NCBI GenBank assembly: GCA_047947115.1
Contig: CP170459.1
Location: 4,352,001 to 4,416,000, forward strand
Source of the DNA: Verrucomicrobiota bacterium
GTDB taxonomy: Bacteria > Verrucomicrobiota > Verrucomicrobiia > Limisphaerales > AAA164-E04
Reading direction: 5' to 3'
Length of the DNA stretch: 64,000 bases
Shown: positions 1 through 64,000 of the stretch, piece after piece
Position numbering within the stretch: position 1 is the stretch's first letter
Layout of the letters: every line of letters begins with the position of its first letter
Notes under the pieces: model-generated
What the model was told of the DNA's origin: nothing
What the model saw: only the letters and a program-made list of their open reading frames with translations
Databases searched by the model: none
Position numbers and translations under genes: made by a program

Positions 1-2
1 TC

Positions 3-2798
3 TCAAAAGAGTCGCTGAATCGACTGGGCCTTTGGACGTTTTCTTTCCTACTCACCGTTTCTTCCTTTTACCGGGGGGAAGCGGTTAATTTTTCAACCGA
101 TGTCATCCCCATCCTGGAGAGGCATTGCTACGAGTGCCACAACGAAAAAAAATCAAAAGCCTCCCTGAGGTTGGACATCACTGATGGATGGAGCCTGGGA
201 GGTGATTCCGGCGAACCTTTGATACGGGCCGGTCAACCCGGATCAAGCCTGCTGATTCAACGTATCACCCACTCCGATCCATCTGAACGAATGCCGCCCG
301 AAAGAGAGGGTTTATCCTCAAACGAAATCGAAACCATCCAGGGATGGATCAGGGACGGTGCTTCACTGCCTAAGGGCGGGGCTTCCGAAAATTCCTTTTA
401 CCAAACCGACCACTGGGCCTTCCAGCCCATCCAACGACCGGACGTTCCATCGGCCTCATCCAAAAGCACACAACACCCCATCGACGCTTTTATCGCCGCC
501 CGTCAGGAGGACATGGAGCTTTCCTTTTCGGAGGAAGCAGACCGTTTCTCCTTGCTGAGACGCTTATCCCTGCTCATGAAGGGCATCCCCCCCACACCCG
601 AAGAACTTCTGCGTTTCCAAACCGATCGCGATCCCTTCGCCTGGGACAGATGGGTGGACATGACCTTGTCCCATCCTCAATATGGTGAAAAGTGGGCGCG
701 ACATTGGCTGGATGTCGTGCGCTATGCCGATTCCAACGGGTTCGAAACCAACCGGGAACGCAAAACCGCATGGCATTACAGGGACTATGTCATCAACGCC
801 TTCAATACCGACAAACCATATGACCGGTTTGTCCACGAACAATTGGCCGGCGATTTTTTCGGTGAGGAAGCGGCAACGGGATTCCTCGTCGCCGGCCCTG
901 TGGACATTGTCAAAAGTCCGGACATCAGCCTCACACTCATGCAGCGTCAAAATGAGCTGGACGACATGATCAACACCACCAGCACGGCTTTTCTGGGTTT
1001 AACGGTGGGTTGTGCCCGCTGTCACACTCACAAATTTGACCCCATTCATCAGAAGGAGTATTACGGGCTTCAAGCCATTTTTGCAGGTGTTGAGCATGGA
1101 GAACGACCTTTGCAGAAAAACCTGCCAGCCGATCAGAAAAGAAAGATCGAGGAATTGCAATCTCAGTTGGCCGACCTCGAAAGAGAGATCAACCGATGGA
1201 AGGAGAAATCCACCACCTCCGTCAAAACGGTCCAGGCGGGCACACGCCCCCCTGTCAATGCCCGGCTGAATGAAGAGACCTTTGAACCCGTGGATGCACA
1301 AGCCGTCCGTTTCACCGTCCTGGCAAGCACCTCCGGCGAACCATGCATGGATGAACTGGAAATCTACGATCTCATGGATCTCAATGTTGCATTGAGTTCA
1401 CTCGGGACCACAGCATCCGCGTCAGGCACTCTTCCCGGCTATGCGATTCATCAATTGAAACACATCCATGATGGAAAACATGGGAATCAACATAGCTGGA
1501 TCTCCAACAGTGCCGGATCCGGCTGGGTTCAAATTGACTTCCCCTCCACCCGGACGATCCAAAAAATCATCTGGAGCCGGGATCGAAACGAAGAGTTCAC
1601 GGATCGCCTGCCCACACGTTACTTCATTGAAGCTAAAACTCCGGCCAGCGATTGGATCCGAATCGCCGATTCTGAAAACCGAATGCCCCACAACGGAAAA
1701 CCCGATCCCAACGCATTTCTCAGTCTCCTATCCAAAGAGGACAGAGATCAGGCTGAAAGTTTGCTCCGCCAGCATGAAGAACTGAAATCAAACATCCAAC
1801 GGGTTTCCAGAACTGAAATGATCTGGGCAGGAAATTTCAATCAGCCGGAACCCACCCACCGCCTTTATCGTGGTGATCCCATGCAGAAACGGGAAGCAGT
1901 CCCTCCCGGCACGCTTCAGGTCATCCGGCCTGTATCCATGGCGAGCAACGAACCGGAACAAACACGAAGGGTCAAATTGGCGGAATGGATCACGGCTCAT
2001 GACAATCCGCTTACAGCGCGGGTCATGGTCAACCGCATCTGGCATTATGTATTCGGCCGGGGCATTGTGGGCACTCCAAGTGATTTTGGTGCAAACGGAC
2101 TTACCCCCACCCATCCGGAACTTCTGGACTGGTTGGCAGACGAGTTCATTCGAAGCGGCTGGTCGGTAAAACACATCCAACGACTTATCCTCACCTCCCA
2201 CACCTTCCGTCAATCCAGCCAACCCAATGCAACAGGACTGGCAAAGGACGCTGAGGGGCTGTATCTCTGGCGGTTTACCCCCAGACGTCTGTCCGCCGAA
2301 CCTATTCGTGACAGCATCCTTGCCACATCGGGCGTCTTGGATCCGCGCATGGGCGGCCCCGGGTTCTACCTGCTCGATGTGCAGGTTGACAATGTGATGC
2401 ATTACTTTCCAAAAGAAACCTTCGGCCCTCCGGAATTCCGTCGAATGGTTTACATGTCACGCATCCGTCAGGAACAGGACGCCATCTTCGGAGCGTTCGA
2501 TTGTCCGGACGGCAATCAGGTCATCCCAAACCGTTCAAGATCCAATACACCGATCCAGGCGCTTAATTTGTTCAACAGCCCCTTTATCCAACAACAATCA
2601 AACATCCTCGCCGAGCGACTCCGGGCAGCCTGCGGTGAGGAGATGAACGATCAAATCTCACAGGCCTTTTTGTTGCTGCATGCGAAAATGCCGGACGAGA
2701 TTGAGATTCAGATGTCCAAAGATTTGATCCAATCCGAAGGACTCGAATCCTTCTGTCGCGCACTTTACAATTCCAGTCGATTCCTCTTTGTCTTTTAA
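3..2798 (+). CDS. PSD1/planctomycete cytochrome c domain protein (DUF1549 + DUF1553) with discoidin-like insert; 5'-partial
   Basis: The frame is open from the window start and holds an in-frame CYECH heme motif at 126-140, upstream of the ORF-track start at 171. Also [37 protein letters not shown] and [13 protein letters not shown]...[10 protein letters not shown] motifs. Confidence 0.9.
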
Positions 2799-2809
2799 AC
2801 CATCCGGTC

Positions 2810-4321
2810 ATGAAGCGATTACCTAGAAAACTCCATCCATTATTGGATCGCCGTCAGTTCCTCTCACACAGCGGCACGGCATTGAGCGGCATGGCGCTGA
2901 CCCACCTGCTTCGCAGGGACGGTCTGCTGGCGGCTGGAAACGACGTGCTCAGCGGAAAAGTTTCCCCACTGCGCCCCGGCATCGATCCGGCTCACCCGAA
3001 CGCCCCACGCCATCCACATTTTCCAGCCCGGGCCAGGCAGGTGCTTATGATCTTTTGTTCCGGCGCCGTCAGTCAACTGGACACCTTTGATTACAAACCG
3101 GAACTCTGGCGTCGACACGGACAACCCATGCCAGGCGGCAAAGACCTCATCACCTTTCAAGGCGAACAAGGCGACCTTGCCAAAAGTCCATGGACCTTTC
3201 GCCCGCGAGGACAAAGCGGGAAAATGATTTCTGATCTTGTGCCTCGTCTCGGTGGAATGGCGGATGATCTATGCTTCATCCATTCCCTGACCAGCGAAAC
3301 CAACACGCACGGACCCGGCGAAAACTTCATGTGCACCGGGTTCACTCTGGATGGATTCCCAAGCATCGGAGCCTGGACAACCTATGCCCTGGGGAGCGAA
3401 ACCGAATCTCTTCCTGCTTACGTGGCCATTCCAGATCCGAGAGGCACCCCGCAATCCAGCGTCAATTGCTGGGGCCCCGGTTTTCTGCCCGCCGCCTTTC
3501 AAGGAACGGACTTCAATGCCACCAACCCACTGCGCAACCTGCATCCGCCCGCAGGGATCACACCGAAACAGGATCTCAGAACACGTTCTTTTCTGACAAA
3601 ACTGAACCGCCACCAGATGCAGGAATATCCTGGTGACAGTGAACTGGCGGCGCGCATCTCCAGCTACGAACTGGCGGCAAGCATGCAGTTATCGGTCCCG
3701 GAAATCAGCGATCTCTCCGCAGAACCCCGGCACATCCTCAAAATGTATGGAGCCGACGCCGCCGGCAACAGCACTCAAGACCTCAAGGCTGCGTATGCCA
3801 GGAACTGCATCCTTGCCCGTCGACTGGTGGAAAAGGGAGTCCGCTTCGTTCAACTCTTCAACGGAGCATACCAGACCGGAGGTGAAGGCGTCAGCAACTG
3901 GGACGGTCATAAAGCCCTTGAAAAACAATACAAAATCCATGGCGAAATCCTCGATCAACCCACCGCCGCCCTGCTGACCGACCTGAAACAACGGGGCTTG
4001 CTCGAGAATACCCTGGTAGTCTGGTGCACGGAATTCGGACGCATGCCGACCTTTCAAAAGGGAGCCAGCGGACGTGATCACAACCCGAAAGGATTCACCG
4101 CCTTCATGACCGGAGCAGGCGTCAAAGCCCCCTTCAGCTACGGAGCCACCGACCCATTCGGTTATCAAGCGGTCGAAAACGTGGTCACCACCCATGATTT
4201 CCACGCCACCCTCCTGCACCTCCTTGGACTCGACCACGAGCGCCTGAGTTACTATCACAACGGTATCGAACGCCGCCTCACCAATGTGGAAGGTCGGGTG
4301 ATCACGGATGTGCTGGGGTAA
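2810..4321 (+). CDS. DUF1501 domain protein, Tat-exported
   Basis: RRQFL twin-arginine signal; [42 protein letters not shown] motifs; usual partner of the upstream PSD1 gene. Confidence 0.92.
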
Positions 4322-4512
4322 AGCTTCCTTGAGTGTACTTCCAGTTCCTTGCACGCAGATAAGCCAGGTTTGAAAGGAATCCATGGAATGTTTCTGATCG
4401 GAATACCCCAAAAAACTCGCCATCCAGCCCCCTAAAAAGACATTGATTTTAAAATCACTATTTTTCCCCTTGCCTAAGGAGCCTGAATCCTTTACGAATC
4501 CCTTCCTTCCGC

Positions 4513-4600
4513 GCGGCTATGGCGGAATTGGCAGACGCGCTACCTTGAGGTGGTAGTGGGATAATATCCCGTAGAGGTTCAAGTCCTCTTAGCCGCACCA
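4513..4600 (+). tRNA. tRNA-Leu (anticodon GAG)
   Basis: Acceptor stem GCGGCTA/TAGCCGC followed by ACCA; D-loop GGAATTGGCAGAC; anticodon arm CTACC-TTGAGGT-GGTAG; long variable arm GGGATAATATCCC; T-loop GGTTCAAGTCC. Confidence 0.96.
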
Positions 4601-4627
4601 TTATTTTTACAACCAATCAGTGCTGAA

Positions 4628-5221
4628 TCATTCGACGAGCGTCCAAGGGCCGTCAGTGTTGTCAGATACTTCCAGAGAGCCGTAAAACCTGACCCCTATC
4701 GCCCCATCCCCCGTGGCAACGATTTCCAATTGATCGGCACGGTAAAATTTGGCTGATTCTTGTTGGTTGATGGTTATCCACTTGTCTGTTTGCACCGGCC
4801 ATGTCCTTTCCGGTTGTGGAAGTTCTATATCAAGCTTATGGTCGATGGTAATGGGTGGCAAATAGGCTGCGGGACTCGGCGGAACCCCTGATCCGCCCAA
4901 GGTTATATCGAATGGATCAGAAAAAATGACGGCTTCCGGCATGGCCAAATACACCACGCCAAGCTTCAGTCTGACTCTTCCCTGGTAACCGTCCAGCACC
5001 TGACCTCCTCCCGAGAAAACTCCACTACCGAGAATCTTAACTGACTGACTGATGCGTTCTCCGTCCAAATTTGCGATGAAAACGACCGCTTCACCACCTG
5101 CAACCGGAACTCCGTCGAGCAATATCTGCCCTCTGCCTATATTGCTCATGAAAACGGTTCCTTGACCATACAACTGAGGTAGAATTCCCAGTAACAAGAA
5201 TAATTTGATAATATTTTTCAT
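4628..5221 (-). CDS. Secreted hypothetical protein with Pro-rich linker and a rearranged FYR-type C-terminal domain
   Basis: Signal peptide MKNIIKLFLLLGILPQLYG/QG; TLGGSGVPPSP linker; KFYRA and LEVSD...GPW motifs. Confidence 0.7.
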   Translation of the reverse strand: MKNIIKLFLLLGILPQLYGQGTVFMSNIGRGQILLDGVPVAGGEAVVFIANLDGERISQSVKILGSGVFSGGGQVLDGYQGRVRLKLGVVYLAMPEAVIFSDPFDITLGGSGVPPSPAAYLPPITIDHKLDIELPQPERTWPVQTDKWITINQQESAKFYRADQLEIVATGDGAIGVRFYGSLEVSDNTDGPWTLVE

Positions 5222-5466
5222 GTAAGTCCTTGGTTAATAGATTGATCTTTCATGCGGCAAGCCGTTGATTGAAACGATAACGAAACTTTGGGTGTCCATT
5301 TTTTTGCTCATAACGTGTATTCCCATAGTACAATGCGTAAAAAAGCCCATGTTGAGGTCATTTTTCATAAAAAAATACACCCACAGGAGAAGAAAATGAC
5401 AACAACAAGGGATCGGTTACAGAAATTTCGGTTGCAATTGAGGCAATTCATGGCACGCATCCAGTC

Positions 5467-6075
5467 ATGATGAAGTGGAATATCAAGGCGACGGTATGGG
5501 GCCTTCTCGGACTGATGGTCAACCTTCAGACAGCTCTGGGCGTCGACCTCAACAATGATCAACCTGCGATGAGAAAAGAACTTTCAATGGATTTCCAGGG
5601 TGCAACTGCTGCGGAAAGCTGGATAACGGTCAATGACAATGTCATGGGAGGTCGTTCGATCGGTGGCTTCAGGATCGAGAACGAAAAACTTGTTTTCTCA
5701 GGGCGGACCAATACGAATGGTGGTGGCTTCTCCTCGATCCGCACCAAGCCCTTGACGACTGAACTTGCAGATTCCGGCTCGTTTCGAATCCGATGCAAGG
5801 GCGACGGTAGAACTTACCGTTTTTCGGTGAGGACGCCTGCCAGATATGCCAACATTCAGGTCGCATATTACGCGACTTTTGAAACAATCAAGGATGAATG
5901 GATCGAAGCAACCCTCCCTTTGGAATCCTTTTATCCATCCGTTCGAGGCATGGATGTCAGCAAAATAGCCCCTGCTCTCCGGCCCGAGGATATCGAATCC
6001 ATAGGCATCATGATTTATGATAAAAAAGATGGTCCGTTCAAGTTGGAGGTGGATTGGATCCGATCTGATGTGTGA
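5467..6075 (+). CDS. CIA30 (complex I intermediate-associated protein 30) family protein
   Basis: W..VNDNVMGGRS, NGGGFSSIR, KGDGRTY and DKKDGPFKLEVDWI motifs; N-terminal signal peptide. Confidence 0.88.
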   Translation: MMKWNIKATVWGLLGLMVNLQTALGVDLNNDQPAMRKELSMDFQGATAAESWITVNDNVMGGRSIGGFRIENEKLVFSGRTNTNGGGFSSIRTKPLTTELADSGSFRIRCKGDGRTYRFSVRTPARYANIQVAYYATFETIKDEWIEATLPLESFYPSVRGMDVSKIAPALRPEDIESIGIMIYDKKDGPFKLEVDWIRSDV

Positions 6076-6325
6076 AGCTTGACCGGATACCCGTTTTGCC
6101 CTCCCTCAGCCTGTCTCCTCAAGAAGACGCTGCGGCCTTTGGACCTGGTCCGGATGCGGTCCAGAACAAACTCCCTGGAGGTGTAAATTGGTAACTGGAA
6201 CGAGGTCATCGTTCTTCCCAGGTTGTAAAAAGCCTTCTTTTATGAGTTCAGGAAAGTATCCACCATACATCATCTCCGGCCTCAAAATGGTTTCACATGT
6301 TTATATTGAAGCATCCTAAATGGAA

Positions 6326-7705
6326 TCAACATACGTATTTGATACGCTTTTGAATATCCGTGTTGATGGAGTGGTAGGGCAAAGTCAGATTACAGTGTGA
6401 GAAAGTCGAAAGCCGCTGGTATTCCAGATCATCCTGTCCCAAGGCATTTGCAAAAATGGGCTTAAGATATTCACGCCCCAGGTCGGAGGGTTTCATTTTG
6501 GAGGGATTGTAAAAGGATGGGTGCATTTTTCGGGCATGGATATGGCCCCAACGATCTCGAAACCCGTTGGCATCATGACTGTCCACCCAGAACCCCTGTC
6601 TGGAATTCCATTGAAGCGTGGCCACCACATTGGTTCTTCCTTCAACAAGAACTTCCAGGGCTTTGGCTCCAAGCTGGGCTCCATAGAACCGGTCAAACAA
6701 CAGAGGTCTCCCTCCGCGCTGAGTATGGCCAACTTTGCGGGTGAAAATGGCCTCAGTAGCTGAATTGCCCCGCCGGTACGACGTGAAATACTCATCTCCA
6801 ATACGTTCAATCAACAACTGCCTCAAAGCCTCGGATGCTCCCGTTAAAACCTTGTTGCCAGCCGGGTCTGTCGAGCTGATTTCAGCCCCCAAATCCCTGC
6901 CGGAAGCATCCACGATTCCCTCGCCGCAGACGATGACAACATTCTTTTGTAAATCGTACAGGTCTTTGATCTGTTCCACCAGCAAGTCCAGATTCAACGG
7001 ACTTTCAGGTACAAGAACAATGTCCGGCTGACCATAGGTGGACCCCAGGGCAATGTATCCGGAATGTCTGCCCATGACTTCAATGATGGCTATTCTCCTG
7101 TGACTTTCAGCCGTGGTGCGTATGCGCTGGATCCCCTGCACTGCCACAAAAACGGCTGTTGTGTATCCCGGCGTGACATAATTTACCATGTAATCCAACA
7201 AAAAATCAGCCCCCCCGGTTTTCATCCGATAGTCAAAACCACTCTTGTCGTGACGCTGGGTCCGGATGTAATGGTCCGGTTCACTTCGATAGTTCAATCC
7301 AAGATCATTATCGATGGTCTTGGGCGCCAGTACCACCGGAAGGCGGTCTGCCAATGGCTGCAGACCATTCAATGTTCCATCGCCTCCGATACAAATGAGC
7401 CCTTCGATGCGCAGATCCCTCAAGCGCTGCTCGATGAGCTCCAGGGTCTCCGTTTGATTCGGGTCCACATAGTCTCTGGATGAACCCAAAATGGTCCCGC
7501 CCTTGGCTGGATCCAATTCCGGGATCTCCTGAAACAAAGGATTCAGGACGACATGCGGCAGACGCTGGTTATAGAGACTGTTGTATCCCTTGATCAATCC
7601 GACGACTTCTATGTTAAGCTGATTTGCCCGCTCCACAGCACCATGAATAGTTGCGTTCAAAGCCGGGGTATCACCGCCCGCTGTCAAAATTCCAATGCGC
7701 TTCAT
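6326..7705 (-). CDS. pfkA: 6-phosphofructokinase (PfkA family, GGDG + PKTIDND type)
   Basis: ILTAGGDTPALNA, GGTILGSSR, IGGDGT, PKTIDND, EVMGRHSG and GHTQRGG motifs. Confidence 0.9.
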   Translation of the reverse strand: MKRIGILTAGGDTPALNATIHGAVERANQLNIEVVGLIKGYNSLYNQRLPHVVLNPLFQEIPELDPAKGGTILGSSRDYVDPNQTETLELIEQRLRDLRIEGLICIGGDGTLNGLQPLADRLPVVLAPKTIDNDLGLNYRSEPDHYIRTQRHDKSGFDYRMKTGGADFLLDYMVNYVTPGYTTAVFVAVQGIQRIRTTAESHRRIAIIEVMGRHSGYIALGSTYGQPDIVLVPESPLNLDLLVEQIKDLYDLQKNVVIVCGEGIVDASGRDLGAEISSTDPAGNKVLTGASEALRQLLIERIGDEYFTSYRRGNSATEAIFTRKVGHTQRGGRPLLFDRFYGAQLGAKALEVLVEGRTNVVATLQWNSRQGFWVDSHDANGFRDRWGHIHARKMHPSFYNPSKMKPSDLGREYLKPIFANALGQDDLEYQRLSTFSHCNLTLPYHSINTDIQKRIKYVC

Positions 7706-8020
7706 AATGTCTGATCATTGCTTGCAGGGATGTTTCGCTTTCTGAGCCAGTTAAAAATCAGGCTACGATCCGTCTCCGCTAGCTAACAGGGACAGAGCAC
7801 AGATGGTGCCATAAGAATAGCAGACCCCATTCTGCCAAAAATGTGTAAGAATGCCGGCAGGATGGCAGAAGTTTAGCCAACGGGATGAGTCCTTTTGGCC
7901 ATCCTGTTTAAAAAGAACCCGACTGATGGTCAATCATCGGTGAACAAGCGCCTCCAGATCTTTAAATGAGATTGCAGAGGATGATTGCAAGGCCTTCCCC
8001 ACTCGGGCATCCTGAATGCC

Positions 8021-9163
8021 ATGATCTCAAGAAATACATGTATGGAAAACTACTTACGGGCGACAATCGCTTGCATCTTGCTCGCCATAACCCTGCCTGC
8101 CAAAGCCCAGACTACAGTAAACATTGTATGGCACGATCCATCTGAATGGGGAGTCGAAGGAAGAGGTTGGGAGCAGGAAGCCAGAAAACGTTGGTATGAC
8201 AGGTTGCCCGCGAAGGCGGAAGGTGTCGTGACCGATGCTGTTTGGAATCTGAGCCGACACAGCGCAGGCATGATGGTGCGATTTCAGACAGACGCCTCAT
8301 CCATCCATGCCCAATGGAAACTGCTCTCAAGCAACCTTGCCATGCCACATATGCCGGCCAGTGGAGTCAGTGGATTGGACCTCTACGCCCGCGACGAAAG
8401 CGGCAACTGGCGTTGGGCGGCCGCTACGCGCCCGAACGCACAATCCATGGAAGTGGCGTTGCTCCGGAACATCAAGCCAGGCCTGAGGGAGTATGCACTT
8501 TACCTGCCCTTGTATAACGGCTGCGAATCACTGGAGATCGGCATTCCGGAAGGAGCATCCTTCAAGGGGCTGCCTCCACGTCAGGAAAAACCCATCGTCT
8601 TTTACGGCACCTCCATCACACATGGAGCCTGCGCCTCGCGTCCGGGCATGGCGCACCCGGCCATCCTGGGACGTCGTTTTGATCGACCGGTCATCAATTT
8701 AGGATTCTCAGGCAACGGTCGAATGCACAAAGAAGTCGGCGACCTGATAGCCGAACTTTCCGCCGGAGTGATCATCATCGACTGCCTGCCGAACATGAAC
8801 GCGGCAAGTGTTGCGGAAAAAACCATCCCCCTGGTGAACCAATTGCGAGCCGCACAACCCAATACCCCCATCATCCTCGTCGAAGATCGACGCTTTACCA
8901 ACACCTGGCTGCAACCGGAGAAAGAAGCCTTCCACGACGCCAACCACACTGCCTTGAGACAAGCTTACACGGAACTTAAAACATCCGGAATCACCAACCT
9001 GTTCTATATTCCGGGCGACGACCTCCTGGGCCACGACGCCGAAGGAGCCACAGACGCATCCCACCCAAATGATCTGGGATTCGTGAGACAAGCCGACGTC
9101 TTCGAACCGGTCCTGCGCGAGGCTCTACGAAGGGTGGACGGATCAGTTGAGCAGACCAATTAA
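8021..9163 (+). CDS. SGNH/GDSL hydrolase with N-terminal GxDLY domain, secreted
   Basis: SGLDLY, FYGTSITHG (block I), NLGFSGNG and DASHP (block V). Start uncertain: 7985, 8021 or 8042. Confidence 0.88.
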   Translation: MISRNTCMENYLRATIACILLAITLPAKAQTTVNIVWHDPSEWGVEGRGWEQEARKRWYDRLPAKAEGVVTDAVWNLSRHSAGMMVRFQTDASSIHAQWKLLSSNLAMPHMPASGVSGLDLYARDESGNWRWAAATRPNAQSMEVALLRNIKPGLREYALYLPLYNGCESLEIGIPEGASFKGLPPRQEKPIVFYGTSITHGACASRPGMAHPAILGRRFDRPVINLGFSGNGRMHKEVGDLIAELSAGVIIIDCLPNMNAASVAEKTIPLVNQLRAAQPNTPIILVEDRRFTNTWLQPEKEAFHDANHTALRQAYTELKTSGITNLFYIPGDDLLGHDAEGATDASHPNDLGFVRQADVFEPVLREALRRVDGSVEQTN

Positions 9164-9186
9164 ACAACCCAGACAAATGCTCATGG

Positions 9187-9660
9187 TTAACGCGAAAGAA
9201 TCACCCTGAAGAAACCTTCGGTTGGACGGGGCAACACAAACTCTCCGTCGTTATGAGGGCCTTCGGCCAGTGGAATGAAAGTCTGAGGTTCATTCAACTG
9301 ATCGCTGTACTCAATCGTATAATCAAATCCGGTTTCCACTTGATAGCGGAAATGCAGCCCACCATCTTCCGTCAGATCCACAGCTAATTCCGGACGCCGA
9401 GCAGAGAAAAGTCCGACACCATAAATTCCCCCGCCAGACACTTCAGTCTTCAACCAACCATCCTCATATTGACTGTCAATCGATTGCCATTGATTGTCCA
9501 TCTCATCGTATTTGAACAAGTTCACCTGCTGATTCGATGGGATGAAATAGGAGAAGGACATGGAAGCAATCTGCTCATCCAGTGCGAAGGGTAATGACAA
9601 TTGAACCGGTTGTAAAAAATGTGGATCCTGGAGGTTTCCAACGCTTTGGTCCTCTCCCAT
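9187..9660 (-). pseudogene. Probable 3' remnant of a larger surface-protein gene (FYR-type C-terminal domain), abutting a repeat element
   Basis: The last ~157 aa look like a real extracellular beta protein (ending IEYSDQL...EGFFRVILSR) but have no signal peptide. The rest of the 248-aa ORF reads through the inverted-repeat element at 9673-9820. Confidence 0.55.
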
Positions 9661-9672
9661 ATAAATGTTTTT

Positions 9673-9820
9673 GGGGTCACGTCTCGACATTCTACATTTA
9701 GAGCACATTATTGTTATGTGCTCAGTGCTTACTCGGTTCCATTCTGAGAAAATCCCCCCCAAACATGATTGATAAAACTCCTGTTCCGCTTTGCATTGTC
9801 GAATGTCGAGACGTGACCCC
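9673..9820. mobile_element. MITE/REPIN-like non-autonomous element, copy 1 (148 bp)
   Basis: Perfect 20-bp terminal inverted repeat GGGGTCACGTCTCGACATTC / GAATGTCGAGACGTGACCCC; internal hairpin GAGCACAT-N7-ATGTGCTC; second copy at 10288. Confidence 0.75.
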
Positions 9821-10287
9821 AAAACATGTGGAAGGATATTCCAACAGACTCCCTCGTAATTGGTTGGGATTGAGTGCTCATGGGAAGTAGAGTGTTGCCA
9901 ATCTGTTATCTGCTGCGGTTCAAACAATTTCAATCTTTCATTCCAATTCCACCCTCACCAAAAATCGAATAATATACCGCTGCCATTCATAGGATATCTC
10001 TTAGCGGGTCTACGGCAAACTCAAACCGAATGGTTCGCAAATTATTCATTTTGAGGAGGCATTCCAATATTCGAACCAAACCTGCTTCTAGGCAGTCCAG
10101 GTGAAGCAGCAGTAAAGAAAGTATACAATTTCGTGTTTGGAATCCCTGACTTCTGCACAAGGCAGATTTCACGTTTGATACTCCAAATTGTATACTACTT
10201 GCCCATTTTCGAGCAAATTCGTGATAGTTCAGGAGGATTCAAACATCCGCATCCCTTTTGCATGCAAACACCTGAGGAGACGTGTTA

Positions 10288-10599
10288 GGGGTCACGTCTC
10301 GACATTCAACATTTAGAGCACATTAATGCTATGTGTTCAATGCTTGGTCGACTCCATTTTGTCGAAATCACCCTCCAAGAGCATGCATGATAAAACTTCT
10401 ACTTTGCTATTAAATGTTGAATGTCGATTCCGCTGCCCCCCCTAATTTTTACGGAACTGAGAAGTTGAAAAGCTATTGTTTAAAAACAACCTTCGAGAAT
10501 CGATTCTATGAGCGTTTTGAAGTGAGGTGAAGGTGATTTGCCCCCCTAAATTTTTGCGATTTTACTTTTTCAGCGGAATCGAATGTCGAGACGTGCCCC
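10288..10599. mobile_element. MITE/REPIN-like element, copy 2 (~150 bp once the nested insert is removed)
   Basis: Same left TIR as copy 1 and 67/80 identical bases over the first 80 nt (hand count). The right end is split by an insertion and resumes as TCGAGACGTGCCCC at 10586-10599. Confidence 0.75.
10424..10582. mobile_element. Nested 159-bp MITE-like insertion
   Basis: 12-bp TIR TCGATTCCGCTG / CAGCGGAATCGA, flanked by duplicated ATG (10421-10423 and 10583-10585); internal imperfect direct repeat GCCCCCC(C)TAA(A/T)TTTTT. Confidence 0.7.
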
Positions 10600-10874
10600 T
10601 TAAGACTCCCTGATATCGTTGAAGATTGGATCGCCCATTCAGGGCTCTGGTTTCACCACTCTCCTGCCCCAGCGCGTTGCACTAGGCTGGTATGGGGCAA
10701 CACTTTGGGCTTAAGGTCGTGTGGAAGGATATTACTCTTTGTGTCCTCGAGCCCTGTGGTTACCACCAGGACTCTCCTGAGATTAAGGAACCGGGTGATG
10801 TGGACCACACTTTTGCAAGTACGGCCACTCGATAATTCCATCCTGCATATCCTGTTCATCCAGTCTCAAAAAGC

Positions 10875-10906
10875 AAAACACCCCGAAGTTGAAACTCCGG
10901 GGTGTT
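10875..10906 (-). terminator. Intrinsic terminator of the ECF/anti-sigma/PDZ operon
   Basis: Stem AACACCCCG...CGGGGTGTT followed by a T-tract on the minus strand, just past the stop at 10929. Confidence 0.7.
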
Positions 10907-10928
10907 CAGTGAATTGGACGTAAGGGAA

Positions 10929-12254
10929 TCAGTGTTGGATGTCAGGGTTGATGATGATTTTTTCTTCGACGAGCACTTCGTGGGGCGTCGTGTTGTCGTG
11001 GTCTTTATCATCCACTTTCTTGTAGAAACGCATAAGGTGTTCGGTTTTGTTTTGCCCGGTCATTTCTTTGACTTTCTCACGAATCCCTTCGGGGAGTTCT
11101 TCAATGCTTTTTTCGGTTTCCAGATCTCCTTTGTAGATGGTGTCACCTTCGGGGTTCAGGACAACGAGGCGTTTTTTGCCGTCAATGTTTCGAAGGTTGT
11201 AGGTACCGGTATCGTCACTGAGGACCAGATTGCTGTTTTCCACGAAAAACAGACTGGTGTGCATGCCCTTTTTGAGTTCGGAGTTCTTTCCCTTGGCCAT
11301 GGCAGTGGCCAGGATACTTTTCTCGATGGCGTTCATTTTTTCTGCCATTTTACGATCGATCACCACGGGTTCGGCTCCGAGTTCAAATACCACATCTTCA
11401 TCATCGGATGCGGCATCGAAATGATAACTGAACTCATTTTTACCGGATCGATTGGTAATCACGGCTTTGGCGGACTGCTCTTCACCTCCTCGAATGTAGG
11501 TGAGTTTCACGCTTTCCCCTGATTTCTTGGTGCGTAACAATACGACGAGTTGTTTGGGGGTGATCAGTGTTTGATCGTCGAGTTTGGTGAGAATGTCATA
11601 CTGTTTAAGCCCTGCTTTGGCTGCGGGACTATTGAGCACGATATGTTCCACAGCCAACCCAATACCAGAAGCAAGGCCAAGTTGGGAAGCAACGAGTTCG
11701 GATACCTCGGAAACATGCACCCCCAACCAGGGGCCGGTGTTGAGTTGGGTAGATTTGTCGAGGGTATAAATGAAATCATTCCCATCTTCCGGTCTCCAAA
11801 GTAGTGTTTTGGATTCAACATTTTCCGTGTTCCCGGAATCAAAAGGCAGTTTCAACACGCGAGGCGGCTGTCCCGGAGTCCAACGCAATTCCTTTCCCTC
11901 GACGACTTGTGCGAGTTTGATTCCTTCCGGTAATTGGATCTCCTGCATGACTTCCGCGGCTTCCCCAACTTTCACCCTCCCCTGAGCCACAACTAATGCA
12001 TCATCTGACAAGGTGGCGAATCCCTCGGCCACAGGAAGCCCTGTGATCTCTTTCAGGTCTTGTATTTCTTTCACCCCATGTTCAGGTGCATCGGAATGAG
12101 TGATGACACCGGAAGCTATGAATTTCCAGTTGGCTCCATGAGGATCAATGGCGAAAGCCGGAATCCGGGATTTCGGTTCGTTTTCGGCGCTATGCAACAA
12201 CGGGGTCGCGATGGCAATGGCAACCAGAGCGGTTGCGACGTTTGTTTTCATCAT
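10929..12254 (-). CDS. Exported PDZ-domain protein without a recognisable protease domain
   Basis: Signal peptide MMKTNVATALVAIAIATPLLHSA; PDZ motif PWLGVHV...GLAVEHIVLNSPAAKAGLKQYDILTKLD; no trypsin GNSGG motif. Confidence 0.82.
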   Translation of the reverse strand: MMKTNVATALVAIAIATPLLHSAENEPKSRIPAFAIDPHGANWKFIASGVITHSDAPEHGVKEIQDLKEITGLPVAEGFATLSDDALVVAQGRVKVGEAAEVMQEIQLPEGIKLAQVVEGKELRWTPGQPPRVLKLPFDSGNTENVESKTLLWRPEDGNDFIYTLDKSTQLNTGPWLGVHVSEVSELVASQLGLASGIGLAVEHIVLNSPAAKAGLKQYDILTKLDDQTLITPKQLVVLLRTKKSGESVKLTYIRGGEEQSAKAVITNRSGKNEFSYHFDAASDDEDVVFELGAEPVVIDRKMAEKMNAIEKSILATAMAKGKNSELKKGMHTSLFFVENSNLVLSDDTGTYNLRNIDGKKRLVVLNPEGDTIYKGDLETEKSIEELPEGIREKVKEMTGQNKTEHLMRFYKKVDDKDHDNTTPHEVLVEEKIIINPDIQH

Positions 12255-12305
12255 TTTTATTACCTTTTGGTGGATGTTTATTGTTTCTCCGTCCAATGGA
12301 CGGTC

Positions 12306-12890
12306 CTAGTAGGTGGAGACAGGTACCAGGACAAAATCTTCTCTAGGCACTTCCATGCGCATCCGGCCGCTTCCTTCTGCAGTGGGCCATTGGTAGGTAT
12401 CGATAAATTCGTATCGAAGCCGCTTCATGGGAATGTTCCCGATGGACATCACGATGCCTTCGTCGTGCACGTTGGTGAGCCGCATATTGCGCTCCACCGT
12501 GGCTTCTTCCGGGGGTGGATTGTTGGAAACGGTTTGAATCTCAGGAGAGTGTTGATTCAAAACAGTTTCTTTTTCCGCTGGGAAGTGTTGCCTGGCTTGC
12601 GCGAGTTGTTCGGCCGATTGCCCTGGCAAATACACAGAGATCAGCCAGAGTCCTATCATCAACATAGCGGCAATGGACCACAAGACCGGACGCCAGGAAC
12701 CGTCTTTACCTGCGGCCGGGTGAAGGATCGTGTCCTGTGCCTCTGAATTGGACTTGTCGTTGGAAACGGTCGACTCAAGGCTTTGTTCCAGACGATGGAG
12801 CGTTGCTTTGGACAGGGGCGCGGGTTGCAGGGCGCGGAGTTGTTGTTCCAGCGCGATGTCTTCGGGAGTTTGTTGATCTGAGAATTTCAT
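12306..12890 (-). CDS. Putative single-pass anti-sigma factor
   Basis: Overlaps the ECF stop (ATGA); N-terminal LEQQLRALQPAP helix; one TM segment (WSIAAMLMIGLWLISVYL); beta-rich C-terminal domain. Confidence 0.72.
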   Translation of the reverse strand: MKFSDQQTPEDIALEQQLRALQPAPLSKATLHRLEQSLESTVSNDKSNSEAQDTILHPAAGKDGSWRPVLWSIAAMLMIGLWLISVYLPGQSAEQLAQARQHFPAEKETVLNQHSPEIQTVSNNPPPEEATVERNMRLTNVHDEGIVMSIGNIPMKRLRYEFIDTYQWPTAEGSGRMRMEVPREDFVLVPVSTY

Positions 12891-13432
12891 GCGAATGAGG
12901 TCCTCATTTTTCTACGTAACGATTCTAGTCCGTATCGATACCGCGATGCAGCGGTGTTAGCCGGAATGTCAAGCACCTTGGCGATCTGGGCATAGGTCAG
13001 GTCGCCCCAGATTTTCAGGGTCAAAACTTCCTGGTATTTGCTTTCAAGCGATCGCACATGGTCTCTGAGTTCGGATTGTTGTTCCACCTGATCCGGGTCC
13101 GCATCAAACCAAGCAGACCATGCCTCTGCCTGCGATTCCAGGTGTTGGGTTTCCCTCTGCATCCTGCGATCTTCCTTGCGGGCATGGTCAATGGCGCACT
13201 GACGCAGCGCGACGAAGACCTGGGCATCCGGCGGCAAAGTGTCACAAACTTCGTTTTGAGCGATGGCTTCCGACTCACCCGCACGACGTTTCCAGAGTTT
13301 CAATAAGGCTTCCTGGAACACGTCCTGGGCATCAGCTTCGGAGCGGGTCTGTTGACGGGCAAACAACAGGAAGCGCGGTCCTTTTTCCCGGATCCATCGC
13401 ATCCATTCCTGTTGTTTGCCGTTGTTTGTCAT
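12887..13432 (-). CDS. ECF-type RNA polymerase sigma-70 factor
   Basis: Region 2 DAQDVFQEALLKLW...AIDHARK; region 4 LTYAQIAKVLDIPANTAASRYRYG. Alternative start at 13450. Confidence 0.92.
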   Translation of the reverse strand: MTNNGKQQEWMRWIREKGPRFLLFARQQTRSEADAQDVFQEALLKLWKRRAGESEAIAQNEVCDTLPPDAQVFVALRQCAIDHARKEDRRMQRETQHLESQAEAWSAWFDADPDQVEQQSELRDHVRSLESKYQEVLTLKIWGDLTYAQIAKVLDIPANTAASRYRYGLESLRRKMRTSFA

Positions 13433-13574
13433 GTGACCTGTTCCACCCATTATAGCGTCACACCGGTTTCTTTTTGTCTAAAAAGTTTTGTATCCAGCAC
13501 AAAAACTTGCTGGGATGCCCGCGTGCGCCTGGGTTCAGGTGACGTATTTGTTTACCATGAAAGTAACACCGTAA

Positions 13575-15290
13575 ATGGAAGAATCAGCAACATCGCCCTC
13601 CTCCGGGGGAGTGTTTCAAAATCTGCGCAAGACCAAATTACTGGTCATGCGCGGAGTGGGCTTGCTGGCATCCATTGTTCTGCTGTTCGTGATTTTTCGA
13701 AAACTGGAGCCCGGGGCTTTGCTGGAAACGCTGCGTCAGGCAAAATGGCGCTGGGTTGCCCTCTCTACGGGTATATTCGGGGTGCACATTATCTTCGCTT
13801 CCTACCGGTGGCACCTGATGCTGCGGTTGAGTCGCGCCACCATTCATCCGACAGCCACCTTGAGAGCGGTTTCTCTCGGGCATTTTTTCAACACCTTCCT
13901 CTTTGGGGCGGCGGGAGGGGATCTGGTCAAATCCATGATTTACGCACGTTGGTATCAACTCCCCCTTACCGAAGTGCTTGCCATGGCTCCGCTGGACCGG
14001 TTTTTCGGTCTGATGGGAGCGTTGATATTTGGATTCTGCATGCTGAGCATCGGATTTTTATCGGGTGGATTCAGCGCCTTTGACGGATCACAACTCAATG
14101 TGTTGATGTATTGGGCACTCGGCTTGGTGGGCGTGTTGGTGGTCGGCATGTGGGCTCTGCGACAATGGCATGGCAAGGGCACTTCCAAGTTTGGATTATT
14201 TCTCAATCACCTTCGAAAAGGTGGGGCCCTTCTCTGGAATCAGCCCAAGGCAGCCTTTAAAGCCGCGGCATCCGCCACCATCGTTCACCTTTGCCTGAGT
14301 TTGGTCATGTTGTTCAACCTGAAAGCCGTGAGTCTCGCGTCGTTCAGTTGGTGGAACGTGCTGTGGATATTTCCGGTCATTTCCATGGTATCAGGTATTC
14401 CGGTCAGTATTGGTGGGGCCGGACTGCGTGAAGGAACGGCGATGTTGCTGTTGGGACTTTATTATATTCCGAGTGAAGATGCGGTCACCGCTTCTCTTCT
14501 TACCTTGGGAGTGTATTTCGGATGGGCCTTCGTCGGATTAGTGGTATGGCAGCGAGAGGAAGGAAGACAACAGAGAGCCAGGGTGCTGCCGGGGGACATG
14601 AGCGTTTCCATTGTGATCCCGACCTTGAATGAAGGAGACCAAATTGAACGGCTCACAGACCAATTATGTCTTCATGCCGGCGATGCGGAATGGATTCTGG
14701 CAGACGGAGGCAGTACGGACGAGACATTGAATATCGCTTTGAAACATTCTTACAAAGTGGTCCGTAGCGCACCCGGAAGAGGGATTCAGATGCATGAGGG
14801 AGCCAAGGTGGCCAGTGGGGATTTGATCTTGTTCCTGCATGCCGATACCGAGCTGGAGTCAGAAAGCCTGAACGCCATGAAGCGTGCCATGAACGACCGG
14901 CATGCGGTCGCTGGCGGTTTCTGGAAGCGATTCGATCGAACTCACTGGGCCATGACCGGGTCCCGGTTCCGATGTCTGCCGAGAATTTTATTGGGGCGGT
15001 ATGTGTTTGCAGACCAGGGATTATTTGTGCGTCGCAGCGTGCTTGAATCCATCGGGGGTGTTCCATGTGTTCGCTTAATGGAGGAATTTGAATTATGCCG
15101 CAAACTCCGTCGCAAGGGACGCATAGTTTTGGCGGACTCAACCGTCACAACATCCTCGCGCAGGTTCCTTCAGAAAGGAGTGTTTCGTACTTACTGGCTG
15201 ATGGGCAGGACCATGATACGTTATTGGTTGGGCGTTTCACCGGACAAGCTTATGAAAGAGTATCATGGAGCGGTGGCAAAGAAGGAGTAG
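13575..15290 (+). CDS. Fusion of a lysylphosphatidylglycerol-synthase TM (flippase-like) domain and a GT2 glycosyltransferase (TIGR04283-like)
   Basis: N-half is multi-TM with RW..ML, FFNTFL..AAGGD and PVSIGGAGLREG. C-half has SIVIPTLNE, ADGGSTDET, GRGIQM..GA, LFLHADT, DQGLFV, LMEE and TSSRRF. Confidence 0.85.
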   Translation: MEESATSPSSGGVFQNLRKTKLLVMRGVGLLASIVLLFVIFRKLEPGALLETLRQAKWRWVALSTGIFGVHIIFASYRWHLMLRLSRATIHPTATLRAVSLGHFFNTFLFGAAGGDLVKSMIYARWYQLPLTEVLAMAPLDRFFGLMGALIFGFCMLSIGFLSGGFSAFDGSQLNVLMYWALGLVGVLVVGMWALRQWHGKGTSKFGLFLNHLRKGGALLWNQPKAAFKAAASATIVHLCLSLVMLFNLKAVSLASFSWWNVLWIFPVISMVSGIPVSIGGAGLREGTAMLLLGLYYIPSEDAVTASLLTLGVYFGWAFVGLVVWQREEGRQQRARVLPGDMSVSIVIPTLNEGDQIERLTDQLCLHAGDAEWILADGGSTDETLNIALKHSYKVVRSAPGRGIQMHEGAKVASGDLILFLHADTELESESLNAMKRAMNDRHAVAGGFWKRFDRTHWAMTGSRFRCLPRILLGRYVFADQGLFVRRSVLESIGGVPCVRLMEEFELCRKLRRKGRIVLADSTVTTSSRRFLQKGVFRTYWLMGRTMIRYWLGVSPDKLMKEYHGAVAKKE

Positions 15291-15329
15291 CTGTTGCCAC
15301 GGGCGGCTGCATGGGGTAAGGATAGAGCC

Positions 15330-16730
15330 ATGCGTTCGGGAGATGACAATTTTGATTTTGAAATGGTGGTGATTGGCGGGGGTAGCGCCGGATATGCTGC
15401 GGCACGCACCACTGCTGCCGCAGGTTTGAAAACCGCCGTGATCGACGGTGGACCGGAACTCGGAGGGCTTTGCATCCTGAGAGGATGCATGCCGACCAAA
15501 GCATTGCTGTATGCGGCCGAGGTCAAGCACCTGGCGGATCGCGGTGAGACCTGGGGATTACAGATCCCAAAAGTCGGATTTGATTTCGGCAAGGTCATGG
15601 CACGCAAGAATGCCATGATTGAAGATTTCGCTTCGTATCGACGAGAACAATTGCAGGATGGACGCTTCCAATTATTTCGATCCAAAGCACGATTTATCGA
15701 TCCCCACACGCTGGCACTGGAAGACGGATCAACCGTTTCAGCTCGTTCGATCCTGATATCGACCGGTTCAACCGTCGCCCCCCTCCCCCTGCCGGCTTTG
15801 AATTCCGCCCAACCTTGGACCAGTGATGACGTCCTCAAACTTCAGCGCCTGCCTGAGTCCGTCATTGTGTTGGGAGGAGGCCCCGTTGCGCTGGAACTGG
15901 CTCAGTTCTTCCTGCGCTTTGGGGTTAAGACCACCTTGATCCAACGCAGCTCGCACATCCTGAAACCATTTGATGAGGAGATGGCCAAACCATTGGAGGA
16001 CGCTCTGCGTGCGGAAGGCATGCAACTCTTCACCGACACCCAGCTGGTTGACGGCGGCATCAAGGGTGGTCGTAAGTTTGTCACCTTCGAGCACAAAGGT
16101 AAAAACCAGACCGTATTCGCCGAGGCCATTTTGCATGGATTGGGCAGACGTCCCAATCTTGAAGGACTTGATCTGGAAAAAGCGGGTTTGGAAACCGTAA
16201 CCCGGCGCATCCAGACCAATACTGAAATGCAGACCAAGGTATCGCATATCTATGCTGCGGGAGACTGCACGGGACCTCATGAAATCGTCCACATCGCCAT
16301 CCAGCAAGGTGAGACCGCTGCATACAACATTATCCATGCTGACAAGAAAAAATCGATGGATTATCGCGTGCTCGTTTCCGTGGTGTTCACCGATCCGCAG
16401 GTAGCCATGGTCGGTTTAAGCGAGAAAGAAGCACGTGCGGCTGGAAGGAACATCGTCACGGCGGACTACCCATTCAACGACCACGGCAAGTCCATGATCA
16501 TGGAAGCCATGCACGGCAGCGTCAAATTGATCGCCGATGCGCAGACGGGTGAATTGATCGGAGGCGCATGCACCGGACCGAACGCAGGCGACTTGATCCA
16601 TGAAGTGGCCGTGGCAGTGCATCAACGCATGACCGCCGCAGAATTCGCCGCCGTGCCTCACTACCACCCCACCCTGGCAGAGATCTGGACCTATCCGGCA
16701 GAAGACATCGCCGATAAAATCGCCGGATAG
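15330..16730 (+). CDS. Class I pyridine nucleotide-disulfide oxidoreductase (Lpd/MerA-like)
   Basis: VIGGGSAG FAD motif; GGLCILRGCMPTK redox disulfide; second Rossmann motif GGGPVALE; AAGD; C-terminal HPTLAE. Confidence 0.9.
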   Translation: MRSGDDNFDFEMVVIGGGSAGYAAARTTAAAGLKTAVIDGGPELGGLCILRGCMPTKALLYAAEVKHLADRGETWGLQIPKVGFDFGKVMARKNAMIEDFASYRREQLQDGRFQLFRSKARFIDPHTLALEDGSTVSARSILISTGSTVAPLPLPALNSAQPWTSDDVLKLQRLPESVIVLGGGPVALELAQFFLRFGVKTTLIQRSSHILKPFDEEMAKPLEDALRAEGMQLFTDTQLVDGGIKGGRKFVTFEHKGKNQTVFAEAILHGLGRRPNLEGLDLEKAGLETVTRRIQTNTEMQTKVSHIYAAGDCTGPHEIVHIAIQQGETAAYNIIHADKKKSMDYRVLVSVVFTDPQVAMVGLSEKEARAAGRNIVTADYPFNDHGKSMIMEAMHGSVKLIADAQTGELIGGACTGPNAGDLIHEVAVAVHQRMTAAEFAAVPHYHPTLAEIWTYPAEDIADKIAG

Positions 16731-16780
16731 CGCGAATTGAAAACAGGAGAGGCAAGCTCTCCCGATCATATCGGGAATCC

Positions 16781-16929
16781 CACTTCAGACCTTGTAGCTA
16801 TCGAACATGTATCACGCTGCGGTGGGAATGCCACAGGCCGACGAATACTGAAGGCTTCCCGCGTTCCACGTCTTTTGGTTAGGAGTGTTTTTAGGGAAAA
16901 GTATGGGACGAGGTGGCACTCGTCCCTCC
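16781..16929. repeat. 149-bp repeat ending in a REP-like hairpin (copy A; inverted relative to 18827-18975)
   Basis: Gap-free alignment to the reverse complement of 18827-18975, 111/149 identical by hand count; hairpin GGGACGAG-GTGGCA-CTCGTCCC. Confidence 0.85.
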
Positions 16930-16940
16930 ATTCAGCAAAC

Positions 16941-16970
16941 AAAAAAGGGTGCCCAAGCGGACACCCTTTT
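16941..16970. terminator. Intrinsic, probably bidirectional, terminator between the oxidoreductase and ilvD
   Basis: AAAAAAGGGTGCCC-AAGC-GGACACCCTTTT hairpin with A/T tracts on both sides. Confidence 0.75.
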
Positions 16971-16999
16971 GCATTTCAATGAAATGAATAAACCGCGTA

Positions 17000-18724
17000 T
17001 CAAGCATCGGTGACAGCGCCGAGGTGGGCGGAACTGACAAGCTTGGCGTATTTTGCCAGGACGCCGCGCGTGTAGCGTTCTTTGGGGGCTTTCCAGGCTT
17101 TGCGACGCTTGGTGATTTCAGCCTTGGTCAGTTTGACGTCCAGCTTTCGTTTTTCGGCGTCGATCACGATTTTGTCACCGCTTTTCAGAAGACCGATCAT
17201 GCCGCCTTCAGCTGCTTCAGGTGTCACATGGCCCACCACGAATCCATGACTACCGCCGGAGAAACGGCCATCGGTGATCAGGGCCACGTCTTTACCAAGT
17301 CCCTTGCCCATGATGGCTGAAGTGGGTGAAAGCATTTCACGCATACCAGGACCGCCCTTCGGTCCTTCGTAACGGATCACAACCACATCCCCCTTCTTGA
17401 CTTTACCGCTCAAGATGGCTTTCAAAGCCTTCTCTTCAGATTCGTAAACCTTGGCGGTTCCTTCAAACTTGAGTCCTTCCTTGCCGCTGATCTTGGCAAC
17501 GGCTCCGGTTTCGGCAAGATTACCGTAGAGCACCACCAGGTGACCATCCTTCTTGACAGGGTTGTCAAATCCTCGGATGACATCCTGACCTTTGGGATAA
17601 GGTTTTGCATCCGCAAGGTTTTCCGCAACAGTCTTGCCGGTCACAGTCAAGCAATCCCCGTGCAACAGCCCTGCATCGAGGAGCATCTTCATCAATGGTG
17701 TCAACCCTCCGATACGGACCAGTTCAGCCATCACGTATTTGCCACTCGGTTTCAAGTCTGCCAGAACCGGCACTTTCTTACCGATACGGGTGAAGTCATT
17801 GATGCTCAATTTGACACCGGCGGCATGAGCCATGGCAAGCAAGTGCAACACGGCGTTGGTGGACCCGCCCAGAGCGGTCACGATGGTGATCGCGTTTTCA
17901 AACGCTTTCTTGGTCATGATATCGCGAGGACGAATACCCAACTTGAGCAGATTCATCACCGCAGCACCGGCACGCACACAATCGGAGCGTTTCTCATCAG
18001 AAACAGCGGCCTGGGCAGAGCTGTTCGGCAAAGACATCCCGAGGGCCTCAATCGCCGATGCCATGGTATTGGCCGTGTACATCCCCCCACAAGAACCGGC
18101 ACCCGGGATGGCACAAGCCTCCAGTTTGGCCAATTCTCGATCGGTCATCTGATTGTTGGCATGTTTACCGACGGCTTCGAACACCGACACGATGTCGACA
18201 TCCTCCTTCTTGTAATTACCTGGCAGGATCGTTCCGCCATAAACAAACACACCCGGACGATTCAACCGAGCCAGACCAATCAAACAGCCCGGCATGTTTT
18301 TATCACAGCCACCAATGGTCACCACACCGTCAAAACCTTCACAACCAACCACTGTTTCGATGGAATCAGCAATCACTTCGCGGCTCACCAGGGAATACTT
18401 CATGCCTTCCGTTCCCATGGAAATACCGTCGGAAATCGTAATCGTATTAAAGAGGACCGCCTTGCCGCCCGTACTGTTTACGCCGGCACTGACGTGATCG
18501 GAGAGCTCATTGATGTGCATGTTGCAGGGCGTGACCATACCCCAGGTGGATGCCACACCTATCTGGGATTTCTTGAAATCCTTACGATCGAAACCGACCG
18601 CGTGCAACATCGCGCGGCTGGCAGCACGTTCGGGGCCGTCCACGATGATCGCGGAATGTTTGCGGTTCAAATCCTGCCGGGACTTTGAGGTCTTGGCTTT
18701 GCTCGAATTTGTCTTCTTTTTCAT
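17000..18724 (-). CDS. ilvD: Dihydroxy-acid dehydratase
   Basis: [51 protein letters not shown] and TDGRFSG motifs. Confidence 0.97.
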
Positions 18725-18826
18725 ATACGGTTAATCTGCCCCGCAGCGTTCAGCAACGGGAAGATGAATTCTCCCAAAAAGCAAGTCGTTGCGAAAGATC
18801 AAAATGGATCAAAGATTGTTTTAACC

Positions 18827-18975
18827 GGAGGGACGAGTGCCACCTCGTCCCATACTTCCTCCCAAGATCTTCCCCGACCCAACAACGTGGAACGCGGGAA
18901 GCTTTGAGTATTCATCCGTCCTTGGCGTTTCCAATGCAGCCTGATTGCCATTCGAATGGGCTGAGGTCTGAAGTG
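18827..18975. repeat. 149-bp repeat, copy B, starting with GGAG + REP-like hairpin
   Basis: Begins GGAGGGACGAGTGCCACCTCGTCCC; the first 31 nt are identical to the reverse complement of the end of copy A. Confidence 0.85.
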
Positions 18976-19139
18976 ATTTCAAGGCGGCGCTTGGCCCTCC
19001 GAGCCTCAACAATATTCTTGAATCCATCCTTGATGCGTTCTCTGGTTCCGCTACATTGCCATTTCGGAAGCGTGCCCGTTGGCCGTCCCAAACCGGAACC
19101 CCCTTCCGAAACCTTAGCCAACTTGTTGATTGCGAACCT

Positions 19140-22013
19140 ATGCTGAAACATCCCGACTTATTTTCCGACCGTCACATTGGTCCCTCCGACCAGGAAATCG
19201 AAGCCATGTTGGCCGCCATCGGTCAAGCCGACCTGGAGACCATGACAACAGCCACCGTGCCAGAACCCATCCGGGTAAAGGAACCCATCCAGCTTCCTTC
19301 TCCCCTGCACGAGCACGAGGTCATCCACACCTTGAAAGAAGCTGCCGATCTCAACAAAGTGTTTCGATCCTACATCGGCATGGGCTATTACGGGTGCATT
19401 GTGCCTCCGGTCATCCAACGCAAACTGCTTGAGAACCCGGGTTGGTATACTCAATACACCCCTTATCAGGCCGAAATCGCCCAGGGCCGACTGGAATGTT
19501 TGTTTAATTTTCAAACGATGATCTGTGACCTCACCGGCATGGACATCGCGAATGCATCCTTGCTGGACGAAGGTACAGCTGCTGCGGAAGCCATGACCTT
19601 GGCATACAACACCAAGGGATCCGCAGAGCGAAACCTCATCCTGGTATCGGACGCATGTCATCCCCAGACGATCTCAGTCCTTCGCACGCGATCCAAGCCC
19701 TTGAACATCGAAGTGAGGGTGGAAGCATCGGCCAGTCTCACGCCCACAGACAAAACCTTTGCTGTTCTGCTGCAATATCCGGCAACGGACGGTCAGGTCA
19801 TCAGTCCCGAAGCACAGATCCAATCCATTCATGAAGCCGGCGCCCTGGCCATCGTCGCCACCGATCTGTTGGCAATGACCCTGCTGAAACCGCCTGGCGA
19901 AATGAACGCCGATATCGTGGTGGGATCGGCTCAGCGATTTGGAGTTCCCATGGGGTATGGAGGACCACACGCGGCCTTTTTTGCGACCCGCGACGCCCAC
20001 AAACGCAAGATGCCGGGACGCATCGTGGGGGTTTCCAGGGATTCAAGGGGGCGTCCGGCGTATCGACTTGCTCTCCAGACAAGGGAACAGCACATTCGAC
20101 GCGAAAAAGCCACCAGCAACATCTGCACCGCTCAAGCCTTGCTGGCCAACATGGCGGCGATGTATGCCATTTACCATGGACCCAAGCGATTGAAACAAAT
20201 CGCTCTCTATGTGCATCAAATGACCCAAAAGCTGGCCGCCGGCATTGCTCAGCAGGGACACACCATCGAACACACGCACTATTTCGACACCCTGCGTGTC
20301 CGCCTCTTGTCTGAAAATGCCGATTCGCTCCTGACTCGCGCCCAGCAGAGAGGGATCAACATCCGTCGTCTGGACCGTCAGACGGTTGGGATATCGCTGG
20401 ATGAAACGGTCACGACAAGAGACATCCAGGACCTGTGTGAATTGTTCGGAAGCGGTGTTGATACTGAAGAGGCCAAACAGGATCCAGGCGCAAATCCCGG
20501 AACAAGTGCAATTCAAGCAGATTTGCAACGCACTTCGGATTTTCTGACGCATGAAGTGTTCCATAAATATCATTCCGAGACGGAAATGCTCAGATATCTC
20601 CGTCGTCTCGAATCGAGGGACCTCTCGCTCACCACGTCCATGATCCCTCTCGGATCCTGCACGATGAAACTGAACGCCACCATCGAAATGCTGGCGATCA
20701 GCTGGCCCGAGATTGCCGGGTTGCACCCGTTTGTGCCACTGGATCAGGCTCAAGGTTATCAGCAGATTTTCAGCGATCTGGAACAATGGCTGGCCGATAT
20801 CACCGGATTCCACAGTGTCAGCCTGCAACCCAATGCCGGTGCACAAGGGGAATACGCCGGTTTGTTGGTGATTCGCAAATACCTCGAAAACAAAGGCGAA
20901 CAAAAGCGCAACATCTGCATCATCCCCCAATCCGCCCACGGAACCAATCCAGCCAGCGCCGTCATGGCGGGTATGGAGGTCGTTGGAGTGAAATGTGACG
21001 AACAGGGCAACATCGATGTGGCTGACTTGAAATCCAAGGTCGAACAACATTCCGAAAAACTGGCCGCGTTGATGATCACCTACCCCTCGACCCACGGCGT
21101 TTTCGAAGAAGGCGTCGAGGCGATCTGCCAATTGATCCACGATCACGGCGGTCAGGTTTATCTGGACGGAGCCAACATGAACGCGCAGGTCGGAATCTGT
21201 CGTCCTGGTGATTACGGAGCCGATGTTTGCCATCTCAATTTGCACAAAACTTTCTGCATTCCCCACGGAGGTGGCGGACCGGGTGTGGGCCCCATTGCCG
21301 TGGCTTCCCACCTGACGCCCTTTCTCCCCGGACATTCCGTCGTGCCGTTGGCCGGAGAAGACCGCATTGGACCGATTGCTGCAGCGCCATGGGGCAGCGC
21401 CAGCATCGTCACCATTTCCTGGGTTTACATCCGGGCCATGGGATCGGCCGGACTGAAAAAAGCCACTCAGGTCGCGATCCTGAACGCGAATTACATCGCC
21501 AGGCGATTGGATGCCTATTTCCCGGTGCTTTACAAGGGCAAGAATGGCATGGTAGCGCATGAGTGCATCATCGATCTGAGGCAATTTAAGAAGGTCACGG
21601 TGGAAGATGTTGCCAAGCGTTTGATGGATTATGGATTCCATGCCCCAACAGTCTCCTGGCCTGTGGCGGGAACGATGATGATCGAACCGACCGAAAGCGA
21701 ATCCCAGGCCGAACTGGATCGTTTCTGCGATGCCATGATCCGCATTCATGCTGAAATCCAGGCCATTGAAGAAGGGAAAGTCGACGCGAAAAACAATCTG
21801 CTCAAAAACGCGCCCCACACGGCCGACACCGTTGCATCGGACACCTGGGACCGGCCTTATTCACGCGTGGAAGCCGGATTCCCCATGGAGTCACAGCGCG
21901 AACATAAATTCTGGCCGCGCGTAGGACGCATTGACAACGTGTTTGGAGATCGCAACCCGGTCTGTTCCTGCGCCGGCATGGAAGAATTCATGGACCAACT
22001 TAAGTCTGAATGA
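19140..22013 (+). CDS. gcvP: Glycine dehydrogenase (decarboxylating), single-chain P protein
   Basis: [44 protein letters not shown] and [17 protein letters not shown] (PLP lysine). Start placed at the ATG of MLKHPD. Confidence 0.97.
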
Positions 22014-22058
22014 TTCTAGACAGAGGACTGTTTTTCACTAGGATCATGGGATCAACCC

Positions 22059-24902
22059 ATGATCCTAGGAAAAGGACAATTCGATTTTAAAATCAAAGGG
22101 GCCCGACTGGTTTCCAAACCATTGATTTTATCGGGCGCCCTTCTGGCTCTGCTCTACACAGGCAGGGCCGATGAGTCTTCTCTGAGCTTCAACAAGGATA
22201 TCCGCCCCATTCTGGCGGAACACTGCCTCCACTGCCACGGCCCCGATGGAAACAAGCGCAAGGGCGACCTGCGACTGGACCTTGAAGCCGAAGCAAAAAA
22301 GGAAGCCATACGTGAAGGAGACCCAAATCACAGCCCTTTTTACCTTCGCCTGATCACCGAAGATCTCGACGAGCGCATGCCTCCACCAGATGATGGAGAT
22401 GAGCTGTCCGCATCGAAACAAAGCACCTTAAAGCGTTGGATTGAACAAGGAGCCCCCTACGAGGGGCACTGGGCATTCATGCCCATTCAAAAGCCCGAAG
22501 CACCCGTATTGGACGATTCCAGTTTGACCGACATCGATCGTTTCATCGTATCCAAGCTGCAGAGAGCAGGATTGCAACTGTCCCCTTCCGTCGATCGACA
22601 ACAATGGATCCGACGTGTCACCTTCGACCTCACCGGACTTCCGCCCACTTGGTTGGAAGTGGAAAACTTCCTCAACGACTACTCCCTGGACGCCTACGAA
22701 AAAGTGGTGGAACGACTGCTGGACTCGCCAAGATACGGCGAACGCTGGGGACGGCATTGGTTGGATATAGCGCGATACGCCGACACACATGGAGGCAGTG
22801 CCATCGGTTTCACCAAATTCCCGTTTTCCTACACCTACCGCGATTATGTCATCCAGGCATTCAACGCAGACCTTCCTTACAATCGATTTATCACCGAACA
22901 ACTCGCGGCGGATCAACTGGGACTCACAGAGACCGATCCGGCACTCGCCGCCTTGGGGTTTCTCACCATCGGTCAACGGTTCAGAACCCAGCATGACATC
23001 ATCGATGATCAGATTGATGTGGTGACCCGGGGGCTGATGGGACTCACGGCCACCTGCTCCAGATGTCATGATCACAAATTCGACAACATTCCCACCACGG
23101 ACTACTACGCACTCTATGCCACCTTTGCGAGCAGCCACGAACCGGAATTGTTGCCACTGATCGGAGAGCCACAACCGTCCGAAGCCTATACGGATTACCA
23201 AAACAGACTCCACGACCTCCAGCAAACCCACGACGACCTCGCCCGAGAACAAAGCGACGTCATGCGGGGAAGACTTCGCATGCAAGTCGGGGCATTCCTG
23301 AAGGAACTGGCCAAAGGAACACCGGAACAGGATTTGTCGGTGTCTTTCCTTTCTTTTCGAACTGATGACATCCGGCCACACGTTTTGGAACGGTGGCGAA
23401 AATACCTCGCATCGATGGAATCCACGGATCCGGTGTTTGGACCATGGAAGCAATTGGCACAGGTGGAATCCGTGGAATTCTCCGAACAGCTCGCTTCCAA
23501 ACTCAAAATATGGGAGGAAGAGAACGGGGACCTCACCAAAGCCACCCCTCAACAAAACCTCGGAGCAACCGCGCCGAAATGGAATCCAAAGATCCTCGAA
23601 GCGATCAAAGAAAATGTGCCCGATTCGTTGGAATCACTCGCCGATGTCTATGGCAAGGTGTTTGCGAACACCCACCGGGAATGGTTGCAGGCCCGTGTTC
23701 AAGCAGCGGAAGAAGCCCTGCCCGGAGCGGATATCATCCCGGATCAGGATGCCCGTCACTTGACGATCAACAGCGCCATCCTGCGTCAACTCCGACGTCA
23801 CCTCTACGCACCCGACACCCCCACGGCGCTTCCCGACAACGAGGCATCCCAACTGCTGAACCGCACGGTCAGCGACAACCTTGGCGGCCGACGCGGCGCA
23901 ATCCACAACCTTCACCTCACCGCGGCAGGCTCCCCTCCCCGATCCATGGCCTTGACGGAGCCCAAACCTGAAGAGGATGAAACGTATCACGTCTTCCGTC
24001 GGGGAAATCCGTTGGACAAAGGAGATCGCGTACAGCCCCGATTTCTGACCGCCTTGAGTGATGGCAAACCGAAGACCTTCTCCCCCAGCACAAGACGCCT
24101 GAATCTGGCCGAATCGCTCGTTCATCCCGACAACCCGCTCACACGGCGCGTGGTGGTCAACTGGGTATGGAGAAATCATTTTGGCAAAGGATTGGTCCGG
24201 ACACCCGACGACTTCGGCACGCGCGGCGATCCACCCACTCATCCGGAACTACTGGATTACCTCGCGGAAACATTCAGAGAGGAAGGATGGTCCATCAAAC
24301 AACTGCACCGACGCATTGTTTTGAGCAAAACCTATCGCCAGGGTTCCATTGAAAATGAAACATCACGCAACAAAGATCCCCATAACCATCTCCTTTGGCG
24401 CATGCCGCGCCAGCGTTTGAGTCTGGAATCCATGCGCGACGCGATGCTGCAGGCATCCGGAGAACTTGATTTCACCATGGGCGGGCGTCCCTTCGACATG
24501 ATGACCGCCAGGATCACCCCGCGACGCAGCGTCTATGGCTTCGTCAATCGCGACGTGCCATCGCCATTGCTGACCACCTTTGACGGAGCCAACCCCAGCG
24601 CCTGCACTGCCAAAAGACCCGAAACAACCGTCCCACAACAAACGCTCTTCGCGCTGAACTCGGCATTCATGTTGGATCGTGCCGAGGCATTGGTTCAAAG
24701 GCACGAAGTGCAAACGGCAGAAACCAATGAGGACAAGATTCGCGTGTTGTATCAGCGAACCCTTTCACGGTGGCCGGATCCTGAAGAGATGCGGGCGGCA
24801 TTGGATCACATCGAGCAATGGAAAGAAATATCGGAAACCGATCCCTGGCCGCGTTTGGCGCAGGCATTGCTGGCATCAAACGAGTTCAACTTTGTGGATT
24901 AA
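22059..24902 (+). CDS. PSD1/planctomycete cytochrome c domain protein (DUF1549 + DUF1553)
   Basis: CLHCHG, RMPP, HWAF, YGERWGRHWLDIARYAD, CSRCHDHKFD and NPLTRRVVVNWVW motifs. Confidence 0.92.
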   Translation: MILGKGQFDFKIKGARLVSKPLILSGALLALLYTGRADESSLSFNKDIRPILAEHCLHCHGPDGNKRKGDLRLDLEAEAKKEAIREGDPNHSPFYLRLITEDLDERMPPPDDGDELSASKQSTLKRWIEQGAPYEGHWAFMPIQKPEAPVLDDSSLTDIDRFIVSKLQRAGLQLSPSVDRQQWIRRVTFDLTGLPPTWLEVENFLNDYSLDAYEKVVERLLDSPRYGERWGRHWLDIARYADTHGGSAIGFTKFPFSYTYRDYVIQAFNADLPYNRFITEQLAADQLGLTETDPALAALGFLTIGQRFRTQHDIIDDQIDVVTRGLMGLTATCSRCHDHKFDNIPTTDYYALYATFASSHEPELLPLIGEPQPSEAYTDYQNRLHDLQQTHDDLAREQSDVMRGRLRMQVGAFLKELAKGTPEQDLSVSFLSFRTDDIRPHVLERWRKYLASMESTDPVFGPWKQLAQVESVEFSEQLASKLKIWEEENGDLTKATPQQNLGATAPKWNPKILEAIKENVPDSLESLADVYGKVFANTHREWLQARVQAAEEALPGADIIPDQDARHLTINSAILRQLRRHLYAPDTPTALPDNEASQLLNRTVSDNLGGRRGAIHNLHLTAAGSPPRSMALTEPKPEEDETYHVFRRGNPLDKGDRVQPRFLTALSDGKPKTFSPSTRRLNLAESLVHPDNPLTRRVVVNWVWRNHFGKGLVRTPDDFGTRGDPPTHPELLDYLAETFREEGWSIKQLHRRIVLSKTYRQGSIENETSRNKDPHNHLLWRMPRQRLSLESMRDAMLQASGELDFTMGGRPFDMMTARITPRRSVYGFVNRDVPSPLLTTFDGANPSACTAKRPETTVPQQTLFALNSAFMLDRAEALVQRHEVQTAETNEDKIRVLYQRTLSRWPDPEEMRAALDHIEQWKEISETDPWPRLAQALLASNEFNFVD

Positions 24903-24908
24903 GAAATC

Positions 24909-26303
24909 ATGCACTCCACGCTACCATTTAACAGACGGGCGTTCCTGAAACGATCAGGAATGGGATTCGGCGCGCTTGCCCTGAACGGCATGCTCACCCG
25001 GGAAGCACAGGCCGCGACGAGAGGAACCACACACTTTCCCGGCAAGGCCAAGCACGTCATCCATGTTTTTCTGAACGGCGGGATGTCCCAGGTAGACACC
25101 TTTGATCCCAAACCGGAACTCACCAAACGCGGCGGACAAATGCTACCGTTCGACAACCTCCAGACCGAACGCCGCACAGGTGTGGCGCTCCCCTCGCCGT
25201 TCGAATTCAGGCAACATGGTCAGAGCGGCATTCCGGTCAGCGATCTGTTTCCGCACCTGTCCCAATGTGTCGATGACATGGCGGTGATCCGGTCCATGTA
25301 TGCCGAACTTCCCAGCCATGAACTTTCATTGATGCTCATGAACACCGGCACCCAACGCCTCGTGTGGCCTAGCTTTGGTTCCTGGTTGACCTGGGGCATG
25401 GGAACGGACAACGAAAACCTGCCGGGCTTCGTTGCACTCTGTCCTGGCGGCATGCCCGTGGGAGGCGCCGGCAATTGGCGCAGCGCCTTTCTACCGGGCG
25501 TCTATCAGGGCACCCACGTGGACAGTTCCAAAACCGATCCCAAGGAATTGATTGCAGACGTTCACAATGCTCGATTGAACCGCCTGGAACAAAAGAAGCA
25601 ATTCGAACTGCTCCAGACCATCAACCGACGCCATTTGAATCAACGTCCCGATGAAAGCGCGTTGGAAGCACGCATCGCATCTTTCGAACTCGCCTACCGC
25701 ATGCAGTTCGAAGCGACCGATGCCTTTGACGTCAGCAAAGAACCCGAACACATCCTGAAACTCTACGGAGAAGGACCGCAAAACCGCCAGCTCCTGATCG
25801 CGCGACGACTGGTGGAACGCGGAGTGCGGTTTGTTCAGACCTGGCACGGCAACATGCAACCCTGGGATAGTCATTCCAACATCAAGGAAACCCATCGCCA
25901 GGTCGCCAACGAATGCGATCAGGGCCTCGCCGCACTGATCATGGATTTGAAACAAAGAGGACTTCTCGATGAAACCCTCATTCTCTGCACCGGGGAATTC
26001 GGACGCACCCCATCTGTGGAAATGGACCAGGGAGGAGGCGGAGCGGCCCTGGGAAGGGATCACAATCACTGGGGATTTTCACTCTGGCTGGCCGGGGGCG
26101 GCATCAAAGGAGGCACGACCTATGGAGCCACGGATGAATTTGGTTTCAAAGCAGTGGAGAACCCGGTCTCCATCCACGACCTGCACGCCACCATGCTCCA
26201 TCTCCTGGGATTCGACCACGAACACCTCACTTACCGCTACGCCGGCCGCGACTTTCGGCTGACGGATGTCTTTGGACAGGTTATCTCGGATGTGATTGCA
26301 TAA
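24909..26303 (+). CDS. DUF1501 domain protein, Tat-exported
   Basis: NRRAFL Tat motif; GGMSQVDTFDPKP, ARRLVERGVRFVQ, WDSH, GEFGRTP and GRDHN. Confidence 0.92.
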   Translation: MHSTLPFNRRAFLKRSGMGFGALALNGMLTREAQAATRGTTHFPGKAKHVIHVFLNGGMSQVDTFDPKPELTKRGGQMLPFDNLQTERRTGVALPSPFEFRQHGQSGIPVSDLFPHLSQCVDDMAVIRSMYAELPSHELSLMLMNTGTQRLVWPSFGSWLTWGMGTDNENLPGFVALCPGGMPVGGAGNWRSAFLPGVYQGTHVDSSKTDPKELIADVHNARLNRLEQKKQFELLQTINRRHLNQRPDESALEARIASFELAYRMQFEATDAFDVSKEPEHILKLYGEGPQNRQLLIARRLVERGVRFVQTWHGNMQPWDSHSNIKETHRQVANECDQGLAALIMDLKQRGLLDETLILCTGEFGRTPSVEMDQGGGGAALGRDHNHWGFSLWLAGGGIKGGTTYGATDEFGFKAVENPVSIHDLHATMLHLLGFDHEHLTYRYAGRDFRLTDVFGQVISDVIA

Positions 26304-26334
26304 GAAACTCCGATTCGGTTTACCAGCAGATGAC

Positions 26335-26519
26335 GGGCGCATCGGGACGATACGTTCTACCTGAACGCCGTCCGCAGGTGGGAAGTGCCGTCCCCGGCGC
26401 GTCTCCTTGGGGCGTTCTTAACCAAAGCTGGTCTCCGTTTTGGGAAGCCCAAGGTAATCGCCCCCCCCACATCCGCATAGCTGTCGCTAGCGGGCGCATC
26501 GGGACGATACGGTCTACCT
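26335..26519. repeat. Cluster of GTAG-type REP-like palindromes
   Basis: GGGCGCATCGGGACGATACG(T/G)TCTACCT at 26335-26362 and 26492-26519, with a diverged inverted copy at 26376-26403. Confidence 0.75.
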
Positions 26520-26576
26520 TTTGGAAACCACTGCGGTTCTGTCACCGATTCATCGGAACATGCACGAATAACAATA

Positions 26577-26609
26577 AAGCCCCGAATCGACATGATCCGG
26601 GGCTCTTTT
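26577..26609. terminator. Hairpin terminator next to the acs stop codon
   Basis: AGCCCCG...CGGGGCT stem with flanking A/T tracts, between convergent genes. Confidence 0.6.
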
Positions 26610-26617
26610 CAAAGGGC

Positions 26618-28642
26618 TTATTCCTCGTCTTTGCTGAGTTGGGCAATGACACTGATGTCTTCCAGGGTGCTGGTATCGCCCTGGACTTCTGATTGTCCGG
26701 ATGCGATTTGTTTCAGCAGGCGGCGCATGATTTTGCCGGAACGCGTCTTGGGAAGAGCATCGGCGAAACGAATGTTATCGGGTTTGGCCACAGGACCGAT
26801 TTCTTTGCCCACATGGTTACGCAATTCATTGCGAAGGTCCTTGTTAACTTTAGCTCCCCCCTTCAAGGTCACAAATGCAACCAAAGCCTGCCCCTTGATT
26901 TCATCGGGACGTCCCACGACAGCTGCTTCCGCCACTTTGGGATGACTGACCAGCGCACTCTCGACTTCGGCTGTTCCGATACGATGACCGGATACATTCA
27001 AAACATCGTCAATGCGACCAACGATCCAGAAGTAGCCATCCTTGTCCTGACGGCATCCGTCCCCGGTGAAGTAACTACCTTTGACTTCGCTCCAATACGT
27101 TTCAACAAAGCGTTTCTGGTCACCCCAGATACCACGCAACATGCTGGGCCAGGGTTGGCGGACCACCAATTTGCCGCCTGTGTTCTTAGGCACGGCATTT
27201 CCGTTATCATCGACCACTTCGGGTTTGATACCGAAAAACGGCAAAGTCGCCGTTCCGGGTTTGGTCGGGGTGGCACCGGGCAAGGGAGTAATCATGATGC
27301 CACCTGTCTCCGTTTGCCACCAGGTATCGACGATGGGACAACGTTCACCCCCAATGACACGGTGATACCACATCCAGGCTTCCGGATTGATGGGTTCGCC
27401 CACCGTTCCCAACAAACGCAGGGAACTCAAATCATGCTTGGCGGGCCATTCCTCTCCCCATTTCATGAACGCGCGAATGGCAGTTGGGGCGGTATAAAGG
27501 ATCGAAACTTTATGTTTTTCAATAATATCCCAGAAGCGATCCGGAGCCGGATGATTGGGAGCGCCTTCATACATCATCAAAGTGGCACCATTGGCCAATG
27601 GACCGTAAACGATATAACTGTGCCCGGTGATCCAGCCAATATCGGCGGTGCACCAGTAAACATCCTTGTCCTTGAGATCGAAGACGTATTTGGAAGTCAG
27701 TTTCGCACCTAAAAGATATCCGGCGGTGGTGTGAAGGATGCCTTTGGGCTTTCCTGTGGAACCACTGGTATAAAGGATGAACAAGGGGTGTTCACTATCC
27801 AGCTTTGCAGGGGCGCAATCCGTGGAAGCGGTGGCTTGTTCTTCGTGCCACCAGAAATCACGTCCTTTTTTCATGGTCACCTTGTTTTCACAACGTCGAA
27901 GAACGATGACCGATTCGATGGATTTGGTGATGAAGCGCCCATTCACCTTGATCTTGAGGGCATTGTCGACGTTTTCCTTCAAAGGCACCACGCCACCACG
28001 ACGGTAACCGCCATCTGCGGTAATGACCATTTTGGCTTGGGAATCCTGGATGCGATCAGCAACCGACTGAGCGCTGAACCCGCCGAAAACGACCGAGTGA
28101 ATCGCCCCGATGCGTGTGCAGGCAAGCATGGCAACAGCTGCTTCCGGCACCATGGGCATATAAATCAGAATGACATCACCCTTTTTGATGCCACGATTCT
28201 TGAGGACATTGGCAAACTGACACACCTCCCGGTGCAACTGACGGTAAGTCAGCGTGCGTTCCTCACCTGGTTTACCAGGTTCGGCTGGCTCCCCTTCCCA
28301 GATGATGGCCGCCTGATTGGCCTTTTCAGAATCCAGGAATCGATCCACACAGTTCACGCTGACATTGGTCTGCCCGCCGACGAACCATTTTGCATTGGGG
28401 GCTTTCCATTGCAGCACCTTTTTCCATGGCTTGAACCACACCAATTCCTTCTCGGCCTGCTCGCTCCAGAAAGCTTCGGGTTGCTCGATGGAACGCTTGT
28501 ACATTTTCCTGTATTGCGCCATCGATCCGATGTGGGCCTGCTGGGAAAACTCCTTGGAAGGTTTAAAGACACGATCCTCGCGCAACATCGATTCGATGTT
28601 CGTCGCGCCGGCACGTTTACTGGTAGCTTTTTTCTTACTCAT
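26618..28642 (-). CDS. acs: Acetyl-CoA synthetase (AMP-forming)
   Basis: [43 protein letters not shown] and [12 protein letters not shown] motifs. Confidence 0.97.
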
Positions 28643-28748
28643 GATGTTCAGATGGAAATCGTCCGCCCATCATAAAACCTGCGCCACAACCGTCAATCCT
28701 GAAGCCATCGAAGTTGCGATGAAGCACGGAACCGGAGCGCGATAGGCC

Positions 28749-29954
28749 TTATTCCTGTGGTTTCACTTTTTTAAGGTGCGGCGCTCGGATGGCGATCAGT
28801 ATGAAGGCTGCGATGGCCAGGATCATTCCGAAGCCGAAGATGGGTTGCAGAGAATTGTTCGCGGATGCCGACAGACGTCCGGCGATCCAGTTGGTCATCA
28901 TCGGGCCCACACCGGAACCAAACACCACCAAGAGGGTTTGGGCGGTGGCGCGAACGGATTGTCCGGCGATCATGTTGGCAAGGATGCTGAGGGTGATGTG
29001 AAAAAAAACGATGACCATTCCTGCCAACAAATAACTCAAAGCAAGCACCCAGGGATTGGTTGAGAGGTAGTAGAGAAGATGCCGCAGGATCAGACTACCG
29101 CAACCGATCAGGAGAGCGGATACAAATCCCCAGCGCCGGATATAGGTGCGTAAGAAGGGAAACAAGGCCACTTCCAGCGCCACTCCAATGCATTGAATCG
29201 GCCCGATCCAGGCGACCGGCACGCCATTGGCCTTGAGATAGGGTGGACCGTAATAAACCACAAATGAAAAGGAGCCTGACAACAGAAAAAACGCTCCCAA
29301 CAGGGTCATGTAATCCTTGTTCTTAAAAAGCTTTCGGACATCTTCCCAATAGTCTGAATGCGGAGTTGTCCCGGTAGATTTCGCAGGTTGTGTAATGGGC
29401 GGCAGGAAGAGCGTACTGACGGCGGTCAGCAGTGCGGAAGCCATGCCAAGATACAATACAAAATGCAGCGAAGTTCCGGCATGGGTGAGCAACCAGCCGA
29501 AGATCACTCCGGAAGGAATCATCCATCCCAGCGATCCCCAGGCACGCAAGAATCCAAACTGCTCCTGTGGATTGTTCAGATAATGAAAACTCAGTGCATT
29601 GATCAGGGTAAACGTCGGATGATAGAAAGAATAGAACATCAGAAACCCCAACAGGAGTCCGATAAACTGGTTTTGCGATTGCAACCAAAACAAGGCCGCA
29701 CACGCCATGATGTTCAGAAAGGTGAACACTTTTTGGATCGGAACATACCGGTCGGCAATCATCCCCCAGAGAAACGGAAACACCAGGTAAGTGGAGGAGG
29801 AGATGGAAAAAATGGTTCCGATGGAGGCAAAGGAGAGACCACTTTCCTCCAGCCACATCGCCATGAATGGCAGCACGGAGCCTCCCACCGCAAACTGTAG
29901 CGTCATTACCACGAACAATGATCGGGGAACGTCTTTCCAATGGTGATCACTCAT
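28749..29954 (-). CDS. MFS transporter (nucleoside:H+ symporter / MFS_1-like)
   Basis: About 12 hydrophobic segments; WGMIADRY and FGFLRAWGSLGW motifs. Confidence 0.85.
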   Translation of the reverse strand: MSDHHWKDVPRSLFVVMTLQFAVGGSVLPFMAMWLEESGLSFASIGTIFSISSSTYLVFPFLWGMIADRYVPIQKVFTFLNIMACAALFWLQSQNQFIGLLLGFLMFYSFYHPTFTLINALSFHYLNNPQEQFGFLRAWGSLGWMIPSGVIFGWLLTHAGTSLHFVLYLGMASALLTAVSTLFLPPITQPAKSTGTTPHSDYWEDVRKLFKNKDYMTLLGAFFLLSGSFSFVVYYGPPYLKANGVPVAWIGPIQCIGVALEVALFPFLRTYIRRWGFVSALLIGCGSLILRHLLYYLSTNPWVLALSYLLAGMVIVFFHITLSILANMIAGQSVRATAQTLLVVFGSGVGPMMTNWIAGRLSASANNSLQPIFGFGMILAIAAFILIAIRAPHLKKVKPQE

Positions 29955-29960
29955 GGTCAG

Positions 29961-32096
29961 TCATATTGTCTGAATAGGCGCTTCAGGGATGGCATCCAGA
30001 AACCGTTGTCCATAACGTTTCAACAAGACGCGATTGTCCAGCACCGCCACGATGCCATGGTCGTTCTGGGTTCGGATCAATCGCCCGATGCCCTGCCTGA
30101 ATTTCAGGATGGCTTCAGGCAATGAATACTCAAAAAATGCGTCCCCTCCACGTGCAGCAATGCGTTCGACACGCGCTTCGGTCAATGGATGATCGGGGAC
30201 CGCAAACGGCAAGCGGGTAATGATCACGTTCTGAAGCGAATCGCCCGGTACATCCACTCCTTGCCAGAAACTGTCGGCACCAAACAACACCGATGACTCG
30301 TCCTCCTTGAAATGTTCGAGCATGGTGGAACGAGGTAGCCCGGTTCCCTGGACATACAAGGTGATGCCTTTGGATTCAAAGTATGGCAGCATTTCCTCAC
30401 CGATGTCCCGCATGAGCTTCAGGTTGGTGAAAAGCACGAAAGCTCTCCCGCCGGTCATTTCAGTGAAGTGTTTGATCCAGTGACAAAGGCTGTCGCGATA
30501 AGCGTCGTCGCGGGGATCGGCCATTTTGGATACGACGTAGACCTTCATCTGGCGTTTGAAGTCAAAAGGCGACCCCAACTGCAACGTGCGTGCATCGTAT
30601 CCTCCGATTCTGGACACAAAATAGTCCATCCCCTGCCTTAACTTTCCCTTTCCGCCGCCATGGCCTGCCGGAGCTTGACCCGCCTTTGTTTCCGGCGCAT
30701 GGCCAGCCATGGACAAAGTGGCGCTGGCCATGATGATGGAGGTGCCGCTGTCAAACAGTCGATGTCGCAGGAATTCGGACACATCCACCGGGGCGGCATT
30801 CAAGGTGAGGTTTTGTCCGGTTCGGCCACCTCGTTCCACCCAGTAAACATACGGGTCGTATTCCTGGGTCAGGAACATGGCGATGGTTTCCTTCAATTCC
30901 GCGAGGCGCCGGTTGCAATCCTGCAATTCCTGTCCGATTTCCCGGTCGTCTGAGGTCTTGATCAATTCACTGATGGACGTTCGCAAACGCTGCAAGGGAA
31001 GCGTCAGGCAATCCTCCACCAGATCCGGACGACGAATGCGCAGTTCACGCCAGAATCCCGCAGACTTCCATCCACCTGCCCGGCCGGCGGATTCCTTCTT
31101 ATTGGATTCAAGGATTTCGTTGCAGGCTTCTTCCACTTCGCTGAAAAACGATTTGGCATGGGTATGGACATCGCTGACCTGCTGCACCACTTTTCCTTTT
31201 TGCAGCACGGACAGCAGACCTTTTTCGGTGGAAGGGTTCCACAGGCGATTGAGTGCGAAATGAATCTGAGCGCTGGAAATTCCAAGACCGATATGTCGCG
31301 AAGCCACCTGCTCAACCGTGTGGGCTTCGTCAAAAATGACAAAATCATTTCGGAACAAAACCCCGCCGTCACTGGGTTCTTCGACGGAATTCAACAGAGT
31401 GAAAAACAAGGTATGATTCAACACCACCACATCGGCCGTCATGATGCGTTGACGGGCTTTTTGGAAGAAGCAGACGTCATTGGTTTCGGCAAAATCGGAC
31501 TTGGGACCGCACATTTTAGGGGAACACAAGCCCCTTTCCGAACATACCTGCGACCAGACCTTCGGGTTGGGTTCTTCGTCAAAATCGGATAGACTGCCGT
31601 CGCCGGTTTCCCTGGCCCATTCCTGGATGCGCTGCAGTTCAGCGGTTTCGGGTGAGGTGAATAATCCGTCCGCCATCTGAAGCGCTTTGTGAAGTCGTTT
31701 GGTGCAAAGATAATTGTGCCTCCCTTTCAGCATGGTGTAGGAGAACTTGACCGGCAGCACCTTACTGAGCATGGGGAGATCTTTTTCGACCAACTGCTCC
31801 TGGAGATTAATGGTGTGGGTGCAGATGACCGCCCGTTTTCCTTCCGAAACAGCGAAGAGGATGGCGGGAATCAAATAACCAAGACTTTTGCCAACCCCGG
31901 TCCCAGCCTCGACAATCAAATGTTCCCGGTCACTGAGCGCCTGGGCGACCGCTTTGGCCATGGCTTGTTGCTCGGGTCGGTATTCAAAGTTTCGCGCTCC
32001 GGAGAGCAGTCCGCTTTCCGAAAAAATCGATTCAACCTGGCCCACCAACTCGTTGTTGCCCGGACCTGATGGTTCGCCATCCGAAACTCTGATCAT
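29961..32096 (-). CDS. DinG/YoaA-family ATP-dependent helicase with Fe-S cysteines
   Basis: EYRPEQ Q-motif, EAGTGVGKS, KGRHNYLC, DEAH, SAT, FWQGVDVPG and QGIGRLIR. Confidence 0.93.
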   Translation of the reverse strand: MIRVSDGEPSGPGNNELVGQVESIFSESGLLSGARNFEYRPEQQAMAKAVAQALSDREHLIVEAGTGVGKSLGYLIPAILFAVSEGKRAVICTHTINLQEQLVEKDLPMLSKVLPVKFSYTMLKGRHNYLCTKRLHKALQMADGLFTSPETAELQRIQEWARETGDGSLSDFDEEPNPKVWSQVCSERGLCSPKMCGPKSDFAETNDVCFFQKARQRIMTADVVVLNHTLFFTLLNSVEEPSDGGVLFRNDFVIFDEAHTVEQVASRHIGLGISSAQIHFALNRLWNPSTEKGLLSVLQKGKVVQQVSDVHTHAKSFFSEVEEACNEILESNKKESAGRAGGWKSAGFWRELRIRRPDLVEDCLTLPLQRLRTSISELIKTSDDREIGQELQDCNRRLAELKETIAMFLTQEYDPYVYWVERGGRTGQNLTLNAAPVDVSEFLRHRLFDSGTSIIMASATLSMAGHAPETKAGQAPAGHGGGKGKLRQGMDYFVSRIGGYDARTLQLGSPFDFKRQMKVYVVSKMADPRDDAYRDSLCHWIKHFTEMTGGRAFVLFTNLKLMRDIGEEMLPYFESKGITLYVQGTGLPRSTMLEHFKEDESSVLFGADSFWQGVDVPGDSLQNVIITRLPFAVPDHPLTEARVERIAARGGDAFFEYSLPEAILKFRQGIGRLIRTQNDHGIVAVLDNRVLLKRYGQRFLDAIPEAPIQTI

Positions 32097-32118
32097 AAAA
32101 GGTATGCTGAGTACCTCA

Positions 32119-32817
32119 TCAATACTCGCGAGGCCGCAACACCACCACATCCTGTTCGGCGCGATTTTTGACAATCATGTTGTCCGGCAAAATGCCACGC
32201 CAACAGACATTGGGGTAAACGATGGAATGGCGTCCGATCAAACTGCCGGGGTTGAGAACCGCATTGCATCCCACTTCCGCGTAGTCGCCGATGACTGCTC
32301 CCAGCTTCCTCATGCCGGTGTCGATTGGCATCCCCCTGGCATCGACGTCATCGATAAAAATGGTATCCTGAGTGAGCTTGAAGTTCGAAATTTTAACACC
32401 TGCGCCCAAATGGGCATGGGAACCCAATATGGAATCGCCGACATAGTTAAAATGAGGTGCCACGGCATGATTGAACAAAATGCTGTGTTTGATCTCGGTG
32501 GCATTGCCCACCACACAGTGATCGCCAATGATGACGTTTTCGCGGATGTAGGCATTGGCTCGAATCTGGCATTTTTTACCGATGATCGCAGGCCCCAGAA
32601 TGGTGGCCCCGGGTTCGACGACCGTCCCTTCGCCGATGAACACGTTTTCACCGATGAACCCGGGTTGGCCAATGGAAGTGTGCAACAACTCGGGTCGAAC
32701 CGTTTTCTCAACGTATTCCTTCAGCCCCTTCAGTCCTTCCCAAACGCGGGAAAGATCGGTAAACAAACTGGCGTGCTCTGTTTCCTCTAGATTTAAAAAA
32801 TGCTCCGGTCTCAGCAT
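32119..32817 (-). CDS. Stand-alone GlmU-type left-handed beta-helix acetyltransferase
   Basis: Hexapeptide repeats; VGNATEIK, PHFNYVGDSILG, HLGAG and KLGAVIGD...GCNAVLNPG; no nucleotidyltransferase domain. Confidence 0.85.
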   Translation of the reverse strand: MLRPEHFLNLEETEHASLFTDLSRVWEGLKGLKEYVEKTVRPELLHTSIGQPGFIGENVFIGEGTVVEPGATILGPAIIGKKCQIRANAYIRENVIIGDHCVVGNATEIKHSILFNHAVAPHFNYVGDSILGSHAHLGAGVKISNFKLTQDTIFIDDVDARGMPIDTGMRKLGAVIGDYAEVGCNAVLNPGSLIGRHSIVYPNVCWRGILPDNMIVKNRAEQDVVVLRPREY

Positions 32818-33060
32818 GGCGCACATCCTACGTATCCTCTGATCAATGAAAAGTGAAAACAGGTGCAGCAGCTTACAAAAATGACGAAAGTCGCTTGCAG
32901 CCGATGACGCCATTTTCTCGATATTGAGAAATCTCCGGACTCAGTGAGTAAATCTTTCACCCACCACAAACCCTGCACACAACATATCCAACTCTTTAAC
33001 AGAAACTTACACAAAACCACAACACAACCTCACAACAAAGAAATCCATTCAGTGTTGTTA

Positions 33061-33077
33061 TTGGCAGCTTTTTTGCT
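33061..33077 (+). promoter_or_regulatory. Candidate sigma-54 (-24/-12) promoter
   Basis: TTGGCAGCTTTTTTGCT has GG-N10-GC with TGGCA and TTGCT cores, just upstream of the plausible starts of the large surface protein. Confidence 0.5.
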
Positions 33078-33123
33078 ATGTCACACGAAGGAAATGATTA
33101 GGATTGGCACAGCTTGGAAGGAT

Positions 33124-36100
33124 ATGAGGATAGAATCTACATTCGAATCTCGAACAACCACAGGACACCGGTACAACCTTACAGGAGGGGTGTCTCTCAT
33201 GGCTTACATGATTTTGATCAGCCTGGCCCCATGCTTATCAGCCCAAAAACCGGCACCTTTCCCGGCTGCTCCAGTGGCATTTAAAGGCAAGGCGTCAGAA
33301 GGTAAAATTGAACTGTCATGGAACCACTCGTCGAGGCGCACCTTGACCGGGTTTGAATTGGAAAGATCCATTTCCCCTGAAAACCCCGAAGCACCGATCA
33401 GCCTGCCCATTGATGCGGATACTTATACAGATGAAAGGATCGTGGATGGCCTGTCCTACACCTATCACCTTTACGCAGTTCAGGGGGACACAAAAAGCGA
33501 ACCCGCCAGCCTCACCATCACGGGTATAGGAGCCTCCATTCCCACACCTACGGATCCACCACCAAGTCCCGAGCCCAATCCCAAACCCAGCCCCAATCCC
33601 AAACCGAATCAGGAAACCGATCCAACACCCGTCATCAAACCCCGCATCGTCCGGCAATCGGGATCGGCGGTACTGCTTCCAGGCGTTACGGCAACCTTGA
33701 TCATTGAAGCAGAAGGAACGGCTCCGTTGGAGTATCAGTGGTTTTACAACGGCATTGAACTTTCAAATGCCACGGAAGCATTTCTGCAAATAGGCAATTT
33801 CAACGCAGGCACCGTGGGAAACTACGTAGTGCGCGTGACAAATTCGGCGGGCTCCGTCCTTTCCAATTCCATGAGACTGGACCTGAATGCCAATCAAGGG
33901 CAAAGCATAGTGGAAATCACCTGGGACGCCAGGTTTGAAAGTGCCAACGGAAACAACAGCGAGCCCGTGGGCGTCTTCCACCAGGGGAGTGGAGCCCTTG
34001 TCGCCGGCACCTTCAACCAAAAGGACAGTGAGAACAGGGATTTTCTGGTCATTAGCTATGATTCCAGCGGGACACAGAATTGGGCCGTGCGTCCGACATT
34101 CAATGACAACAGTCAGGAAACAGCCGAACATGCTTTGATGGACGGCTCGGGGAACATCATCGTCGGGGGTGTCACACTGGTAAATCCGGCCGATTTGTTG
34201 GACGAAATATCCACTGACTTACCTCAAGGACCTGTTCAATTACCTTTCATCGCTTCAGTAGGAACCGGTGGCGGTATCAACTGGACCTTTACGCCCCCAG
34301 TCTCACCCAACGATATCGTGGAGACGGTTGACGTACAAATGGATCAAAGTGGAACACTTTACCTGCTGGCGAACATCTTCTCGGAAGCAGTTCAAGGCAT
34401 GGTGTTGCAGCCGATCGACATCAGGTCGGGAGAACCGGGTGAGCCCATCTGGTCGGATCCGAAGTCACCCTTTTTGGCGGAAGCCATGGCGGTTTCTGCA
34501 AATGGACGCATCTACGTTCTGGGTGTGTCGAGCACTAATGGGGGTGGATTGGAAGTAAGATGCTACCGTCCCAATGGGCGCATGGACTGGGCAACCAACC
34601 TCGCGAGCCTTGGCTATTCACTTTTTGCTCCGGATAACATCCTGTTGGACCCAAGAAATGCCCTCTATCTGATCGGCACCACTGTCAGCGCCGAAACCGG
34701 TGCCAACATTCAAATCATCCATTTGAATTCCGACGGTTCCAATCACTGGCAAAACCAGATATCCTTACAGGGCATGACAAACGAGATCCCTGAAGTTGCC
34801 ATCGTGGACTCAACCGGAGCCCTGATTGTTGCCGGCACAACAAGCGCCTCAAACTCGAACCCTCAAATCATCATAGGGAAATTTCTTCCGACGGGGGGTG
34901 CGGCATGGGCCAGCGCGATACCCGCCTCTTCACCGAACCAGCCGGATCAGGTAACGGACATCGACCTGGATGCGGGTGACAACATTTACCTTTCAGCCAT
35001 CCGGACCACCGCGGACTCCGGTCAGGACTTTGCATCGCTTGCCTTTTCCCCTACCGGTGCACTCGCCTATGAAACACGCTTCCAGGAACCGGGAAACACG
35101 TTTGAAGAAGCAACCCATATCGACTCGGATTCAAGCGGAAATGTCCTCATGACCGGCTACGCCATCGTGGACAACCAGCCGCAGATCATTACGGTCAGAC
35201 AGGCACCACGAGCCACCGAGCCCAATGAAATTCCCGAAGTAAGTTGGAACGATAAGTTTTTTAAAAAACCGGTGATAGCGCCGGGGAAATGGACTCTGGA
35301 ATTGGATGCAAAGGATCCTGACGGAAACATCACGAAGGTCGAATTCCTCGAAGGCCTGAACGTTTTGTCAACCGATACGGAAGCTCCCTTCACCTATGAA
35401 TTTTCTTCAGAAACAGCTGTCACACGACGCTTTTTTGCTCGCGCATTTGATGATCAAGGTGGGGTGACCATTTCAGACGTTCTGACGGTGGAAATCATCC
35501 TTCCCGCTGAACAAGGCCCGGTATTATCTCTGGCAATTGAAGACAAGATACTCACCGCCGGCTCCGACCTGACGCTGGATTATGGCGTAGTCGGCAATCA
35601 GCCACTGCGTTACCAGTGGTTTTTGAATGGCGAACGCTTGAAAGGAGCGGATCAGGAAACGCTCCCCATCCTTCCGGCGGTGACCAGAGCAAATTCTGGC
35701 AGCTACCAGTTACGCGTTGAGAACCGTGATGGCAAACGCTTTTCTGATCCGGTGACTGTCTCACTCGATTGGACAGTTCTGGATGGCGCGGACCAATTCA
35801 GCCAAGCCACCCCAATCACAGGAAACTCCGGCAATGTGCGCACATCCAACGACAACGCAACCCTGGAAGCAGGCGAACCAAGACACGCCAACAAACGGGG
35901 CGGAAAATCCATTTGGTACATCTGGCGTCCAGACGCATCGGGACTCGCCACCCTTTCCCTCCAGGGATCCAGCTTCGACACTTTGCTCTCCGTTTATGCC
36001 GGGAATGACATCACGCAATTAACCGAAGTAGAACGAGACGACGACCGCGGCGGCTTTTCCACCAGTGCCCTGCAGTTCAATGCACAAGCGGGTGTCGATT

Positions 36101-37173
36101 ATCTGATCGCCATTGACGGTTTCAACAATGCCAGTGGGAACATCCTTTTCAGTTGGGACCTCAATGTTGCCCAACTGGTCAGCATCCCCAGAGTCCGAAT
36201 CACACCCGAGAAAAACACAGTCAACCTCGGCGAACCTTACCAACTCACCGCGTCGGTCGCGGGCAACATCCAGAACGTCAATCTACAATGGGTGCACAAC
36301 GGCACGCCCGTCCCCGGGGCAACCGGCACAACATTGGATATCGCCGCTGCTACTCCTCTTGATGCGGGTGCCTACTGGATCACACTCGATGCCGGCGGCA
36401 ACAATGCCCGAACCCAACCCGCTCACTTGACGGTCAACGTTCCTCGCCGAGGTGGACGCATCATCCGAGAACTGGTATTGGAAGAAAAATTTGCGGACCT
36501 GTTCTTCAACATCCAGGACCTGCGCCCCGGACTGTTGTTCCAGCCTCAGCGAGTCGGCTCAGCATTCCGCACCCGTGCGGCGTCCCTTGCAACAGGATTT
36601 ACCGGAGCCCAAATCTTCAACACATTCGGTGCCACCAAGGAAGCCGGCGAGCCGGATCACTGCGGCATTCCCGGAGGTGCTTCCCAATGGTTCGCCTATG
36701 AAGCCCCGGCGGACGGCGATTTGACCATCAGCACCGACGGCAGCGATTTTGATACCGTCATGGCTGTCTACACCTCCTCTGGCAGCAGCTTTGCTGACCT
36801 CACCGAAGTGATCTGCGACAATGATAGCGGAGCAGATGGGCTGGACAGCCTGGTCACCTTTTCCGTAACAGCCGGCACGGTCTATTTCATCGCGGTCGAC
36901 GGAGTGGAAGCCGCCACCGGCACCGTCAACCTCGCCTATGAACTGGATGTGGGCATGAGCATCCAGAACCTCGGGCTCCAGAATGAAGGACTACAATTCG
37001 AAGTTCAGACGGTTCCCGGCCTCAACTTCCTCATTGAAGGAACCGAGGACATGATCCATTGGAGCATCCTGGAAAGCACCAGCTCGGTAGAAGGCACCTA
37101 CATCTACATCGACACCACTGCGTTGCCCGGAGTTGGAACACTTCGCTTCTACCGTGTCACGCCAGGAGAGTAA
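33124..37173 (+). CDS. Large secreted multidomain surface protein (FN3, Pro-rich linker, Ig domains, beta-propeller, PPC-like repeats, FYR C-terminal domain)
   Basis: FN3-like IELSW...YTYHLYAV; PEPNPKPSPNPKP linker; Ig motifs LEYQW...GNYVVRVTNSAG; repeated D..GN propeller motifs; two GS.FDT...Y.IA.DG repeats; ends LRFYRVTPGE. Start uncertain: 33094, 33124 or 33199. Confidence 0.85.
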   Translation: MRIESTFESRTTTGHRYNLTGGVSLMAYMILISLAPCLSAQKPAPFPAAPVAFKGKASEGKIELSWNHSSRRTLTGFELERSISPENPEAPISLPIDADTYTDERIVDGLSYTYHLYAVQGDTKSEPASLTITGIGASIPTPTDPPPSPEPNPKPSPNPKPNQETDPTPVIKPRIVRQSGSAVLLPGVTATLIIEAEGTAPLEYQWFYNGIELSNATEAFLQIGNFNAGTVGNYVVRVTNSAGSVLSNSMRLDLNANQGQSIVEITWDARFESANGNNSEPVGVFHQGSGALVAGTFNQKDSENRDFLVISYDSSGTQNWAVRPTFNDNSQETAEHALMDGSGNIIVGGVTLVNPADLLDEISTDLPQGPVQLPFIASVGTGGGINWTFTPPVSPNDIVETVDVQMDQSGTLYLLANIFSEAVQGMVLQPIDIRSGEPGEPIWSDPKSPFLAEAMAVSANGRIYVLGVSSTNGGGLEVRCYRPNGRMDWATNLASLGYSLFAPDNILLDPRNALYLIGTTVSAETGANIQIIHLNSDGSNHWQNQISLQGMTNEIPEVAIVDSTGALIVAGTTSASNSNPQIIIGKFLPTGGAAWASAIPASSPNQPDQVTDIDLDAGDNIYLSAIRTTADSGQDFASLAFSPTGALAYETRFQEPGNTFEEATHIDSDSSGNVLMTGYAIVDNQPQIITVRQAPRATEPNEIPEVSWNDKFFKKPVIAPGKWTLELDAKDPDGNITKVEFLEGLNVLSTDTEAPFTYEFSSETAVTRRFFARAFDDQGGVTISDVLTVEIILPAEQGPVLSLAIEDKILTAGSDLTLDYGVVGNQPLRYQWFLNGERLKGADQETLPILPAVTRANSGSYQLRVENRDGKRFSDPVTVSLDWTVLDGADQFSQATPITGNSGNVRTSNDNATLEAGEPRHANKRGGKSIWYIWRPDASGLATLSLQGSSFDTLLSVYAGNDITQLTEVERDDDRGGFSTSALQFNAQAGVDYLIAIDGFNNASGNILFSWDLNVAQLVSIPRVRITPEKNTVNLGEPYQLTASVAGNIQNVNLQWVHNGTPVPGATGTTLDIAAATPLDAGAYWITLDAGGNNARTQPAHLTVNVPRRGGRIIRELVLEEKFADLFFNIQDLRPGLLFQPQRVGSAFRTRAASLATGFTGAQIFNTFGATKEAGEPDHCGIPGGASQWFAYEAPADGDLTISTDGSDFDTVMAVYTSSGSSFADLTEVICDNDSGADGLDSLVTFSVTAGTVYFIAVDGVEAATGTVNLAYELDVGMSIQNLGLQNEGLQFEVQTVPGLNFLIEGTEDMIHWSILESTSSVEGTYIYIDTTALPGVGTLRFYRVTPGE

Positions 37174-37216
37174 TATTTGGATTTGATTTTCAGGCTGCAT
37201 CCCTGAGAATGCATTC

Positions 37217-38803
37217 ATGTTCCTGCGATTAATTTTGGCGTGGATGGCGTATGTCATCGGTGTGAATGCTGGGGTCGAACGCCCCAACATTCTGTTGATC
37301 ATGGCGGATGATCTGGGCTTCTCGGACCTTGGTTGCTACGGATCTGAAATCCAAACCCCCAACCTGGATCGACTCGCGCAATCAGGTCTGAGGTTCACAC
37401 AGTTCTACAACACAGCCAAATGTCACTCGTCCCGCGTGTCCTTGTTGACAGGTCTCTACTGTGACCAGGCGGGTTCGGAATCCTTGAGCCGGGGAGCCAC
37501 CATCGCCGAGGTACTGGGATCCGCCGGTTATTTCACCGCCATGTCAGGAAAATGGCATTTGAGCAAGCAACCCACCGACTTTGGTTTTGATCGCTACTGG
37601 GGACATTTGTCAGGTGCCGTCAATTTCTTCGTAGGAGACAATTCCTTCCGTTTGAACGGCGAAAAGTGGGAGGTGCCTGAAACCCTGAACGAAAAACCAT
37701 TTTACACCACCCACGCCATAACCGACTTCGCTCTGAATTTCCTCGACGAAGCCAGGCAGTCCGAAAAACCCTTTTTTCTTTATGTCGCTTACAATGCCCC
37801 TCATTACCCGTTGCAAGCTCCGGAAAAAGATGTCCTCAAGTATGACGGACAATACGATCAAGGATGGGATGAACTTCGCAAGCAGAGACATCAGCGTCAG
37901 GTGGCCTCAGGTCTTTTACCCGCCAGGTGGAAGTTATCCCCTCGCCCGGACCATGTCCCGGCCTGGAACGATGTCGAATCCTCTGAGAAATCCTGGGAAG
38001 CCGACCGCATGGAAGTCTTCGCCGCCATGGTGGATGTATTGGATCAGAATATTGGAAGACTTGTTCAAAAGCTGAAAGATCAGGGCGTCTATGATAACAC
38101 TTTGATTCTCTTTTGTTCGGATAACGGAGCCTGCCCGTTTGAAAGAACGAGAGGACGCTATCTCAAACCCTGGGATCCGGATTCCTACTGGACCTATGAC
38201 GCCAGCTGGGCGCACGCCGGAAACACCCCGTTTCGTCTATATAAACAAAACCAGCACGAAGGCGGCATCAGTTCTCCCATGATCGCTCACTGGCCCAAAG
38301 GGCTTAAGCTGAAATCAAGCGAAGGTATTCGAACACTCAACGATGGCAGTGTCGTCACCGATCAACCCGCCCACCTGATCGATGTCATGGCCACCGCGAT
38401 CGAACTCGGAGATGCCGAGTATCCATCACAAGTTGGTGAACGCAAAATCGATCCCCTGATGGGAAAATCGCTGGCGCCCATCTTCGAGGGCAACAAACGA
38501 GAACCTCACGAAACACTTTACTTCCATTTTGGCAATGACCGGGCGCTGCGACAGGGGCCATGGAAACTCGCATCAGCAAAACTCGGAAGCTGGGAACTCT
38601 ACAACCTGGATGAAGACCGCACCGAGCTCAATGATCTGTCAAAACGACATCCCGAACGAGTGGAAGCCATGGCGAGCGAATGGTTCCGGATCGCCAAAGA
38701 TGTCGAACGACTCAAAGCAAAACAAGTCGCCCCCGTCAAAGACAAGCGAACACCCTTGAATTTCCGCAGGAGCACCAAAACCGGTTCGGCAGCCAAGAAT
38801 TAA
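37217..38803 (+). CDS. Arylsulfatase (formylglycine-dependent S1 family), secreted
   Basis: RPNILLIMADDLG, CHSSRVSLLTG, GKWHL, APHYP, SDNG and ELYNLDED motifs. Confidence 0.92.
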   Translation: MFLRLILAWMAYVIGVNAGVERPNILLIMADDLGFSDLGCYGSEIQTPNLDRLAQSGLRFTQFYNTAKCHSSRVSLLTGLYCDQAGSESLSRGATIAEVLGSAGYFTAMSGKWHLSKQPTDFGFDRYWGHLSGAVNFFVGDNSFRLNGEKWEVPETLNEKPFYTTHAITDFALNFLDEARQSEKPFFLYVAYNAPHYPLQAPEKDVLKYDGQYDQGWDELRKQRHQRQVASGLLPARWKLSPRPDHVPAWNDVESSEKSWEADRMEVFAAMVDVLDQNIGRLVQKLKDQGVYDNTLILFCSDNGACPFERTRGRYLKPWDPDSYWTYDASWAHAGNTPFRLYKQNQHEGGISSPMIAHWPKGLKLKSSEGIRTLNDGSVVTDQPAHLIDVMATAIELGDAEYPSQVGERKIDPLMGKSLAPIFEGNKREPHETLYFHFGNDRALRQGPWKLASAKLGSWELYNLDEDRTELNDLSKRHPERVEAMASEWFRIAKDVERLKAKQVAPVKDKRTPLNFRRSTKTGSAAKN

Positions 38804-38826
38804 CCTGACCCATTAATTTCAACAAC

Positions 38827-39561
38827 ATGCACACATCCATCGTCCGATCACTCTGGATCATCCTGGCCATCGTTCTCACCGGACCACTCCTCTCTCAGGA
38901 CCAGTTGCCTGCGTTGAATCCAGAGAAAGGAATTCGATTCCACCCCGTCATACAACACATTGAAGGGTGGAAGATCCATATTCAGCCGGTGTTATTAAGA
39001 ACCGACGAAGGAAAGCAGTCCATCCGCATGTTGGCCGATCATTTGCATCGCATTTCCATCCTGATCCCGGAGGAGCCACTCAAGAAAATGCGGACATTGG
39101 AGATTTGGATTGAAGAGGACCACCCCACCCTTAAGTCAATGCAGTATCACCCCAGCCTGGGCTGGTTGGAAAACAACGGACACGATCCACGTCTGGCGAA
39201 GAAGGTGCATATCCCGGTTGCCGCTCATTTGCTTTCGCGCCAACAGCTCCTGAAACATCCCGCGGTCGTGCTGCACGAACTGGCACATGCCTACCATGAC
39301 CAGATTCTTGACTTCGATCACCCGGAGATTCTGGAAGCGTACAAAAAAGCGGAAGCAGCCGGAATATACGAAGAAGTTCTACTCTACACCGGAAAAAAAG
39401 TCCGCCACTACGGTCTCACCAATCACAAGGAATACTTTGCGGAAGCCACGGAAGCTTATTTTTACCGAAACGATTTTTACCCATTCGTCCGGGCCGAACT
39501 CGAACTACACGATCCAGCCATCCATAGGGTGCTGGAAAAAATATGGGGTGACGCGAGGTGA
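38827..39561 (+). CDS. Secreted zinc metallopeptidase-like protein
   Basis: Signal peptide; VLHELAHAYH (HExxH) and a downstream NHKEYFAE. Confidence 0.8.
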   Translation: MHTSIVRSLWIILAIVLTGPLLSQDQLPALNPEKGIRFHPVIQHIEGWKIHIQPVLLRTDEGKQSIRMLADHLHRISILIPEEPLKKMRTLEIWIEEDHPTLKSMQYHPSLGWLENNGHDPRLAKKVHIPVAAHLLSRQQLLKHPAVVLHELAHAYHDQILDFDHPEILEAYKKAEAAGIYEEVLLYTGKKVRHYGLTNHKEYFAEATEAYFYRNDFYPFVRAELELHDPAIHRVLEKIWGDAR

Positions 39562-39563
39562 AG

Positions 39564-39640
39564 AAAACACGAAGAATGACGAAGGTGAAACGGATCATTT
39601 CGTTCAAACAAATCTTCGCGTTTCTTCGTCGCTTGTGGTT
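39564..39640. repeat. Degenerate inverted repeat (ACGAAG/CTTCG-type) between convergent genes
   Basis: AAACACGAAGAATGACGAAG ... CTTCGCGTTTCTTCGTCGCTTGTGGTT. Confidence 0.45.
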
Positions 39641-39668
39641 GGAAAGAACACTTATCCAAGGATCTGAA

Positions 39669-41123
39669 TCATTGTAAGTTCTGAAACTGCAATGGTCGCT
39701 CATCGCTGCCGTGAATCAACCCCAGGGCAATGTCCGACTTGAAGGAAGGTGCACTCAGCATTCTAACGCCACCACCCGAGACTGTTTCCTGTTTCAAGAC
39801 ATCTCCGCTCAAGGTATCGGTCCAGGTCGCTGTCCACTCACCTTTTGACAATTGTATCTCAAGCTCAGCCGGAACTTCGCTGACGACATAGATCGCCATG
39901 GCTTTCCCTGGCTGGACCAGGGCGCGTGCAGTTCCGCCCTCCGGCACGCCTCCACGAATCACTGAATTGTCTGGATGCATTTGAACGAAATCAAACTGGC
40001 GGATAAAATCCCCCAAAATCCTCATCTGCCTGCGAAATCCCGTATTGCCTCCTCCTGGCTGCGTGGATGGATACTCAAAGGTTCCGTCCTCAAATCCAAC
40101 CGCAAAAGAGTAGTCGAGATGATTAAACAATCCCCCACCCGCCATAATAAAATCCCAGGCTTCCTTGCGGTAAGGTTCATCGGCGTTGCCCCGAAATCCT
40201 GTTTCATTGTCACCAATTACTTTGTTCAAATGATAATTCATACCGACAGCGTCAGGCGGGGTCGCGTAATGAAAGTTGAACACGGAAACACCGGGATGCG
40301 GTTTCTCAATAAGAGCTTTTTTGTTGGCGATGTTTTGAGTGATGAGGTGTTTGTTGGGAAGAGCTTTTTCTGTCTCAATCATCAGGTCGGCAATGCGATG
40401 CTGCCATTCCATCGTCACGCCCCCGAAGTACGGCTCGTTGGCGATTTCGAGCATGACGTTGTCATATGGATTGAGCACTTCGGTGAGCTTCCGCGTCAAG
40501 GCTTCCTGATAGGCCAACAACCCACCGTTACGATCCAGTGTATATACATCATTTCGGCCGATACCCCCTACTCCATTGATGTTGTTGGCGGCGTTCATCG
40601 GGCTCAAATCCCATTGCATATCACGATACATGGGGCAAAAAAAGGTAAACTCGATCACCACCCCTTTTTCCTGGGCATATTCCATCAAATCGCGCAGACG
40701 CTCAAAATAAGCCGGATCCCACGTATCCAGATCAAACTTGTTGCCACCATTGGCGTATCCTGGTGTGTCGCTTCGTTTCCAAGGTGCCATCAACCGACCT
40801 TCAAGTGGAGCCAGGGTGTTCCGTGTAATATTGAAAGCCCCTTGCGGCTCGCAGTAGGCTCCGCTGAACACGCGGGTGAGGTTCATTCCCTGATCGGCCA
40901 AGGTATCGAGGTAGGTGCGATAATCGAAATCAAGATTCAGCAGAGTCCCGTAATGCTCGGCTGAAGTGATCAGGATGGTCGGTTGCCCACGCCACATGAA
41001 GTAGTGTGGATTCTCGGGGTGCAGCCGAATGGGGATTTCGGACTGAACTTCAGACATACAAGTTAGGCCTGTAACGTACAAAACTGCCCCGAACCCTATT
41101 GTGATCAGCGAACGAGCTTTCAT
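39669..41123 (-). CDS. Secreted clan GH-A (cellulase/GH5-like) glycoside hydrolase
   Basis: Signal peptide; EIANEP acid/base motif; FNFHY; DNETG candidate nucleophile. Confidence 0.72.
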   Translation of the reverse strand: MKARSLITIGFGAVLYVTGLTCMSEVQSEIPIRLHPENPHYFMWRGQPTILITSAEHYGTLLNLDFDYRTYLDTLADQGMNLTRVFSGAYCEPQGAFNITRNTLAPLEGRLMAPWKRSDTPGYANGGNKFDLDTWDPAYFERLRDLMEYAQEKGVVIEFTFFCPMYRDMQWDLSPMNAANNINGVGGIGRNDVYTLDRNGGLLAYQEALTRKLTEVLNPYDNVMLEIANEPYFGGVTMEWQHRIADLMIETEKALPNKHLITQNIANKKALIEKPHPGVSVFNFHYATPPDAVGMNYHLNKVIGDNETGFRGNADEPYRKEAWDFIMAGGGLFNHLDYSFAVGFEDGTFEYPSTQPGGGNTGFRRQMRILGDFIRQFDFVQMHPDNSVIRGGVPEGGTARALVQPGKAMAIYVVSEVPAELEIQLSKGEWTATWTDTLSGDVLKQETVSGGGVRMLSAPSFKSDIALGLIHGSDERPLQFQNLQ

Positions 41124-41388
41124 ATTTCAAACACGCATTTGAAACATATTATGGAATAAACGATATGAAGTCACTCCATTCCTTTTCCAACACGTGCACC
41201 TCATGTTGTCCCAATACGAAAAATTTGACGCAAAACCCCCGTGAAATTCACAGAAACGGAATCGAATCAACCACGGAGCGATTTAATTTGGGTCAACGAT
41301 GTTAAGCCGATTCTGAACGAACAAAACGAAATCCTCACAATCAACGAACCCGCTTGCGTCCAAAGGCGAAGCTCGCTAGCCTGTCGGC

Positions 41389-42513
41389 ATGAGTCAATAT
41401 GGTGCTCCCATTGGAGGCAAACCACCGGGTGGCCCCGTTCCCCCACGCGGTTATTATTCGCCCTACCCGCCCTCTCGGCGTCGGTTTGGCTTGTGGTTTA
41501 TCATCTTTGTATTGTTCGGGTTGCTCGTGCTAAGCACCTTGAGCAACATGGGCCATTACCTCGATTCCATGTCAAGTTCCGGCGGAACCGGCATGGGAAG
41601 CCCCAGGCTGGAGGAAATTCAGGTGGAAAACAATGGCGCCAATGACAAGATCCTGGTGGCTGATGTGACAGGACTCATATCCAGACTGGCACTTGAACGA
41701 AGCGGTGTGAACATGGTGCACTGGATCGATGAACAACTCAAACAGGCAGCGGACGATTTTCAGATCAAAGCGGTCATCCTGAAAGTCGACTCCCCGGGAG
41801 GCGAAGTCCTTGCATCGGATCAGATCTACGAAACCATCCTGAAATTCCAGGAAGAAACGGGCAAACCTGTCATCGCCTCCATGGCTGGATTGGCTGCGTC
41901 CGGCGGATATTACGTTTCGGCACCCTGCCGCTGGATTGTGGCCCATCCCCTGACCATCACCGGCAGCATCGGTGTCATCATGCATGGCTATAACTACCGC
42001 AACCTGATGGCAAAGGTAGGCGTCGAGCCCACTGTTTTCAAGAGCGGACGGTTCAAAGACATGCTCAGTGGCGAGAAATTTCCTGATGACGTTTCACCGG
42101 AAGAAAAAGCCATGGTGCAGGAAATGGTCGACACCACATTCAATCGTTTCAAACAAGTCATCCAGGAAGGACGCGACTGGGCCCAAAGCCAGGATGGGGA
42201 CTCAGGAAAGCCGCTTGCCTCCAACTGGCGGAACTTTGCCGACGGGCGCATTCTTTCCGGTGAACAAGCCTTTGAGCTGGGATTGGTCGATGAGCTGGGT
42301 GGATTCGAAAAAGCTGTTGCGCGCGCCAAGTCGCTTGCCGGTATCGCGGAAGCCAACCTGATTGCCTACGATAAACCCTTTTCCTTTTCCTCCTTCTTCC
42401 GCTTTCTGGGCAAGGCGGAATCCAACCAGAAGATCGAGGTCGACCTTGGATTTGATCGTCCCAAATTACAGGCGGGACGTTTGTATCTGCTTTCCCCTAC
42501 TTACATTCAATAA
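41389..42513 (+). CDS. sppA: Signal peptide peptidase SppA (S49, short type)
   Basis: N-terminal TM; VDSPGGEV, AASGGYY, TGSIGVI, KSGRFKD, ADGRI and GLVDELG. Confidence 0.93.
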   Translation: MSQYGAPIGGKPPGGPVPPRGYYSPYPPSRRRFGLWFIIFVLFGLLVLSTLSNMGHYLDSMSSSGGTGMGSPRLEEIQVENNGANDKILVADVTGLISRLALERSGVNMVHWIDEQLKQAADDFQIKAVILKVDSPGGEVLASDQIYETILKFQEETGKPVIASMAGLAASGGYYVSAPCRWIVAHPLTITGSIGVIMHGYNYRNLMAKVGVEPTVFKSGRFKDMLSGEKFPDDVSPEEKAMVQEMVDTTFNRFKQVIQEGRDWAQSQDGDSGKPLASNWRNFADGRILSGEQAFELGLVDELGGFEKAVARAKSLAGIAEANLIAYDKPFSFSSFFRFLGKAESNQKIEVDLGFDRPKLQAGRLYLLSPTYIQ

Positions 42514-42548
42514 CACCTACTAGAACAAACCCATTCACCGATTGACAC

Positions 42549-43715
42549 ATGGCAGCCAAAAAAACTTCCAAAAAGCCCAAGACACAAAAACCGGAAGATG
42601 TCTTGATCATAGCAGACAGCGAACACAGCGCCGACATTTTGTATGCTACTGGCATGTTCGTTCCGGATCCGTTTATTTACCTTAGAGGCAAGGGTAAGGA
42701 GATCATCTGCATGAGCGATCTGGAATTCGATCGCGCCGCCAAAGAAGCGCCTCACTGTGAAGTGATTTCCCTCACCAAAATTCAATCCATCCTGCGGGCG
42801 GCGGGTGTCGAACAACCGGGCTGGGGAGAGGTGGCGAGCTGGATGTTGGATAAATACCGCGTCCAATCCATACAGGTTCCGGATGCATTCCCCCTGAAGA
42901 TGGCCAACATCATCAACGAACGATGCCCAAAGATTAAGCTGCACCCCACCGAAGTCTTCCCCGAACGCCTGATCAAACAACCCAAGGAAATCAAACACCT
43001 GCAGGAAGCCCTGCGCATGACCGAGATCGGCCTGGAAGTGGCCGTCCGCACCTTGAAACAGTCCAAGATCGGCCCAAAGGCGGAACTCCTTTTTCAGGGC
43101 AAACCCCTGACCTCTGAAAAACTGCGGGCCATCATCCACACCGCCATCTGCCAGGAAGGCGGACAAGCCAGCAACACGATTGTGGCCGGAGGCAATCAGG
43201 CCTGTGATCCACACAACCGTGGATCCGGCAAGCTCAAAGCGCATCAGGCCATCATTCTCGACATTTTCCCCCGTTCGGAAACCACAGGTTATTTTGGGGA
43301 TATGACACGTACTGTGGTGCGTGGCAAAGCAAGTGATGGCGTGAAACAACAATACGCCGCCGTCGGAGAAGCCCAACAAGCTGCAATCGACATGGCACGC
43401 GACGGGGTGTCCGGACTCGCCATCCACGAAGCTGTTGAACACGTTTTCAAGAAACTCGGTTTTCCGACTCAACGCATCAAAGGCCGCATGTCTGGATTTT
43501 ATCATGGCACTGGACATGGGCTCGGCCTCGAGATTCATGAATGGCCGCGCATGGGCAAATCCTCCACGGATATCATGCGTTCCGGCAACGTTATGACTGT
43601 TGAACCAGGACTCTACTATTACGGCATTGGAGGGGTTCGTCTGGAGGACGTGATCCTCATTCGTCCGGGTAAAGCCAAAGTGTTGACCTCTTTCGAAAAG
43701 GTTTTGGAAATCTAA
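42549..43715 (+). CDS. Xaa-Pro peptidase family (M24B) protein
   Basis: D...GYFGDMTRT, HGTGHGLGLEIHE, VEPGLY and GVRLED motifs. Confidence 0.92.
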   Translation: MAAKKTSKKPKTQKPEDVLIIADSEHSADILYATGMFVPDPFIYLRGKGKEIICMSDLEFDRAAKEAPHCEVISLTKIQSILRAAGVEQPGWGEVASWMLDKYRVQSIQVPDAFPLKMANIINERCPKIKLHPTEVFPERLIKQPKEIKHLQEALRMTEIGLEVAVRTLKQSKIGPKAELLFQGKPLTSEKLRAIIHTAICQEGGQASNTIVAGGNQACDPHNRGSGKLKAHQAIILDIFPRSETTGYFGDMTRTVVRGKASDGVKQQYAAVGEAQQAAIDMARDGVSGLAIHEAVEHVFKKLGFPTQRIKGRMSGFYHGTGHGLGLEIHEWPRMGKSSTDIMRSGNVMTVEPGLYYYGIGGVRLEDVILIRPGKAKVLTSFEKVLEI

Positions 43716-43738
43716 TCAACATCAGACTATCAAACGAC

Positions 43739-45031
43739 ATGCGACTGACAGATCAATCCAAAGAATTATTTGCAGCATCACTGAAACACATACCCGGCGG
43801 GGTCAACTCCCCGGTCCGAGCCTTTCGCGCGGTGGGCGGCGAACCGTTTTTCGTCGACCGGGCCAAAGGCTCTCATATCTGGGATGTGGATGGAAATGAT
43901 TACATTGACTACGTCGGCACCTGGGGCCCGGCGATTCTTGGCCACGCTTACCCAGACATTATCGACGCCGTCAAGAAAGCGGCCGATCACGGAACCAGCT
44001 TTGGGATCCCGAATCCTTTCGAACCCCGAATGGCCAAACTGATCAAGGATCTTTTCCCCAGTGTGGACAAGGTCCGCATGTGCAATTCCGGAACAGAAGC
44101 CTGCATGAGCGCCATCCGTGTGGCTCGCGGCGCAACCGGACGGGATAAAATCATCAAGTTCGATGGATGTTATCACGGCCACACCGACTCGCTGCTGGTC
44201 AAAGCCGGTTCCGGCGCTTTGACATTTGGGAATCCCGACAGCGCAGGCGTCCCGAAGGAATTCACACAACACACCGTCGTTCTCCCTTACAACGATGCCG
44301 ACGCTGTGGCGCAAGCGTTGGAAGCCAACAAAGATCAAGTCGCCGCGATCATTCTTGAACCCATCGTCGGCAATGCCGGGTTGATATTACCCAAGGATGG
44401 ATTCCTACAAAAGCTGCGCGAGCTCACTTCCCAGCACGGAACGCTTTTGATTTTTGATGAAGTCATGACCGGTTTCCGTGTTTCAAAAGGCGGAGCCCAG
44501 GAACTCTACGGCATCAAACCCGACCTCACCTGTTTCGGCAAAATCATCGGTGGCGGCCTGCCGGTCGGGGCATTTGGGGGACGTGAAGATATCATGAATT
44601 ACCTGGCTCCCATTGGACCTGTTTATCAAGCCGGGACACTCAGTGGCAACCCTCTCGCCATGGCGGCGGGTATTGCGGCGCTGGAAGCCTTGAAGTCCGG
44701 CGAAGTGCACCAACGCCTGGAACAACTGGGCGTACGCCTGGAAGCCGGCATGAAACAAGCAGCTGCGGATGCCAATCTGGATGTCACATTCCAGCGATGT
44801 GGTTCCATGTTCTGCGGATATTTTGGCAAAGACCCGGTTTACAATCTCAGCGATGCCATGAAGTGTGACCGGGACCTTTTCACCCGTTATTTTCACGGCA
44901 TGCTGGAACGGGGCGTATATGTGGCACCGTCACAGTTTGAAGCCGGATTCATTTCGGCGGCACACTCGGAAGAAGACATTGACAAAACCATCGAAGCGGC
45001 AGCGGAATCGATGAAACACATCCGCGACTAA
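43739..45031 (+). CDS. hemL: Glutamate-1-semialdehyde 2,1-aminomutase
   Basis: PGGVNSPVRAF, NSGTEA, YHGH, FDEVMTGFR, FGKIIGGGLPVG and YQAGTLSGNP. Confidence 0.97.
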   Translation: MRLTDQSKELFAASLKHIPGGVNSPVRAFRAVGGEPFFVDRAKGSHIWDVDGNDYIDYVGTWGPAILGHAYPDIIDAVKKAADHGTSFGIPNPFEPRMAKLIKDLFPSVDKVRMCNSGTEACMSAIRVARGATGRDKIIKFDGCYHGHTDSLLVKAGSGALTFGNPDSAGVPKEFTQHTVVLPYNDADAVAQALEANKDQVAAIILEPIVGNAGLILPKDGFLQKLRELTSQHGTLLIFDEVMTGFRVSKGGAQELYGIKPDLTCFGKIIGGGLPVGAFGGREDIMNYLAPIGPVYQAGTLSGNPLAMAAGIAALEALKSGEVHQRLEQLGVRLEAGMKQAAADANLDVTFQRCGSMFCGYFGKDPVYNLSDAMKCDRDLFTRYFHGMLERGVYVAPSQFEAGFISAAHSEEDIDKTIEAAAESMKHIRD

Positions 45032-45054
45032 GGCTTAGATCTTTTACTTTTATC

Positions 45055-45462
45055 ATGCGTATCCTGGCTCTGGATCATGGAACAGTCAGAATCGGTGTGG
45101 CGATCAGCGACGAAATGCAGATGATTGCCCAGCCGGTCCAATACATCGATGCCGTACCTCCCAACAAAATCGTGGATTACATCCGCTCCGAATGGGAAGG
45201 CAAACTGGAACTCATTCTGGTGGGCATGCCCCGCAACATGGACGGCAGCTACGGTCCCGCTGCCGAGAAAGTGAAGGCTTTCGTGGACATGTTGAAAGAA
45301 AGCATCAGCACTCCCATCCGCACCTGGGACGAACGCCTGACCAGCGCCCAGGCAAACCGGGTCATGATCGAAGCGGACGTACGCCGCGACAAACGCAAAC
45401 AAAAAGTAGACTCCATGTCCGCCGCCATCCTGTTGCAGAGTTATCTGGACGGTCAATTGTAA
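45055..45462 (+). CDS. ruvX: RuvX/YqgF putative pre-16S rRNA nuclease
   Basis: MRILALDHG..RIGVAISD, VGMP, WDERLTS and VD..SAAILLQSYLD. Confidence 0.95.
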   Translation: MRILALDHGTVRIGVAISDEMQMIAQPVQYIDAVPPNKIVDYIRSEWEGKLELILVGMPRNMDGSYGPAAEKVKAFVDMLKESISTPIRTWDERLTSAQANRVMIEADVRRDKRKQKVDSMSAAILLQSYLDGQL

Positions 45463-45494
45463 GTTGGCACAGATCCTCAGTCCTATCTTGAACC

Positions 45495-46118
45495 ATGTTG
45501 GTTTTGAACCATCTGAAGCCTTTTGCGATTGGAGGCACCCGCCGGTGCTACATTCATCCGGAATATCCGGATCGCTGCGTCAAGGTGCTGCGCCCGGACC
45601 GCACCCCAGAGGAACGCAGAGCGCTCGCCAAGGGGTGGAGAAAATTTCGTGGACTCAAGGGATTTGATGACCAATGGAAAGAGCTGAAGATTTATCAATT
45701 CCTTCTGGCGAAGAACAATCCACGACTATGGGAACACATACCCAAATTCTTCGGCACCGAAGAGTCGGACCAGGGAATGGCCATCGTCACTCAAATTTAC
45801 CGCAATCATGATGGAGCCTTTCCTTCAAACCTGGAACAATTGCTCCCGAAAGGCATGACAGAAGGCATCCACAAGGCCATGGAACAGTTCAAAACCTGGT
45901 TGCGCCGGGAATTATTTCTGTCGAGAAACCTCCTTCCGCACAATATCATCGCGGTGGAAGAAGCGCCGGATCAATACCGACTGGTCATCGTCGATGGCCT
46001 TGGTAACAGTGAATTCATACCAGTATCGGACTGGTTTCGATTCCTGGCCAGAAAGAAAGTGGAGCGACGCATTGAGACATTCGAATACCGCACACGCATC
46101 CTGCTGCCCAACTGCTGA
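45495..46118 (+). CDS. YrbL-family kinase-like protein
   Basis: G..R.CY.HP....RCVKV, IPKFFG, HNII and LVIVDGLG motifs. Confidence 0.75.
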   Translation: MLVLNHLKPFAIGGTRRCYIHPEYPDRCVKVLRPDRTPEERRALAKGWRKFRGLKGFDDQWKELKIYQFLLAKNNPRLWEHIPKFFGTEESDQGMAIVTQIYRNHDGAFPSNLEQLLPKGMTEGIHKAMEQFKTWLRRELFLSRNLLPHNIIAVEEAPDQYRLVIVDGLGNSEFIPVSDWFRFLARKKVERRIETFEYRTRILLPNC

Positions 46119-46133
46119 TCAAAATCAAACAAC

Positions 46134-46898
46134 ATGCAATTCTTAAAATCATTGGAAGTCAAAGTGCGCCGATTCAGGGACAAACTGAGTCCTTTGTTGT
46201 ATGCGGGCAGTACTTTTCACTGTCCCGTGTGCGAACACTCCTTCCGCAAATTCCGGAGTGCGGGTCGTGGTGATCGCAAACGCGCCAACGCCGTGTGCCC
46301 CTGGTGCATTTCCCGAGAACGTGACCGATTGGTTTACAGTTATCTGAAGCAGGAAAAAGCGCACCTTTTCAACGAGAAGACCCGTATGCTCCACATCGCG
46401 CCGGAACCTTGTCTGGAAACCAAGTTTCGTTCTTGGGCCAAAGAACTCTATCTGACTGCGGATTTGATTCGAAAGGATGTGGATGAGCAATTTGATGTGA
46501 TGTCCACCCCACACGCGGACGAAAGCTTTGACGCCATTTTTTGCAGCCACGTTTTGCAGGATGTGCCCGACGATCTGCAAGCCATGCGGGAATTCTTCCG
46601 GTTACTGGCCCCAGGCGGATGGGCCATCCTCAATGTCCCGGTGGTCACCACTGCTTCGGCGGATCACCAGGCGCAACCAGGAAATATTCGCAAAGCAACA
46701 GACAAACGTCCGGACGAACATCTGCGTTCCTATGGAGAAGATTATCCTGACCGAATGCGTGGCATTGGATTTGAGGTGGAAACGATTGAAGCGTCCGACC
46801 TTTTCAAACCGGAAGAATTGACTCGACTCGCCATGGACCGCAAGGAAACCGGAGCCGTCTATATCGGGTTCAAACGCACAACAACAAGCCATGGATAA
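46134..46898 (+). CDS. Class I SAM-dependent methyltransferase with N-terminal Zn-ribbon
   Basis: CPVC...CPWC; LHIAPE; FDAIFCSHVL; RLLAPGG. Confidence 0.85.
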   Translation: MQFLKSLEVKVRRFRDKLSPLLYAGSTFHCPVCEHSFRKFRSAGRGDRKRANAVCPWCISRERDRLVYSYLKQEKAHLFNEKTRMLHIAPEPCLETKFRSWAKELYLTADLIRKDVDEQFDVMSTPHADESFDAIFCSHVLQDVPDDLQAMREFFRLLAPGGWAILNVPVVTTASADHQAQPGNIRKATDKRPDEHLRSYGEDYPDRMRGIGFEVETIEASDLFKPEELTRLAMDRKETGAVYIGFKRTTTSHG

Positions 46899-47721
46899 CC
46901 TCCCATTGTTGGCTGGCATGCTGGCGTTGTCGGGTTTCGTCTGGTTTTCCTGGCGTTATGCCTGGTGGCGGCCGTCGGTGGATGAGATCCATCCCCGGAT
47001 ACTCATGTATCACATGATTCGAGATGCCGTTCCCGGCGCCAGGTTCAATGGGATGCGGGTCTCCCCCGCCCTGTTTGACAAACAAGTCGCTTATCTCAAA
47101 GAAAATGGATGGCATTTTTACACCGTATCTGAATTGATCGAACAGTGGGACATGCTGCCCCCAAAAAGTGTGGGTATCACCTTCGACGACGGATACGCCG
47201 ACAACGTCGAGCAAGCCCTTCCCATCCTTAAAAAACATGGAGCCAAGGGAACCGTTTATCTGGTGGTCGACCGTCATCAGACAGAATGGTCGGTGAACAA
47301 AAAGAAGAAACACGATTCGGGAGAACTGAAACGCGAACCCAAGTTGAAAGATTCGCAAGTAATGGAATTGATTGAAAGCGGTGTGATCGAAATCGCTTCT
47401 CATACCATGACACACCCCAACTTCGCCGACATCAGCACCGAGACCAAACGGAAAGAACTCACCCAGAGTAAAAACATGCTGGAAGCCCGGTTCGGAATTG
47501 AAATCAAAACATTTGCTTACCCCTTCGGTATATTGAAAGAGGAAGATTCGGACCTTGTCCAGGAAGCCGGTTACATGGGAGCGGTGACCACAGTCTCAGG
47601 CATCGATCAGCGGCAGCCATTCAACCCATTCTTGCTCAAACGTCTTAAAATCAGCGGCAAGGAAGGCATGCTTGCCTTCAAACTCCGCTTACGCAGCGGC
47701 ATGCGAGGGGCCAACAAGTGA
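46891..47721 (+). CDS. Membrane-anchored polysaccharide deacetylase (CE4/NodB)
   Basis: N-terminal TM; ILMYH, ITFDDGY, SHTMTH and FAYPFG. Confidence 0.9.
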   Translation: MDNLPLLAGMLALSGFVWFSWRYAWWRPSVDEIHPRILMYHMIRDAVPGARFNGMRVSPALFDKQVAYLKENGWHFYTVSELIEQWDMLPPKSVGITFDDGYADNVEQALPILKKHGAKGTVYLVVDRHQTEWSVNKKKKHDSGELKREPKLKDSQVMELIESGVIEIASHTMTHPNFADISTETKRKELTQSKNMLEARFGIEIKTFAYPFGILKEEDSDLVQEAGYMGAVTTVSGIDQRQPFNPFLLKRLKISGKEGMLAFKLRLRSGMRGANK

Positions 47722-47844
47722 GAACTTTTCGTAGTCATAAGGGCCAGACTATCCTGTTCACTCTGTCTAAAAAATCCCCTGAAGTTACCACTGTGCAGCA
47801 TGCCCAAAAGCATGTAACATCCCTTCTCAAACGAGAGCATCAAC

Positions 47845-48795
47845 ATGATTCAGAACAAACGGATATTTATCACGGGCGGCGCCGGATTCATCGCCAACAC
47901 ATTGATCAAACGACTGGCTGACCAAAACGAAATCACGGTCTTTGATAACTTTGCGCGCGATACCCTGACTGAAAGCGGCTATGCCAACCATGGCAATGTA
48001 ACCGTGATTCGGGGTGATGTTCTGGACTATCCCAGTTTGGAAAAATCGCTCAAAGGATTTGACATGGTGGTACACGCCGCTGCCATCGCAGGCATCGACA
48101 CTGTCATCAAGAACCCGATCCTGACCATGGAAGTCAACATGATCGGCACCGCCAATGTGCTTCGAGCCGCCGCGCTGCATGGAGTCACCGATCGGCTCCT
48201 GGATTTTTCCACCTCGGAAGTCTTTGGTTCCATGGCCATGAATTCACGCGAAGAGGATCTGGCAGTTACCGGTTCGGCAGGTGAAGCCCGCTGGGTTTAT
48301 TCGGTGAGCAAACTGGCAGGCGAACACCTGGTCAAGGCCTACCATCACCAACACGGACTCCCCACCGTCACCGTGCGTCCCTTCAACGTTTACGGGCCTG
48401 GACAAACCGGTGAAGGCGCCATGCAGATTTTCATCAAGAAAGCGTTGAAGGATGAATCCATCAACATCTATGGAGACGGCACCCAGATACGTGCCTGGTG
48501 TTTTGTGGATGATTTCGTGGAATGCCTGATGCGTTGTCTGGAATCCCCCAAAGCGGTGGGCCAGACTTACAACATCGGCAATGCACGCAGTGCCATCACC
48601 ATCCTGGGGTTGGCGCAGACGGTCTGCCGTGTGTTGGATTCCAAATCCAAGATCGAATTTAAACCCTCTCTTTCCGCCGACATTGCGCTGCGCATTCCAA
48701 GCGTGGAAAAAATTGAACAGGATTTGGGATTCAAGGCAAAGATCGACCTGGAAGAAGGCATCCAGAAAACGGCTGAGTATTTCAAGAACCGTTGA
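47845..48795 (+). CDS. NAD-dependent nucleotide-sugar epimerase/dehydratase
   Basis: [21 protein letters not shown] (YxxxK) and RPFNVYGPG. Confidence 0.92.
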
Positions 48796-48796
48796 T

Positions 48797-49924
48797 ATGT
48801 CATCCGACATCATACCACTCATGCGACCGGACATTGGTCCGGCGGAACTGGAGGCGGTGACCCGCGTCCTTCAGTCGGGATGGCTCGTTCAAGGCAAGGA
48901 AGTCGAACGCTTTGAACAATCCATCGCATCCAGACACGAACTGCTTCACGGCATCGCTGTTTCATCCGCGACGGCCGGATTACATCTCGCATATGAAGCC
49001 TTGGGCATCCAAAAAAATGAAGTGATCCTCATACCCAGTTTTGCCTGGCCTTCAGCGGCAAACATGGCCGTCCGTTGCGGTGCCGAGGTGGTCTTTGTCG
49101 ATGTGGAGCCACTGACTTACAACATTTGCCCCAAAGATCTTAAAACCAAACTTTCTCAATGCAAGGAAGCGGGTAAACGCGTTCAGGGACTGGTGGTCGT
49201 TCACGAATTCGGTTTGCCGGCAGATATGGACGCCATCATGCCTTTGGCGGAAACGGAACACATCTGGGTCATTGAAGACGCCGCCTGTGCACTGGGAGCC
49301 CGGCTTCCTTCGGGGGCGGTGGGAACATTCGGCGTCATGGGAATCTTCAGCTTCCACCCCCGTAAATCCCTGACCACCGGCGAAGGGGGTTGCATCGTCA
49401 CGAACGATCCGGACTTGGAAGCCTGTCTGCGCAGCCTGCGGAACCACGGTCAAATCATCGAGAATGGCCAACGTCAATTTGGATCCTGTGGGTGGAACTA
49501 TCGTCTCACGGAATTTCAAGGTGCATTGGGCAACACCCAACTGGAGCGTTACGACACCATGCTTGCACAACGCAGACAAGTGGCAGCCTGGTATCACCAA
49601 CACCTCTCCGAAATCGAAGGACTTGCGCTTCCTCCACTGGATGAAAGCCATACATGGCAAACATTCATGACAGTTTTGGGAGATGCATTCCAGCGAGACA
49701 ACATTGTCGCGGACATGCGGAAACAAGGGATTGAGTGTTCCATGGGGGCATTTGCCGCGCATCGTCTGAATCCGTTTGCCTCCCGCCATTTGAACAAGGA
49801 AGATGATTGCCCGGTTTCCACTCGACTCCTGAATCAGGGGCTGGCCTTGCCTCTGCACGCGTTCCTGGACGAAACCAAAGTGAAACGAGTCGCAGAAAGT
49901 CTCAAAGTAAGCCTGTCGCGGTAG
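48797..49924 (+). CDS. DegT/DnrJ/EryC1/StrS sugar aminotransferase
   Basis: SSATAGLH, VIEDAA, SFHPRKSLTTGEGG (PLP lysine) and G.NYRL. Start placed at the ATG of MSSDIIP. Confidence 0.92.
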   Translation: MSSDIIPLMRPDIGPAELEAVTRVLQSGWLVQGKEVERFEQSIASRHELLHGIAVSSATAGLHLAYEALGIQKNEVILIPSFAWPSAANMAVRCGAEVVFVDVEPLTYNICPKDLKTKLSQCKEAGKRVQGLVVVHEFGLPADMDAIMPLAETEHIWVIEDAACALGARLPSGAVGTFGVMGIFSFHPRKSLTTGEGGCIVTNDPDLEACLRSLRNHGQIIENGQRQFGSCGWNYRLTEFQGALGNTQLERYDTMLAQRRQVAAWYHQHLSEIEGLALPPLDESHTWQTFMTVLGDAFQRDNIVADMRKQGIECSMGAFAAHRLNPFASRHLNKEDDCPVSTRLLNQGLALPLHAFLDETKVKRVAESLKVSLSR

Positions 49925-49972
49925 CAGGACCTGCTTCCAGCCAAAAAACAAAATCCAATTACCTGAGTCTTC

Positions 49973-51364
49973 CTACTTCCGTGCGTCCAGAACAACGGTG
50001 GCCCTGGCATAATCCACATTTGCACCACGCGCGAAGCGGATCATGTTTTGTTTGAGATTTGGCAGATGGTTCAAGCACAACGCATCCTCCCCCTCCAAAT
50101 CGATGACCCAGCTTAAAATGCGGCGCACCTCGGATTCGCTCAGGCCCATACCGTGGAGATAGCAAACATCCGAAGGCTGAATCCACCAATCATCCGGGAT
50201 CTTTCCGGTGAGCAATTGGGATATCCGATGTGAAAAAGCGATCCCGCTCCACTCGGTATTCAAAAATCCCCTGGCCTCCTTTGCCATGATTTCGCTTTTA
50301 GCCGGATCCTTCGCGAGTTCCAGGATTTGATCACCCAAGGCATCAGGATGGCAAACGGCACTCGACGGAAACAGCTTGAACGGCAAACCCTGTCGCAATA
50401 TCTCCCAACCATATCCACCCACAATCGGTGTTTTCCCCAATGCCACGGCCTCCGTGGCAAAACCAGCCAGGGGCGCGTCGGAATACAATTGATCGATCAC
50501 AAAATGAGATCGTCTGATTTCATCCAGCACTTCAGGATGCGGTATGCCGGAACGATTCACAAAATCAATGGAATGCCCATCGCCTTTCAAACGTTCCATG
50601 GTCGCGACGATGGCATGGGTTCCCTTGACTTCGGGGGCGGACGGACAATGAAAGACACGGGTTGCTTCGTCATGTTGATTCGTTGGGCCGTCTGAATCCG
50701 GTTCCCCGAAATACCGTCCCACAGGGACTCCCAGTTGAAAGTAATTAATAAAAGGCTTCGGATGAAAGTGTCCGCACAACGGGTTTTCCACCACCATGGA
50801 AGCAAAGCGCGCCACCGCCTTGACACGTTTGGATTGACGCAGTACGCGCCGGACAAGTTTGCGTGTTTGCTTGACGGGAGGTTCCTCGGCTTTGAGCACG
50901 TCACGTGCAAAACCAGATAAGTAACGCGGTCTGGAAGCCGTGCCCACATAAAAATGAATCACCTTTTTACCGAACAAACGGAGCACCAGATAATCCAATG
51001 GATAACCAATAAACCCGCGCCCACCAATGAACAGACAGGCATCCGCCCATATCAAGGCCTTCAGGAAGGCGAGCAATTTATAGAACATCAAGCACAAAGC
51101 CCCCCATAGATTGCGCAACCAACCTTTTCCGAGCTTGGCGGATGCGCGTTTGATGGCCTGATCGAACAGGACGTCCACGTTTCGATGGTAATCCATTTTT
51201 GGATGAAACGGTTCGACCACCTGACGGTATAGCATCACCCTGGCACCGCCTTCCGCCAAACCTTCCGCCATTCTTGATGCAAAACACGCGATATCCTGGG
51301 GACCGACGAAAAGCGTTTTCCCCTCAAGCGGCAAATCATTTTCAGAAGTTTCAGGATTTGGCAT
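49973..51364 (-). CDS. Putative GT-B glycosyltransferase
   Basis: HCPS...KGT, IDQLYSD....FATEAVALGK motif typical of GT-B C-terminal domains; lies in a polysaccharide cluster. Confidence 0.7.
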   Translation of the reverse strand: MPNPETSENDLPLEGKTLFVGPQDIACFASRMAEGLAEGGARVMLYRQVVEPFHPKMDYHRNVDVLFDQAIKRASAKLGKGWLRNLWGALCLMFYKLLAFLKALIWADACLFIGGRGFIGYPLDYLVLRLFGKKVIHFYVGTASRPRYLSGFARDVLKAEEPPVKQTRKLVRRVLRQSKRVKAVARFASMVVENPLCGHFHPKPFINYFQLGVPVGRYFGEPDSDGPTNQHDEATRVFHCPSAPEVKGTHAIVATMERLKGDGHSIDFVNRSGIPHPEVLDEIRRSHFVIDQLYSDAPLAGFATEAVALGKTPIVGGYGWEILRQGLPFKLFPSSAVCHPDALGDQILELAKDPAKSEIMAKEARGFLNTEWSGIAFSHRISQLLTGKIPDDWWIQPSDVCYLHGMGLSESEVRRILSWVIDLEGEDALCLNHLPNLKQNMIRFARGANVDYARATVVLDARK

Positions 51365-51371
51365 AATGCGA

Positions 51372-51878
51372 TCAAATCCTTAGACGAATCACCTTGGCAG
51401 GCACCCCCGCCACAACAGCTCCATCTCGAAACGAACGGGTCACCACAGCGCCCGCACCAACTTGCACCCCCCGCCCCAGGGTCACCCCGGGCAATAGGAT
51501 GGCTCCGACTCCAATATCGCAACCTTCACCAATGGTCACGGGTTTCATTTCCACGGGTTGATGCATGATCGGCAAATCGGGATCAGTATCCGTGTGAGCA
51601 CTGGTCAGAATCTTCACACCGGGTCCGATACCGACATGGGCGCCGATATGAATACCACCTGCGGAATGAAAAAAACACTGCTGCCCGATCCAGACCCCGT
51701 CGTCGATGACCATTTTATTCTTATAGTAAGCTTTAAGGATGGTCTGATGTCCCACATACACATTGTCCCCGATCTCGATGTTTTCGGGATGAAAAATCAG
51801 GACCTGATTTTCGATAGCGACATCCTTGCCTATTGAGGCAAATGGCCAGGGAGGTTCACCGGTTCCGTGAGATTTCAT
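51372..51878 (-). CDS. Hexapeptide-repeat (LbH) acyltransferase
   Basis: [29 protein letters not shown] and GAGAVVT...GVPA; start overlaps the upstream stop (ATGA). Confidence 0.9.
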
Positions 51879-53515
51879 GATGCCTGATTCGCTGATTCCG
51901 ATCCCGAATGCCGTGTGAGCACACCGTCTTTCAATGAGTAATGATCTTGAGTGAAAGGACAAATCGCCTCTCCTGAACCCTCCAGAGGCAGATCCAGTTG
52001 TTCACCAAAGGCACTCATCCACCCGATCTGTCTGGCGGGAACTCCTACAACAAGCGCAAAGTCCGGCACGTCCTTATTAACCACTGCTCCGGCGCCAACG
52101 AAGGCATTTTCGCCAATGGTCACTCCACAGACAATCGTGCAATTGGCTCCCAATGTGGCGCCTTTTTTCACCAACGTATCGCGGTATTCGGATTTTCGGC
52201 TTACGGCGGAACGCGGGTTGTATACATTCGTGAATACCATGCTAGGGCCACAAAAAACATCGTCTTCGATGGTGACATTATCGTAAACGGATACGTTGTT
52301 CTGTATCTTTACGCGATTTCCGATCCGGACTTTGTTTCCCACAAAAACATTCTGCCCGAGCGAACATTCCGCTCCAATCACTGCTTTTCCGCAGACATGT
52401 GCAAAGTGCCAGACGCGCGTTGCCTTGCCGATCTGAGCTCCGTCATCAACAATGGCACTGGCATGCACCGTCCAATCTTCCCTGTTGATGCCTGTGGAGG
52501 CGGACTGTTGCAACGTCACCTTCCCTCCATCCGCATCCATACTTTGTTGTGCGCTGTGCAGCACTTTCAACACACGAAGCCCTTCCTCGGCATCGGTTAC
52601 AGGTTGATGACGGTGTTGGCAACAGTCGATAAAATGAGCGCACTCCTCTCGCAGCGGCTCCTTGATTTCAACTTCAATGGCACGCGCCCCCTTACGGTTG
52701 GGAGTGGGAATATGACCTTGTTCCCAGGTCAAATAACGTTCGAACAGCATGAGTTTTTCCGGCCATGGTTTGGTGTCGTCGAACACGGCCATCCCGTCGG
52801 ACCCTACAACGGTCAGTTTCTGTTCTTTGAAAGGATTCAACCAACTGACATAGACATGAGCCTTCAGGCCCCCCTTGAACTTTAAAGCTGTCAGTGTCGT
52901 ATCCGCGACATGTTCCGAAAGGCAATTGCCACCATGACAAGCAATTTCACTGGGCAGTGTGTTGCCTGCCAAAGCGAGAATCACTGAAATATCATGTGGT
53001 GCGAAACTCCAGAGAGCGTTTTCTTCACGCCTGAATTTTCCGAGATTGAGCCGATTGGAGGTGATGTAGTGCAATTTCCCAAGGCACCCCTCCCGGATGA
53101 GTTGCTTCAAAGCGGCAATACAGGGATGGTAATGAAGCAGGTGCCCAACCATCAGTATCCGTCCCTGTTCCCGTGCGAAATCCCTCAATCGGACAGCCTG
53201 GTCCAGATCGAGGCAGATCGGTTTTTCAACATAAACATCCTTACCGGCACTCAGAGCCGCCATGGCAAGCCGGTAATGCAAGGTCGCCGGAGCGGCAATG
53301 GCCACTTTATGGATCCCGGATTGACTCAACACCAAGTCATAATCGGACACCTTGGACACGGATTCGTATCCACCCTGGTAAGTTTCCAGGATTTCCGGAT
53401 TGGAATCACAAATGGTATGGAGAGCACCCAGATCGTTGAAATTGCGCGCCAGGTTTTTCCCCCAGTAACCAGCACCGACCAACGCCAAATCGCTCACTTG
53501 CTTTGTCTCACTCAT
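51875..53515 (-). CDS. Fused Gfo/Idh/MocA oxidoreductase + LbH N-acetyltransferase (WbpB/WlbA + WbpD/WlbB-like)
   Basis: N-part: VGAGYWG, VEKP, VGHLL, PHD. C-part: [41 protein letters not shown]. Confidence 0.88.
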
Positions 53516-53614
53516 TGTGCTGTGCAGTATGTTGGGCGATGAATGCCGGAATCAATCCCCAATTCGGATTCGAAGCCCGATGAAACGGTCCTGCAAAAAA
53601 TCTCCGGGATTATG

Positions 53615-53640
53615 AAAAAGGGGCCTGTACCCAGGCCCCT
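53615..53640 (-). terminator. Intrinsic terminator of the DUF1080 gene
   Basis: AGGGGCCTG-TACC-CAGGCCCCT stem-loop followed by a T-run on the minus strand. Confidence 0.75.
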
Positions 53641-53673
53641 GAAATGCTTTTTAAGAGATCGACCAGAAAACGA

Positions 53674-54471
53674 CTATTCGTCGTAATGACCAAGACTGCG
53701 AATCCAGATATTGCGGAAGCGCATCGGATTGCTGTGGTCCTGAAGTTGGATGGGGCCTTTCGGGGCGTGTTCCTGATCGTAGTTTCCGACGCCGCGATGA
53801 CGTGTTGGGCCGGGGTATTCTTGCTTGTGATGCAACACAACACCGTTGTGAATGACGGTCACATTGGCTTTCTTGACATTCTTTCCATTTTCCCAGCGCG
53901 GGGCTTCGAAAATAATGTCGTAGCTCTGCCAGGCTCCGGGCACCAAGCTGGCGTTGGCCAAAGGCGGACGGTGGCCGTACATGGCACCTACCTGCCCATC
54001 AGCATAAGTGCGGTTGTTCCAGGAATCCAGTACCTGCACTTCGTATTTCCCGTATATGATGACACCGCTGTTGCCGCGTCCCTGGCTGTTGCCTTCCACT
54101 TTGTGCGGGGTGGCAAATTCGAGGTGCAACTGGAAATCTCCAAACTCTTCGCGGGTTTGAATGGATCCGGAGCCAGGCACCACTTCCATGTAGCCGTTTT
54201 CAACCTTCCAGCCGGCAGGTTTGTTGCCGTTCTTCCACTTGGAAAGATCGTGTCCGTCAAAGAGGATCACCGCATCCGAAGGTGCGGGAGCGGAATGACT
54301 GAAGGTGGTTCCAGGCGTAACGGTTTTGGGGGCGGGACGGTCTGGATCATGCACATGCCACTTCTGGCCGGGAATAATCGGGGTATCGGTGTATCCAACA
54401 GGCGCATCGGCTGCCTGAGCAAATGAAACGCCCACACTGAGGGTCGCAAGTATCAGTAATGCTTTTTTCAT
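53674..54471 (-). CDS. DUF1080 (3-keto-disaccharide hydrolase) family protein, secreted
   Basis: Signal peptide; LFDG.DLSKW, FGDFQLHLEF, GNSGV, YEVQVLDS and LQDH...FRNIW. Confidence 0.92.
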   Translation of the reverse strand: MKKALLILATLSVGVSFAQAADAPVGYTDTPIIPGQKWHVHDPDRPAPKTVTPGTTFSHSAPAPSDAVILFDGHDLSKWKNGNKPAGWKVENGYMEVVPGSGSIQTREEFGDFQLHLEFATPHKVEGNSQGRGNSGVIIYGKYEVQVLDSWNNRTYADGQVGAMYGHRPPLANASLVPGAWQSYDIIFEAPRWENGKNVKKANVTVIHNGVVLHHKQEYPGPTRHRGVGNYDQEHAPKGPIQLQDHSNPMRFRNIWIRSLGHYDE

Positions 54472-54585
54472 AAATGTATCGGGTGATTTAAGTGCCGTTC
54501 TTTTTCTCAATTCAACCCAACAAACGCAAGCAAGCATTTCGCGGAAATTCAAACTTGGATTTGCAAAGCTACTGCCTGCTGGTTC

Positions 54586-54723
54586 TGAACCGCGCAGATT
54601 TGCGCATCAAACCATGTATACCATAAAACGGTTAGCGTCATTCAACGAAAAATGTCTCAACGTCCTGAATCTCCGAGCCCCATGTTTTCAATTCTGCGAG
54701 CATCTCCGTCTATCTGCGGTTCA
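54586..54723. repeat. Degenerate inverted-repeat element (TGAACCGC...GCGGTTCA)
   Basis: Complementary ends about 130 bp apart with GCAGAT/ATCTGC sub-repeats, in an intergenic spacer. Confidence 0.45.
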
Positions 54724-54748
54724 AATAAGTAGAAACACAGGAGTCCGC

Positions 54749-55843
54749 TCAATCTCGACCTATAATGAATGATTCCCCAAACACGGCATGACGGACGGTC
54801 GTGCGTTCATCGGACGTAAACACAACGTGAATCAAACCATCAGGAGTCTGCAAAGCGGTTGGGTAAGCAAAAGATCCTTCGCCCGACATCAGATCCCGTT
54901 TATAAGGGAAGGTTTCTCCTCCATCCGTGGAAATCGCACAGGTCAGAGGTGTTCGATCATCCATGCTGTTGTTGTAAACAAAGAGCAAATGGCCATTGGC
55001 CAATCGGATCAGTTCAACCGCGGCATTCGGATTGGGAAAGGTTGTTTCAACACCTTGTGACCAGGTTCGGCCATTGTCGCGTGATTCGGTTTTCACCACA
55101 TATCCGTCATCACCCGGCTCGTAATCTCCGCCTCGACGGCAAAAAGCAAGCAGCCGATTGTCTTCCAAAGCAACCACTGCTGCCTGTAGATTGCCCATGC
55201 GGGAATAAACCTTGTTGGATTTGGACCATTTCCCTGCAACCGGATCGAAACGCAGAAACAGGGACGATGTGTCGGCGCCAGTTTTTTCAGTGTCATTGCC
55301 TGTTTCGTGGTAAATGGGAAGCAGGAAATGACCGTCATTCAATGCAATGGGCCGGCTTCGAACCATGGTCCCCTCCTCAAATGTCACTACAAATGCATCG
55401 GACCAGGTCTGGCAGCGATCTTTTGAAACCTTCGCCATGATTCGGGAGGTCGACCAGGTATCGCCGAAACGAACGACAAAAAACAACCAGACAGTTCCAT
55501 TGGGATCCTGCCAGATGACGGGGTTTCCCATCGACTGGTACGGATTGCTGGCAATCGGCACCGGCGCTGACCAATGATCCGAGCCTTTTGCCTTGCGGGA
55601 TCCGTAGACGGCCGTGTCCCACGCGTATTCACCCTTCCCACCGTAATAGGCAAGATACAGGTCTCCATTGTCCAGGGATTCGAAGGAAGATGGATGTTTG
55701 TAGGTTCCGGTATTTGTCTCCGGACCGAAAACTTTTTCGATCCAGACACCTTCGGCAGCGTGAGTCAATGTTGCAGACAGGTCGGTGATAACCGCCAAGG
55801 AAACGGCCATCAAAAAACGTTTGAATATGGGACTTATGTTCAT
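54749..55843 (-). CDS. Sialidase-like BNR/Asp-box protein, secreted
   Basis: Asp boxes SKDRCQTW, SRDNGRTW and STDGGETF; FAYP near the C-terminus; signal peptide. Confidence 0.85.
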   Translation of the reverse strand: MNISPIFKRFLMAVSLAVITDLSATLTHAAEGVWIEKVFGPETNTGTYKHPSSFESLDNGDLYLAYYGGKGEYAWDTAVYGSRKAKGSDHWSAPVPIASNPYQSMGNPVIWQDPNGTVWLFFVVRFGDTWSTSRIMAKVSKDRCQTWSDAFVVTFEEGTMVRSRPIALNDGHFLLPIYHETGNDTEKTGADTSSLFLRFDPVAGKWSKSNKVYSRMGNLQAAVVALEDNRLLAFCRRGGDYEPGDDGYVVKTESRDNGRTWSQGVETTFPNPNAAVELIRLANGHLLFVYNNSMDDRTPLTCAISTDGGETFPYKRDLMSGEGSFAYPTALQTPDGLIHVVFTSDERTTVRHAVFGESFIIGRD

Positions 55844-55875
55844 GAATACTTTTACGGGTGTGTATGCGGAATTGC

Positions 55876-58584
55876 TTAAGGTTTGGGTAAAGAAGTCTTT
55901 TCCATCGGCAGTTGATCTTTCCATTGATTCATCATCTGGAGCCATTCGTCGCCACTGGCGGGCAGAAGTTCAGTCAGGTAATTCGAAAACTTTTCGGCAT
56001 GCTCCCAGTCTTTGGTGATTTCAAAAATCTTCATGGCATGAACGCCCGCTTCACGAACCCAAAACGCGTCAGGAGTGACGCCACGTGGAAGATTCTTCAT
56101 ATAAACCACCGTCAAGTAGTGTTCGAGGGCTTCGTTCAATAATTGGCGACGCCCGGGGCCTGTAACGGATTCGGCCATGCGCTCCTTGACGCGCCCAATT
56201 GAAACGTCGAGCTGACTCAACATGGAAATGCTGAGCCCCTCGGAGCGGATCGCTTGATTGTATCCATTCAAAGCTTCTGCATAATCCTCACCCAGAAAGT
56301 AATGCAGGTCCCCATATCTTCCCCAAGCTTTCGCCTGCCATCGGTTGGGGACGGAGAAAACGTTCAGGTACCTTGAAATGGCTATTATGATGTCCTCTTT
56401 ATTGGGAGGACTCGATTGAATGGCGCGCTCAAAATAGGCATCTCCCAGACAGAGCAACGTTTCACCTGCAAAGTCCTTCCCCAAAGCTTCAAGTGCCTCA
56501 AAAGCGGGTGTATCAGCTTCCTTTTTGGTGAAAGGATTCCACAGATCCAGTGTGGTAATCACTCCTTCATAATCGGACATGAAAAAGCGACATTTGGCCA
56601 TCATTAATCGAGCCTCAGCCGCTTGTTTGGGCGAAGTCTGCTTCAAGTCCTGCGCAACCGATTGATAATGCGCCTCTGCTTGTTCAAAATCCTGAACATT
56701 GAAGTAATAATCCCCAATCCAGTTCTGTGCCCTGGGAGTGAGAGCATGTCCGTCATGCTGTATCACGAACTGCTGGAATTGTGCCAAAGCCTGTTCATCG
56801 TTCCCCAAACGATCGTTCACCCAGGCACGTGCATACTCTGCTTTGGGCCGGTCGGGATGAGCAGGATACGTTTGCAGCCATGATTCATAAGCTTTCAGGG
56901 CCAATCGCCAATCCCCTTCTTGCTCATACGTATGTGCCAAGGCCAGGGAAACTTCCGGTTTAAGGGGAAAATCACCGAACTGCTCCAGCATCTGCTTGAA
57001 AACTTCCCTAGCATCAGAGGTCCGCCCTACGTGCACCAGACGTTGTCCAAACAACAAACGGCTTCGCTGAGCCAACGGACCGTGGGGATATTGAACAAGA
57101 AGCCGTTGCGCGGCGGTTGTGGCACTTTCCAGATCATCGGCAGCAATGGCGGCACGCAACATTTGATACAATGCCTGGTCAAACAGTTTTTCCCTGACCT
57201 GCTCGTAATTTTCGTAATCCCTGAGCAGGGACGTGTATTTCAGCAATGCTTCCTTTGCCTTGTCCGCCCGGAGCAACAGGTCAGCGGTTTTGAAGACCGA
57301 CTCGGCTTGTTCAACGGATTTTTCGAGCAAACTTGCTGAAGATTCAAACGCAGCAAGACACTGGGAATATTCTCCCTGTTCCCATAAGCACCAGCCCAGA
57401 GCATACTGCGCACGCCCCCGATAAGTGGATTGAGGGAACGATTTCAAAAGAGTCTCCAGGTGACGTCGTGCGGAAACCAGCAAATCTCCGGGACTGCTGG
57501 CTGGAACTTGTTGTTTCAGCTTCTCATCCCCAAAATACCGCTTGAGATAAATCTCTCCCAGAGTCAAATGAACCACATCCACAGATGCGTCTGATCCAGA
57601 CGAAATCAGCATCTCTTCCAACATTTCAATGACTGTTTGAAGGCGCTCCTGGAGCAGATTTAATTCGATAATTTTCAGACGAGCTTCGCGACGACGCCTT
57701 TCAGGAGTTTTGGGTTTGAGATTCTCCTGATATGTTTTCAGTGCTTCCTCCATCAGCCCGTTCGCGCGCAGCACATCGCCCTTCAACGCCACGGACTCGG
57801 CAATCCAGTCTTCAGATTCGGTCGTCCCGGCCCACGCCAGGAGTCGGGTGGCACTTTGTGTGGCTTCCATCAGTTTCCCTTCAGCCAGGAGAAGTTGGGT
57901 TAATAAAAACTCCAGACGCCAGACCAGTTCATTACTCAAAGACCAATCGGGAATCGCATCCAGAACCGACTTGGATTGCTCAAATTCCTCCAACTTCAAC
58001 CACGTCTCCGCCAACAACAATTTACCCTTCAGACGCAAGGCGGTGGCTTTGGGATCACCAGAGGTTTCAGTTTGGATGGATGCCATCGGAAAAGGCGCGT
58101 TCGGATTGGTGAGCAATTCCGCAACGCGCCCGTATTGACGCATCTGGAACCGACTCCAAGCCTCTCCAAAGGCATACTCCAAGCGTTGATTCGACTCGGG
58201 AAAGTCCCTGAGCAGCTGAGAGTAGTACTGGGATGCCATCGAAAAATCCTGATCCTGCACAGCCTGTTCAGCCCCGGACCACAATACATACTCCTGCACC
58301 CGGCCCTTGATGGAAAGCTCAGGATTCTCCTCCACCCAATCTTGAAATGCTGTTTTGGCCTGTTTATAGAATCCATCCTCAAACAAACGCACTCCTGCCT
58401 GAAACACAGATATTGGATCAGGCGCCAAACCAGCAGGTGCCGCAGCATCCGGAACTTCGACATCCTGAGCCAAAGAGCAAAAAGATATCAGAGACAGGCA
58501 TCCCGCCAGCACCAAAGAGGCGCAGACAACCCTGGTTTGTGGATACCAAGTCAGAGTTTTCCTTGTAAATTCCAATCTATTCAT
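55876..58584 (-). CDS. Exported tetratricopeptide-repeat protein
   Basis: Signal peptide; many helical repeats with YP/FP turns, e.g. AQYALGWC and AQNWIGDYYF. Confidence 0.88.
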   Translation of the reverse strand: MNRLEFTRKTLTWYPQTRVVCASLVLAGCLSLISFCSLAQDVEVPDAAAPAGLAPDPISVFQAGVRLFEDGFYKQAKTAFQDWVEENPELSIKGRVQEYVLWSGAEQAVQDQDFSMASQYYSQLLRDFPESNQRLEYAFGEAWSRFQMRQYGRVAELLTNPNAPFPMASIQTETSGDPKATALRLKGKLLLAETWLKLEEFEQSKSVLDAIPDWSLSNELVWRLEFLLTQLLLAEGKLMEATQSATRLLAWAGTTESEDWIAESVALKGDVLRANGLMEEALKTYQENLKPKTPERRRREARLKIIELNLLQERLQTVIEMLEEMLISSGSDASVDVVHLTLGEIYLKRYFGDEKLKQQVPASSPGDLLVSARRHLETLLKSFPQSTYRGRAQYALGWCLWEQGEYSQCLAAFESSASLLEKSVEQAESVFKTADLLLRADKAKEALLKYTSLLRDYENYEQVREKLFDQALYQMLRAAIAADDLESATTAAQRLLVQYPHGPLAQRSRLLFGQRLVHVGRTSDAREVFKQMLEQFGDFPLKPEVSLALAHTYEQEGDWRLALKAYESWLQTYPAHPDRPKAEYARAWVNDRLGNDEQALAQFQQFVIQHDGHALTPRAQNWIGDYYFNVQDFEQAEAHYQSVAQDLKQTSPKQAAEARLMMAKCRFFMSDYEGVITTLDLWNPFTKKEADTPAFEALEALGKDFAGETLLCLGDAYFERAIQSSPPNKEDIIIAISRYLNVFSVPNRWQAKAWGRYGDLHYFLGEDYAEALNGYNQAIRSEGLSISMLSQLDVSIGRVKERMAESVTGPGRRQLLNEALEHYLTVVYMKNLPRGVTPDAFWVREAGVHAMKIFEITKDWEHAEKFSNYLTELLPASGDEWLQMMNQWKDQLPMEKTSLPKP

Positions 58585-58789
58585 GCCGGGACATTGACCA
58601 AAAATTAATCTCCGCCACTTATTTTACCGTCTAACAACGTGAGCCAAACAAATAGCAAAGCTGGTCAAAACATACCAGCGTCTCCCGAACAGTCACTCTT
58701 AAAACCAAAAACCATTTCCAATGACAGACACAAAATTGTAACTTCCCCGTAACAAACGCGGTCGTAACTTCAAATCTTAAATAATAGCC

Positions 58790-60706
58790 ATGGGTATTTC
58801 AGGAACAAAACCAGGATTCATCACACACACCGCAACGCTTTTCCAATACGCTTGTGTCACGCTGCTGGCAGGACTGTTTTCCATCGCCTTGATGCATGCA
58901 GCAGCATTCAAATCAGAAGAACTTTTTATCCCTGAACACCTTCTGGAAATCGATATCAAATTATCCTCCGAAGACTGGGACAGCCTCAGACAGGAGAGCA
59001 GCATGGGAACGGGTGGATTTGGCAGGATGTTTGGTGGAGGAAACTCCGATGAAAAACGCTTCCATCAATATCGGGCGGAGATCACGATTGATGGAGTGAC
59101 CATCAGGGATGTAGGAATTCGTACCAAAGGATTCATTGGGTCTCTTGATCAAGATCGCCCATCGTTGAAGGTCAAATTCGACGAATATGTCGACCAATCC
59201 CCCATCGAAGGATTGGATCGACTCACTTTAAACAACAACAAGCAGGACGGATCCCTTGCCAGTCAGTTCCTGACCTACAAACTCTTCAACAAGGCAGGCA
59301 TCCCCGCCCCACGAGTCAGTTACGCCAAAGTGACCGTCAACGGCGAGTATCTCGGTGTTTACTCCCATGTTGAATCAGTGCGCAGTCCGTTTTTGAAACG
59401 ACACTTTGGGGATGATTCGGGTGAGTTTTACGAAGGTACGATCAAGGATTTCTATCCTGACGCAGTAGAGGAAATCGAAGCCAAAAACAAACGCACCGAA
59501 AAAGACCGCAGCCATGCCAGGAAGCTGGCAAACATACTGAAAACACAGGATAACGCCACGTTGGAAGCTTTGGAAAAAAGGATGAACATCGATCAATTCA
59601 TCCGCTTCTGGGCCATGGAGAGTCTTCTGGGGTTCTGGGATGGATATACCAACAATCAAAACAACTACTTTGCCTACTCCAACCCAAAGGACAGCGACCG
59701 CTTCTACTTCATGCCCTGGGGAGCCGATGGAGCCTTTGCTCCCGGTGGTGGGCCCTTTAATCGTTTCCGGGAAGGAAATGGCCCCACCCCGCCCAAATCT
59801 GTTTACAGTCAGAGCATGCTGGCCAACCGGCTCTATCAAATAGATGAGATCAAAATGAAATACAAAACCGTCATGGAAGACCTGCTGAAGCATGTCTGGG
59901 ATGAAGCGGAGATCGAAGCAGACGTGAAAAAAATCCGAGCGCTCACCAAAGGACACCTTCATTCTTTCCAGGAAGAAGGCAACTCTCGTTTCGGGCGGGG
60001 CGGGTTCGGAGGCGGTATGGGGGGTGGCGGCATCGAAAACGGCATCAAAGAACTTTTAGATTTTGTGAAGGAAAGACGGACCGAAATCGAATCCGAACTC
60101 AACAGTTGGCCGGTGACTTTGGTCGACAACGAACCCCGCATTCCTCAGCACACTGTCACCATCGGTAAAGTGGAAGGACGTTTCGAAACCGCCTGGCACG
60201 CCACACGGCTTGATGACGTTGTTGATGAGGGAAAAACAGACATCAAAATCATCCTGAACGACGAGCCAGTGAAGCTTTCCAAGTTGGCAGTGGTAGGTCA
60301 ATGGGAACCTGAACGCAATTCAAGAGGATTTGGTGATTTCAGAGGTCGTGGCAGAGGAAACTCCAATCCTCCTCCTCAAAGGGCAACCATCACTTTCCAG
60401 GGAACAAGGGAGAGCGACGGACAACAGCTCAACCTGACGCTCACCTTGAATCAGGACGATTTTGATCCAGGCAAAAAGAACAATGACTTTGAAGGTTCCC
60501 TGCAATTCCTCGACACCAATGAATCCCAAAATACCGGCCGAGGATTTCCTCCGTTTGGTGGCCCCATGGGTTGGACCTTGTCAGGCAAATTGAAGTTGAA
60601 GGAAGCCGGCATGAACGACGGGGACAAAGTGGAAGGCACCCTGGAATGCAAGATCCAGGAATCCCGCGGAGGCATGTTCGGCGGCCGAGGAAGACGAGGC
60701 CGATGA
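58790..60706 (+). CDS. CotH-family kinase-like protein with Gly/Arg/Phe-rich segments
   Basis: VGIRTKG, SLKVKFD, LTLNN, YLGVY..VE, WDGY....NNY and MPWGAD motifs. Confidence 0.85.
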   Translation: MGISGTKPGFITHTATLFQYACVTLLAGLFSIALMHAAAFKSEELFIPEHLLEIDIKLSSEDWDSLRQESSMGTGGFGRMFGGGNSDEKRFHQYRAEITIDGVTIRDVGIRTKGFIGSLDQDRPSLKVKFDEYVDQSPIEGLDRLTLNNNKQDGSLASQFLTYKLFNKAGIPAPRVSYAKVTVNGEYLGVYSHVESVRSPFLKRHFGDDSGEFYEGTIKDFYPDAVEEIEAKNKRTEKDRSHARKLANILKTQDNATLEALEKRMNIDQFIRFWAMESLLGFWDGYTNNQNNYFAYSNPKDSDRFYFMPWGADGAFAPGGGPFNRFREGNGPTPPKSVYSQSMLANRLYQIDEIKMKYKTVMEDLLKHVWDEAEIEADVKKIRALTKGHLHSFQEEGNSRFGRGGFGGGMGGGGIENGIKELLDFVKERRTEIESELNSWPVTLVDNEPRIPQHTVTIGKVEGRFETAWHATRLDDVVDEGKTDIKIILNDEPVKLSKLAVVGQWEPERNSRGFGDFRGRGRGNSNPPPQRATITFQGTRESDGQQLNLTLTLNQDDFDPGKKNNDFEGSLQFLDTNESQNTGRGFPPFGGPMGWTLSGKLKLKEAGMNDGDKVEGTLECKIQESRGGMFGGRGRRGR

Positions 60707-60732
60707 TGATCATTTGATGCTGATTCCTCCCC

Positions 60733-61389
60733 GGTAGGGACCTGCTGCTGCAGGTCCGCGAGCGCGCCAGAACATAAGAAAACCTGTGGCCTGATGCGGA
60801 AACAATGACGGACGGGTAGCAACCTGGGCGCAACCATTTCATTTGAAAACCTTTGGGACTTGCCTGCGTCCCTGGTATGCGCACCAAGTCCAAAGCGGCG
60901 ATGCTCGCCGCACTCCAGGGTGGCTTCATTGCAGAAGCCTGTGGAATTGGGAATCCATGCAGCTCCCCCCTTGCTTCGAGAGGTTCTCTGCATTACCAGA
61001 ATACGCCCTGACAGCATGCCATATTCAGTTTCGGAGGTCACAGGAGATGCGAACGAGGGGTTGCGTATTTGTTGGTTGTCCATAGGCTTTAAACCCGGCA
61101 ACAGGAAACCAAACATCATCACCCAACCCAGGCACAAATCTTTCGATCCATGGCCCTTGCCCAATTGGACAGAAAATCAGAAGCGCTGGATGCTTACCAT
61201 GTGGCATTATCGACCGCTGTTGAAAGAATGAATGCGACTGAAGACATGATCCAACGCTACTTCAGCGAGTGCACATCATTGTTGCAAGAAAAAGGATATT
61301 TATCAGCAGAATGAACCGCTCAAACTGAACATCAACACCCATGACACAAAAACTCCGCGCCTCTGCGTCTCGAGCGCAGCGGGCGTGAG
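60733..61389. repeat. Intergenic spacer with several REP-like palindromes
   Basis: GTAG + GGACCTGC-TGCT-GCAGGTCC (60734-60757); GCGGCGA-TGC-TCGCCGC followed by ACTCC (60895-60916); CTCCGCGCCTCTGCGTCTC motif (61353). Confidence 0.55.
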
Positions 61390-61398
61390 TTTTTTTAA

Positions 61399-62601
61399 TC
61401 AAACCCGAATAAAGATCTTCCGCCGATACATCCAGTACAACACCAACCAAAGCACCACCAACACCAAACCGCGCTGAAGCATGGGTTCATAAGTCTCCCC
61501 CATCCAAAGGAAGATATCGGGACTGATGTGACGTTTGAGATTATCCCTTACGAAACCGGCGCTCAACTGCCACATGCAATAAAGCGTGATGGGATTCAAC
61601 CCCGCCACCACAAACGGAAAGGCCCATTTTTTCAAGTGCAGGCATTCGATCAAGACCACAAAAAACGCCATCAACAAGCACACCCAACCGGCGCTGAACA
61701 AGGTCCATGAAGGCGTCCAGATACGTTTTACGATAGGACAAATCCCAGCCTGCTCCAGCACCACCCCGGACAACAAACCCATCAAACCAAACACCAGCAA
61801 CCACCGCACCTTGTTCCACATGGATGAGCTGTCCCGCATCATTTGCCCGGCCAACAGACCAAAGATCATGGTAGCGATGGACGGGATGAAGTTCAGCGTT
61901 TGATACCCGCCTCGATTGAACACAAAGGCCTCTTCGCGAGGAAACAAATTCAAAAACCACTGGTCGAAACGTGCCGCGAAATTGTAGTTCTTGTCCCAAT
62001 GGGCGGCAAAGCCGGTCAGATGAGGCCAATCCTCCGGCACTCCTACGGAGGACCAGTCAAAATCCGCTGGCGCCACGGGGTACCAGGCAAAAGCCAGACC
62101 AGAAACTATCAAGATCAAAAGAGCCGCTGACCACTGCATCCAGGTGCGGCCATGCGCAACAAGAAATAGAACCGGATATCCCAGCCCAATCTGGGCGAGC
62201 ACATTCGGAAACACCCATTCCGTTTGTTGACTCCAGGCGGAGGACAGAAAAACGGCCAGCAGCACCAACACCAGCGAACGAATCAAAGCATGGCGCCAGG
62301 ATTGCCAGAGAGTTTCCCCCCGGTTTCGTCGGTTGGCAATCGACCAGGGAAGCGCCACGCCCACCATGAACATGAAAGCGGGTTGAATCAAATCCCATAA
62401 AGTGCACCCAGCCCAGGCGGCATGTTCCGTATAAACACCCATAATTTGCCAAATCCTGCTGTCTGGAAACGCTTCTGCAATGCGCGGGATGGCCAATCCC
62501 CCGGAAGCCATGAGCAACATGATCGCCCCCCGAAACGCATCCAGCGAAACGAGCCGAACCGCCACCGGACGAGGTTGGGTTGTGGAATCCATACCCTTCA
62601 T
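61399..62601 (-). CDS. DUF5009 / HGSNAT (NagX-like) membrane acetyltransferase family protein
   Basis: RLVSLDAFRG, H..W.G....DLIQPAFMFMVG, VLAQIG, PIVKRIWTPSW and GLNPI; multiple TM segments. Start 62601 or 62592. Confidence 0.85.
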   Translation of the reverse strand: MKGMDSTTQPRPVAVRLVSLDAFRGAIMLLMASGGLAIPRIAEAFPDSRIWQIMGVYTEHAAWAGCTLWDLIQPAFMFMVGVALPWSIANRRNRGETLWQSWRHALIRSLVLVLLAVFLSSAWSQQTEWVFPNVLAQIGLGYPVLFLVAHGRTWMQWSAALLILIVSGLAFAWYPVAPADFDWSSVGVPEDWPHLTGFAAHWDKNYNFAARFDQWFLNLFPREEAFVFNRGGYQTLNFIPSIATMIFGLLAGQMMRDSSSMWNKVRWLLVFGLMGLLSGVVLEQAGICPIVKRIWTPSWTLFSAGWVCLLMAFFVVLIECLHLKKWAFPFVVAGLNPITLYCMWQLSAGFVRDNLKRHISPDIFLWMGETYEPMLQRGLVLVVLWLVLYWMYRRKIFIRV

Positions 62602-62926
62602 GTAAGGAAAGTCCCGAGAAAATACAATCCGATTCAATGCCAACAGAATGGAGGGCTTGGTTCCCCCCGAGCCCATCCTTCTCCATCGCCGCTTCCCCTA
62701 ACAACGGACGTGGAATGCGGACATCCTGTGGTTCTTGTCAGTCTAATGCCCTTCCATTGCAGCATGATATCAATTAGAAATCCCAGAAGGTCTATCGTAG
62801 ATTCAAAGTGTAATTTGACCCGGCATAAGTTCTCCATCGTTTAAACTTATTTCGAACTTTTTAGTGGCTCATATTTGCATTTATATGATAAATGACCTCC
62901 CCATGACCCTTGACTCAGGTAAATCA

Positions 62927-64000
62927 ATGACATTTTTTGACCATTCAAAACGCAAATTAAGACAAAGTTGGCAACGATTATTCACGTGGCTGCTCATGGC
63001 TGCCCCGTTCAGCCTGATGGCACAAGAGACATCTGCCATCGACACAGGCGACACCGCCTGGATCCTGGTATCAACTGCGCTCGTGTTGTTTATGAACATC
63101 CCGGGATTGGCCCTGTTTTATGCGGGATTGGTCAGAGGCAAGAACGTCCTTTCGGTTTTGATGCATTGTTTTGTGCTTACGGCGACCATGACCATCCTCT
63201 GGCTTGTTTGTGGCTATTCCCTCGCTTTCTCCACCTCTGGCATGGAGGCCAATACCACCAACATAAATTCGTTCATAGGGGGACTGGATCTGGCCATGCT
63301 CAAGGGCATCGATGGAACCACTACCGAAGGCACCATTCCAAAACTGCTGCACTTTGCGTTTCAGATGACCTTTTTCATCATCACCCCCGCCCTGATGGTG
63401 GGTGCCTTCGTGGAACGCATGAAATTTTCAGCCGTGTTGTGGTTCACCGCTCTTTGGAACATCATTGTCTACATCCCGATCTGCCATATGGTCTGGGGTG
63501 GCGCCGGAGGCTGGTTTGCTGACATGGGCGTGCAGGATTTTGCCGGTGGCATTGTCGTTCACATCACCGCAGGTGTCGGCGCGCTTGTCACATGTATTGT
63601 TCTTGGACCTCGCACAGGTTATCCTGCCAAACCGATGATGCCCCACAACCTGCCCATGACTGTTACGGGCGCTGCGATGCTGTGGGTCGGATGGTTTGGT
63701 TTCAACGGCGGCAGCGCACTGGGTGCCAACGGAGATGCAGCTTCAGCGCTGGTGGTGACACAAATTTCGGCAGCGGTAGCCACTCTGGTCTGGATGTTCA
63801 TAGAATGGTTCAAGCATGGCAGACCCAGCATGCTGGGCGCCGCCACGGGAGCCATCGCGGGACTGGCAGCAATCACGCCCGCTTCTGGAACAGTTGGCCC
63901 TGTCGGAGCGCTGGCCATCGGGACGATGTCTGGTTTCATCTGCTGGTGGGCTTCCACGGTGATCAAAAAGAAATTTGGCTACGACGATTCACTGGATGTA
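62927..64000 (+). CDS. amt: Ammonium transporter (3'-partial; absent from the ORF track because there is no stop in the window)
   Basis: Hand translation gives DTGDTAWILVSTALVLFMNIPGLALFYAGLVRGKNVLS, FQMTF, HMVWGG, QDFAGGIVVH, WVGWFGFNGGS, AGLAAITPA and YDDSLDV. Alternative start at 62903. Confidence 0.95.
   Translation, partial: MTFFDHSKRKLRQSWQRLFTWLLMAAPFSLMAQETSAIDTGDTAWILVSTALVLFMNIPGLALFYAGLVRGKNVLSVLMHCFVLTATMTILWLVCGYSLAFSTSGMEANTTNINSFIGGLDLAMLKGIDGTTTEGTIPKLLHFAFQMTFFIITPALMVGAFVERMKFSAVLWFTALWNIIVYIPICHMVWGGAGGWFADMGVQDFAGGIVVHITAGVGALVTCIVLGPRTGYPAKPMMPHNLPMTVTGAAMLWVGWFGFNGGSALGANGDAASALVVTQISAAVATLVWMFIEWFKHGRPSMLGAATGAIAGLAAITPASGTVGPVGALAIGTMSGFICWWASTVIKKKFGYDDSLDV

Follow-up and report, generated by a model that had tools for sequence, protein, structure and literature searches.

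The question raised by this locus is why one of two similar small elements carries a second, shorter insert within its right arm, and what that insert is. The stretch of DNA analysed, here called the window, comprises 64,000 nt (CP170459.1 of assembly GCA_047947115.1, positions 4,352,001-4,416,000, forward strand), and its host genome is designated G000. The original prediction was that a 159-bp insert (10424-10582) with perfect 12-bp inverted ends, bordered by ATG at 10421-10423 and again at 10583-10585, represents a second mobile family that may target the first. The sequence is as described, and excision of the insert leaves a 150-bp copy 2 that is 79% identical to the 148-bp copy 1 (9673-9820). 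Of the two sets of boundaries that had been proposed, it is the alternative one, a 10-bp terminal inverted repeat with a 7-bp duplication (GAATGTC), that is correct. Related ends set the boundary at GATTC, and the two bases outside it are TC in just 35 of 129 such ends, taken from 92 transposase loci that include the best 80 of at least 323 metagenome loci (hereafter the best-80 set); the 12-bp ends with an ATG duplication were rejected on this ground. The features of the locus are collected in Table 1.

Table 1. Features of the nested elements (window coordinates; a dot marks a feature without strand)
Feature	Position	Strand	Remark
155-bp MITE, IS1182-type ends	10426..10580	.	66-79% identity to ten G018 copies
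Left terminal inverted repeat, 10-bp core	10426..10435	+	A-run next to the core in most relatives, absent here
Right terminal inverted repeat	10571..10580	-	
Target-site duplication, 7 bp, inner copy	10419..10425	+	GAATGTC
Target-site duplication, 7 bp, outer copy	10581..10587	+	GAATGTC
First C-run/T-run tract, subterminal	10436..10450	+	variable
Second C-run/T-run tract	10541..10555	+	variable between strains
Internal palindrome	10495..10507	.	like two decayed ends head to head
Outer element copy 2, inverted TIRtron arm pair and spacer	10288..10599	.	150 bp once the insert is removed
Left arm of copy 2, intact	10288..10314	+	fits TIRtron motif GGGG[AT][CG]A[CG]
Interrupted right arm, inner part	10412..10425	-	
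Interrupted right arm, outer part	10581..10600	-	one motif base fewer than copy 1
Outer element copy 1, 148 bp	9673..9820	.	both arms empty

The insert contains no ORF of 60 aa or more and is present once in G000. A 10-bp inverted repeat with a 7-bp duplication, spaced at 100-300 bp, occurs twice in the 6.08 Mb of this genome, so the pattern by itself is at about the level of chance; homologues with the same ends are what settle the status of the insert as an element. The insert also held up as a feature of the DNA and not of the assembly: both junctions are spanned by contigs from X3 and X4, each covering 10282-11000 with 9 differing letters, and from X10, covering 10282-10690 with 8. These runs stem from three studies that sampled marsh and estuary water. 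No empty allele or joint omitting the insert was found in 8 runs (X11 being without cover there), and a search of 7 congeneric genomes gave no orthologous site lacking the insert. Six other runs have A instead of G at position 10426, and because they share this base the copy in the window is probably old and inherited.

The two C-run/TAA/T-run direct repeats that had been pointed out within the insert do exist, but they are not conserved. Among the ten copies of the element in a second genome, that of a relative (G018), the tracts differ, and from strain to strain their runs change in length, which makes a functional repeat improbable. In a third genome, G020 (L003:1502-1581), we noted one half of the MITE alone, ending at the internal palindrome and lying between two arms at the usual offset, which may reflect either use of the internal end or a microhomology deletion. 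Elsewhere in the host genome (G000:C1:2338975-2339000) there is a short hairpin whose stem is the 10-bp MITE end, arranged tail to tail, possibly by chance.

To place the insert we searched for its relatives. Among 41 genomes, homologues of the MITE gave 9 matches in G018 and 1 in G020, and a search for the ends yielded a tenth copy in G018; each of the ten occupies a different locus, and all align with the window copy. The same end search recovered two full-size elements in G018, of 1,882 and 1,884 bp, and thus the autonomous IS with the same ends that had been proposed as a check on the prediction. IS1182 elements have a single ORF between inverted repeats, encoding a transposase with DUF772 and DDE_Tnp_1_6 domains and conserved acidic residues. 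The G018 transposase matches DUF772, DDE_Tnp_1_6 and DDE_Tnp_1 above the Pfam cut-offs and scores 265.3 bits against NCBIfam NF033551 (curated cut-off 270), the next family scoring 65 bits; the nearest annotated plasmid genes are named IS1182 and are 30-36% identical to it. D153, D359, E490 and E495 are invariant in 62 transposase sequences. The predicted model (pLDDT 89.4) comes nearest to Tn5 and piggyBac, with a best E of 1.3e-3 and thus none at E 0.001, and a sequence search found no solved structure for the transposase.

The MITE and the full-size elements of G018 and the metagenomes have their terminal 25-40 bases in common but not their interiors, and since sequence sharing is limited in this way, the link between them rests on the ends, the length of the duplication and the target. 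We are highly confident that the insert, which has no gene of its own, carries the ends of this IS1182 clade and follows the clade's targeting of arms, and its assignment to a second mobile family, as predicted, is borne out by the ten homologues. No matching transposase was found in G000, and because of its absence the window copy is an orphan in a genome that no longer encodes the enzyme.

Wider searches added little. A search pattern based on the window copy's left end had no match in G018, G020 or G021, because this copy lacks the A-run. A scan of genome contigs returned at least 121 stretches; five of those listed have arm context, three of them with the flanks of G018 loci, and the remaining stretches look like chance. 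When 401 genomes of the order were searched at the DNA level, the gain was just a different 169-bp element (G702) and a short unrelated match (G027), and no relatives were found in viral contigs. Six plasmid IS1182 elements form a separate branch, and the four with locatable ends, a small control, have other ends and no motif at 20 nt as judged by eye.

Most members of the clade (61 of 80) carry a second ORF, small, conserved and divergent, of about 68 aa inside the left end (for example L196:47-250, L201:47-253 and L211:359-562), which is absent from the two G018 copies and 17 others. One of three such proteins tested scored 22.9 bits against AbrB/MazE in Pfam, where the cut-off is 24.7, and a palindrome lies between the gene and the start of the transposase; the gene is likely a built-in repressor. 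We rejected it as a targeting factor, as the motif described below is found at 11 of 18 elements without the gene and at 30 of 48 with it.

What, then, is the outer element? G000 contains the 19-nt core of its arm 12 times when up to 3 mismatches are allowed. Two of the arms, at G000:775410 and 776528, flank a gene for a 349-aa HUH/Y1 protein with HYH and Y119 (Pfam Y1_Tnp, E 2.5e-11), and the final codons of this gene lie inside one arm. A C-terminal DnaA-like helix-turn-helix (Bac_DnaA_C) was matched at E 0.2 in G000 and 0.027 in G018, both below the cut-off. TIRtron arms have been described as terminal repeats with a published motif that flank a Y1 gene and occur also as gene-less dimers and singlets (PMC3733652; subclass 2.1 in bioRxiv 279083), and the arms here agree on each point: they fit the motif (the main arm matches GGGG[AT][CG]A[CG] exactly), flank a Y1 gene and form gene-less dimers or singlets. 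Classical REPs or REPINs were rejected, since the arm region folds at 0.0 kcal/mol, G000 has only 12 arms, and the REP_Tyr_transpos model gives 50 bits against a cut-off of 80. Thus, by their sequence, the two outer copies are TIRtron arm dimers and, because the arm by itself does not fold, not classical REPs. Where the original prediction drew an analogy with IS elements that target REPs, the target here is a TIRtron terminal repeat and not a palindromic REP.

Several features of the surroundings can be recorded here. The 3' half of the Y1 (TIRYT) gene is duplicated in tandem over 495 bp (G000:C1:774915-775410), and the duplication ends exactly at an arm. In the window, an open frame on the minus strand (9187-9933) runs through copy 1 into the apparent 3' end of a secreted-protein gene without a start. 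The segment between the doublets (9871-10281) has almost no run cover and the contigs of X3, X4 and X10 diverge to the left of 10282; apparently, the doublets flank a segment that varies.

We then examined the position of the insertions relative to the arms. The best-80 set consists of the best 80 of at least 323 metagenome loci, 3 loci from a further search and 9 found earlier (L177 was excluded). The inverted repeat alone served to locate ends, and three doubtful ones were dropped to leave 154, of which 129, from 81 loci, were distinct and had 30 nt of flank; the motif was scored as GGGG[AT]C with up to 1 mismatch. In G018, the motif lies 20-21 nt outside an end in 11 of 12 two-ended elements, the twelfth being in a decayed arm; by comparison, 10.6 Mb contain 60 matches to the main arm. 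A second arm family was used by two MITE copies. Across the best-80 set, it lies exactly 20 nt outside 49 of the 129 ends and at any other distance outside no more than 5, and NGGG[AT]C is exact in 44 ends, compared with a background of 0.002 per position in the farther flank. Motifs at about half of the ends are the expected level, because insertion into a single arm shows the motif on one side only. The 66 distinct two-ended elements of the set have the motif on one side (29), on both (7) or on neither (16), or have too short a flank (14); orientation relative to the motif is 20:9 among the 29, and of 61 ends without the motif, 28 have scores resembling those of an arm's inner part. The interrupted arm in the window itself is short of one motif base.

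The duplications place the cut to the base. Perfect duplications were found at 20 loci of the best-80 set (7 bp in 17, 6 bp in 3; L190, L220, L259 and L271 were set aside from this count), and at 17 of the 20 GGG(A/T)C starts exactly 13 bp before the duplication; the remaining three have another element end adjoining, a different palindrome or a decayed motif. Duplications in the clade are 6-8 bp, mostly 7, and differ in sequence between loci. The expectation that the flanks would always read GAATG|TCGAG failed, the 49 targeted ends of the best-80 set having 43 different 13-nt arm sequences; compared with the TIRtron motif, 14 of these 49 arms match exactly and 43 in a looser form. Judged from these sequences, what stays constant among the targets is the spacing from GGG(A/T)C. 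The trait is scattered over the clade tree, and as related elements are not independent, the case rests on the variety of sites and not on a p-value. Targeting of TIRtron arms across the IS1182-type clade is thus supported, and with it the predicted preference of the insert's family for the first family, at a base position that is fixed across the clade.

Some loci depart from the usual arrangement or extend it. L231, L232, L243 and L255 form a small, well-supported subclade at a GATCATC-type palindrome, two of them with GGGGTC at 15 nt and not 20, which is possibly a target switch. Six element ends (L196, L228, L235, L244, L265) lie 7 bp from another element end, reflecting repeated use of a site, circle junctions or collapsed assemblies. 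Orphan IS ends and MITEs of other sizes (56 and 169 bp) occur in arms at the same offset at L161, L163, L168 and L296 (G018) and at L172, L023 (G020), L018 (G021) and L184 (G702).

How might the position be chosen? The clade's DDE transposase likely moved the MITE in trans, and it likely reads the TIRtron terminal repeat directly as double-stranded DNA, a mechanism that we consider probable. It would recognize two features together: GGG(A/T)CA on the outer side and, around the cut, a weak dyad. With matrices built from 16 sequences and counted on G000 only, the motif part (9.0 bits) has 477 sites, the dyad part (8.6 bits) has 1,011 and both together have 14. Staggered attack on one arm would give the duplication seen in the window. 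If the two ends were instead joined to equivalent positions in a pair of inverted arms, whether simultaneously or through later intramolecular transposition or recombination, the interior would be deleted and arm-element-arm would remain. The elements with motifs on both sides (7 of 66, best-80 set) have lost the interior between two arms, although two-arm capture, adjacent deletion and inter-copy recombination would all give such a product. RNA-guided targeting was rejected, the mean longest match to the element's non-coding DNA being 6.3 for its own arm and 6.4 for other arms; Rfam gave nothing relevant in the window region or at 20 loci.

Motif and dyad are inherited together in the arms, and as a result the sequence statistics fit direct reading and recruitment by a partner protein alike. 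In such recruitment, the Y1 transposase (TIRYT), bound to its arm by a putative C-terminal helix-turn-helix, would draw in the IS1182 transpososome and so set the 13-bp offset. In the best-80 set the offset stays the same in 43 arm sequences that have the TIRtron motif as their main common feature, TIRYT genes were found in 10 of the 14 genomes that have the IS or MITE compared with 105 of 301 in a sample of the phylum, and there is a published analogy in ISAjo2, which inserts beside XerC sites (PMC10132070). This co-occurrence is, however, expected from target availability and confounded by kinship and genome size; a TIRYT gene adjoins just 8 of the 92 loci (best-80 set), and a single clade of transposases would need to bind a range of TIRYTs, those seen being 27-49% identical. 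The ISAjo2 group (IS1202 family) shares with the clade a DDE transposase without a known targeting partner, a fixed distance from another enzyme's site (here 13 bp at 17 of 20 loci in the best-80 set) and a short duplication, but it belongs to another transposase family, targets dif/pdif and, in the text available from PMC10132070, always has one orientation, whereas both are found here (20:9). Recruitment is the main rival, which we regard as unlikely, and direct reading of the arm is the preferred account.

Structure guidance of the IS1272 kind, in which the doublet arms would extrude a cruciform and the transposase would attack its stem, appears improbable. IS1272/TnSha1 elements have a transposase of the same family, inverted-repeat targets and replacement of the interior without duplication, a product identical to that seen here at 7 of 66 elements in the best-80 set and 4 of 12 in G018 (PMC5678879, PMC4923244), and the empty doublet of the window folds into a long stem of -39.7 kcal/mol. 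As described in the available parts of those papers, IS1272 targets are hairpins with little common primary sequence, attacked without duplication, whereas insertion in this clade mostly gives an ordinary duplication, usually of 7 bp within the range of 6-8, within one arm that does not fold, at a set distance from a shared motif. Replacement is not the rule, since the window copy and 20 relatives of the best-80 set have perfect duplications in targets that do not fold: none of 21 targets has z below -2, and the 40 nt around the target have a mean z of -0.13. A partner arm was found at 2 of the 20 loci. Both belong to the 8 whose inner DNA exceeds 1 kb, so that 6 of these 8 have none. A long duplication of the doublet interior was rejected, as 68 loci gave one one-sided case (L222) and no two-sided case.

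Less probable still is opportunism, whereby the IS would fill a nick or break made by TIRYT in the arm, or would land widely and survive in dispensable arms. Existing breaks are reported to take up IS elements without duplication (bioRxiv 2024.06.02.596822), and the arms are mostly intergenic, but clean 6-8-bp duplications suggest the IS's own staggered attack, and selection cannot produce a register of a single base or account for some 60 arms in 10.6 Mb holding 11 of 12 elements. An assembly artefact or a chance repeat can hardly be entertained, for although G000 has one copy of the insert and a second, chance-like match to the pattern, three runs from three studies bridge it and ten G018 homologues have the same ends.

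The remaining comparisons concern what is new. ISPsy8, ISPa11, ISPpu9, ISPpu10, ISRm19 and ISRm22 also break the repeat of another family at one position, but each is bound to the REP sequence of one genome, two of them at the palindrome axis (PMC1525189), whereas the clade here uses more than 40 different TIRtron arm sequences (best-80 set), which are not palindromic REPs. MITEPye1 of Paracoccus yeei is likewise a low-copy, intergenic MITE with IS1182-family ends, but it makes a 4-bp duplication, and targeting of another repeat is not reported in the available text (PMC11578231). Nor is targeting of the arms by an IS described in the portions available of PMC3733652 and bioRxiv 279083, the defining papers and the only literature on TIRYT/TIRtron that we found; a search by title and abstract opening, with most subscription journals outside its range, found no report of TIRtron arms as an IS1182 target. 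The component parts are thus of known kinds, while neither the class of target nor the rule of a fixed offset without a hairpin seems to have been described. Repeat-hunting IS elements and hairpin-attacking IS1182 elements were known already; what is added is a clade-wide, base-exact preference for TIRtron ends. The IS1272 work left the question of sequence, structure or partner protein at the level of models in the text available (PMC5678879, PMC4923244). In this clade there is a compact DDE enzyme whose target, at about 18 bits, is rare, with roughly a dozen sites per genome. TIRtrons are common (105 of 301 genomes in the phylum sample) and known mainly from genome surveys, and the insertions show which arm positions are constant across diverse TIRtrons.

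The insertions of the IS and MITE fall between host genes, which would suit the predicted safe haven for the IS, an idea that is at most half true. In G018, one MITE occupies an arm carrying the TIRYT stop codon and changes the end of the protein from LNVET to LNVDSAAKP, and full-size elements are found at TIRYT-flanking arms at L176 and L206; because of these cases, the relation of the IS to the TIRtron looks parasitic. A bolder reading, which we hold only tentatively and think doubtful, is that the whole IS1182 clade is a dedicated TIRtron parasite, steered by the bound Y1 protein or capturing two arms at once, and that it would generate arm-IS-arm hybrids that the Y1 enzyme could move. Such a hybrid, if real, would be an element common to DDE and HUH transposases. 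At L161 (G018), a host gene lies between two outward-facing IS ends. Finally, a 37-bp stretch of the window (10836-10872) has a second copy at G000:526176 and is matched, in that part alone, by contigs of several runs; it is perhaps a third small repeat.
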